Shown: positions 1 to 64,000, counted from the stretch's first letter. The stretch is DNA of 64,000 nucleotides from Bugula neritina (GCA_964035545.1 OZ037765.1:1984001-2048000); one strand, 5' to 3'. Numbers and translations: made by a program. The notes: generated from the sequence alone by a model not told the origin.

Positions 1-1244
1 CAAGTGAATTATTCTAATTCATTATCTACAACTGCTAAACTACCTTTTCTGCAAGAGCAGAACAACCCAGGAGTCTCGTGAAATCTGTCAATTACTTCCA
101 AGTAAAATCTAATGCTACAGTTCAGATCAGGAGCTATGAATATAATATAATGTCGATGTTGAATAGCTTTTCAAATGCATGCCATATTTTAGTTTAGTTT
201 TGGCACCCGATTACACATCCTATACTACACAATTTCACCAACTAATTCTAACTATAGCAGTCCGGAGTTATGTCCCTTGCTTTGAAATTATCAAGTATGT
301 GTAATTCTACTTGCGTTGCTGCCTCAAATTATCAGCTGACTTTTGCACAGAATTTACCTGACTCAACCTCATTTCCTGTTGAAAAGGAAAAAAGTGGGTT
401 AGTTGACTCACGTGTAATTCAATAGACTTGCATCACCCTGATTATCAGTAAATCTGTCAATCACACATGGACTTTGAGCTTTCAGTACTCATTACCTTCC
501 AATAATCTGAATTTATTAGCCTGTTTATTATTTTTGATCACGTTTTAAATCACATTTTCTTTTTATAAAAAATTGAATGATTTTGTACAATTTTGTTTTG
601 AAGCTTATACTGAAATATGGCAGATGAAAAATGTAAAAATACAAGTTATAAAACCTTCAAGTTTTTTGCTCCCATCTGCAGCTGCCCATCATGATAAATA
701 TGAAACCAGACACTTCTGTGTATTTCTCTTAATCATGACGAAAAAAGTTATTTACGAAAATTTAAACATGCATTTTTATCATATTTGCTTATTTCTTGCT
801 ACAAAAATAGAACGGTGTTGACATAAGTAATCAAATTTGGTCATTCACATACCTTATGGTGTATGGTAGCTTTCGATCAGGAGTTATGCAAATTTTACTT
901 TGAAAAATACTCCACTAATCAAAGTAAACTATAAATATATCTACATTTTTACAGCATGTGATCTGTTGCATCATATCCTGTATCCTCTCGCATTGATCTC
1001 TTCATATGCCAGTTTCTTCTATCAAGAGAATTTAGTCAACCAATAATGATTCAAACATTTATTATCATATTTTTTATTATTAATAGGGTATTATATTTGG
1101 TGCAATGTTTTAGTACAGTACAACATTAAAATATTATTAAATTCTGACAGATTAGTATATATAGTATAACTAATATGTTAGTATATATGCTAGTTATATC
1201 TTAATCATTGCACACAGTAATATATAGTGTGATACCACACTCCG

Positions 1245-1430
1245 TTATGTGACACACATATTCTGTCATGTGACACACATATTCTGTCATGTGACACCTC
1301 TTCTGTTATGTGACACATATTCTGTTATGTGAGACATATTCTGTTATGTGACACATATTCTGTCGTATAACACATGTTCTGTCACATGACACTTTTTCTG
1401 TCATGTGACACCTCTTCTGTTATGTGACTG
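1245..1430. repeat. Minisatellite, ~19-21 bp unit (CACATATTCTGTYATGTGA), abutting the acceptor at 1436
   Basis: About 9 imperfect tandem copies ending a few nt before TTTTAG|1437. Confidence 0.9.
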
Positions 1431-1436
1431 TTTTAG

Positions 1437-4400
1437 TGGAGTGATAGTGTTTGGCGCTCTGGTTGGAGAACTACCATTTGTTCCTGGTTCAATGGAACCG
1501 AGCAAACGACACGCTCTCTTGAAAATGCTGAATAAGGGCTTGACTGATGAGCACAGGAAACGTATGCTCCATCTGGATATAGGTATAATCTGTAGAAATG
1601 TTGAGAGATATAATCTATAGAAAAGTTTAGAGGAATAATCTGTAGAAATGTTGAGAAGTATAATCTGTAGAAATGTTAAGTATAATCTGTAGAAATGTTG
1701 AGAGGTGTAATCTGTAGAAGTGTTGTAGAGGTATAACCTGTAGAAAAGTTTAGAGGAATAATCTGTAGAAATGTTGAGAAGTATAATCTATAGAAGTGTT
1801 GTAGAGGTGTAATCTGTAGAAATGTTGTAGAGGTATAATCTGTAGAAATGTTTAGAGGTATAATCTATAGAAATGTTAAGAGGTATAATCTGTAGAAATG
1901 TTGAGAAGTATAATCTATAGAAAAGTTTAGAGGTGTTATCTGTAAAAATGTTTAAATGCAGCATTAAAACAAGGGGTAAATATTTCCTTCACTCACATAA
2001 TTACTCACTTCTAAAAGGCTGCCGATTGGGCTAGTAAAATCAGGAGAACATAACTTCAATTTAGTAGTTCTCATTCTATTAGGTCTATCACTCCTTATGT
2101 TTCAGTTTCTCTCATTTTTAGTCATTCAATTTGAAAATCAGCTATTGCTACGCTTGGCCAAATTTTTGAGTTTGTTTTATATATTTTCATTTGACCGAAA
2201 CACTCTTTCCTTATACAACTTTGACTAAGATAGATTATGCCCCAACTGTCACGCATGATATGGTTTATTACATATTAGGGTGTAGGATCCATTCACTAAC
2301 TCTACTTACAAATTAAACGTGCCATGTGACGTGTGTCACGCTCAATGCCTTGTGACTTTTCATCTGATTCATAGTTTTACAAATTAAATTACATATTTTA
2401 TCAAGATGAGTGCAAGACTTTGACAGATTTGTTTTTTTCATGAAGAAAAACTTGTGGTAATTGAAGAGATATTTTTAGGTCTGTTATGTCTTTTCGTGCA
2501 AACCTAAAGTTTATGGCATTCAAAGAGACATTTACTGTTAAACAGTGAGCACTGTTCTACCTGCTAATCTCTGATCCATTATGACTATTTCTCATTTGAT
2601 GACCTAATTGTGTCCAGAACTGATTTGCCTGGGAACTTTTTATGCAGCTTTTAGTCATACTGCAAGTTACCAGATTTTAGTTGCTGTTTAGGCTCGTTGC
2701 TTGGCAACGAGAGAACATTACCTGAAGTGAAATCAAAGCTGTGATTTTTTTCTATATTTAACTTCTATAACCATTTTGTTAAAAACTATAAGTTTCATAC
2801 ATGAAAGTTATTAGAATAAATAAATGTATAAGAAAGAATTTTCAACTTGCTTGCTGTAAATATACTCGGTATCATACAAAATACATTATCTTGTATCATT
2901 TATATATGATCTTTCAACTATAACATTGTTGACTGTATTTATTTCATATTAATCTAGCATTTATATAATAATAATCATATAGAATGTCACATTTATGTCG
3001 TCTTCAATCTTTCATCTCTCTCATAAATTAATTACTAAATATTAATAGTTTCATGGAATTATTAAATTACCACATTAAGATATTAAATAAATAAATGCGT
3101 GCATTAGTGTATTATTGCTGTATTGGTTTTAGTATAACTGGAGATTTGACACTATTCATTACTATTAGGTTTTATTTCCCCTGTAATAAAATTAACTAAA
3201 ACTGTACATTGCGTAGCCCAAGTGTAGTATTTGCTGTAGTACTCTCATTTAGAACCTACTTTGCATGAAGAAATGTTTATTTGGCAGTTTGTGTTTCTCT
3301 CTTAAGATTGTCGGACGTTGCTGTTCCAACTGATAGAACCGAACTCAGCCCTAAGGCTACGCATGGAGGACGTTGCGGAGCATGTTTGGGTCACTAGAAA
3401 CGGCCAATACCCATTGTGGGTGGATGTTGAGCCTGACGTTGACCGGCCATTGCGGGCTAAGGTACTCAAGCTATAAAACTTCTTTCTCGTTGCTGTACTT
3501 TGTATTATAATGGAAAGCAGTATGCCTAGTTTAGTAAAATAATTTTGCCTCAACCGGGACTTGAACCGCAGACCTCCAGCTTGTAAGCTAGCGTGCTAAC
3601 CACTACACCACAGGAGCTACAAGGTAATTGTACTACTATAAGTCCAACTGTATCTGCAGGTATATCTATTGTATAAGATCTCTCACTGCAGGTACTGAAA
3701 AAGTTGGCGGAGTTACACGGTATGGAGGTGGAGACTGTGAGGCAGCACGTCAGCGAGCTGAAGTACGACAGCCTCTCTTCTCAGTACAACATGCTGATGG
3801 ATAAATACAGCGAGCTGCGTAGAGGTCAGTGTGTGTACTATGTGTTACAGACATCAATGTGCTTAAAACCTTGACCTTTATAATTGTCACTTCACTAACT
3901 CTAGACTAGCACAGGTTCGTGAAGAAGAATTCAGAGAGAAATAATTTTCCCCCATCGACTCACTGCAAAGTGATTGATTATGGATTGAGTTCACTTATTA
4001 TAATATATTGGAACCTCACAAAGTTACTCAATGATTTGGTGTAATCCTATTAAATTCTAATAAGACATACCCTGATACTGAGACACTGGACATTTGCCAT
4101 ATTCGGAGTTATAGGCATTAAGGGCCAGCCTCTCCGGTCATTCACCTCACTGGTCATGTGACAGTGAACAGCTGTTTCTTCTACCAGCCATTCTGATTCA
4201 TGGTATATTTCAGAAGTGTTTCGTCCTAAACCACCAGCTTTTTGGCGCCTTGGCACTGAACGTGGATATTCTGTAGTTTTTGTACCTACAATTGAAGATT
4301 AATACTCAGTATAATATTTGGCTGTTCAGCTTAGCATGACGTATACCTTGTTGAAATCTCGTCCTTTAGTATTGGGGAACAAGACTTCTACTTAATTTCC

Positions 4401-7400
4401 CACCTGAAGGAGGCCAATCAGGTGCTTATTAGAGTACCACATTGTAAAATAAAGCCTAGCTGTGACTTAATACAGCATATATATACTTATTCATGTACTT
4501 ATGCCAGTTATAGAATAATATAATGTGATAATGTATGGATTATATAATTACTAAAGTATATAAACTGTAATTACATCAACTACCATGTATGCTTTATAGG
4601 TTTTTATATTTTACAGGCGTTGACTTATGTAACAAAATAGTTTTAATTCAACAACTTTTTTCATATCATTGTATCATATTGTATTGCTGTTGTATTGTAT
4701 TTTTTATTGTTATATCATATAGTATCATTATGTTGTATTGTTATATCGTATACAAATTTTTTTAGGATTAATACAACATATCATTTTTGATTGAATCTAA
4801 GCTAAAGGAAACGCTGTGTTTTAGCTGAACTTAAATGTATCTATTCATGTTCGTTTTTGGGTTACGCAAACTCCACTTAGGGTTATGCCTGGATTCTTCC
4901 ATTATTCTTAAACCCACTTCGAAAGATGTGGTACTCATTTCGATAAGATCCGTGAATCACTGTTCTACACAGCCGACACTCCTTTGTCGAAATTCTATTT
5001 ATAGCTACTAATTTGTTATAATTTCTTCCACTCGACACTTAGTGTGGTTTACGCAGCTACCATGCACCAATTCATCTCAAGTGGAAATTTTGAACCCTGT
5101 TTTCTTGTTTTTACTTTTCAGGTTTAAAGCATAGTGCTTCCCCTCATACATCATTATTCAACATCTTTGTTTGCACAAAACATCGTTTTTTGGTGTTTAA
5201 AAACAATTAATATTTTGAATATATAATGTGTTATGCTCAATTATACATTCACTTTAATTCACCGTTTTACACAATTTATTTGTTAACATTATTGCATTAT
5301 GCGAAGTTGTAGAAGTGCTTTTTCTATTTTTAGCTCAAAACATTACGGCTTCAGTGAGTAAGCTACAGAAGAAGGTTGCTAATAAAGCAGCCACATCGTC
5401 CAATCAGACTGCAGTGCACCTCACTCGAACTACAGCCTCGCTGTCGCCACATTCCAAGCTGATGAAGAAAGCTGTCAGTCCGTCTGTTAAGAGAGCGTCT
5501 GCTGATAAAATTGATGTCAAGACTCACTCATTGAGCTCTACTCCAACTAATGTATGCAAAACGTCTTTTTAAAGAATCCCACTGTTTTTTTAATTACAAT
5601 CCATTTTATAACAATGCTTTTTCTCACCTTTCTCTGCCATTTCCTGATCGAGTGGCGAATTTTTAACAAAGCTTCTGCAGTGTTGAAATCACCCAGTAGC
5701 TCCTGTAGTGTAATGGTTAGCACGCATGGTCACAATCCGTAAGTCCCAGGTTCGAATCCCAGTGGAGGCAAAGGTGTTATATAATACAGACATAGTAAAT
5801 CAGGGGTGGCAAATGTTTTTACATTTTTATAAGTATATTTCAGTATAGAAGCTTCTACATTCTGTTACTATAGTGACTGTTGACTCTATTCTAGGTGAAA
5901 GAATTGGAAGTTCAGCCTAATCCCATTATTACGATATCTCGGCCCAGATCTTCTGAAGACATCAGGCATGGCCTCTTATGATGTCATATGCTGTACAAAC
6001 ATTGCAAAACATTATGAAGTCAATTTCGTAATTGAGTAAATTTTCACGACAATATATTTATTATTTTGTACAATAAATGTTGCTAACTGCTTTTCAGTGG
6101 AGAAATGGATGACTCAAGACACTCTATGCTGCTGTTTATTCATAGTGCTGCCGGTGATAAACAGACGCTGCCGTCTGACGACAGCAGTTCATCAAATGTT
6201 AGTATCTCTTATAAACTATTAACAATCTGACTTCATCTTCATGTAACATTTACATCAAATTAAACAAATGAGCTCACATATTCTCAAATCAAAGGTTGAA
6301 TTAATTAAGTTTAATTTAAGAGAATAAAATGTAGGTTGTTTTTATGATAGCCAAGTCTTGGCATGATGTCATCACTGTGGTTTGTTTGGTATTGCCAGCT
6401 GATGATGTCAAAAATAGAAATTTTCCGCAAACTTAAGCTGCAAAGTATAGAAGTGTTCTTATTACTATTTTCAACAATGCATGAGGGGTATAGCTGGTAA
6501 ACCCTCAAATATAACTCGACATATTTTATGCACAATTTTGAGTTAAAATTTTAAATTTCATAATGCAGAAAGTCTAGGGAAATATTTGTGTTAGAATAAT
6601 TGCTTTACAATTTCATATTTTTGAGGAAATTTCGTTTTTTCATGACACATTTTATTGTGAACTCTTGTTTGCATAGAGTGCCTTATCATCATTAACTTTG
6701 TTGGATTCTGTTTTAAATGTAAAAATTACATAAATTTTTCATCAGAGCTTGTTTTCAAGTTTGCATTCCACTTTAGAAAGTTTGAATACTGATAATGTGT
6801 TTTTGGCAAAGCGTAATGTTAATAACTGGCGTTAATAACATGTTTTCATCATAAAAAATGTGTAACAATCGACACCTTTGCTTGCAAAATACATTTGACT
6901 GACAAATTGAACTCTACTGCATCTAGGCATACACATGTTATTCTAAATTGACCTCTCATATTGCGTTCTCTTTCCAACATCAGTTTTTTTCCAGATTAAT
7001 ATTCTATATTTTTGGCCTGGCTACTTCAACACTGAGTGGGTTTGAACAAACAAAAGTTCAAAGAACTGTGTATTCACTCTAGCTGTCAATTCTGATTTAT
7101 GTGCTTGTTTTTACCCTCATGTAACAGGAAGTAGCATAGAATGTTGGATCAGCTGTCTAAGCAGACGTCTGTGATTCATTCATTTGGCACTATCACATAT
7201 TTGTGCTGCAATATTTTAGTTTCTTTTGCAGGATTTCATTTTTTATGCCTTTTATATTGTTTTTGTTTAAAGTCTCAGCTTTGTTGTACCTTTTACATTT
7301 GCCAAGCATTAAGGGAGTTACAATTTTAATTTTATTCACATTTCATTACAGTTATGAGCAGTTCAAGTTGAAATTTATTTTTGCAATCATATTTTTGGCA

Positions 7401-10400
7401 TCATAGTTGTTGTTTATTCTTTCTTTCACACCTACTGCAAAGTCATTTTACAATTTTTTGAAAGCAAGTATCTGCTAGCTTGCAAAAATGTCACACATTG
7501 ACTAGTTCAATACTATTTTTCACAAAATCTTTGAAAACTCAAATAATAAAATTGTAATGTGTGAACTAAATTGACTTGTTTTCATACATTTTTGCTGTTG
7601 CATGCTGATTTGTTCTAAAAATACATCTTCATTTTTTTTAGCGAACTTGTGCTATCATAACAGCAGAGTAAATTTGCCGTGCTACATTTTAACCCTTGCT
7701 TGAAATTATACTCTGCATATTTTCAGCATGCGTAAGATTAAACCATATTTTCATTAGACTTGAGAAAGTATACTCACAATGCCCAGTATAAAACCATTCA
7801 TTTTGGGAAACCCAAGGATTGACTTATGTATTTACCAACTACTTCGGCAAAGCCAGACATTTCCTACATCTGTATGAAACAACAACCTGTACTAGCATGT
7901 CATATGAAACAACAGTCTGTACTATCATGTCATATGAAACAACAGCCTGTACTATCATGTCATATGAAACAACAACCTGCACCATCATGTCATATATATG
8001 AAATAACAACCTGTACTAGCATGTCATATGAAACAGCAACCTGTACTATTATGTCATATGTGTTCTAGAATAGCCCGGCACACCTGATGGCTAATGTGAT
8101 GTCTTCTGCAGAAGAAAATTCCTGTGCTGTGGATATTACTTATTCAAACTCCAGCTCACACCTTCTCCAATATGCAGGTAGGCTATTATACCACATGCAG
8201 GTAACAAATGGACAGTGGCTAGGGTTAATTTAATTTACCTGCTGCTATAAATTATTGCCAAATAAATTTTTATCAATTTTTTCATCTAGTTAAATTATGC
8301 AATCATCAGATAAAAACAAGATCTCTACCCATGATATAATCTGGGTGTATGCCTGCAGGAGGCCAACATAATTGCAAGTAATGAATGCAAAGATGTGAAA
8401 CACCCACAACCACATTAGAAAACTACGAGTTTAGAAAGTTTTTGTAGCCGATGTTTTAAGGCTTCGTGAACTTCATCGTTTGCAAAACTGTAAAATCCTG
8501 TTGTGGTTCACGAAAATCTTAATATTCAGCGAGTTTATTAATTATTTGCCGCGCCTGGTGCGCCTGGCGCGCCTGGCACCGAGTTAGGACAGCGAGTGCA
8601 TTTGGCACTTACTCTGTTGGAAAATTTGATGAATTTATACATGATAGGAACTTAGAAACAAGCAAACAACATGTATTTTGGCATCTGACAGTGCGTTTAG
8701 TAGACAATGGTCAGTTTTTGTTAATTGCGTCATCATTCATTGGCAACGCATCCAGACAGTATTGAATAGTATTTAGCTGAATAATTGATTATTATTGTTA
8801 TTTAATTTATACACTTTATTATATATTAATTATATTATATTTCATACTCATGAGTGTTCACACCCTTAACACAAATGCATGCACTGCAAATAAACTTTTT
8901 CCACTTTGGTTTGTCTCAGAGAAAAAGTTTAAAAACTTTTAATAAAAATTGTGCAATAGCTGAAGAAATGAGTCTTTTATTAAATACTTTTATGTGGTAA
9001 GTAAAAGTTGTTTTGTACAGAAAGAAAATCAGGCATTTCGCAACTGTTTGCAAGCACTAGGACTTGGACTGCCTTATCAATCAATTACAAAGTTAGAAAA
9101 AAAGGTAGCAGTGATATCCTTTACTTACTGCAAATCATAAAAAGGTATTAATTATCACTGTCTGTTTTTTTATTATTTGCTCAAAAAGTAATCAATTTTC
9201 ATTCACTATGTACAAGTCATTGCACAATCAGGTACGGAATAGTAGTAAACAACATTGTAGCTATTTTTAGCACAGACAGCATGCCTTGCGGGTGTTTGTG
9301 TCTAAGAGTTAAAAGGAAAGTAGTTTGATGTGACTGACAGGAGTTTAATTGAGTTCTCCGGTCATCAGTTCAACTTTTGTTCTAAACTCTCGGCTGATTC
9401 ATCAAACCACAGTAATTAGTTAAGAAGTTTATTTAACATATTCAAATTCAGACCATAAACTGAGTACACAAAAGTTAGGTTGTGAAAATGTGTTCTTTTT
9501 TATGTTTTTTTGCAACATCAAAGAAACATCAAGTAGAATATTGTCTATTTTTAGTAGCGAAAGGAAGCTGTGAAGGATAAAAATAAATATTTGATTGATA
9601 AGTGGTCTGGAGGTGAGAGATGGCCTCTGGTTGGACCGGAGTTCAGTTGAATCTGGCCGCAAACTTATGAATGATTTTGTCAAATTCTCAAGTAGTTTTT
9701 GATAATGACATGTTTTTCAAAGCTTAATTATTTTTAATCAATCATCAAAATGGTTCAGCAATTAATTATTTATGCAATCTCTAACAGCTTTCACCTGGAA
9801 GCCATCGGATGAAGACAGCAAAGTGGCCGAAATTTATATTTTATTCTTTGTTTAGTTTTCTTGTTGTTTGTGTCTTTTTGCATTAATTATGGTTCTAAGA
9901 CAGTTAAAAATAGAATAACAAGACTTGGTGAAGAATAAAGATTAAAGATAGCTATAACAAGTGTACGAGGCTGAGGGAATTTTTTAATTATAAACTATCA
10001 GAATTCGCTGCTGTTACGCTGTCGACGTCACAATGGAACGAAAACTATATTTTTTGCAGCACTAAATTCTATTGCTGCATGGAGTTTCAGAATTGATTGA
10101 TTTTTGAGGCATTAGCAACAGAGAGAAATTCTAAAAATCAGTTTTTCTAGCAAAATACTACCCGTGTTTGAGACTAAATTTACGTTACATGCATAAAAAG
10201 GAAAAGATTCAATTTGCTGAAATTTGTATAATTTATTCGCTAAAGACATCAATTAGCAGTAGACATCAGTGTTGCCTGTTCCTGTTCAAATTATTAGCTA
10301 CTTGCACAATTTGCATAAATCGTAAGCACATTTATTAATATTAACATTTCACTGAACATAAATTTTTTTTGACACTTTTAGAGCAAAGCCATATATTACA

Positions 10401-12206
10401 ATGTCCTACATTATGTTCTTGTTTGTCTGTTTTAAAAGTATAGCTCTTTTGTCTGCCGTCATAAATTTTGGGACATGTTGGTGTACATCGTCGCGGCTGT
10501 CATATTGATAAAAAGTCACTCAACTAAAACCTGACATATAACGCAGTTTAGTATTTGGAGCGGTTATGGTCATTGAACTTGGACGAAACTTGCGTACCAG
10601 ATACCGTGTGTCTCTTGTTGCTGGGAGGTAGAAGATGACTGACTTTAGAGTCACTCAGTGCAACTGGCAACCACCAAACACCTGATAGACGGCTATATAT
10701 GAGTTATAAAACCCTCCTGAGTAAAAACTAGTCTACATTGATATGTTGTTTATATTTATGGACTTGTCCAGCTGTTATAGCTGCCATGTTGCTTTGGGTA
10801 GTAAAATTTCTACACTAAAAATGAAAAAAAATTTTGCAAAATTTTCTTCAATTAAGGCAAACTGACAGTTAAACGAAAACTAATCAGAAAACCGATGATT
10901 ACTCAAGGCCCAGCGGATTGCTCTACCAAGCATCACTGGCTGCAAAAATCTGCTAACTACTTGTTAAAAGCTGTGTGAACCTACTTTCCAAATTATAAAT
11001 GTTCCATTATTCTATTTGAAGAAATGATTTGCCACGCTAGAAGCTTGGTGCTGATATTTGTCTCACCTAGTTGGCTGCTTTTAGGTCGCTGTATACATGC
11101 GTTGCTGGACAGTGTAGCTAAATCCGCTTTCTGTGAAGTAGTGGTTTTCACTGCCTGGAGGCAAGTTTTTGTAAACAACCATTTCCACCTGCTCGTGTAA
11201 AATCATCTGCTAGGTGGTTTGTCAGGTGCAATAGGAGTTATCTTCCCCGTGCAAGTATGAAGTATATCAATATACTTACCATCAAGTGTAGAGTTTTGTG
11301 GTGCCATTGTAGAAGGCTCCGAAGACACCCCCTCTAGTTCGACACCACCTTCACAGCGCTTCTATGAGCTCAATGCAGAAGAGGTGCCGGCTCTGGAGTC
11401 TCCTAAACACCACAGGTAAACACCACAGGTAGACAAGGGCTTATATTTTTTTTAAAATTATATCATGTCAAGAATATTTTCCAATTAGATTAATTCAACC
11501 GAGTACACTGAAACGCGAGTCATTTACAGTAAACAGACTTGACCATTTCGGGAATTTAAAAATCAGTTGAATCTGTTCTTTATACTTTTATTTTACAAAA
11601 ACTATTCAGCAGTTTAACGCTCATTGATAGGCCGATTTGCACTGCAGACGTATCTTGTTGTCATGGCCTGCACTGTAGATGTGAAACAGAGGCTCTGGTT
11701 CAACATGGCATATTCTATACTAAGCAATTTGTTGAAGTCCTTATAGAGTGGTGATGCCAACAAGAGAGAGATGGGTCATTTTACTTAATTTAGTGCACAC
11801 TGGAAATCTCCAGTTTTTAGCTATTTTTTACAATTTAGCTGCTAGTAAACATGGGCTTTTGCCCAAAACTAGTAAAATATCAATAAATACACCTATATAA
11901 TCAAGGTTTCTTTTTAATTTTGCTTGATTTCCCATGTTCATTAGCAGCTAAAATGTGAAAAATAGCTAAAAACTTGAGATTTTCAGTGTGTAGTAAATTA
12001 AGTAAAATGACCCAATTTTGGTGTTCCGAGTTGTTCTACTCTAGCCAGTTTCCCCTCCATGACATCAGGAATTGTGATCATATATAGACGTGCTTTGCAA
12101 GCTGTAGTCCACACTCTCTTCCAGGTCTCCAATAACGCCAAGAAAAAAACTAGGAAAAGGTGCGAGAATGAAGGAGTGGATTAAAAGTTCAGCTGCTCCA
12201 AACTAG
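1437..12206 (+). CDS. AMPK-related (CAMK group; HUNK/MARK-like) Ser/Thr protein kinase, 5'-truncated by the window: kinase C-lobe, UBA-like domain and low-complexity tail
   Basis: Well-supported phase-compatible exons: 1437-1582 (GVIVFGALVGELPF, subdomain IX-X), 3307-3461 (DCRTLLFQLIEPNSALRLRMEDVAEHVW, subdomain XI) and 3692-3824 (LAELHGMEVETVRQHVSELKYDSLSSQYNML, UBA-like). Tentative phase-consistent tail exons: 5334-5551, 5895-5965, 6098-6197, 8069-8177, 11313-11415 and 12125-12206 (TAG; AATAAA near 12243). An alternative end is the stop at 5570-5572. Confidence 0.7.
1580..1955. repeat. Minisatellite, ~25-26 bp unit (AGGTATAATCTGTAGAAATGTTGAG), starting at the kinase donor 1582|1583
   Basis: About 14 copies; several retain AG|GTATAA, identical to the real donor. 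Confidence 0.9.
3543..3640 (-). mobile_element. tRNA-derived SINE-like repeat, copy A
   Basis: The reverse complement reads GCTCCTGTGGTGTAGTGGTTAGCACG...GGTTCAAGTCCCGGTTGAGGCA, with A-box and B-box. It is homologous to the copies at 5676, 37005, 52312 and 52481. Confidence 0.75.
5676..5802 (+). mobile_element. tRNA-derived SINE-like repeat, copy B
   Basis: TAGTGTAATGG (A-box) and GGTTCGAATCC (B-box), with poorly pairing stems. It shares a 23-nt leader and a ~25-nt tail with copy C. Confidence 0.8.
7868..8060. repeat. Minisatellite, 30 bp unit (CATATGAAACAACAGCCTGTACTATCATGT), about 6 copies
   Basis: Direct tandem copies ending just before the putative acceptor TTCTAG|8069. It explains the repetitive ORFs 7819-8001 and 7826-8068. 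Confidence 0.92.
11772..12014. mobile_element. Foldback/MITE-like element with ~84 bp inverted arms
   Basis: 11772-11855 (TGGGTCATTTTACTTAATTT...AACATGGG) is the near reverse complement of 11931-12014 (CCCATGTT...AAATTAAGTAAAATGACCCA), with a ~75 bp spacer. Confidence 0.75.
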
Positions 12207-13060
12207 AGAAAGAGAAGGCTAAGAATAGAGACCACGGGCTGTAATAAAAACTATGATACATATTATTATCTCACATTCCATGTTTAGGCTATGCCATCCT
12301 AACGGTTCTTCTATGGTACAACTTACAAGATAATTTGCTGCAATATTTATTATTTTCTTATTATTTCTTGTGGCAATATCAACACTCTGGAGCTCTGAAT
12401 TTTCTTGTCAGAATTTTTACAATATATTAATACTCTTTGATAGTCTAGTTGTATTTATACTGTTTTATATATAATATTGTTGTATTTAAAATATTTTATA
12501 ATGTCGTATTTGTGTTATTTCGTAATATTGTTGTATTTATATTAATATGATCCAATCAATGCAAAAATCTCACAAAATTTCTAATTCACGTGAAGAATTA
12601 CTTGCGCTGTGATTCAACGAAGAGAGTGGAATGTAGTCAAAATACAGGTAAGAATTCACACATTTATGGATCTATTTCTGTGATGATTGCAGCAAACAGG
12701 TATTTTGTTTGCGAATATTTTGTGCACAATGGTAAACATATCCTGTAAAATAGTCAGTGGGCATCCTATTACTGCCTATAGCATGTATAATTAGCTACGG
12801 TGACTTAATCCGAAAAAATATGGTAATTTATTAAAACATGAATATTATTGTCACCCAGCAAAGGAAAGTTTGTCCTATGATTGCGAATATTTTCAATTTT
12901 ATGATGCGGCTGAAAAACTAGTGAATATTTGAACAAACACCACATGTTTATGCAATGAGTATAAATTTCCAGCTGCTCTGTATTGAAAAACATCTTTTAA
13001 ACTAAAAATTTTGCAGGCAGATGAAACAAGAGTTTAGATTTAGCCAAATTGTGTATATTT

Positions 13061-16000
13061 TCACCTGGTAATAACAGAGGATAGACTGTAATACAGCCTC
13101 AACATGACTGAAGTGATCAACACAAACAAGCTAACGACTAGCAAAGGGTGATATGTTCTATTCTTTACAGTTTCATTAGAAATGCCACCACCGCACCCCG
13201 ACAACTCTCCCAACTTTAGCGGTTCGGGAACACCATCGGGTCGGCTGGCGGAACTTTTATCTGTAATTTTACACTTCATAAAGTGCTTGCCAGCTTCTGT
13301 GATCTCAACAGTCAACTTCTTACCCATGAAATCTCCATCCATTGGCACGAGCACCTGTAAGAAAACCACAACTAAGAAGCGAGTCACGAAAAGTCTGGTA
13401 ACTCGAGAGACCTTGTTGCGAGTCAAGTGCAACAAGGGTGTTTGCTTCTTTGTTTGTTTTATAATAAATTTAAGAAAATTGATCTTTAAAAAACCAAAGT
13501 CGCTCGAGCAATTAACATATCAGCTGTCGTTAAAGTGGAGAATTGAATAATTAATTGATAAGCGATTGAAGTGAAAGTTTATCGAGTACGAGTGATTTTC
13601 CGACTAACAATACTTAATTACCATAATCCATAATTATTTTAAAAAATGAGCACCAAATACAATTATTTTAATATTAGAATGTCATTTTTTACAGCTAAGT
13701 TACATGTGTAAACCTAACCCACCCATGTACCAGTACGCATATATTGAGTGTCACAAATGCTAACTCAACAATCTGGCTATAAATAAACACAATTATTTAC
13801 GACTTAATTTTGCAACTTTCAATTAAGTGAAATAGTTTAGTAATAAAAATGACACATTCATAAATTAAAAGCAAATAAAGTCTGAAAAATTATGTAAAAA
13901 TATTCTTTTCCTTATTGAATCAGACTTGTGTTGGTTTTCATCCACACATGTTGGTAAGCACTAGTTACTAAGAAAGACCTGCGGTGGTGCGGCAAGTCAA
14001 AGATATTAGTTTGCTAACCTCAGTGTATTAATTTAAACGCAGCAGACCCAAAGTGTTCTATTTATAGAAATGAGAGGCATTGATAGTAAAATGGAAGGTT
14101 TTTCCTTCTGTTTTAGATCTGCTTCAATTGACAAATACGAAAATTGCGGCTCAAATAATGGTGTCCATGCAATGGTGGGGGATAAGGTTATCCCTTTCCA
14201 CAAACATTCTCCTGATACAAAACCATTTGCAACAAAAGTTACCACTTTCAGTTTAATTTATAGACATTCATGACATGAGAATAATTGTGTTCACCAGCAA
14301 CAGTCATTCTACTTATTACTTCGCAAGCAAAAACACATTTAGCTGAAAGTAATTTTAAGCACACCAACCTGATCGTACGACTTATTATGGCCGACATAGT
14401 ACTTCCTGTCCGTGGACAACTCGGTTATCAACACGTCTTGAGTTTCACCGATCTGCAACAAAATATACCCAAATGACACTAGAAGTAGATTTACTATGAA
14501 GGTTTACTAAATTTAATAATATTTTGTGAGTTCTGAAAAGATATTCTACAGGCTAAGAAAAAAAATCGTTCTTCCTCCAATCAATAATGCATTTATAGAA
14601 AACCTTTGCTCTTCAGACTTTTCACTTAACTAAGATGCTTTTTGAAGGTTACAATAAAATCATGCATTATCTGGACAGGCAGCTAGAATCAGCGTCACCT
14701 GGTAACACATGAGTACTCATACATAGAATCAGTATCACCTGGTAACAGACAAACCACACAATTCCAGCAGGAAATAATCTTCTCTTGACAGAGAACATAT
14801 TCAAGTCGAGAGATTAAATCAGTGTCTGTGCAAACTGATGGTGAAACTTGCAGTATTTTGGAGTTGTCTTTTTATATAAATCAATTTTATGGGCAGACAA
14901 CTACCAACTGTGTAGCCAAATGCTCCTAATTAGAGAACAAGACATTGCAGTCGGATATTAACTTACAGCCAGAACAAATTTCTAACTAATGTGACGGAAA
15001 ACAAGTTGTAAGTTACTTACTCACCATACTATACTCTCATACCTTATGATTGTAGTGTAAGTACATATAAAATACACTTACATATTACACTTACCTTATG
15101 ATTATAGGGAAAGTAAGTCTGGAACAGCTCGTGGGCTTTCTTAGTTCTCTTCTTCACGACGTCTGCAGGAATCCTCTGCATCTTAGCAGCTGGAGTTCCG
15201 GGTCGGGGGAAGAACTGGTTAATAAATAGACTGGGGAACTTGTACTCCTCCACCAGCTTGAGGGTGCCTTCAAAGTCCTCCTCTGTTTCAGTAGGAAACC
15301 CACATATAAGATCTGTGGCTATAGTGATCCCTGGAACTCTACAATAAGACAATTAGTATACAAATATAGCATAGTATTGTACTGTATTATATTACATCAT
15401 TTTATATTACTATGTTACATTACAATATAATGTATAATATAATGTAATATATTATATTATATCATATACTACTACATATAAATTTATGTTACATATTACA
15501 TCATATGAAATATTATATTTATTACATCAAATGATATATCACATCATATAATATATTATATATTACATCGTATGACATATCACGTATCATAGACAGACCT
15601 TTGTTTAAGGAAGTCCACGACGTGTTTGAAGTCCTCCACCGTGTATTCTCTCTTCATCTCCAGAAGGACATTATCTGACCCAGCCTGTACCGGGACATGC
15701 AGAAACGAGTAGACTCTCGGGTGATTCAGTATCTTCGCCATCTCCTAGAAATAGTAAATATTTATTAGTAATACAATATTACAATATCATTAGCAGTATA
15801 TTCACAACAGTAATATAGAATCGCTAGATTTGAGTTGAAAATGTATTGTCTATTTTGAGATACATTTGTTTTTCGTAATTTTATTTCCAACCCGAAGTTG
15901 AGTTTGACTAAATGTTTTCAAGTGAGGATATACTAGCATTATGGTAACAGTAATATAATACTATAGTGATACAATAATAGAAATACAGTATGCTATTATA

Positions 16001-19000
16001 ATTGTAATGCACTTACTAGTATCATTACATTATATACTAATACAGAATTAACACAGTAGTAATAATATAGTACTAATATCGTAGTAAAATCGTAGTAATA
16101 TAATCTTAAACAGACAAAATATTATAGTACTTTTACAAATTGACAAAATTGGCTTTAAACTCTTTTTATGAAATATAAATTGGATTTAAACAATCCTGAA
16201 ATTCCGTCTATGGTAGAGGTCAATTTTGCAGCAAGAAATCAATGGTAGCACAAGTACTGAGCATAGCTCAGGTTCTACCTCTAGATGTTCCAGTATGTAA
16301 GGGGGGTTAGTCATGCCCAGCCTCAGCATACATCCCTCAGGTATGACCTCGACTAACTTCCACAGTAACTGAGGAAGGGTAACTCCAATATCTTTACCAT
16401 AAGCTCCGGTATCTTCAGAGGTAAGCCAGAGCTCAACAACTCCCTCTGATGCAATAGTATAGTATGATGTTATGACACCCTGAATACCTGTCAGTTGGTG
16501 TCATGATTTGTGTCAGTATACAGTCAGCTGGTGTCATGACTTGTGTCAGTATACAGTCAGTTGGTGTCATGACTTGTGTCAGTATACAGTCAGTTGGTGT
16601 CATGACTTGTGTCAGTATACAGTCAGTTGGTGTCATGACTTGTGTTAATATACAGTCAAATAACGATATGCTGGCTTTATCCAACACAGTATTACTGTAT
16701 GAAGAGCAAAACGTCTGAAAAAGTGGTCATGAACTTTACACGATGCCTTCATAAAAATATCTTTTCTACGGCAAATAATCCAATTTTGTAAAAGCTCCAA
16801 TCTCTAATTATGAAAAAAGTGGTAGAAGGACTTTAATCTTTCTCAATTATAAAAAAATTGCGCAAGATATATTGTGACTCTTTTATATAAAGATCAATTA
16901 GTTTATCAATCAAAGTCTGATTAGTAAAAGAAAATTTAGGCAAATAGATGCAGGCAAAATATCACAACACACAACTATGTACAGCAAGTCCCTCTACCCA
17001 TCTACACTTTCCTGTGATTAGAATATACCGAGATACTACCTTGGAAAGACTGTTCAGCTCTGGCCACAATCTCATCGGGAGGATAACTTCCCAACTCCCC
17101 GCGAGCATGCTTAGTCTTGCAGTACGTACACTGATTCAGACACCTGTGGGCACAATAGACCTGGTGTCAGTAGTATCAGAAGGCAACTCCAGTGTGTCAC
17201 AAATAAGCTTTATATTTCAGTATGCATAAAGTAAACAAGAATATAACATCTTACCATAAAAGAGCAGACAATTACCAGCTTCAAAAACACTGACAGATTG
17301 AGTGTCTTATAGTTTAACTTTTTGGACAATCAAAGCACAAAAATTTATTGTCACCACACGGTGAGCTCATCATCAGATAGTTTCACTTATTAAATGTAAA
17401 ACAGCCGAAGATTAGTGAAAGATGATGTTTATTTCCAAGAAATATTACGAATGAAAACCAACCAAACTTTGTGCTTTAAGGCAAGCTGTAAACTAGGCTT
17501 AACTAGTGATTGGAGGAGAAAGAAGAAAGATAACTCCTAATTTCAAAAACTGACCCGGTGTTGATGGCTATGATTTCTATCAATGGATTTTTTCTAATCT
17601 TTGGGAGGTCTAGCCGGGCTCCCCCAATCTTTCTGCCATCTGATTTCTTAGCCCCAAAAAGTCTCACAGAGTGACCTGCAAATAACAAACAATACAGTGG
17701 TGATGTATACATATCATGTGGTTTTATAATAATTATATATATGATAGAATGAACTAGCAATATAAACATACCATAACAAAATTATACTATAAATATAACA
17801 TGATGTACATATAATCAACAAATTAATTTGTGAACGAAAAGCTTCTTTTGAAATGCCAAAACACCATCAAAATAATGTCTCACAAATTAGATTGCAGCTA
17901 GTAACAGAGAAATTGTACAAAAATTGACGTTACCTGGACACATTATCTGACACATTATCTGACACATTACCTGGACACATTACCTGACACATTACTAAGA
18001 CATTACAGACGTGAAAAAGATTAGTAACTGATATTGTATAGACATGGTTATAAAACACAAATACTGGGTGAGACCCACAGGAAGTTTACCTTTCAGTGTT
18101 TCCTCCACTACTTCAACAACTCTGTCAATCTGCTGCACACCAATCACACTGAGTCCCTGTAATAAGTTACTAAATAGTATTATCATATACACCTCTCTGA
18201 ATCAACACATGGCTATATGTTACTCATGTTAGTACAGGCTAGAATACGCAGTCGAATATACAGCATGGTATACAACTTGCAATTTAATATAAGAACCTAC
18301 GCACAACCCTCATTTCCCTAACTTACAAATCTGGTTTGGAAAATATTTGCCATTATTTACCTGCAGATAGCCTGTTTTCCGTTCCCCTTGAGGGACGCAT
18401 CCCGCCACCACAATCTTCTTGTCTAAACTCTGGGCTAACTTGATTTCATTTCTAAAATGATCTTCTGCAGGATTCTTGACAGTACAGCTGTTGAGTAGCC
18501 ACACGTCTGCGTCCTGCTTGGCATCTGCAACATGTAGTTGTCTTCTCTAAGCATTGCACAAAATATTCCAACACAAACGATTTCAACAATAAAAAAAGAA
18601 AATATATTGGATAGCTTTTGCTCTCAAGTAATGTATGCAGCCCCTCCCCACTAATTGACCTCTACAAGGATTGTGACTATACAAGATACTATCTTATACT
18701 AAAAGTAGATAACAGCTCTGTTAGAAATTGAGACACAACAATAATTCTTATGAAGCTACCATGAGAACAATTTATGTAGCAGAGTTTCTGTTCCACTGTG
18801 TGTTTTAGTAAACTAAACAAGTGGCTGCCATCATTATGCTGTCTAGGAAATGAAAGACGGCCACGGAAATAAAGTCTTATGAATATTATCTATTGTTACA
18901 CAGCACAAGCAATCTGAATTACCATTTATAATTTTGCTCAAAGCAAAATTATCGAATTTCGTTGAATCAGAAGTGTATTTTACGATTCTTGTGGAAGTAT

Positions 19001-19276
19001 CTCTAACTAACCAACGATCTGGTATCCATACGCTGCAAGCTGCCCGGCCATGTACTCCCCATCCGAGTTGTTGTGTGAACAGCCCCAGGTCTTCACATAC
19101 ACTCTCTGAGTGCCGGGAATTATGCTGTCTGCTTCGGGAGTTGCGTCTGAGAGTTTAGGTCTGAGTCGCTTATATTTTGGGATAACCAGCTTGCGAGAGC
19201 TGTATCTCACATCTGGTGAGTCATCACCCTGACCAATAATATCTTCAATGTCATCGATGTCTTCACCGTGCACCAT
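13061..19276 (-). CDS. CDKAL1: Threonylcarbamoyladenosine tRNA methylthiotransferase (CDK5 regulatory subunit-associated protein 1-like 1)
   Basis: Ten coding exons: 19276-19012, 18524-18361, 18156-18090, 17675-17555, 17143-17040, 16445-16279, 15744-15599, 15338-15095, 14452-14369, 13354-13061. All are GT-AG and phase-consistent. Motifs: [28 protein letters not shown], radical-SAM [21 protein letters not shown], a TRAM region and a C-terminal hydrophobic tail anchor. Confidence 0.97.
16487..16660. repeat. Minisatellite, 33 bp unit (CAGTCAGTTGGTGTCATGACTTGTGTCAGTATA), about 5 copies, ~40 nt upstream of a CDKAL1 acceptor
   Basis: Near-perfect tandem copies; they explain ORFs 16433-16687 and 16503-16718. 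Confidence 0.92.
17930..17995. repeat. Short tandem repeat, 12-13 bp unit (TACCTGGACACAT), in a CDKAL1 intron
   Basis: About 5 copies; on the gene (minus) strand several units read CAG|GTAA. Confidence 0.8.
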
Positions 19277-20539
19277 TCTGCTTTACGCTGTAAACAAAAA
19301 ACTGATATCAATTATTATTCAATTTGATTTTTGCCAGCAATAATGAAACATGTTTTAGTTTAACTTTCAGCTTCATGGTATTTATTTACATCGCTGCTGT
19401 CATCATTATGAATATGAATATGAATTCAACAATGAGTAGCAGTATTAGTAAGAAAGTGAGAGTATTTACTAATATTATCAATATGACTACATGACAAAAC
19501 AAAAAATAAGTATTAGTATCACTATGGCTATCATTATGAGTATAAGTCGTAAAATTAGCTACTAATAGTCAAAGTCAAAAACCATAACACCAATGACTAA
19601 GTCTGATTTTAAACAATATTAGTAATACTATTACAGTGCTGTTAATGCATGTACTTATGGTACACTGTATTATACGATCAGGTATTAGAAACTGCAGAGC
19701 CTAACAATAGCATATATAGCCAAATAGCTATTAAGTATTATAGTTTTATTCAGTGTAGAATGTAGATAATCATCGCAAAGTGCTAATCACTTAGTACTTG
19801 ACTAGCTGATGAGTAAGACCTACATAAAATATAACTCAACACAGCGCAGTTGGGATTTGGGCAAATCTGTTCGTGAGAAAGACTCTTTCTACCCTTGCTA
19901 CCTACCACGCCTCTATAAAATATAGATAAGTATTTTCAATTCATTACTTGCTGGCGATTGTTCTACAAGTGTAAGGATTTAGAGATGTTTTGAGCTCACT
20001 GAGGCTGTGCTATATAAATGTAGTGCAATGTAGTGTAGTTCAGTGTTGGTGATTCACAGGTACTGACAGTGTAGTAATGTTGATGGCTGAGACAGCAGTA
20101 GTGCTAGTAATTCAAAGTTAATACCTGCGACAGTGATATAATTGCAGAAATTCACTGTACCAGTGCTAGACAATGTGGAAAGGGTAGTGTTTGCAATTTA
20201 CAGCGGGTGACATTAAACTAATTTACAGAGTTGGTGTTAATGAACAAATTTTGTGATTTTTGTCAGTGAAGTGAATTGAAGTGTCAGTGAAAGCGTTGCA
20301 CTTGCAGTTAGTGATCTACAGTGTCTGTGATCAATAGTGAAGAGTGGTTGAGAAGTGTCTTATGAAAGTAAGTGCTAAGGTCCATCTGAAATATTCGACA
20401 ATGCTATTAGTATTACCTACTATTACTATTATTGCTATTAAATTTGTATTAAAATCATCATGATTATAACTATAAGTATAATTATAATAATGAATTAAGA
20501 ATTAGGTGTTGACTTCTTTATTTCAAGACTGAGTGAGAG

Positions 20540-20925
20540 GCATATTAATATTATAATTATCATAATTATTATGATTATATTTATTATCATAATCTTTCAT
20601 TATTATTATAATATTTACTTAAACTATATTTATTTTTAATTTTATTACTATAAAATTTTAAGCATAAATATTTACTATTACTATAGTATTAGTATTACTA
20701 TTAGTATTAATATTACTGAGTATTACTATTAGTATTACTAAGTCTAATAGTAATACTAGTACTAGTACTAGTACTAGTAGTATTAGGTAATTAGTAATAC
20801 TAATACTAATAGTATTAGTATTACTATAAGTATAACTGTATAAGTAGAACTATAACTATAGTATAAGCCTTATGCCCTTATGAATAGCAATATGAATATG
20901 AATATGAATATGAATATGAATATGA
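20540..20925. repeat. AT-rich low-complexity and microsatellite block: (TAT)n, (TAGTAY)n, (ATATGA)n
   Basis: Visible short-unit repeats, including palindromic AGTACT runs at 20750-20780 and (ATATGA)n at 20890-20925. Confidence 0.8.
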
Positions 20926-22207
20926 GTTATCGATGTTATGTATTTTTATATCATATGACATTCACATTGGCAATAAGAATAATTATTTACACAAAGCATT
21001 GCAAATATAAAAAGTTTTGAGTTCGATTATAAAACTGCTAGAGCTTCAACCTTATCAAAATGACTACATATACACCAATTCATCATTAGATTTAGAATTA
21101 GTCAGGTAACCTATTACTTCTAGTATTAGTATTACTAGGCTATTACATTTACTACAACAATATTTATTATGAAGAAATATTCTTCATGTGGTTTTTAGAG
21201 ACTGCGTTTAGTCTATTTTCATATCTTGATTCTATCACCTGATTGGCACAGTTGAACGGAATAACCTAAGTAGCCTATAGTTTTAAATTTTGCTTTTTCT
21301 ACAGTTTTCCCGAGCTACTCGCTCGGGTGCTTTGAAACTTTGGTTATTAAACTTATACTGCAATCTTAAAGATTAAAGTCGCTAGAAGCAGCTCCAAGTC
21401 AGGGTTGAATAAGTAACCAATATTGTTCCAACACCAGTTTATAACCCAAATCACTGCACTTAATTACACCTAAGTTGGTGCTGTTTCAAGCGATTTCTAT
21501 CAAGAATTAGTAACTGTGGAAGCGAAGTCCTCTAGCTTCTGGTTATAGTTATTGAAATGTTAATGTTTATATTTTTATAAATTTAATTGAACATTATTAC
21601 TATCATTAAACAATTTCATCATCTAACCAAAACGCCGATGTCTTGCAATTGCTGAAACTAATCATCTTGCAACAGCTTTATACTTTTGTATAGGTAAACT
21701 AAACGTAAAAACTTCTACTCGGTCTGGTATTGATAGTCGTACTCGTACTACTAGTACTAGTTCTAGCTAGAGAACATACCTGCGGTATTATCTCTAGCTG
21801 TAGTTAGCCATGATGTTGTTTTTCATAAATTTTTATTTTAAATTTTATTTTTGTTGAAAATGTATTCATTTTATTCACGAGATGTAGACAGAGTTGTGGA
21901 TGCATAACTACGAGTTGGTAACAAATTCGGTACCTCCTACCATAGTCACCTACACAGCTTGGGCTACAAGTACACCTATGTGCTATGTTTGTAGCTAATA
22001 GCAAATTTGGTTGATTACTGATATTGACCCATTACAATATCGTTAGACACATTCAGTTAAATTTTTTGTTAATAATCCAACATTTTCTATTTTCATTGTG
22101 CCTTAACTCACTCTTGGTAGTTAGTTTGCAGCATTAAATCTAACAAGTTGCATTTGTAGTTGCATTGAATTTTGTGTTGATTTTTAGAAACTTTGGTGAC
22201 AATAGCA

Positions 22208-24281
22208 ATGACTTCGCCACCTGTAGTATATAATCTATTCGAGCGTGAAGCTGAGATTGAATGGAACTTCAGATTTCTGAATCCCGGAGACATTGCAGAA
22301 CTAAAAGACTTGTGTCAAGTTTGGTTTCCTGTTAGGTAAAAAGCTGGTTTCAAAGTTTCAAATTTTTTTGCAAAATAAAAATCTTTTTTTCACATGTACT
22401 TGTATTCTAAGTCTTTGTGTTAAACTATATTCTGTCAAAAATTAGCATTTTGGAAAAATGTTTCATTTGGCAAAGCTATCGTGAAAGTGTGAGAATACTT
22501 GGAGCACATGCATTATGGTGTGTGAATACAGGTGCTCTGATGATGTTACCCTGACAAGTGTTGTAGTCTAGTAAATGAAGGTGTCATGTTGACAATTGAC
22601 ATGTTGTTGCAGGTACCCTGACATGTGGTATAATGATGTCACTGCTGATAAGTGTAGTAGTGTAGTAAATCAAGGTGTCATTTTGACATGTTATTGCAGG
22701 TACCCTGACATGTGGTATAATGATGTCACAAGTGGCAAGTACTATTCTCTAGCCGCTGTACATCCTTATGATGGACATATCTTGGGAATTATTGTCTGTG
22801 GTGTGAAATCTGTTGACCAAGTCAACCAGGAAGTTAGTGTCTTATTTTTGTCTAAATATTTCCAAACAAACTTTAAGATAGTTTATACAGCGATCGAAAA
22901 AGCCTCATTTTTTAACTGCTGAACTTGAAATTGCTTACTGTGACTGGCATAGTATTAACTTTTATTAAATAAGTTTACCAAGACTAATTTAAAAGTACCT
23001 TCCATGTGCATCGTTATTGGTTTTATCTAGGATGGTTATTTGTTGTGCTCAAAGCAAGCTTCCTGTTTGGACACACACGTTGCCTACATCCTAAGTCTAG
23101 GAGTGACTGACAGCTATAGAAGGAAGCAACTCGGTGAGTCAGCTAGAGGTCAAAGGTCACTTTTCATTGTCGATTACGTTGAGTAGCTCTGAGTAATATG
23201 ATTCCGTGTTGCAGGGTCGACTCTGTTGAACAAACTGCTGAGTTACCTCACGTCCCCCGTCATGCAGACTGTTAAAGTTGTCTACTTGCACGTTCTCGCC
23301 ACAAACACTCCCGCCATTAGGTTCTACGAGAAACATTCCTTTACTCAGCACTTGTATCTTCCATTCTACTATCACATCGCCGGTAAATTCTCATATCTAA
23401 TGATATTTTAACTGCTTTTCTACTCATAATGTTTTATAATAGGAGTTATCTCCCCAATGTCTTTAAGTCTGAAAACAGTATGTGACACGTGTCACATGTT
23501 CAACACCTGTATGGCATGTGTCACATACTGGACACCTGTATGACACATGTCACATGTTCAACACCTGTATGGCACGTATCACATACTAGACACCTGCATG
23601 ACACGTATCACATACTAGACACCTGCATGACACGTGTCACATACTAGACACCTGCATGACACATGTCACATGCTAGACAAGTATAATAACTCTACAAGGT
23701 GTGGCTATAGTGTATTGAGTAGGATGTACTTTACTAAACACCTGCGTGTAGCCTCACATTGTGCTATTAATTTATATATTACACCGTACCTTTCTAGGTC
23801 GCTGCTGTGATGCCAGGAGTTATGCTCTCTATATCAATGGAGGGAAACCTCCCCAGACTCTCATATATCCTTTTATACTATATAGTCTAGTGTCATGTTT
23901 ATTGTTGATGCTAGTTAGGCAATGTAATGGTATAACAGTCACTGTATGTGAATGTGCAACATATTGATTTAATGTTTCAAATTTTTGCCTTTTTAGGCTT
24001 GATTCAGATATTTTTGAATTTGTCACCATGTGTTAAAATATGCAATCATATATGCACAGCTATATGTTATGTACAGCAATATAAAGTCTATGCGATTTCA
24101 TAGACTTAATTCTGGAATAACTTTGATCACTTAGCATTTCAGTTACTAGTTTCCTTGACTACAGAACACTAGCCAGTTGAGAGGCCGTTTCAGGAGGCTC
24201 TTCAGTTTAGCCTTCAGACTGTGTTACTGCCGGTTTGCAGTCTTGCGTATTGCAGCCTCTATCCGTAGCCTGTTCCGGTAG
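22208..24281 (+). CDS. NAA60: N-alpha-acetyltransferase 60 (NatF), GNAT fold with C-terminal amphipathic membrane anchor
   Basis: Exons 22208-22335, 22700-22832, 23031-23133, 23215-23382, 23798-23864, 24170-24281. Motifs: WFPVRYPDMWY, AYILSLGV..SYRRKQLGSTLL, VYLHVLATN..AIRFYEK, LPFYYHI, YALYINGG.PP. The last intron is AT-AC, and the last exon encodes the basic/hydrophobic ISQLRGRFRRLFSLAFRLCYCRFAVLRIAASIRSLFR*. Confidence 0.93.
23476..23680. repeat. Minisatellite, 29 bp unit (ACACCTGYATGACACGTGTCACATACTAG), about 7 copies, in NAA60 intron 4
   Basis: Direct tandem copies, several with the internal palindrome TGACACGTGTCA. Confidence 0.9.
23865..24169 (+). other. U12-type (minor spliceosome) AT-AC intron of NAA60
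   Basis: 5' splice site ATATCCTTT at 23865, branch site TTTCCTTGAC at 24150-24159, and terminal AC at 24168-24169. Splicing gives an open terminal exon of 36 sense codons plus stop. Confidence 0.88.
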
Positions 24282-27200
24282 AACTCGCTCTATTATAATG
24301 CTTCTAATGGGGGGGGGGGGGGTACTACTTAGCAATGCCGGTCCCTCTCCAAGTGTTGATGCCTGAAGCTGAAGAATCTCGCTTAGAATATGTATTTTCT
24401 TGCTATGGAAACCATAACAAAAGTTTAGTCAAATGGTAAGTAATTTCATCTGCTTGTTTATAGCATAGACTGAGTTCTCTATTATCCTCACCCTCCCAAC
24501 TAAGTCAATATATGTATATGCTAGCTGAAATTCTCAACCCTACATGGCGCAATTGGGGTGGTACATCAGAGCCCCCTCTCTGTCCGGTAACACAACAGAT
24601 CTCTGTTTAGGGAGCAGCTCCTTCATTGGCCTATCGTATGTCTAAGTTGTGAAATTCAACAGCAGATTAGTTTGTATGTGTCACGTAGGCCATCAGCTTA
24701 ACACATCTCAATTATTTCCATCATTTATTATGTATTAAGAGTTGCCTTCTCTTGAAATACTGCTGTAAATACTTGTCATGTGTCAGTTTAGCTGCTGTAA
24801 GACAGATTGATTATTTGAGGGTATAATATTTGTTATTTATTTATACTTTTACAGATGGTGAATCACAATGTCACATGCAGTACGTCACAGTACAGTGTGT
24901 CACAGTACACCGGTCACATCGCAATATGTGATGTCACAAATAGTCCGTGTTATGGTGCCACCTTAGAGAGCAAGGTTTGCCTAGTTAACTGGAGATATAC
25001 ACATAGTTTACATGGTAAGCATGTGTAATGTGCACTATTGTTAGGTTAGTTTGTGTGAATATTTGGACTGTTTGAAGGGCTGCCATTTTATCCATTCTCA
25101 GTTGTTACTTTGACATGAAAAGTCATTCTGATTGATTAGTAACCGAACCTGATGTTAAACTGCCAGTATAAAACTGAATATTGTGTGTAGCGGTAAAGAT
25201 ATTGATATTTAGAGATGGGTTAGAGCTATGTTGTGCTATAATATTAATAGAGATGGCAATGTCTACGACTATGAGCTGTAAAAGCTGAAATTATATCAAG
25301 TTAATTGGCTGGCCTAGTTTTCTGATCATTTTGCTTTGGTTCTCCAATTCTGTGTTGTTTATTTTATATTTACAAATAGAAGAAGTAAACAAGAAGTATA
25401 AAACCACTTTGGTTTGAAAAGTTGCTTTTTTAGACTTTTAAAAACTTTGGTTGTTCCATTATTTAGCAGACAACTGGTTTGATGGAACTAAAACCTTACA
25501 TATCATAGCAGATGCTATTTGAATCGAGGGGTTGTTGTCCCTTGTGTGAGAATTATTCTGTAACATCATAACGCTAGACATTCGCCTGTTGATAAAACAT
25601 AAAAGTATTTTATAATTTTGAAGATTGTAAATTGAGAGTTGTCTTTTCTCTGTTATAAGCTGGAACTTATTAATATAAATTATACATAATTGTTTTCTAA
25701 ATAAATAGAAGCAAATTATTCTAGAACAACCTTGTACATATTTTCTATTGCCACATGTTGAGTCAGTAGCATTTGGTCGGAGTTGTCTTTTCTATTCTCT
25801 GAATATATTATTTTGTAGCCCTAGAGTCCTAGACTGCTGCTAGCTGTACCACATACCTGTCACTCTATCCTTTCACCATCTTCTCTAGGAGCCTAGCTGA
25901 ATACAAAGTTGATTGCACGACTGTGTGTGGCAATGGGCTCATTTCTTTATTCACTTTCCATTTTTGTGCAGTTTTTTCAGATTTAAAAAAATATACATGT
26001 GCAATTACAAGTTAATATATACTGTTCTATTTTTATATTTACACTGTAAGCTAATAATACTGAGTCCAGTGCACTGTTGGCTTGGGGTGAATCTACTTGT
26101 CAGCAATATTACATGTTAATCTACTCTTTAAACATATATTCTATTATATCATAAATAGTTTAATTTATTACTCATTTTCTGTTTTTTTTCTTTTCATTGT
26201 CGATGATTTCATCTACTTAATCACTGTCTAAATACTTAAATATTTCCACCTATTGGGACTTATTTTTTCAAAACCAAATTTATTTCCTTTGTTTCTGTTT
26301 ATAAAATGTTTCGTTAATAAATTACTAGTCACTACTCTCACATTCCGTATCATTTTGATTACAGCATATAAAATATGACATTTTATGATTCTTTGAACGG
26401 CAAATTGTTATAAAAAGCGCAAAAAGCATTCCCAAACAAATACGGTGTATTTTTGGAGACCACAAGCTGAAAGAATTTAGGCAGTTGAATTTATTGTGAA
26501 AATAATAAAAGATTCTCTAGACAGATTTCAGTAGAATTTGTGAATATCTACTGCTATAATTAGCTTGTTCTATTTTTATAAACTTCTCACTTGTGTTGTT
26601 GGCGACATTGCATCTAGATATCTTAAGATAGCTGAGTATTGATATAAAAAGCTAATTCTTGTGATGTGAAACATCTTGGTCACTCGAGGTGAAAGTACAA
26701 CTCAGTTCATCCTGGATTAGATCACACTTGAGTCAAGGTAAACCAACCAACTAACTCCATCTTGATGGTCAGATGGTATTTATTATCCCAACTGTTTGCT
26801 ACACTAAACATGCAATATGTACTTTCATAGAAATGGTTTCAGAGATTATGATGCTAGGTGTTTAATATATTTTTCACTTGGATTTCTTGCAATGTTTCTG
26901 AGCAACAAGAATTGCTAAAGTTTTTATTTCGGAATATTAAAAGAAACCACTTCTTGTTGCTATACATGCTAGTTCAAAATTATCTTTGGTAAGAGTAAAA
27001 ATATTTTCATTTATACTCGAATCAAATAGTTTTCAAATTAGCCAGGCCAACTCTCTAACACTCAAGTTTTAAAGTACAATTGCATCAGAACAAGCTAATG
27101 TTTTCAAGCTTTCTTGATCTATCACAATATCAAGTCCTTGTAGCTATGAATCAGTCGTGTCATGTACAAATATTATCGTAAACAGCACTTGACAATGCTC

Positions 27201-28400
27201 CAAATTGTCTACATTACGCAGTCTTTCACTTTATTAACTGAATAGGAACTACCTTTTGAATTATCTTCTTCAACCAAAGACTTAGTGCATTTGAAGACAC
27301 ATTGTAATTAAATTTAGACTAAGATAGTAATGCATAGTAGAGGGTACGTATAATAGTAATAGCGCGTATTAAGCAACGTAAACAACGAGTGAGAGCAACC
27401 AATGGGCATTGGACATTGAACTAATGCGAACTCGACACTTAATATGCTGATGCTATGCTAAGCAACTCTGCAGCTAAAAATCAATATCCTCGTTTAGTTC
27501 TACTCATAGTTGTTGGAAATCAGCTGATTGTACTGGAAGAGTGAGAAAATATGAGCTTACAGCAGAACTCAAAGTGATACATCAGGTAATCTTCATAGGA
27601 AAGTGTCTATTTATAGATAGAGTGTCTATTTATAGAATTAAGTTTATTTATAGGACTTCATCTCGCACATTTCGTCTAAACCTGCATTTACAGCCGGTGT
27701 TTGAAATATCCAGCTTTACAATTAGTTGTAGTTGCAATGGATAGCCAAATTTTACCAATCTTCCCATGTGTTTACATTGTACATTTCACTTGCAGCAGAG
27801 TGCATTCACCTCTTGCATTTTGTGGTTAATTGCGAACAGAGACTTTGTTTAGTTAACCTTGGCGATAATATTGCCCACATATCTTCATGCTTGCTAACAC
27901 CAACAGTTATTACTGATGCATTCTGGTAACACAGGAAGTCCATCCTGGTTTATAAGTATATTACACAAGATATTTAGTTCATAAACTTCTTCGATGGTGA
28001 TATGCAAAGGTAACAGTTCTAGATTCAGTTTTTTATTAATTTATTTTTAATATATTTTTATTATATATATAAAAAAATGTTATATTATGCATTTATCTAC
28101 TTTGCTAATTTTATGAAAAGTTTACCAAAAAAGATTAAAAACTATTATTTGTTATTTTTAATTGTAGTAGCATAATAATAATAAAATAGTTATACACATT
28201 TGTATTACAGTTTTATACTAAATTTGGCTAAACTCACCCTACTATTATAGCAGCAAGGAAATTTCAGTTGCTATTTTTATTTATTGTTCATCAACCAACA
28301 TATTTTGTATCTAAATGTAGATAGTTCACTAATACTATCGAAAATAACCCACAAGAGAGAAGATAACCCAGTCCGCTGAGCGAGTAAACTGATATTAAGT

Positions 28401-31400
28401 ATGAAACCCAATCAATCTAACCCTGAAGATATGAATGGATCAGTAGAAGACATTGGTGTGGAATTGACGGAGAAGATATATGCAGCAACCACAACACCCA
28501 TACTGGGTCCTCAAGCTAATTCTACAGAGCCTAACGACGGTAAGCTAGTTAATAATAGCTTCATAATGTCCGCTATAGAAAGCTGTAACGTATTCTTTAA
28601 ATTAATGTATGCTTGTGCTCTGGCACAACATACAAATAGTTTTAATTATTCTTGAGTTATATAAAAGCATTAAACGAACAATAATTACAAATTGAAAGTG
28701 TAAAGATTTTTATAATTTTTATTACTAAATTTTGCCTTTGTCAACTTAAAATCAACTAATGCATTGGCAGTTGTTTACAATTCACTCCAGTGTAGTAGAA
28801 AAGCTGCATCTTGTATTAATCAAGCAATTATGGGATAACTTTCCAAGTGTATACTGCCAATAGCAGTGCATTGATCTTATTTAAAGGCACTTGTGCTGAT
28901 GTACTATTTTTGACATGACTAGATTAATTTCTCATCCTTGGTTTTGAACTTGGTTTGAGACATTACTGACTTTCATTAGTAAGAAGACCATTTTTCATGC
29001 GTTTATAAAATTTTGAACAATTACAAATAACAGTGTTTTGTGCTTTAAATTCTTTTTATTTAGGTGGTTCTAGTTACATAGCAAAATACGGGTTCAATAT
29101 TTAGTATAAAAATAGTTTGTGAAAAAGATAAGGGTATAAAGGTCCATTTATTAAACATGCCACTCAAAAGATTTGGTTTGGCATGGAGACAGTCATGTGA
29201 CTTGCAGACGACTCATACAGGAAGTGGACATTTCTAAGCCATTTCTAAACCCAACATAACACTGTTGATTTAGTTACAAAAATACCCTTGCCTAGTTGGC
29301 ACCTTGTCCATTTCTTATTTTATTTGATATGCATTCTTCGTAGATTTTGGACAGAGTTGTGTTGTTTTATATTAAAAATAAATGGGGTAAGGAAATTGCA
29401 AGAAGTTGCTAAGACAATACAGTTTCAATAACTGTGGTCAGTAAACACAATAAAGTAAAAAGCTGGCAGATGATAAAAATAAACTTGTAAGATTTTTGCC
29501 GAAAGTTGAGGATTTAGGTTTCTTAGAGTTTAAGAGATTTTGTTTCAAATATTATTTCATGGGTATCAAGAATCAATGCATGTCAGTCACTGTACTATAC
29601 TTTGTATAGCAATTCAAGATTTTGGTTGTTATTAGCATCTACTAATTTACTAGTCACTTTCAACGTGTCAACACATATCAATATGCTGCTAAACACATGG
29701 AGCATCCGGAGGTGCCTGCTGTGAGAGACATTTTCCCTCATATCATATTCGTGTGGCAGAGGCAGTGTATTCTAGTAGATGCTGACAAAGTACTTTCTGC
29801 TGCCTATACAAAGTTGTGTTAATGAGTCATTTAGTGTTGATTCAGCTGTTCTAGTAAAAACATGTTTGTATAGTGCCCACCAAGTTTGCAATTAGACTGA
29901 GCACTGAACAATAAGCTGTTTTATTGCTGTCAACAATTAAGCTGCTGTTCGGTTGTGTTGTGAAAAAATAAATTCACAGTTTATGTAATTAGTCATGTTC
30001 CTCCTGAATCAGCTTAAACCTGTTCCTTTATTTAGACTTGTTGAAATATAAAGATTTTTGTAATCAGATACATTTATTACCAGGTGGAATAGTCTACTTA
30101 ATGCTATTTTAATTTATACTCTAAATTTCATTTTTTCTGGAATGTGTTTGTTTTTTTTTCACGAAAATATCTTTTTTGGAACTATCATTTTGTAGTGCAA
30201 AAAGCCTAGGAAAATAGCTGACAACTATCAGCTTTTTGATTAAATAGCAAGTGGTAGTTGTTAGTGACCATTTGCTAGCTCCAGCATTTTCTGTTGAACT
30301 TTTTTCTCAACACAATTTGTACTCAACACATTACGGTTAGGTTATAGATCTCATTGACATATCCTTGACCTTTAATCAGGTGTTTCGCAGAACATAGCCT
30401 AAGCAGCTGTTAGTAGGTTGAACTAGATTACACTAACCTTAGTTTAATATTTACCTGCTTCGTATAACTTAAACACATAATTAGTCTTTCTTTTTATTCA
30501 ACAATTAGCAGTAGAAATACTGACCTATGCTACACTGACCAGTGTTACGTAATAATTAGTGAGCACTTCCTTACAATGCCTGGAATACATCATAATGCTC
30601 ATTGCATATAGCATATTAAAGGATTGCTCTATCTTAGTTTATTACAATCACATTATAATTATGAACTATAATCTAATGTGTATGCAAACAATTGTGACTT
30701 TGCAAAGGGATATATGCCTAGAAAACAGCTTTTCAAAATTCCAATTTTGAGGGAGGTAAAATTTTCAGCCATGAAAAAGAATAGCCTAATACGTGACGTG
30801 TGAACGCCAGTAACTATGCTGCACGTGCTAACAATAACGCTAGTATTCAAGGTTGCTGAGCGCAACATCAACCAATAACGCTCAAGCAGTTACAGTGTGC
30901 TATATAGGTCAGCTTTGGTGCGCCCGTAATATTGCACATGACCTAGTTTAGATCGATCGCAGGCATTCATCCTAAAGAATGCATGTTTTTGCAATGCTTT
31001 TTTCTATGTTTACAAGCAAAATATGGCCTAATGTTATCACATACATGTTATTTAACATGTCAAAAAACTATAGATTGAGATAATTCATATTTGCACTTCT
31101 ATAAATATACAAATTACGAGCTGAAAGATCACATCTCACAGTCATATTTCTATAGTTATTCATTTGTATAGTCACGTGACCAGCAGGAATGCTGGCGCTG
31201 TTACGTCACACTTCCCAGCTCATTTCAAAATCGGCGTTTTGGCTGTTACCAATCTACACCCTCAACTTCAACTAACTTTTTCTACCTTTGGTCAAATGCT
31301 TTTTGTCAATGCATGCTTAGAAAAACACAATATTATGTGTGTTTGACCTAAATGGCCATTTATTAGACAAGATAGAGCAATCCTTTAATGGCTTGCCGCT

Positions 31401-34400
31401 CAGGGAGGGCACTGCATTCATACTCTACTACAGTAATTATGGGAACTTTGATCGAACCTGCTGCAGTAAAACTTTTAATTACAGCATTGAAATATAGCTT
31501 ATGTAGATCAAAGCTTTAAAACTCAATCCTCAATCAGCAAACTGAATTACATTAAAGTTTTAATGAATTTTCTTATGTTACTATAACAAAAAGATTAGGA
31601 TTTTGTAATAATTCTACTAACAATTATTATTACTGTAATGGTTTTTATTATCATTATAATAATGCTAATATCCACAATTTTACAGAGCAATAATTATTTT
31701 TTTTAACTTCTTATTTTGCTAATTGAATTTAAATTTATGTTAATTTCACACCAATAATCACATTTACATCCAACCACAGTTAAATAAAATATTCTAACTT
31801 GTCTAATCCAAATTTTGATACTAAAATATCTAGTTGCTAACAAAATAATTTCATTAAGCAAATTTAGTAATAAAGATTTTTTATTTAAGAAAGTTTCTTT
31901 ATGGCTCTGATTCCAGATGACTGGGAAGACTACATTCCAGAGCCACCAGATGGAGGGTGGGGGTGGGTGGTCATGGTAGCCTCATTTGTAAACAACTTCG
32001 TACTAGACGGCATAGCCTACTGCTTTGGGGTCTTCCTGTTGGAGTACGTCAAGTTCTTCAACTCTTCCATAGCCAGCGCCAGTCTCGCTAACTCTTTGTT
32101 GTGTGGAGTCTATCTTCTAGTGGGTAAGTCATTTTCTAGTGAGTAAGTCATCTTCTTGTGGGTAAGTCATCTTTTAGTGGGTAAGTCATCTTTTAGTGGG
32201 TAAGTCATCTTCTAGTAGGTAAGTGTATCTTCTAGTAGGTAAGTGTATCTTCTAGTAGGTAAGTCATCTTCTTGTAGGTAAGTCATCTTCTGGTAGGTAA
32301 GTCATCTTTTAGTGGGTAAGTCATCTTCTAGTAGGTAAGTGTATCTTCTAGTAGGTAAGTCTATCTTCTAGTAGGTAAGTCATCTTCTTGTAGGTAAGTC
32401 ATCTTCTAGTGGATAAGTCATCTTCTAGTAGGTAAATCAACAGGCCTATTCTACTACTTAAATAGTTCAAAATTTAAAATTTATGCTTTTTGCAACTACT
32501 TAGCAATATTAGCAATCACAATCACTAAACTTGTAGGAATATCACAAAAATTCATCTAACTGCAACTTACTTTCTTATAATTTAATTCTACTAAATTAAA
32601 TATATAAATACTACAATTTATACTACATATAATGTTTATCAATAATTGAATTAAGTTTGCTAGACAAAATTTCTGTCAAAATGCATTCAAAAAGAATCAA
32701 GTTAATATATACTCAAAAAATGCTTCGTCATCTGTGCTAAAGCAACAGCAAACCTACGAGTTTAAAATCATGACAAATTTTCCCACATTCATATTCAGGC
32801 ACAACTTTGTTTAAAGGAAACTCTATGTTTATGCTGCTAGCAGTTAAAGTGTACTTAAATCTAATTAGACCAAAATATATGTTTTGTACTTTGTACAAAG
32901 TTTAGATAACTTATAAATCTAAATTTAACACTATAGTTGAACACATGACCTTAGTGAATATTTAATTTAATTTCATTCAAGTTTGAAAAATCAGTCTTTT
33001 GAGGCCTGAGTTTAATATGACTCATGTTAAGTCAGTAGATAAGCTCGACAATCTACTAAAGCTCTTTTTGTGTCAGTAAAAACCTTTAAGCAACATTATG
33101 GGCATAGCTCAAGGCACTCCATAGCTCAGCTAAAAGCCTGGGGGGTTCTCACAAGGTTATTTCTGTGAACTAAAATCATAGTTTCTACTGTGTAGTATGT
33201 GGTGTAGCCTGAGGAGGAAAATTAAAGCTTCTTACATTGACATAAGTCTATATACATTTCATTATACCACTTAGCATAGTTCTAGCACAGAGGCTACTCT
33301 CACATGCTAATGGTTTACAACACTTGAGCCTCATCCAGGGTATAGAGCATAGCAGAGTTAAATTAGAGCTTGTTATAATTATTGCTAGCATCAAAACTCT
33401 CTTTGCTATTTGCTTTTTATCTCTGCTGGGTGTTGAATTATGAAGCTATTTTCTATTCGACACTTTCTTTATACAGAAAGCTTTTCTTGCATTACTGCAG
33501 AATATAACTTTCAGGAGTTGTCTTAACTCTTCTCATACTTTTTCCAAATATTCATATGCAGTAGTTTCAGTAATATAAATAATAATATATGGTACAGGTA
33601 ATAATAAAAGGTAATATACAATAAAAAAATACAATTTTTTAAACAGGGTTCTATGATATTTGAAGTGAAATGCTATGCTAACAATATTATCAATCAAATA
33701 CCATCATACACTATAATATAGTCATATCTGATGGCTCCATACTACATATCATTGATGAGTAAAAAGTAAATAGTTTACTCAAATAACTTCTAACACTTGG
33801 ATTAATATAATTAATATTAAATATTTCCTCAGGCCCGATAGTCGGAGCTCTGGTAAACAAGTTTGGATGTAGACCAGTTGGGATAGCTGGCTCTATAATT
33901 GGTGCATGTGCCTTCCTACTGAGTACTGCTTCAAAGTCTGTGGTTGTTTTCCAACTCACTTATGGAGTTATTGGGGGTAAGCCCACCTAACTAGCTATGT
34001 CAAGGTGAACTCACTATACTAGATAATAATCACAAAACTCCGCTATTTTATTAGTTGATGACTGAACAAAGAGTATAGTCATTTAGAATAGATCTTTTTG
34101 TAAACTATACAAATGATATGTTTGCGAGAAATAATAATATCAGTTTAGTATTAGCAGTTGTCAGTCCATTCGTTTTTAACTTTCTGCAGTATTCCAGCAG
34201 TAGACATATCCTTCTGCATTAACAAAAGTAGACACCCCATACACAACTTACTAGCTTATTAACCATATTTTAATTATCTGTTAAAATTTTCTTGTTACTA
34301 CTTCCACTTTTGAGAGGTAGGTATAGTAATGGAGAAATTAAAAAAAGTCTGTGTTCTAGATTAGAAATGTAGCAAAAGAAGTTATGTTCTTGCAAGAATT

Positions 34401-37400
34401 TCAACTCTTGTCCCAAGCTAAAATTTAATAATAAAATAAAAGAACTAAAGCTATCTCAATTTCTATATTACTGCTCCTAAAACACTTTTGACCTCACTGC
34501 CTGTTAATAATGCATTTCTACTTTATTTCGCATTTCTAAAACTTATAGTTTTCTTCTAACTTGAAATAACATTATCTCACTTTAACTGACATCAGAATAG
34601 TTGTGGTTCTTACTAGCAATGTTACAGGGTTTGGGTTCGGCATGATGTACCTGCCCGCAGTTGTGGGTGTTGGCTATTACTTTGAGAAGAAAAGAGGCAT
34701 TGCTACGGGAATTGCCGTCTGTGGTACAGGTATAGGTGTGTTCTGTATGGCTCCCTTTGGCAAGTTCCTTCTTCACAATGTCGACTGGAAAGGAGCACAC
34801 ATAGCTTTAGGTATAGACTGTGCTTATTCAACTTTTACTTTGCCTTGCTAAACGCTTTAGTGGCAATAAAGTATGGGAACTAAATGAAATATTGTCTATT
34901 GTAATGTTGCAAGACTTGGGCTAAAGCTCTGTTATTTTTAAGCGTATGAAAAAGATCTTTTTTCAAAGTTTTTTTATTTAGAATGATTTTACCAATTATT
35001 ATTTTTAAAGGAAGTTTATAATAAATACAAAACTGAATTATTTAGTTGAAGCCAATATTAAGGTGTTTATAGTCGTTATTAAATTTTAAACATTAAATGA
35101 TTTATTTAAATAAAATGATTGAGTAAACTAATATGTTGTATCAAAGTTGAGCCAGGATCTACAGCAGCTAGATTAATATATTGTAGCTGGTCTGTTACTA
35201 CAAGGATGTATATCGTCAGCACTTATGAGACCTCTCACACCAAAGAGGCGCAGACGGCAGCCTAAAGGAGATGCTGAAAAGACGAATGGCCACACAGCTG
35301 TCCCGTCTTCTGACGACCAAAAGGCTCTGTTAGAGAACGGTGCTGCGCCCACCCAACCTAATGCTGAGAACTCACGCAGGTACACATGCGACTAGTTTAA
35401 TTATTTTTCTAAACACAAACAGTGAAAAAGCACTTTAATTATATAAAGCTCTATTTGCTTTTCTATCATCAAGTGTACCAGTTCCTGCATGTTATCAAAA
35501 CTCCAATTGTATGGTAACGAAATGCTAAACTTAAACTTTGCAATACAAGTTTCAATTTCAACTATTTCCATTAACTATTGAATCAACTCTATAAACCTTT
35601 AGGAAATAATTTGTAATTTATTTTAGTGCATTCAGTGCGTAGAAGTAACACACTGCAAATTCTTTTTGACAAGATTTGAAAAAAATAGTTCCTCTTTTAC
35701 TTTGTCGGGCGGCTTTAGGATTTAATTTTTAAAACTGTGGACATTTAGATGTTACCAAAACTTTAAAATCAGTCTGTACTTTGATATAAATGCTTTTAAC
35801 TTACTGCTATTGAAACTGAAAAGCATTTATTAATCAAATACAAAGTTATAAATAATCAACTTGAATTTAGCTCTACACTGTTATAAGTAAACCATTCATG
35901 TATTCATTTAGCTAACTAACTAGGCTACCCCTGTAAATCTATTTTAAGTTGTCCCCTCCTAAACATATAATTTTAGAAACAGAACTATGAGTAGTACAAG
36001 TTACATAGCTGGGTCAAGGCTGGTAGTGGTGGATTCAGGTACCCCTGCTGATAACATCCACGCCAGTGCTTTTCTGCACACTCCTACCAATGCATCGGGA
36101 GTTGTCAGTCCACATGTCAGTGTACAGAATCTCTCAAGACCTCTATACCGCAAGGACATCTTCTACAGTGGCTCTGTATTGAATGTGTCTCATGTTAAGT
36201 CTAAGATCTCATTGAAAAGCTATGTAGCCAGTATTGCCACTCTTCCATCTGCACACGTAAGTATATTTTTGGAGTTGTCACATTAACCTCGAGTTGTTCA
36301 ATTGAGTAGTAATTGTCATTTTTTTAACCGAGTATCATAATTAGTAAAAATTATTTTGATAATTTTCTCAAACTCTGTTAAAGTTTGAAACATTTTAAAA
36401 TATTAAATAAGTCTATATAGTATATATTAGTCTATATTTCTTACATAAGTTAAATTATAAATTAAAAATTTATGATTAGTCAATTTTAGTAAACATCCAC
36501 GTTAATAACACCATAAGATTGTTACGTTATTATTTTATTTTGTTTGTAAGCAGACAACTTTAAATTAATTGAAAAATATCAATATTCTGTTGACAGGAGC
36601 AAAGCAACAGAATGAGTTGTTTAAACAGTCTACCAAAACCGATGGCGGATATTTTAGCTGAAATGTTGGATTTAACAGTGATGCGGAACAAAGGCATGAT
36701 GGTGCTGTGCGCTGCCAATGTCGTGGGGATGATAGGATACTACGTACCTTTTATTTTCAGCAGCAGCAGAGCTGTGTCTCTAGGCGTCAGTGAAGGAAAC
36801 GCTGCCCTTTTACTCTCTCTAATGGGTGAGAAACTTGTCAGCTCTGTTTAGGACTTTCCAGCTTTTAACTAAGGAAGTCCTTGTTACTTATCCAGTGGTT
36901 GAGTCTTTGCTAGTACAGATGCGTGTCTTTTAGAGTTTACAATGCATAAATTAGAAATTATCCTCTTTAGATAGTCATAAAACGAGCCAATTGAAAGATT
37001 CTAGGTTTGCTATGTCTGTAGTATATAAAAATTTTGCTTCCACTGGGATTTGAACCCAAGACCTCGAGCTCGCAAGCAGGCGCCCTAACCATTACACCAC
37101 AGGGGCTACTGGGTGAACACAACACTACATAGTATTGAATAATTACTGCCTAATTATTTCAAATTCTCATTTTTAAGTCAAAGGAATTAGTTAGCTATAT
37201 TTCAGGTGTCACGCTGACATTATATGACAGGTGTATCTTTCAGGTATATGTAACACAGTGGGCCGGGTGCTCTCAGGTGTCCTGTCTACCATACCAGGAG
37301 TGTCAGCTTTACTCGTCAACAACATATGTGTCACTCTGTGCGGCATTTCCGTGCTACTTATGCCATTCTGCAACTCATTTGCTCTGATGGTAGTGGCCAA

Positions 37401-38703
37401 CAGTGCCTTTGGCCTGTTCGCATGTAAGTTACTAATACAGCATGAATTACAATTCTACGCCTATAATTGAAGCTTATATTGTAAGCAATTCCAAAGTATT
37501 TCAATAAGTTCATGGAATACTCATGTTGTTTGAACCCCAGTAAAGGTCATGGGTGATGCTAGGAAGAGCATCTACTCATAGTTGCTCTTGTACCACACGT
37601 TAATACTTCGAGACCATTTCATTAGGGGCTCTCATGGGGATAGTGCCTATAAACTTTTGTGCGTTTTTATAAAGTACCCATTTTGTTGCAATGCTTAAAA
37701 TTTCAAAGTATAAAAAAGCAATAGTCCTCCACAATGTTATATCATTTTACTTGTGTTGGAAGTATGCTAAACTTATCACATTTTCTCTAAATAACTGTTT
37801 ATATTTTTAAAATCACATGTAAACTACTGGGTGGTTTATACTATGTTGTAGCTACACTCATCTCATTGGCTCCTATTATAATGTGCGAGTTACTGGGACT
37901 AGAAAAGTTGACCAACGGGTTTGGGCTTCTTTGCCTTGTCAGGGGAGTAACGGCAATAGCCGGACCACCAATAGTAGGTAAGGCAGTTTCTGGTAGGTAG
38001 GATAACTTCTCATAGAAGAGACAACTACTGATAGATGAGAGATTGTATAGTATTTAATATATATATGATTTAGTAGACAAGCTGGCCTTGGTAGGTGGGA
38101 AAATTCGAGTAGGGAAGACAAATCCCAATGAGATTGCATATCCAATCACTTGCTCTCACACAGTGTAGGCTATATGTTTAGATACTCTATAAAATATATT
38201 TAATTTAACAATTAATATTTAATTATTGCTATTTAAAATGTTTCTTTATGCACACTGCTTTTCATTTTCACCCATAGAGTTTAGTGTTGGTACTGTTTTA
38301 GTCAGGATTGATGTCATGCTGCCAATAATGTTCTTCACATGCTGGCAGCATATGCTAATGGTTTAAATTTCTTCTTGTAATCTAGTTATTAATTACGACT
38401 AAATAACTAAAAGATGAAAAGCACATGATGAGGTGGTCACAAGATTACAAACTACGTAGCCAGTTTATTCACCTACATATTTTTTATGTAACTGAAGTGA
38501 TATTTTATAGTCTTACATCAAATCGTCAAAAAGTTATGCTTTATGTTTTTGTATTATTCTGCTGTAATGTTCTTGTAGGAATGCTGTATGACATCACCGG
38601 TGACTACAGCGCCACATTTTACGCTGGAGGGGCGTGTCTTATAGCCTGCGGCGGGCTCCATTTCCTGCTCCATCTCAAATATTTCAAAGGAAAGACTGAC
38701 TGA
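28401..38703 (+). CDS. Monocarboxylate transporter family (SLC16/MFS) paralogue 1, MCT12/14-like
   Basis: Exons 28401-28539, 31917-32123, 33833-33976, 34628-34810, 35187-35379, 35977-36256, 36597-36825, 37244-37423, 37852-37977, 38579-38703. Motifs: PPDGGWGW, YFEKKRGIATGIAVCGTG, RKDIFYSGS, NTVGRV, LGLEKLTNGFG, AGPPIVGMLYD. Confidence 0.93.
30620..31384. mobile_element. Non-autonomous TIR DNA transposon, Kolobok-like (TTAA target duplication), 765 bp
   Basis: TTAA|AGGATTGCTCTATCTT... at 30616-30635 and ...AAGATAGAGCAATCCT|TTAA at 31369-31388. The inverted repeat is a perfect 16 bp, extending imperfectly to ~24 bp. No transposase ORF. Confidence 0.82.
32108..32436 (+). repeat. Tandem array of exon end plus 5' splice site (ATCTTCTAGTRG|GTAAGTC, 19-20 bp), about 17 copies
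   Basis: The first copy is the real exon 2 end and donor (32123|32124) of SLC16 paralogue 1. Confidence 0.95.
37005..37131 (-). mobile_element. tRNA-derived SINE-like repeat, copy C
   Basis: The reverse complement reads TGTAGTGTTGTGTTCACCCAGTA-GCCCCTGTGGTGTAATGGTTAG...GGTTCAAATCCCAGTGGAAGCAAAA...TACAGACATAG. Confidence 0.8.
37528..37615 (+). mobile_element. Fragment of a second interspersed (SINE-like) repeat family
   Basis: CCCCAGTAAAGGTCATGGGTGATGCTAGGAAGAGCATC matches the reverse complement of about 59080-59119. Confidence 0.55.
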
Positions 38704-40281
38704 TATTTTACACTCTTATTAGCTTACTTAAATAGGATGTAAATTTTTATGATAAATTTTGTATTTTTTTAATTTTGTCTTCATGCATATAAGAAACTTT
38801 TGCAAACTATTAGTTCATATTTTTATTTACTATAATTTTTAAAAAAACAAATTAATTATAGTTTTATTTGTATAAAACGGGTGACGCTATTTTTTTAGTT
38901 GTACATCAATTATCCGCTGCCAATTGAAGCAGCAATATTTTATATTTTTAAAAATAGTTCAATTCCTATTTTTAGTAGTGAGCAGCTTTTGATGCCAAAA
39001 CAATTTGTTTAATTTCATATTATTGTGCTATTTCTACAGAATCCTTACTTTTATAGTGAAGATACAATAAGTACATTTACAAATTCAATGAAACTGGCGT
39101 TTATGTACGCTTTCTTTGGTGGTTTTCATTTTAAACTTGACTAGCTGTGAGATTCTCCCACAGCCATAGGCTGAAATCACACACACCTCCGGAATATGCA
39201 ATGAAATCACAATGAATTTGATGTCTGCTGGCCGTTTGCCAAATCTAGATCCACATTTTTTGCTATGAATGTAGAGATATTGCACTAAAGCGAACTCAGT
39301 GAACATGTATAGAGAAGTAAAGGGATTCACTGCACAGATTGTATACAAAATAACATCAAAGTTATCTGCATTGACAAAGCAGCCACATTCATATGTTAGA
39401 GGATGGTTCTTAATGAAAGAAATTTTTCTTCTTGAATATTTCAAGCCTTGGGTCCTATAACCAAGGTACGATGGGTAGACAGTTTTATCTTCACCCATAC
39501 AGTACAATCTTGTGGATGAGAATTTCAAAACTAAGGCACTGAGGCATACATGCTAGCCTGCTTTTCATTAGCAAGATGTGTGAGCTAGTTCGTAGCTGCA
39601 GTCATGTAAGCACAAGTGTTTATTCATGATTTAAATTCAACAGACTTGGATTGATCAACGTGAGGAATTACTGCAACTATACTCAGCGAATGTAACAGAG
39701 TGAATCTCCATTATTCATTTCTATAAAAAGGTACTTGTGTTTTAATAAGTATCATCAATTTTATTAAACTTCATAAGGCTGTAACAACACTTCAAAACAA
39801 TGTGAGTTGTGTGAAAGTTTCTAATGCAAAGAGTGTTGCCCTAGATCCTTACGTGTAATTTTGTTATTGGAAGTTGGAGTTTGACATAGCAATGCTCGCA
39901 TTGATTTTGGAACATAAGCATGGTACAGTTTCTAATGCTTAATAGTAGTAGGTTGTTGTTATTATATATTGCAGAATATGCCAATTGCAAATATATTCAT
40001 ACTTTCTTGGCTTTGGAATAATCACGAACTGTATTGCCATTTAGGAGCAATAGTGTAGATTTTGAGATAGCATAAGTTCTAAAATTGTTTTATTAAGCTT
40101 TGGTTTGAGGTGTGGGTTGAAACTCTTACGAGAGCACAACTTCTTTTGCTGCATTTCTAATATATAACACAGGCTCTTCTCAACTTCTCTATTACTGCAC
40201 CTACCTCTGTATTGCATAGTATGGGTACAGGAATTTCTGTTTCAGCATTACATTTCACATAATATATTCAGATACGATAAT

Positions 40282-41120
40282 ATGGAAGAAAAGGATCATT
40301 CCGATCACTTTGAGAATGGAATTCAATCACCTGAAGAATCTGTGAATCAGGAAGAAACTAATCAGTCTAGCAGACTTCTGGGGAATGAGACATCCACAGC
40401 TTCTGTCCTTAACGAAGGTAGGGAGTTATTTCCCCTAGTAGTTTATTTGAAGATACTGGGGATTGTAATTGTGTTTAAACTTAAAGTTTTAATGAAAGAG
40501 TGTTGATGCTAAATGTTCTTTTAACAATTTGAAAACATGTAATAGACTGAAAGCAATTATATGATAATTCTATGCATTTTAACATTATTGCAGCTTGCTT
40601 TAAAACATGGTGCTCAACCTGTTTTTGGTGTTTTTTGGGCTTTGAAAGCTTAGCTTGTAGAAAACTAATATAGCACAGCTGCTTTTGATCATTTTCAAAT
40701 AATTTTGCAATATTCAAAACTCTTTTAATTCCAGTTGAAATGTCATGTTACAAAACTTATTTCTAAACTTTTTTCAAGTGGTTATATTTGATTAGCAATT
40801 ATTTCAAGGAAGTGTTGATGTACAAAGTACAGACACATGCGTGTGCTTTATATATTACTCATTCTATTTCTTAAGAAGTGCATTTACAGTATCGAAAGGA
40901 AGAGGAAACGATTTCTGCTTTTCTGTGTGCTGCTGCAGTAGCCACAATGGCAGCAACAGAGTAGTCGCATAATCTAAATAGTAGTAGTAAATATTAGTAG
41001 TAGTAGCAGCAGTAGTGGTAGTATAGCAACATTACTAGTAGTAGCAGCAGTAGCAGCATTACTAGTAGTAGTAGTGGTAGTAGTAGCAGCAGTAGCAGCA
41101 GTAGCAGTAGTAACAGCAGT

Positions 41121-41200
<80 letters not shown>

Positions 41201-44200
41201 CAGTAGTAGAAGTTATAGTAGTATAGCAGCAATACTAGCAGTAGCAATACTAGTAGTAGTATATAGTTCATTGTGCAATGCTAGCTAGACTTATGTTCCC
41301 CTGCTTATTGCTGCTTCACCTCTTTTATCTTCCAGGTGACTGGGAAGACTACATTCCTCAGCCACCTGATGGAGGTTGGGGCTGGGTCATTGCTATAGCT
41401 TCTTTCTGCAACAATTTCCTAGTAGATGGCATTGCTTACTGCTTCGGTGTGTTTCTGACTACATTCGCCACCACCTTTAGCACAACTATTGCCAAGGCTA
41501 GCCTGTCTAACTCCTTCCTCTGTGGAGTTTACCAGCTTGTTGGTATGTAGCCTGGGATTCAAAGCTTTTCACAGTAACACCTCTTCTAAAGCTCTCTGCA
41601 CCAGCCTTGCACACATTTCATAGCATTTTCAGCTACGGGGGCTTCTTAAGAGGTGATGCTGTAAAATATGTATGTTGTGATGTGTTTTTAGAAGCTGAGT
41701 ATATTGATTACATACCAATACCACCGGATGGAGGGTGGGGCTGGGTGATGGTTCTGGCGTGTTTCGTCAGCCACTTTCTTTTAGATGGTATAGCAAATTC
41801 TTTTGGCATCTTTCTTAAAATCTACAGGGACTATTTTCATGCAGGCAATGCAAACACTAGTCTCTCTAACTCTTTAATTTGTGGAGTGTATTTGATGACA
41901 GGTACGTTCTAGGTATAGCTAAAAGCAGATAGTTTTATCAAATAGTGAAACATTATTTCTTCTTTTCAGTATAACATGACTTAATTTTTCCAATATTTTA
42001 TATAAAAGTGCATTAAACAATATGATTTTACAGCTCTTTTTAGAGAAATTTGTGTTCTAACAGGTATTTTTAACACATAAAACTGTTTGTTAAAACTAGT
42101 TGTTGCATATTAAGCTGGAAGTAAGTGTGTCCATGTCTAATCACTCTGGATCCCCAAATTTCAAAACCTCAAATGAAATTTAAAACAGGCTAAACTATGG
42201 ATTCAAGATGTTCTGTTGAAGCAACATAATTTTTCAAAATGGAATTTTTTTATCCCAAAACTCAGCAAGTTTCGATAACTTCTTGCAAGTTCCAGAAAAT
42301 TCTGGCAGGTTCCGGCAGTTTCAATATATTTTAAAGTCTAGGGCTCGAATCACGCCTTATCTGTCAACAACATTTGTGAACAGAGTCTGTATTGAATTAA
42401 GAGTCATTTTTCTAAGTGAGTTATGTAAATACTGCATATGTCAAGCAGCTATGCTATGTGCAAGAGTTGAAGTATTCCAGTTTCATTCTCCACATGGTTG
42501 CCGAATTAAACCTCATATTTAAATTAGAAAAACATGTTTATATGATATGTTGACAGGTCTTGGATTGAAGTGGCAAAGCTAAAAAACAGTAGCAAGTTAT
42601 TCTTGCTGTAGCACCTATAAGAGTAAAAACTTTTGACAAAACTTTAATTTTAAAAAATTGTTTTTGTAAAATGGAAAGTACAAAAATGTAAAAACAAACT
42701 TCAATTAGATAATAATGCTAGTCTAAAAACAAAAGACTTGAAATGGGAGGAAAGTTACATCGTAACACTCAATAAGATAATTATTTTAACTCTAAATTCA
42801 TTCATGGTGTCTCATTTTATGTATTGTTTTGAATTTAAACAACAAGTTAATAAATTAATGATAGCACCTTTAGAAACTGTTAACCAACATCACCTACACA
42901 GACTTGAAAGCAAACATAGGTAGACTGCATTGGCAGATACTTTAGGACACTTGTTCTATTGTCAGATACTTTTGTTGTATAAAGCTGATTTTGAACTGTT
43001 AGATTCATGTGCAATATTGCATGCAGTTTATTTATAATTATATTTCAAATCTGAATTTTAAACCTTTCTATATTCAAAACATTACTAAATAAAATATAAA
43101 CACTTGACCTACCTTATCTATGTTGTGAATACGTAGCTTATGTTTTATTAAAGTTTGTATTTCGATTAGGGCCTATAGCTGGAGCTCTCGTAAATGCGTA
43201 TGGATGCAGGAAAGTTGGAATTGTTGGTTCAATTATTGCCGCTATAGCTTTTATACTCAGCACTTTCTCAAAATCTATCTACGTGTTCCAGTGGACTTAC
43301 GGGATTATGGGAGGTGAGTGGACTGCCCAACTCATTCCAACTAAACCAACTGCTTGTTATAAGTACAAAATATACTTTAATGAATGCTCAAACTTTAGTT
43401 AAATGCAGTAGACATCTGCCATACAAATATTCAAATTGATGCATTAAAACCAGAAAACGTTTAATAACCTTTAAACTTCCATTACTCATCTTTACAAATT
43501 CTGATTATTATAGTTGAACAATGATGGTACTGCGGTTACTGCTAATTGTGTTTCAGATAACAGCCACATATATTCTAAACAAATGTTTTACTTTCAAGGT
43601 TTTGGGTTCGGGCTGATGTATTTGCCGGCTGTCATTGGAGTTGGATTTTATTTTGAGAAAAGACGTGCCTTAGCCACAGGAATTGCAGTTTGTGGCACGG
43701 GTATTGGGACGTTTGCTATGGCACCCTTTGCGTCGTTCTTATTAACTCACTTAGACTGGATAAATGCTCATTACGTTCTCGGTAAATATTATAATTGTTT
43801 TAATTATTTTAATTATTTTATCTCAGGAGTTGTCATCTCACTTATAATGATGAACATATTTTCAATTTACGGAACTCGAAATTCATCACAATGGATTGTT
43901 TTATTAAAGCCAGTTAATTAACTTCATAAGTTTGACAGATGTATGCAAAGTAAGGCTAACAAATAATGGAACGTAAAACATAACATATCAAACCAAACCT
44001 TTTGGAATTTCGAGTTGTAACTGTATCCAACAGGAAGTAGTATGGTGTGTTGAATTATTGTGCATTCCGTACATTCTTATTATCTCCCCGGCAGCTGGTT
44101 TGCTGCTACAGGGGTGTATATTCTCCAGTTTAATGAGACCACTCACAGGAAGAAGGCGTAAACCACCAAAGGAAGCAGATATTCACCCTGCACCGACTAT

Positions 44201-47200
44201 AGTCGTGACTCCAATCCAAGAAGAAGATGGTGGGGTGGTTCAGGATAGCACGCGACATTTTCAGCCAGCTGAAGTAATAGAACTAAAGCCAAGAGCTAGG
44301 TATATTTTCATAAAACGAAGCTTTATTAAATTTTCTTTTCAATTTCCATAGGGGTAGCTGTGGCTATCACAATAAAAATAGACAAGCTAGTAATTGTAGT
44401 CACTAATTAAAACACACAGTTAATGAAGCTTTAAGATATGTTTTAGTTTTATAAGGGCTTTAAATAGCAATAATTTTTAGTCGAGAAAAAATGAAAGACT
44501 CGAACTCAAACTGAATAAGTGAATTTCTAATCTTTAAAAACTTGAAGTACAAAATTATTTGTTGATGGTACAAATATAATCTTGAAATTATAGTTTTCTT
44601 GCTATATTACGTGTGTATATAATACATTATAATATATTTTAATATATTATGTAATATGTGATACAATTCAATATAATGCAATAGAATATGCTTAATAAAT
44701 GCTTATTTAAATCAAAATATGTATGTCTTCGTTAAAAATTTGTTAATAATTATGTTAATGTATGTATGTTGTTGAATGATAGTATATTGCAATATGTTTT
44801 AAGTTATTAAGATTCTAAGTAGCAATAATCTGCCAAGTGCATAAAACATGCAGTTATAGGGGAATTTTACAAAGTGATTTGGGATCATTTCTATAAAAAG
44901 CCTATTCTATGATACAGTTCTGTTCAATGTTGAAAACTACATTTATTTTCTAGAAACATCGCCCAGTCGAGTAGTGCATTACACAGTAACAGCAAGAGTC
45001 AGAATCCCCCTAAGTTACATGCCAGCGCATTTATCGGGCCGACCACCAGGACCCCCAGTGAGATAGTGGAGGACCTAAAGAGACCACTCTATATAAGGAA
45101 CATCTTCCACAGTGGGGTAATTCACCCTTCTTTAGAGCCAGCAGACGAGGTCACAAGGAGTTCCAAAAGTATTCCCAGTGTGAGTGTTAAGATTTGTCTT
45201 CCTTTAAATTGTGAGGTTGATATAAATTTATCAGTATATATATTACAGTGGTCTGATAGAATGGGCCAGCACTAAAGTGGTCCAATAGAGTGGTACTACA
45301 AAATTTCAGCATTGAAGTTGTCTAGTATTACAATTAGCCAGCTCTACAAACTCTTATGTCCATCACCACAGGTGCACCATGCCAGGTGGTCATGTCTCAA
45401 CAAGCTGCCAAAGCCAATGGCGGATGTGATAGCAGAGATGGCTGACCCGTACATCCTGAAGAACAAGAAGATGCTGCTACTATGCACAGCCAACCTGTTC
45501 GCTATGACAGGATTCTACGTACCTATCATCTTTTCGGCAGACCGCGCTGTCGGACTTGGCATATCTCAAGATAACGCTGCCTTCCTTCTCTCCATTATGG
45601 GTGAAGTTCCAACATACCCTGTTTTATGTGATCTCTGTAATATTTTGATAGCAGCAACCGTATGATCCTTATCAACTCAGTCTACAAAACTAAGTCATAA
45701 AATCTGAGTGAGTTATTTTAAACTCAATTTTGCCAATTTCAAGGACCCCTATGTTATTTATAGAGTTTTAGAGTTATCCTCTCTGTTTTGACTACAATTA
45801 TCGAAATTTATTAGATTAAAATACCAACACACTATGGAAACATAGGCAGCAGCCCTAGTTTAGTAGTTAACGTGTTGGCCTAATATGACAAATGTGCGCT
45901 ACTGACAAGGCCCTTGGTGTAGTAGTTTTAGTTGTTGAAGTACTTTTCTAATTGAATAATTAGAAAATTTGTTGCCCATTTTATGTAAAATTTACCCTCA
46001 CTTTGAAAAAGTTCCTTTAGTATTTTTGGCTGTAATCAGTAATATGATAAAATATATTCGCTATCTTTTCACATTTATGCTGTAGTTTTATGTATTGCTA
46101 TTTCTTCCAAGTCTTTTTACATTATGCTGACATAAGCTTGTGTTTTTACATCTAGGCATGTGCAACACGATTGGCAGAGTTTTGGCGGGATTTGTGTCAT
46201 ACTTTCCTAAAATTTCACCGCTGCTTGTCAACAACGTGAGCACTACCCTAGCGGGCCTAACAGTTCTGCTGACTCCTTTCTGTACCAGCTACACCACCAT
46301 GGCTCTCTCTATAGCAGGATATGGGCTGTTTGCTTGTAAGTAGACGTATTTATGCTTTTTCTACTCTCTAATTTAAACTAAGTTATTTTATAGATGCCTA
46401 ATATTAGGTTATTGTGTTTTGCAGATTGCATTTAAAGGGTGCAGTAACTAAACAACCTATTTATAAATTTTGTGATCACTTACCTAACACAAGACGTTTT
46501 AGTATTGCACATTTATGGTAACATTGATATTTGTGTAACATGCACAGATTATCTTAGCAAGATTAAAATTAGATAAATTGGAATTTAAAGGTGAATTTTA
46601 AAAAATAGAAACTTGATTTGAGAGAACATGATTAAATTTTGGAGTTGTCTTTCTATTTGAACTGAGACGTTTTCTCTAACTTTTTTCTCTTGTTATTTCA
46701 CAGCTACTTTCATATCCCTGTCTCCGGTTATAATATGCAATCTGGTGGGCCTAGAGAAGTTAACCAATGGATTCGGGTTAATTTGTCTGGTCAGAGGAAT
46801 AACGGCCATTGCAGGACCTCCACTGGAAGGTGAGCTTTATCTTTTGTCATTATAATCAAGAAACCAGCAGTTAACATTAAATATTTAAAGAAAATTTCTT
46901 TACCATCTATAAAATCTATAGAAACAGAATATTTCAGTCTTGTACAAATTGAACGCTGCTGTAGAGATTATAAAAAATTTCTCCATCAATAACAGCTGAT
47001 ACCAACTTGCTATTCAAATATAATTTAAAGTGACTTCCTGGATTCTTAGCGATTACCTGGAATTGCTTTCCCTATCAAATTATTGATAAGAAGATAACTC
47101 CATACTTTTTAGTTTCACATATTAGCATCAAACAGAACTTTAGCTTGACTTGCTTAGTGATGTCAAAGTGACAAGTGAAAATAACATATTTTGAAATAAT

Positions 47201-47584
47201 GAAACATTTTATTTGCCTGTAAATTATTGCATTATGTCTCAAAATAGTAGACTATGCAATGTGTCATATTGACATGGCATGATGTGTCAACCTACCTCAG
47301 TGATTGACAGGTGAGTTAAATGACCCACTTTCTCTGTGTTGGTAACTGTTTAACTGACACGTCAACCTAACTCAGTTGTTGACAGGTGAGTTAGATGACT
47401 CACTTCTGCTATATTCAACTGAATGCTTGTTCTCTCTTTAGGTTTCCTATATGACTCTACTGGAGATTATGATGCCACATTCTATATGGGAGGAGCTTGT
47501 ATAATTGTCAGCGCTGCTCTTCATACGTTGCTGTATATAGTCGCAGAGACAAACCTTTTCAAGAAGAAACCTCCATCAGTGTAA
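40282..47584 (+). CDS. Monocarboxylate transporter family (SLC16) paralogue 2, with duplicated exon 2 (2a/2b)
   Basis: Exons 40282-40417, [41336-41542 or 41692-41901], 43170-43313, 43599-43781, 44095-44299, 44954-45179, 45372-45600, 46156-46335, 46704-46829, 47442-47584 (TAA). Intron positions and phases match paralogue 1. Confidence 0.92.
40978..41262. repeat. (CAG/TAG)n trinucleotide microsatellite with a perfect (CAG)25 core at 41123-41197
   Basis: Directly visible; it explains the poly-Cys ORF 41062-41271. Confidence 0.95.
41336..41542 (+). other. SLC16 paralogue 2 exon 2a (TM1-TM2), candidate mutually exclusive exon
   Basis: TCCAG|GT...GTTG|GTATGT, 207 nt, phase 1-1. Encodes DWEDYIPQPPDGGWGWVIAIASFCNNFLVDGIAYCFGVF...CGVYQLV. 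Confidence 0.88.
41692..41901 (+). other. SLC16 paralogue 2 exon 2b (TM1-TM2), candidate mutually exclusive exon
   Basis: TTTTTAG|AA...ACAG|GTACGT, 210 nt, phase 1-1. Encodes AEYIDYIPIPPDGGWGWVMVLACFVSHFLLDGIANSFGIF...CGVYLMT. Confidence 0.85.
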
Positions 47585-50252
47585 ATAACTTTTTCAATAT
47601 ATGTTGTTTTAGTCTTTATTTTATTGACTGTTTCGTTCATATAATTACCTCCAAAAGTATTTTATACCAAGGTTATTTGTGGTTTATTAAGAAGTCCTAT
47701 TGTTACCTGTGCTTAGTAAGCATTGTTTACTGTTTATTTAATATACAGGAACGAATATATATGTAAATTATTTCTGTATTTTATGATTTATGTTAAAGGA
47801 AAATATAGTGAAGTTATTTTTTCAAGAATCGACAAAGCTATGCTGATTCTACTTTGAAATTGCAAGTTTAGAAATTATCTGATCTCGCATATATTGCATC
47901 TCGTGTTTATTTAAATCATGTTAACTAATATTCTTAAATTAATCTTAACATTTCCTTGTGAAACATAAGTTTTCTAAACAATAAAATATTAGCTACCAAT
48001 ACATGCTTTATCTGAATTATTTTCAACCTGGGTGGTCAGCTACCAGCTATGACATATAACATGGTGATGTCACAGCATCAGTTGAAGCACTGACTCATAC
48101 TTGTCAGAGGTGTCACTTCTACATGTCACCTTGAGATACATGAAGCATTCTACTGATTGGAAAATTTCCATGACTTTCTGCATTGTGCTATCACTTTACA
48201 ATAATTAGAGATAAGTGAATGATAGAAAGTTAGTAACTGCCATGTCTGTCTTCGATTATTTTAAAGCTTTTGTTGTGAGGTGTCATGGATGTAAGCTGAG
48301 CTAGTATCTGAATGGGAAGTTAATTACTATCTAGTCATCCAGCCTAATAGCAATAGCCCAAGCTGACAACTTTTCTTAATGAATCGTTGAAACTCCAGAG
48401 GGCACAACCTCTTTCGCTATATTTCCCATGTAGATAACAGGCTTTTCTCAATTTCTCCATTACTGCATCTGCCTTTTTTTACACTTATTTAAGCACCTTA
48501 CAGAATTAGTGTATTGTAAGTTTCTTTGGAGTGTCTCCGGAGGAGACACAGAGTGCAGCCTACTCGAATTGTAGCTTAGATTTGTCAAAGTTTGAAAGTT
48601 GTCTGCTCGAAAAAGCAAAGTAGTCATACTCTCAATTGAAAGCTAAAATGCAAGCATAAAAAGTTATATTTCTTCTTTCATTTTAAATTTTAGCAGTTTC
48701 AGATACAATATGAAGTCCTAGTTCCAAGGCAGTGTCAATTGCAACTGCAGTCATACAGAATAGCACTTCTAGCAATCTCCAGTCGATAATAGATCATGAT
48801 GTCTTGAAACAAACTCCTGGCTTCAAAGTTGAGGCAGAGCAAGTGTCAGAGTAGCCCAAACTTGAAGTTTAGAATAATTAGTACAAACTTAGGATCAACA
48901 AGAGTTTACATCTTCCCTTAAAACCACTCAAAAAACATTTGCTGTTTAGAAGAAGCCACCTTTGCACAAATTTGACAAACCTTCTCAAGCCCTAACTAGA
49001 TTATTATCATAACATGTGAGTTGACCATTTCAAACATGAAAATTTAGTTAAGTGTTGACGTGGAATAGTTCCGGATTCTAAAACTCTGCATTCACAGCCA
49101 TTCATAAAATCTACAGTCACAGCCATTCATAAAATCTACCACAACTAGTTCCATTGTCAGCAACACTTCCTGCCAGTTTGATCTTATCTGATCGCCGCCT
49201 CCACTTTATGTTTTTATGTAAGATGACAATTGAAACTTACTGAGCTGGATAACCTGAATTTACTAGATACAAAGTTAGTAACTTTAAAGAAAATCCTTTG
49301 TGTTTATGAAGTCATAGTAATAGTGATGTTTAGTTTGGGTGCAGCAAAAGCACAAGCGCTTACACTGACTTGTTTTTAAGGCAAAACATTATCATGCCAA
49401 TGATTCGTGACTTTTATTAGTTGCAGTAGTTTCCCTTTGAAAGTGCAAAAAAGATTTAGCCAAACATTTAGCCTCATACCTAGTGTGGGCCCTTAACCTT
49501 TTTAGGGACAGGGGGGCTAATTTAGCTTAAGTAATTAATTTAGAAATGGTGCTTTTAAGTAGTTACATTTTTATAGCATTGAGCCCTAGACCTTAATTAA
49601 AGCAATACGTTGCACTTAAGCGTCTTGTGGGGGCCATTTAAGAAAGCTAATTTTTTGCATAGCATGCATGGTGTTCTCTAATAGTTGATGTAATAAGCAC
49701 ATTTAGCTAATGGCTATGATAATACACATTATATTAACATAGAAATTCTAGCGTTTTAGCCATAAAATCAGTTTCTTTTTAGAGGAAGAATAGATAACAG
49801 TTCTTAGTAGCAGCCAATACTTGTATATACAGAGTTTTTATATTTCTACAAATTGAAAACAAATAAACAACTTAAATACTTGTATATGCTCTATCAAAAA
49901 TGAATCCAAAAGTAATGAAACAAAAATTTAAAATAAAAATATATATTGAAATGCTCACGTAGAGGATGCTAGCTAGTATAAATAATAACATTATATTTTT
50001 AAGGTAAAGGTATACTAGTATTTTCAATAAGTTTAGTTATAGTATGCACGATACTATTGCATCTGAGCCTGTATAACCATGTCTGTATTACTACTAGACA
50101 TGCTTATAGTACTACTAAGTATGCCTGTATTACCAATAAACATGCTAATAATGATCAGAGTTTGTATATAAGACTAATAGTGCAACTTGACATAGATACT
50201 TTATGTTTATGTGTTTGTTTTTGCAAAATATTCTACAGATGAACTAAAATAG

Positions 50253-53200
50253 CTATGAAAACGTTTTTCTGGAAGATTTTTGGTATTGGAAATTATTTAG
50301 ATGTAGAAGTAAACTCAAGCAAGCTCCTGTCAGCATGCTAGCTCCAGCCATATAAAAAGTTGCGTCATAATTTCCTGTCTCGTCAAATAACCAACCTGAA
50401 AGCAATAATCATACTTTCCTTCAAAAGTCAATTTATAACATTCTTTAGAAATAATTTGTAGATATCTATTTCACAAAAGCACGTCTTGAACTTCAACAGG
50501 TAAAGAGAAAATAGGAGAAAATCAGCTTTTCTACTGGGTGTAAAAATATTTTTGCAAAAGCATTTGTGCTAAAAAATTTGAATTTGCTAATTTGTTAATT
50601 GACTACAACAAATAGCTTGAGCTACTTACAGCATGTAGTCTGAGGCACTTACCTCCAAGTGGAGGACCAAAGACTATAGTAACTCCTCTTATCATACAGA
50701 TCAACCCGAAACCATTGGTCAGCTTTTGCACGCCAATCAATTCACATATGATAATTGGCACCAATGAGATGAAAGCACCTAGAATATGCGAGCAAACATA
50801 TTTATTTAGTCAGCAGTAAAACATATTGAGTAGTACTACATTAGTTCTGTGCCAAATATTTTTCAATCAGAATCGGTTACCTGAAAAAAGACCATACATG
50901 GCGATGACCGCTGCCATTTCTATATAGGTGTCTGTAAATGGAATGAACAAGACAGACAATGATGTAAGAATCATGCAGGCGTTGTTGAATTGTAAGGCTG
51001 GAAGTTTCGGAAAGAGTACAAACAGAACTCCAAACAGCAGACGTCCAACTGTGTTGCAGATTCCTAAAACATTTAAGCAGTTATAATATAGGGGTAAATA
51101 GTTTTGTAAATTCTTATGATTTGTAAGTTCTAATCATGTTTCTTTAGAAAACAAAGCATTATGTAAGTACAAAAAAAGCTACGGCAAGCCAACCAGTCTA
51201 CCAGTCAAAGAAACCAGACAAGAAACCACCCATCAAGTTCAGTAAAACTTGAGTATTATAAAACTTAGTCTAACCTCACCCATGATAGAGACAAGTAAAG
51301 CTGCTTTCTCTTTATCAATGTTGTACTGTGGTTGTCTGGCTCTGTTGGTGATCAGAACAACTGGTATGTAGAACCCAATCATGAAGAATAGATTTGCTGC
51401 GCAAAGGATTAGCATTCCGTGGTGTTTTAAAACACACGGGTCAGTCATCTCTATCAGAACTTCAGCTATAGGCTTTGGAAGCTTCCGGAGACATGACTGG
51501 TATCGTCTGTTGGTCTGAAACACCAAGCAAGCTTGTAAACTGATGTAGGAAAAGCACATTGGAACCTCTATTGGTGTAGTAAAACAAACCAGTAGACTAG
51601 TGAACTTCCAAATATCAAACTCTTCAAAAAGAATGAAGCAGTAATAAAATAATATTAAGTTTATTATTTTCTGCCAGCTAAACTGTTGAAGCAGACAGAC
51701 ATAACGGACAACTTTATTGTATTATTTTGTCACACTTCTAGCTATCAATAGCTTTAAGTAAAAAGTTTCTGCTTTTCCTTAGTTCTACTACTACAATGAA
51801 ATTAAATAAAGTTAAATTAGATTATAAGGTATTTGAACTGCTAACCTTTGAGTCACTAAGGGTGCTAGGTAGGGAGCCAGAAAAATACTGGTCTGCACTA
51901 ATATTGTAAATGGAACCGCTGTAAAATATATCTTTTGCATAAAGAGGTCTCAACACGTCTGGAACAATCTCCATTGTTGTGCCGGTATTGTGAGTCACAA
52001 ATGCGCTGGCATGTAGTCTTGAACTTTCAGTCAGGCTTTTCCTATGAGCAGTCAGTTTCATTGCTGAGTGTATAGTCTTATCTAAAGTTTATATAATACA
52101 AATGCATTGCTTTCATAAACTTTTAGGCATGAGCGACTTAGTTTGAAAGCAGGTTTTGAAGTTTAAGATTTGACATCAAAGATTTTATTACCAGCTTCAT
52201 TCAAAGATATTCAAAGCTATAAAATTTAAATAGGGCACTAGACACTTTGGTACATATTATAAAAACATTGTCTATATAAGCATGTGCTAATTGATCCATT
52301 TAATAATTATTATAGTTAACCGCTACACCACAGGGCCCACTGGGTAAACTAAACACTACATGCCACCCAGTTCTCTAAAACTCCTGTGGTTTCTCTACTA
52401 CTCCTTTAGGCTCCCCTGACCTCTCAACTCCCTTGAAGTATTACTACTAAATTTTAATAAATGCCGAAATAACTTGTAAAACTTTTGCCCCCACTGGAAT
52501 TGGAACCTAGACCTCTAGCTTGCAAGCAGGCAAACTAACTACTATACACCGCAAAAGCCACTGGCAAAACTCAACACTACAATAGTCATACCTAAATGAT
52601 TGACCCATAATTTTGTGCGCGATTCTCTTTTGACTTCTCTGCCTAAACTAGTATTTCCCTCTCCATGTTGTGTTAGGATCACATTTCCTTCAGCACCAGA
52701 CACTGAGCTGTCTTCAGATGTATTGTGAAGTAAACACTTTTGCTCTGTCAGTGTGGAAGTTGAACTGCTAGCTTTTAGCACTTTGCTCCTGGCTGTCAAA
52801 GGTCTCATTAAACTGCCAAACACACAGCACTGCAGCATCAGCCCAGCTAAAAGTATCAGAGACACAGAAAGTGGGAGTTTGAAGCATAGTCCTGCATTAC
52901 AGCCTGTAAGTTTTTATTAACATTATTGCATAACATTATTTTTAAATACTATAATACTTTTTATTAACAAACAATACAGCAGAACAATTTAGTTTGCATA
53001 AAACTGCTGCAACTAACTTGAACTTGGTTTGATAAGCTTTATGTTTAGCCGTCTTTTTCACAAGCAGACATACATCACAATTATAGATGTGTAGTAAATA
53101 GACAATGTGAACTACAAGCCATAAATGCAATGTAACATCATATTTACCAAAAACAATGTGGGTTCCTTTCCAGCCTAAGTTCTCTAACAGATATTCTGTA

Positions 53201-55274
53201 AAAGGAGCAAATATTATAGCACCAAACCCTGTACCAGCTACAGATATGCCAGTGGCTATGGCTCTTTTTTTCCGGAAATATAAGCCAACCCCGACAATTG
53301 TTGGCAGATAGATCATTCCAAAGGCTATTCCTGCAAAATCAACAACTATACCATATTCATATAATAACAACAACTATGTAATCGAAACTATATATATATG
53401 CAGGCATATAAGATCTATGTATTGCATACCCTACCTACATATGTACAGGCAGCAACTATTATATAAGATCATTTGATGAGCAAATCAGCGGGCTATAAAA
53501 ACGAAATATTTTTTCAGTGATAATACTTTTTACAACTACATAATGTGTAAAGAATTTTATAATTACATAATTTATTATGTAACTTATTATTATCATAAGC
53601 TAGTGTTAGATATAATGACCAAGTCAAGTTGAGTAACAAACAAAATTAACTAAATAATTACATTTATAAGTTGATTAAATCAATAATTACTATTAATTTA
53701 TTTAACTAAACAATATTATTGTTTATATAAATGACTTTATTCCAGGACTACTTTATACTCTTTAATGTGACAAGACTCTTTGATTTAACAACTTACTTCT
53801 TAGGATACTATAAACATGCACAGTAGTACACAACACTTACCTCCTAGTACGCCGTAAGTTACTTGAAATACAGTGACTGACGGAGAAAATGTGCTAAGTA
53901 TAAACGGAAGGGTTCCGATAAGACCTCCAGTAATGGCCACACTCCGGCAGCCATATTTGTTTATTAGTGCGCCAACTATGGGTCCTGTAAAACAGTACAG
54001 ATAATTGGACAATCTTTTGATATCAATTTGCAATATTTTGTTTAATTTACAGCACATAAAATGCTTCATCTTGTAATATAAAAGCGAGATATTGACATTT
54101 TTTTTCTCTTCGTCAAAAAATATTGTTAAAATTACTGAACTATGCAGTTACCATGCTTTTCTAATTATAATGTTTTTAATAGCACTAACAGGTTATAAAA
54201 AGTTTAAAATAGGAAATTATGCTCATTTTGAAATAGTATTTGATACAAGCAATCCTCTCCTACCTTCAATAGCATGGATACCGAGGTACAAGGAATTAGC
54301 TAAACTGATACTAGATACACTGGAGTTGAAGTGCGTAGCGTACTCTTGTAGGATAACTCCGAAACTGAAGGCTATACCGTCCACGATGACGTTACAGAGG
54401 AAGGAGGCTAGACAAACAACCCAACCCCAGCCTCCATCTGGTGCCAGACCTTCTGCACAGTCTAAAAGAACAATACATGAGGACAGTTATGAATTGGGGC
54501 TACAATTAGCACGCTTAGAAAGATAGGTGCAGTAATTTAGATATTTAGAAAAGCCTGTGTTCTAGCTCCACAAGCTATGCTCTTTTGAGATTATCAGCTG
54601 CACCCCAAACTAAAATTTAAAAACAAATAAAGAACTTCGATTATTCCAATTTACCTGTTACTGTACCTAAATGCAAGTGTCATAAAGAATACATTTGACA
54701 AGTTTATGTCTTGGTTTTAAGCTAACTAAGGTGTTACACAGTTTTAAATAGTCTGTCTTTAAAATTGTTAACTGATTTTATCTGAAAGCACTGGCTTTAA
54801 TGTTATAAATACAAAAGTCGATTTGGTAAAATTTCTGTAAAAACCAATAATCAGAAGATTATTCTAAAAAGTTCACTAAGAATTTTAAATAATGAATATT
54901 AACTCTGACAAAATGAATTGGTAGTTTAACTTTTATAAAACATCTGCAGCTAGAAATACTTTCTCTCAAACTCAGCCCATCATATTTCACCATTTTAGTT
55001 TGTAAATTGAAACAAATAGCACTAAAAACTTGCATAATTTGAGATATAGAATAGCTTGCACCTGACTCAAAATTACAATTGTTACTATCCGCTGATACTG
55101 AATCACCACCTAATGGCGATATTGTGTTGCCACACCTACACTTGAGCTGTAGTTACCTGTTTCTGGTATTGACAAGCTGTTGCTGCTTTCAGACAGTGGT
55201 TCAGTTAGCTCTACTTTTTCAGTCAAACAACTACAGCAGTCGCGTTGACTCGACAATTTCTCTTTCAATTCCAT
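50253..55274 (-). CDS. Monocarboxylate transporter family (SLC16) paralogue 3, inverted orientation
   Basis: Exons 55274-55157, 54461-54264, 53984-53841, 53330-53148, 52846-52592, 52081-51846, 51514-51280, 51063-50881, 50778-50653, 50395-50253. Motifs: APDGGWGW, YFRKKRAIATGI, AKDIFYSGS, NTVGRL, GPPLGGWLFD. The start exon is less certain. Confidence 0.9.
52312..52361 (-). mobile_element. tRNA-derived SINE-like repeat, truncated copy D
   Basis: The reverse complement reads TGTAGTGTTTAGTTTACCCAGTG-GGCCCTGTGGTGTAGCGGTTAAC (leader plus A-box only). Confidence 0.65.
52481..52582 (-). mobile_element. tRNA-derived SINE-like repeat, copy E
   Basis: The reverse complement reads TGTAGTGTTGAGTTTTGCCAGTG...CCTGCTTGCAAGCTAGAGGTCTAGGTTCCAATTCCAGTGGGGGCAAAAG; it begins ~10 nt after the exon 5 donor. 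Confidence 0.72.
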
Positions 55275-58200
55275 TTGACAGTCTTTTCCAGGTTTAGTTT
55301 ATTTACATATCACCCCTCTTCTTTGCCAGCATGTCTTTTATTTCATAATAATCTGTTTCCAGGCTGTCACAAATAATTCGATGATATATAATCCTTCAAT
55401 CTTCATAAAAAGTTATTGGAGTAAACTGTCACTTTATAAACCACCTGGGTATTCTAAGATTTAATTTACTGCATTTGAGTTGACTTAAAGTTAATTTCTT
55501 TTACTGTATAATTGGAGACACATGCGTTGCCGGGTTGAAGTGGTAGTAGTAAGTGCATGACGTACTTGTTACAAGGTTGAAGTAGAAGCTTTCATTCAGT
55601 GGAACACTTGCATTCATCTCATCCTTTATGTTTAACTATTAAATGGACAATTGATTAATAGCATTTAAATGTGAAGATATAGCTATTTCATTCAACATTT
55701 AAGGTTGAAGTTATTGAAAATATATAAAGAAATAATAAAAAGAAAATTAATTATTCAAGTCAAAGCAATATAAGGATATCAAAACATTTTAAATTTTTAT
55801 TGAAAATTCTACCAAAAAAATTTCAGAAACTTAACTAGTTGTAAAGTGGACATTATTCATCACTAGCTGGAATATTCACAACAATTTCATTTTATCTTTC
55901 TGTAACTTGAGGTGTGCTCCTGAAACATTAGGCAGTTTTCAACTAGCAGAAGACTCAATAGAATTAGGCAAGCTACATGGACAGCTAGTGAGCTAGAAAT
56001 TGCTTCTATTGAAACTTCCTACAAGTAATTGCTTAAGGGTTTCCAGGTGCTGATTTACATTTATACAACAGATATACAACTTATAAACAACTTATTTGAA
56101 AGCTAAGCGAATTTTAATTATAAACAGTCAAAATAAGTGTTCCAGTAGCAAAAGCATTTCAATTACCAAAAAAAATAGTTCACTGACAATCTTTCAACAT
56201 TATATATAATTATACTTCAAATAAAGCCAGGCGTACATAATTTTTTGAAATGCAGTGCATTCTGGGTATTGAGAACAAACAATAGACCATTAGAATGCCT
56301 TTTATAGATTATCAGAAAGGTCAAAGTTTGTAAGTTCTTTGACAGTAACCAGAACAGGAGTTGATTTAATTATTTCAAGTTTTAGGAGAAAGTTGAGTGA
56401 AACTATTTGGAAATACACACGGCATTATTTTAGTAGTTGCAGTAAGTTACACACAAAAAATTTTGTACCACATCAGCTATGCAAAAAGAATTACTTTGGA
56501 TTGAAGTTGCATACTTTTAAATTTTGTACATGCAAAGATAGCTTGGGCTTTCACTTTTTAACAGTTGCTTTGGATTTGAGTACAGAATATACTTTACCTA
56601 TTGGGCAGATAACTTCCTATATTTCAATATTATATTAATTTTCTCGTTGAAATTTGTTTGGTTCGTGAAATATACAACTGTCTTTGTTGTAGTTTTTACC
56701 TAAAATGCAAGCTTTTCTAATCTATCATTTAAGTGCAGTCACGCTAAAGTTTCAACAACTTTAAACTTTCTTGTAAACTTTTGTTGTTGGCACAAGAGAA
56801 CATAACTTCTTTTACAGATATATTTTTCATCTATAACATCTACGGGCAGTTTTTAAATTTCTCCAGTACAACTCTTACCTTACTACATAACTAATGACTG
56901 CTGCTATCCTTCTTTGAGCTGTAAATATATGTAAGACATCACTTTGAAAAAGTACAAGTCTAAGAAACCATTTGCAACATTTATATTCCCTGACAAAAAA
57001 TCACTTGAGACTTCAAGTGACTCCAAGACAAAGGTCAATATCTAGGAAGGGTCAACTACAGCGGTGTCTGTAAATTTTTATTGCTTTAAATTACCAGTAG
57101 CTGCATTTAGGTGCAGAAGAGAAAATATTTCAATAGCCTAACTTCTTTTATTTTATCAATAGATTGTGGTTTGAAGCCTGAGTTGAATGTCTCACCAATG
57201 ACTATTTCAGAAACAAAGAGAAGTGCCAATATTTGATTTGATTTGTATATTGAATAATAATATAATTTAGAGGTTGGTCATTGGTCTAACAGGCATATAA
57301 AAATTTGTAACGCCAACAAAATGTGGAAAGAATTATTTTCACTTAGGCTATCCCAATAGAAAAAGCATTTCAGACTGCAGTAAGGTAATAATAATGATGG
57401 AGTTGAAGTTTTTCATATCTGTTTCGAATTATAACATAGTTATATAAACTCCCTATACAATGAAGAGGTGAAACATTCAATTAGTTACGAGACAAAGTTA
57501 TATATTTGACATGGACTAGCTGTTGTGCAGTTAATATATCTTTTCGTTTCAAATCTGCTATTTTTACATCTAAACTTTTTATTTACCCTGTAAGGAGCTA
57601 AAAAGTTCTGCACCAAAATATACAAGCATTCTGTTATCAGGTCTGTAATTATTTATAGCTATATTGTATATACAACTTTTAGTATCTATTGCGTTTTTAT
57701 ATATGTGTGAAATGATGCATAACCCATGAAACATTGTAATTTATTTGAATGTACCCATAGAAAGCTTGAAATTTACTTACTCTATCCATTTATATCATAT
57801 ATTGAAGAGTATTTTTGGGGTATGAAATTTATAAAAACTATAAGTTATTAATACATTTAGCAAATGTTTTTTATTGAAGTGCATAAAGCTTCATGTCAAT
57901 GCTTTAGTTCTCTAATATTGATAAAGTGTGTAGAATAGATAACTCTACTACTTATTTATATAAGTATAAATTCAACTAGCATGTGTTGTTTAATTAATAG
58001 TATTCAGCAATAAATATTTCAATCATTAATATTAGAGTGCAAATGAAACAACAATATTATAATGGTGAGAACAATATTAATCTGGAGAATTAGCAGGAAA
58101 TACACACGAGATAGAATAATATATATCAGTTAGGGCAGAATAGTAGATATACAATCTGATATAATATAATATATTGGAATAATGTGACAAATCATAAACA

Positions 58201-58719
58201 ATGGCGCAATTAAATACACAGAGAATACCAAAAAGGTAACACATAAATTCAGTGAAATGCAATAAAAGTGATAGAAATATCAATATGGCATATTTACAAG
58301 TGTTGTGTTCTTGAAAATTTTATTTTAAAGAAAAACTTTAATGAATGAATACAGTGCTCCCTCCATCTCTCAAGGATTTGTTTCTAACGAAATTCCATAG
58401 GTCATGAAAAAGGCTTGGGACTTTGTTTGGTGGCTTATGTATGTATATAGAGACAAAGTAGCTAAATTAAACAGAATTTGTGAATTAAGTTCAATATTCT
58501 ACAATGTCACAACTTGCAGTGAGATACAGAGAAAGCATTACAACTGAACATAATTGAAAAGTACTTTGCTTATATACAATACACAATATCTGAGCTGGTG
58601 TGTTATGTGTTACATAATCATTTGTTTACATGATACTAATCAGTGTAGGTATTATCTCATATACTAAGTATTAAATAATCACTTAACATTTCTGTAGCTT
58701 GTATGCAGTTGAAGCTCTC

Positions 58720-60285
58720 ATGGGTGAAAAGTCAGAAACTAAAAGCAGAATCTCTTATGATGAGAAGTTTGAAAAGTCTTCCACATTCGACGAGATTGTC
58801 GAGACTGAGAGCTTTACCACCAGCACTGTGACTACGGCAGGTACGTAGGTGTATGTAATACTGTATAGTAGTATATATAATACTGTATAGTAGTATATAT
58901 AATACTGTATATATAATACTGTATAGTAGTATATATACTCGTATATGAAATACTCACGCAATATAATAAACTCACGCAAGTTTATAGTCATCATCCTTGT
59001 GAGAAACCCTGGTGGAAAGGGTTTTTGTTAAATCATTACCAGCTGAATTATTCAGATGTGGCAGAAGAACCATTTTGACTGAATGCTCTGTCTAACATCA
59101 CCAATGACCTTTACTGGGGTTAATGACCAATGCTGTAACCCCTAGACCACAGCTGCTCCCTGTACTAGTATATGTAATACTGTATCTATAATACCTATAT
59201 AATACTGTATCTACATCTATATAATACTCATACTGTATTTATCATCTTGCTGTCTGTCGTGTCCGACTATGACTTCTGGTGTATCATTAGTCTCCATCTG
59301 GGTTTGTCAAGTGACAGCATTTGCCATTTACCGAGAGATATCTCCTTGTCTTTAAGGTTGCATTTAATGGTATCTTTGTGACGGAGCCTCGGTCTGCCAA
59401 TGTCACAGTAGCCTTCTGTTAGCTGTGAGTATAGAACCTGTTTTGAGATCCTAGTGTTGTCTAATCTGTTGGTATGTCCGGCCCATCTTAGATTTCTTTG
59501 GATGAGGGTGTCATATAGACTGGTAATGTTGGTTTTTTGAAGGATCTTCATATTAGATACAAAGTGCCACCATTTCACTGACAGTATCTGTCTTAGCCTA
59601 GGGCCACACGGTGCGTATTTTCGCATGCGAAAATTGAAATCGCAAGTAGCAAAGGTGTCCACTGTAGCGTTAGTGATGCGTGATAAATAAAGCTTTCATT
59701 TTTAAATCGCACTCGCTTTCAATAAAACGCAATTTACTGGAATGTAGCACTAAAATAAAGAAGTTGGGCTCGCTGAATAACTATCAGCCAATTAGGTGAC
59801 GACGACAGAGACGATTCGCACTTGCGTTGAGAATGCAGAGCGACAAGTGCGAAGGTTTTCTCAACGCGCACAGTGGACACCTTTGCTACTTGTGATTTCA
59901 ATTTTCGCATGCGAAAATACGCACCGTGTGGCCCTAGGCTAAGTTGATTCATAAAAAAGGCATTCAGCTTGTGTGCCGTGATCTTATAGACTGTGCATGA
60001 CTCCACTCCATATAGCAGTGTAGATAAAACAATGACTTGGTAGACTGCACATTTTGTCTTGGTTGTCAGGTCTCCGTTATCCCAAACCCTTTCTCGTAGC
60101 CTTCCGAAAGTTTGTGACGCTTTTGACATTCTCAATTGAAGTTCTTGATCAAGTTTGTTGTTGTTTGTGATGGTTGAGCCAAGGTATTTGAAGTTCTTGA
60201 CTGTGTTGAGGATTTCTCCATCTATACTAATCTTTTCTCCCTTAATCATGTTTTCCTGGTGATGGTTGATACATCATCTCTATTA

Positions 60286-60352
<67 letters not shown>

Positions 60353-63300
60353 CTGTGTCTATCTATATACACCACTGTGTATACTTGGGTGAGTGTCATC
60401 AGAACTACTCATCTATTAAACATTCTACCTGAATGATTAGTCATACATACATTATATCACTTGAATAAATTCTTTATTGCAGATACCAGGAAAGCCCTAG
60501 CTCCAGATGGTGGCTGGGGGTGGGTAATCAGCGTAGCCACATGCCTACTCTGTTTCATAGTAGAAGGAGTTGGCTATAGCTTTGGAGTATTTTTAGAATA
60601 CTATACAGAGTCGTTTGACGCCAGCGTGAGAAACACTAGCTTAGCCAGTGCTTTGCTCTATGGAGTGTTTTCTATTGCCTGTATGTACTTACTTTATATC
60701 CTGTATGTACTTACTCTATAGCCTGTATGTATTAACTTTATATCCTGTATGTACTTACTCTGTCTCCTGTATGTACTTACTCTATAGCCTGTATGTACTT
60801 ACTCTATCTCCTGTATGTACTTACTTTATATCCTATATGTACTTACTCTATTGCCTGTATGTACTTACTCTATTGCCTGTATGTACTCACTCTGTTTCCT
60901 GTATGTACTTACTCTATAGCCTGTATGTACTTACTCTATCTCCTGTATATACTTACTTTATATCCTGTATGTACTTACTCTATATCCTGTATGTACTTAC
61001 TGTATAACTTTCATGTACTTACTGTACTTACTTGCAGCTTGCATAACTAGCGATTGATGCTTTAACTTGCTTTAGTGTTGCCAACCCTCTTAGTTAAATA
61101 ATCAACGAAAACCGTTTACAATATACAAATAGCAAGCTGTTTCTAGTTGAGCTAACGTTTATATATATTTTGTTTTTGTAGTTAAAAGGCAGTTTGTTCA
61201 TTTATTAAACATGCAGCTTATATCCTGCAACAGCCATTTACTGAAACTGAGATTGCTCAAGAGAGCAGCTTTTGTACATATGCCTAGTGAAATTTCTAAC
61301 ACGTATCTCTGTTTATTCTGTAGCTCCAATGGTTGGGGCGTTGGTCAACAAATATGGCTGCCGTCCTGTGTGCATCACAGGAAGTCTGATCACATCGACA
61401 GCGTTTGTCCTCTGCACCTTCTCTCCCTCCATTTTAGTCTTCCAGATACTCTACGGAATTGCTGGAGGTAAGCAAATAATGCATTGGCTACATAACATTA
61501 CTTTGAGGAGTGAATTTTAATAAGAAATTATCAGCCAATAGTTTCATAGCGAGAGGCTGCAGACGGTTTCATAGTAGGCAGCATAACTACTTGATTCTGA
61601 TGATACCAACCGGTTAGAATGTTTTAGGGTTGTGAGAATTACACAATACTTACATTACTAACTATAGTCTAAGAATGCAACAGTTTTATACTCGCAGGTT
61701 CAATTCAACTATAGATATACCAAGAGTGGTGGTTAATTCTGTGCACGTTTTAGGACTAGGATTCTGCATGATGTGCCTACCAGCTGTCCTGTCTATTGGA
61801 ATCTACTTTGATAAGAAGAGAGGAGTTGCCATGGCGATAGGGCTTGGAGGAGTTGGGGTAGGAGTGTTTGCCCTCGCCCCCTTCTCCAGATACCTGATTC
61901 AGGAATATGGGTGGAAAGGGGCCCACTACATAATCGGTGTGTATTTTATCTGATACAAGAAGCTTAGCTTTTTCTAACTTTGCTTTCCATGTATTTCCTA
62001 CTGCACAAATAAAGAATGCTCTAACCCATTTCTAAATTTCCCAATACAAAATGTTGATGTAATTTTATTGAATGGCTTATTTTAAGTTTAATATTTTCGT
62101 CGGGTAGCTATTCGACTCTTGTCATACATTGTTCTGTAAACAGTTGTAGCTAAATCTTTCATCAACAAAAACCTAAACTTAGATCTTAAACTCAAAATTT
62201 GAACCAATAAATAAAAAAATTACTGATAGAAAGAATAGTACATTTTGCAAATAAATAAAGGTAAAACTTATAACATTAGTCCTGAATTTTTTTTAGTATA
62301 GCAAAACATTAACATTCATTTGGTTTTATTGTTACTAAATTTGGAAACAATTGCTACTTTCTGTTTAGCAGAGTTATTATTCCCCCAGTGATTCCCATGT
62401 AAGAGTTGTCTTCTATCTGCTTGTTAAATAATGCAGGCAATCTAAAGTGTGGAAATTGAGTAGAATAAGCACTTATCTACTGTGTATGCTGGTAATGGTA
62501 ATAGCTCTATAATTGTTATTTGGATAGTGTATAATGTATAAAGCTACTTGTAAAGTGTATTAGTATCAAGGAAGGAAATTTTATTGTCGGCTGTAAGAAT
62601 TAAGTAAAGAGGAACTAAACACAACACAATAAATTATACATGATCTGATGGCTTATTGTGCTTTATAATCTTAAAATTAAATATTTTTGAAATTGCATAC
62701 TTAAGAATTACTGTATACTATAGATTGCTGATAAACTGATATTAATTAAAATATTGGCATAGATGTTTAACTATTTCAACACAAAATATGAAGTTTTTAG
62801 TTCACGCATCTTTATAACCACATTTCAGCTGGATTGCTTCTACAGAACTGCATTCTGGGTTCCCTCCTCCGACCTCTTGACCCTACACCGAGCACCTCTA
62901 CAGATGAGCTGAGTGGAAAGTTTGCTTCACAAGATCAAGGCTCAGATGAGATGGAAGATGACACAATTAAAAATAGACTTGTGAAGCCAAATACCAGGTA
63001 AGTGTAAGAAAGAAGATTAGATATTTTCATATGTTTGATTTAAGCCTTCATTCCTGAGAGACTTCTGATGGCAAGAACTTTAAGCAAGTTATATACTATG
63101 TGTAGCCATACTCAACATGGCGACTGCTTTTTGAAAAATTTTGCTGGGGATCAGGAGCAATTGCGATTAAACGCTGTTGCTGACGTCACAAATGGCAAAC
63201 TTTTGTACTCTAACCATTGCCATTTGCTATTTTTAACTTTCTTATTCTCATTTAGAAAACAGCTTTTAAATATATCAAACTATGACTATCTTTTTAATAT

Positions 63301-64000
63301 GTCAGTGATAAATCATTTCTTGTTGATTGTGTCCTAGACTTGAGATAAGATCGGCGTTAGAGCTAACTGATAGAACACAGTCCAATATTCAACCACACAG
63401 ACTTCATTCAAGTTCACAAGTCTACTCACAACTGCCACAGATCTCTCCGAAACCGGTGAAGAGGCCAATGTACCAAAAAGACATATTTTATAGTGGCAAT
63501 ATAACTAATATACAAGCTGACGATAATTATGAAGATAATAATTCAACTGACCATGGAATTCCTCAGGTTAAATTTGTCAACATTTAAACCATAACTAAAT
63601 GCATTTTGTACTACTTTAAAACTGTTACATGGTTTATTCTAAGTTTATTATGATCAGTAACTTTTTGTGAGCAGATAATTTTATCAGTTGTCTGCTCACC
63701 CAAAGCTTGCAGGCTGCTGCTGAATTACATGTCAAAAAAACACACCTTTGCTTGTAAAGTGTTATCACAGATCCAGAGTTGCGATCAACATGTTTTACTT
63801 GTGATGTTTTACAGAAAGTTGGGCGACGCCTCAGATGTTTGCAACTTTTCCCGAAGCCAGTAGCTGATATTCTGAGAGAAATGACGGACCCTGGGGTGTT
63901 GCGGAACAAGTCTATGCTAATGCTGTGTGCTGTCTGCGTCTTCTACCCCCTCGGCTACTATATGCCTGTGCTGTTCTCCGTCAGCAGAGCTACAAATCAC
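58720..64000 (+). CDS. Monocarboxylate transporter family (SLC16) paralogue 4, 3'-truncated by the window
   Basis: Exons 58720-58840, 60483-60680, 61324-61467, 61754-61936, 62829-62997, 63338-63566, 63815->64000. Motifs: APDGGWGW, LVNKYGCRPV, YFDKKRGVA, QKDIFYSG, PKPVADILREMTDP. Confidence 0.9.
58990..59160 (-). mobile_element. Second SINE-like repeat family copy, in paralogue 4 intron 1
   Basis: It contains the segment shared with 37536-37573 and a degenerate A-box-like TGGTCTAGGGG on the minus strand. Confidence 0.5.
59245..60270 (-). mobile_element. 5'-truncated RTE-like non-LTR retrotransposon (3' end of RT ORF), interrupted by a MITE
   Basis: Translation: VKNFKYLGSTI...ASQTFGRLRERVW...TKCAVYQVIVLSTLLYGVE...KLNAFFMNQL | RQILSVKW...LRWAGH...KQVLYSQL...GRPRLRHKD. 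This is typical of the C-terminal region of RTE-clade ORFs. Confidence 0.88.
59596..59939. mobile_element. MITE (344 bp) with ~70 bp terminal inverted repeats, flanked by TTA/TAA (PIF/Harbinger-like)
   Basis: GCCTAGGGCCACACGGTGCGTATTTTCGCATGCGAAAATTGAAATCGCAAGTAGCAAAGGTGTCCACTGT matches the reverse complement of the right end with one mismatch. Removing it plus one 3-bp flank restores the LINE frame N-Q-L-R-Q-I-L. Confidence 0.9.
60288..60348. repeat. (TA)n microsatellite, about 30 units
   Basis: Directly visible. Confidence 0.97.
60670..61032 (+). repeat. Tandem array of exon end plus 5' splice site (CTCTATWKCCT|GTATGTACTTA, 22 bp), about 16 copies
   Basis: The first copy is the real exon 2 end and donor (60680|60681) of SLC16 paralogue 4. 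It explains ORFs 60648-61007 and 60793-61050. Confidence 0.95.

Follow-up and report, generated by a model that had tools for sequence, protein, structure and literature searches.

One SLC16-type transporter gene of Bugula neritina carries a tandem duplicate of a single coding exon, and the two copies, called 2a and 2b here, are probably used as alternatives. Both copies are under purifying selection, and each mRNA would carry one of them, so that the gene would give rise to two transporters. The part exchanged would comprise the first transmembrane helix (TM1) and the first outer loop, and include the position occupied by Lys38 in MCT1 and by Asn119 in MCT8, two residues with a demonstrated influence on what these carriers transport. 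Tandem-duplicated exons that are used in an either/or manner are rare, are usually functional, and mark the protein region through which activity is tuned. The exon pair would most likely represent a familiar mechanism in a family without a recorded case, in the form of a lineage-restricted either/or switch.

The gene belongs to a cluster. The window, by which we mean the whole 64-kb stretch of DNA that was analysed, is AT-rich eukaryotic DNA (approximately 34% G+C) and contains four SLC16-type genes:

approximately 31.9 to 38.7 kb, plus strand: paralogue 1, SLC16-type gene
40.3 to 47.6 kb, plus strand: paralogue 2, SLC16-type gene, owner of the exon pair
54.4 to 50.3 kb, minus strand: paralogue 3, SLC16-type gene
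from 60.5 kb to past the window end, plus strand: paralogue 4, SLC16-type gene

Three further SLC16-type genes lie just downstream of the window on the same contig. The interval from approximately 2,015,900 to 2,086,500 of that contig, which runs from 31.9 kb of the window to beyond its end, contains a cluster of seven or more SLC16-type genes, not all in the same orientation. Two of the cluster members (L001 and L002) are near-identical to each other in the exon equivalent to 2a and 2b. A perfect inverted repeat of approximately 75 nt (59592-59666 and 59869-59943, with a 200-nt spacer) lies upstream of paralogue 4 and may be a small foldback element. Six-frame self-comparison also picked out tandem-repeat blocks that are open in several frames (1250-1990, 7850-8060 and 23480-23680).

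The features of paralogue 2, together with the exon of paralogue 1 that served as comparator, are as follows:

40282 to 40417, plus strand: coding exon 1 of paralogue 2 (model), ATG at 40282, 45 codons plus one base, donor G/gtaggg (the slash marks the splice junction)
40979 to 41261, no strand assigned: (TAG/CAG)n microsatellite in intron 1, stopping 75 nt before the 2a acceptor
41336 to 41542, plus strand: exon 2a, 207 nt, phase 1-1, encoding the lead-in, TM1, the first outer loop and the start of TM2
41543 to 41691, plus strand: intron between 2a and 2b, 149 nt
41692 to 41901, plus strand: exon 2b, 210 nt, phase 1-1, encoding the same protein segment as 2a
43170 to 43313, plus strand: exon 3, 144 nt, phase 1-1, encoding the remainder of TM2 (GPIAGALVNAYGCRK...) and TM3
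43598 to 47581, plus strand: later coding exons, then stop; approximate boundaries 43598-43783, 44046-44267, 45012-45125, 45357-45608, 46152-46340, 46694-46834 and 47426-47581
31917 to 32123, plus strand: sole exon 2 of paralogue 1, 207 nt, with 71% amino acid identity to 2a and 57% to 2b

Exon 1 is open from its ATG and ends in phase 1, compatible with either copy of exon 2; nothing homologous to it occurs in the cluster paralogues, and it has the status of a model. Intron 1 is 918 nt long, and arrays like its (TAG/CAG)n microsatellite are dispersed across the genome. The acceptor of exon 3 (43170, GPIAGALVNAYGCRK) joins in frame to either copy, and the gene looks intact down to the stop after 47581.

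A preliminary description of this DNA had reported exons of 207 and 210 nt with a 149-nt spacer, open frames, canonical AG/GT sites and a shared 1-1 phase. All of this was reproduced for both exons, coordinates included. Exon 2a has the acceptor ...cttttatcttccag/GT and the donor TTG/gtatgt, and exon 2b the acceptor ...gtgtttttag/AAG and the donor CAG/gtacgt. The 2b acceptor is of the NAGNAG kind, and use of the second AG (41693-41694) moves the exon start to 41695 and gives a length of 207 nt. Translation of 2a begins DWEDYIPQPPDGGWGW..., and that of 2b begins (A)EYIDYIPIPPDGGWGW... The two exons match each other well past chance (E = 1e-19), with 53% identity at the amino acid level, 61% at the nucleotide level, and differences at 32 of 68 aligned residues. 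Of the motifs described as common to both copies, PPDGGWGW is indeed found in each, but the one given as DGIA.FG.F was one residue short: its correct form is DGIA..FG.F, which reads DGIAYCFGVF in 2a and DGIANSFGIF in 2b. The other three paralogues of the window have a single such exon, as had been stated, and so do the three genes beyond the window. Among the seven cluster genes examined, the exon is duplicated only in paralogue 2. The earlier observation that 2a resembles the paralogue 1 exon more than it resembles 2b also holds (71% vs 53% identity).

Both copies align to one and the same 65-residue segment in single-copy relatives, which in P0088, for instance, spans residues 30-95. Exon 3 picks up at residue 95 of that protein, and full-length relatives carry the segment once. 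Among solved structures, 2b aligns to residues 12-68 of human MCT1, and 2a to residues 71-113 of MCT10 and 12-65 of MCT2; these are the sole PDB matches of the two exons. In established MCT topology, the segment runs from the cytoplasmic lead-in through TM1 and the first outer loop into the first part of TM2.

Full-length relatives match paralogue 2 in exon after exon, all the way from TM1 to the C-terminal end, and identity to human MCT proteins is low overall (E = 1e-6). The motif [D/E]G[G/S][W/Y]GW, which leads into TM1, is present as PPDGGWGW in both 2a and 2b, in a column that is invariant across 141 relatives. A second SLC16 signature, YFxK[RK][RL]xLAxGxAxAG, leads into TM5; exon 4 of paralogue 2 carries it, reading GFYFEKRRALATGIAVCGTG and holding YFEKRRALATGIAVCG. 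Singly, 2a and 2b are too short for Pfam scoring, and comparisons were run exon by exon; exon 4 matched Pfam MFS_1 with E = 7e-6, a fragment score under the whole-protein cut-off. Proton-coupled carriers of the MCT1-4 type have an Asp309/Arg313 pair in TM8, and the exon at 46155-46337, where this pair would be expected, gave no match in a PDB sequence search. Judged by its sequence, paralogue 2 is an SLC16, or monocarboxylate-transporter-like, member of the MFS family.

That both exons are under selection had been proposed from their conserved motifs and open frames, and codon-position tests and a simulation of neutral decay now bear this out. The differences between 2a and 2b number 19, 19 and 42 at codon positions 1, 2 and 3 (chi-square p = 0.0013). 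Their dN is 0.36, and synonymous sites between them are saturated, which makes the duplication old. A dN/dS ratio had been suggested as a check. It was run and yields no number, owing to synonymous saturation in every pair, and it is the codon-position contrasts that show constraint. Where the bases of 2a and paralogue 1 are identical, changes assigned to the 2b lineage amount to 11/54, 9/57 and 17/30 at positions 1, 2 and 3 (Fisher p = 8.5e-5); 18% of first and second positions have been altered, against 57% of third positions.

The simulation started from either 2a or the paralogue 1 exon and ran until it had as many nucleotide changes as are observed. Neutral decay left a protein identity of 32-33% +/- 4% (maxima 47-49%), compared with the observed 53% and 57%. 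The observed identity was attained in 0 of 3000 runs, and the frame was still open in just 2-3.5% of runs. Exon 2b retains every near-invariant residue of the family and matches distant relatives no worse than 2a does. A profile scores it at 109 bits against 100 bits for 2a, a comparison that is biased in that the profile was built from 2b-like proteins. Exon 2b is no decayed copy: both copies have been held as coding sequence by purifying selection. At sites invariant among paralogue-1-like exons, 2b is altered at 14 of 95 and 2a at 7 of 95, and 2b is possibly the faster or less constrained copy, perhaps with some relaxation. The selection signal averages a long history and is compatible with a recent loss of 2b use; the assembly holds no second haplotype copy for a polymorphism test.

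An exon whose protein sequence is under selection, in a reading frame that its neighbours fix, would have to be translated as part of some mRNA. No ATG lies upstream within the open frame of 2b, so 2b is not an independent start exon. A 2a-2b junction would leave the frame intact, but, as we read the sequence, it would set the polar lead-in EAEYIDYIPIPPDGG directly after half of TM2. The other half of this helix is encoded in exon 3, and skipping both 2a and 2b deletes TM1. Since joining the copies breaks TM2 and skipping both loses TM1, substitution would be their sole sensible use and the only arrangement that yields a normal twelve-helix MFS fold. Each mature mRNA most likely holds 2a or 2b, never both. 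The gene would then yield two transporters of 12 helices each, with 32 of the 68 residues in the swapped segment different between them. These differences would include the entire first outer loop and, in TM1, the cavity-facing gate position, which is Tyr in 2a and Asn in 2b. We speculate that a single promoter in this way supplies two carriers with distinct substrate preference or kinetics.

Such exclusivity would have to be imposed. Both introns are GT-AG and U2-type, the 149-nt spacer is spliceable and presents no steric barrier to joining 2a with 2b, and the exon lengths of 207 and 210 nt are both multiples of three, so that nonsense-mediated decay would not police mis-spliced forms. Given this spacer and these frame-keeping lengths, exclusivity would need splicing factors or RNA pairing. 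No Rbfox-type GCAUG was found beside 2a or 2b. The spacer contains an imperfect 26-nt hairpin (41567-41592 with 41641-41666), the 3′ arm of which has an alternative partner in the pyrimidine tract of the 2a acceptor (41308-41324). Just upstream of the 2b acceptor, AAGAGGTG can pair with CACCTCTT in the spacer or in the 2a acceptor pyrimidine tract. The layout is as expected of a selector and docking pair, and we offer it as a lead only, without statistical support, given that the spacer hairpin and the alternative pairing are no more stable than shuffled controls (z = -0.7 and -1.0).

Other uses of the pair can be imagined. Exon 2b could be a former alternative exon that was recently silenced, leaving a pseudo-exon in a gene that now makes the 2a form only. 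The acceptor of 2b would fit such a history, having a weaker, G-interrupted pyrimidine tract compared with that of 2a, as would the faster evolution of 2b and the lack of any 2b orthologue or 2b-containing protein fragment in any library. The missing protein fragments lose their force on inspection of the 2a control, which is likewise without a match from the species and makes that blank uninformative. Against silencing, 2b keeps 70 codons open in DNA of approximately 33% G+C, retains all family-invariant residues, and has both splice sites intact, including a good donor (CAG/gtacgt). We regard recent silencing as unlikely. Somewhat less likely again is that 2b is used only in transcripts that begin at a promoter of their own, upstream or intronic, with their own first exon, in which case promoter choice, and not splice competition, would separate the two forms. 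An exon 1 that is a model without a homologue among the paralogues, and an intron 1 of 918 nt, leave space for this proposal. It is opposed by the need of 2b for a phase-1 upstream exon, just like 2a, by the little room that a 149-nt spacer offers for a promoter plus an exon, and by the lack of an in-frame ATG upstream in the 2b open frame.

The inclusion of both exons, or of 2b as a cassette after 2a, would give a protein with a repeated TM1-TM2 segment, and we consider it very improbable. The arithmetic of the gene would permit it: lengths that are multiples of three keep the frame, the 149-nt intron can be spliced, and two extra helices preserve in/out parity. The structure of the protein speaks against it. 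Exon 2a stops in the middle of TM2, the remainder of which (GPIAGALV...) is in exon 3, and half a helix would then meet a polar lead-in of cytoplasmic type. Moreover, no relative has two adjacent copies, and the proteins in which the segment matches twice are tandem genes that have fused.

If 2a and 2b substitute for each other, as we favour, the exchange would alter the gate position of TM1. The residues equivalent to Lys38 of MCT1 had been identified as Tyr in 2a and Asn in 2b, with NN replaced by SH in TM1, and an HMMER alignment to MCT1 agrees on each point. The importance attached to Lys38 in the preliminary description is also confirmed by the literature, in which it is one of three charged residues essential for MCT1 (PMC9982067). 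The equivalent residue of MCT8, N119, is described as critical for transport and, being smaller, as allowing amino-acid-type ligands to bind (PMC12078798). At this position, the other seven exon copies of the genome have Tyr or Phe, and the column for 141 relatives holds Y in 82, F in 22 and N in 21. By these counts, the Tyr and Asn states both occur naturally, and within its own cluster 2b is the exception. Lys is absent from the position in every paralogue of the cluster, which means that, at that site, these are not classical proton-coupled carriers of the MCT1-4 type. A difference in proton coupling (pH) between the 2a and 2b forms that hinges on the K38 site would be less likely, and a difference in substrate preference would be a reasonable guess. 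The first outer loop is fully different, being TTFATTFSTTIAKA in 2a vs KIYRDYFHAGNANT in 2b. An N-x-S/T sequon is present in 2b and in paralogues 1, 3 and 4, and 2a is without one. Tentatively, and with less confidence than we attach to the splicing proposal, we suggest that one SLC16 gene may switch between Tyr and Asn at the TM1 gate, along with a new first outer loop, and so serve two substrate classes.

Mutually exclusive exons that arose by tandem duplication are known from transporters, including human SLC25A3 (exons 3A and 3B), SLC8A1 and SLC44A2 (PMC9741552). Like SLC25A3 3A and 3B, the exons described here are adjacent and homologous, have equal phase and near-equal length, and code for membrane helices of a carrier; the resulting isoforms would likewise be identical outside the swapped segment. 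In contrast to SLC25A3 and SLC8A1, the fold here is MFS/SLC16, and not that of a mitochondrial carrier or exchanger. The pair has so far been seen in one genome. Of the features by which mutually exclusive exons of tandem origin are recognised, 2a and 2b show adjacency, a common strand and phase, similar length, canonical splice sites and purifying selection. Exon 2b resembles MCT8 and MCT10 in having Asn at the gate position, and structures exist for MCT1, MCT8 and MCT10 (6LYY, 9GSZ and others). In vertebrate MCTs, the Lys and Asn states reside in separate genes, whereas here Tyr and Asn states reside in two exons of one gene.

We found no papers that tie either/or exons to SLC16, and no SLC16 genes in the supplementary lists of mutually exclusive or duplicated exons from two human surveys. 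If our proposal is correct, paralogue 2 would provide the first either/or exon switch described in SLC16, and a natural experiment on the contribution of TM1 to MCT selectivity. To our knowledge, almost all invertebrate members of SLC16 are orphans. Should both isoforms be made, their side-by-side expression would be a clean test of the role of TM1 in substrate choice.

The origin of 2b can be read in two ways. A 51-row tree of the segment groups 2a with paralogue 1 (support 82/76) and places 2b, with weak support, below the clade of paralogues 1-4. A tree constrained to unite 2a and 2b is 7.9 log-likelihood units worse, and the AU test does not reject it (p = 0.19). In three-way residue counts, 5 residues are unique to 2a, 14 to 2b and 2 to paralogue 1; if 2a and 2b are sisters, 2b has evolved approximately 2-3 times faster (14 vs 5 unique residues, p = 0.04). 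The counts and the tree fit two histories: 2b arose earlier, or it has evolved 2-3-fold faster.

The duplication has a narrow known distribution. The paralogue 1 intron contains no trace of a second exon copy (E up to 10), and no second copy lies beside the equivalent exon in the six other paralogues. A full HMMER scan against 1.84 billion representatives returned 2037 relatives; no 2b orthologue was found among the representatives, the best identity to 2b being approximately 60%. The closest relatives that the libraries offer are remote; their best match to paralogue 1 has 81-82% protein identity and saturated synonymous sites. Five relatives' contigs (L004, L005, L006, L007 and L009) have one copy, resembling the paralogue 1 exon and 2a, and no second within 420-1950 nt downstream; these contigs are short and their orthology to paralogue 2 is uncertain, as they may hold paralogue 1 orthologues or genes older than the duplication of the gene. 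Five proteins with two matching stretches (P0001, P0002, P0003, P0005 and P0022) were rejected as candidates, being fused tandem genes or assembly repeats with no adjacent exon copies. A protein word search with the 69-aa 2b exon was blank and is uninformative, the 2a control being equally without a fragment from the species. A search with the 133-aa 2b open frame returned one paralogue-1/2a-like fragment only, and its 2a-frame control returned nothing from the species. On present evidence, the exon pair seems to be confined to the Bugula neritina lineage.

The junction at the end of this exon is also a site of repetition in other members of the cluster. In paralogues 1 and 4, the donor of the equivalent exon is followed by minisatellites made of copies of the exon end and the 5′ splice site. 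That of paralogue 1 (32107-32439) has a 19-nt unit, present 17 times, which contains AGGTAAGT; that of paralogue 4 (60671-61023) has a 22-nt unit, present 16 times, which contains CCTGTATGTACTTAC. The two arrays have different units and periods, and both occupy the same junction that precedes the duplicated exon in paralogue 2.
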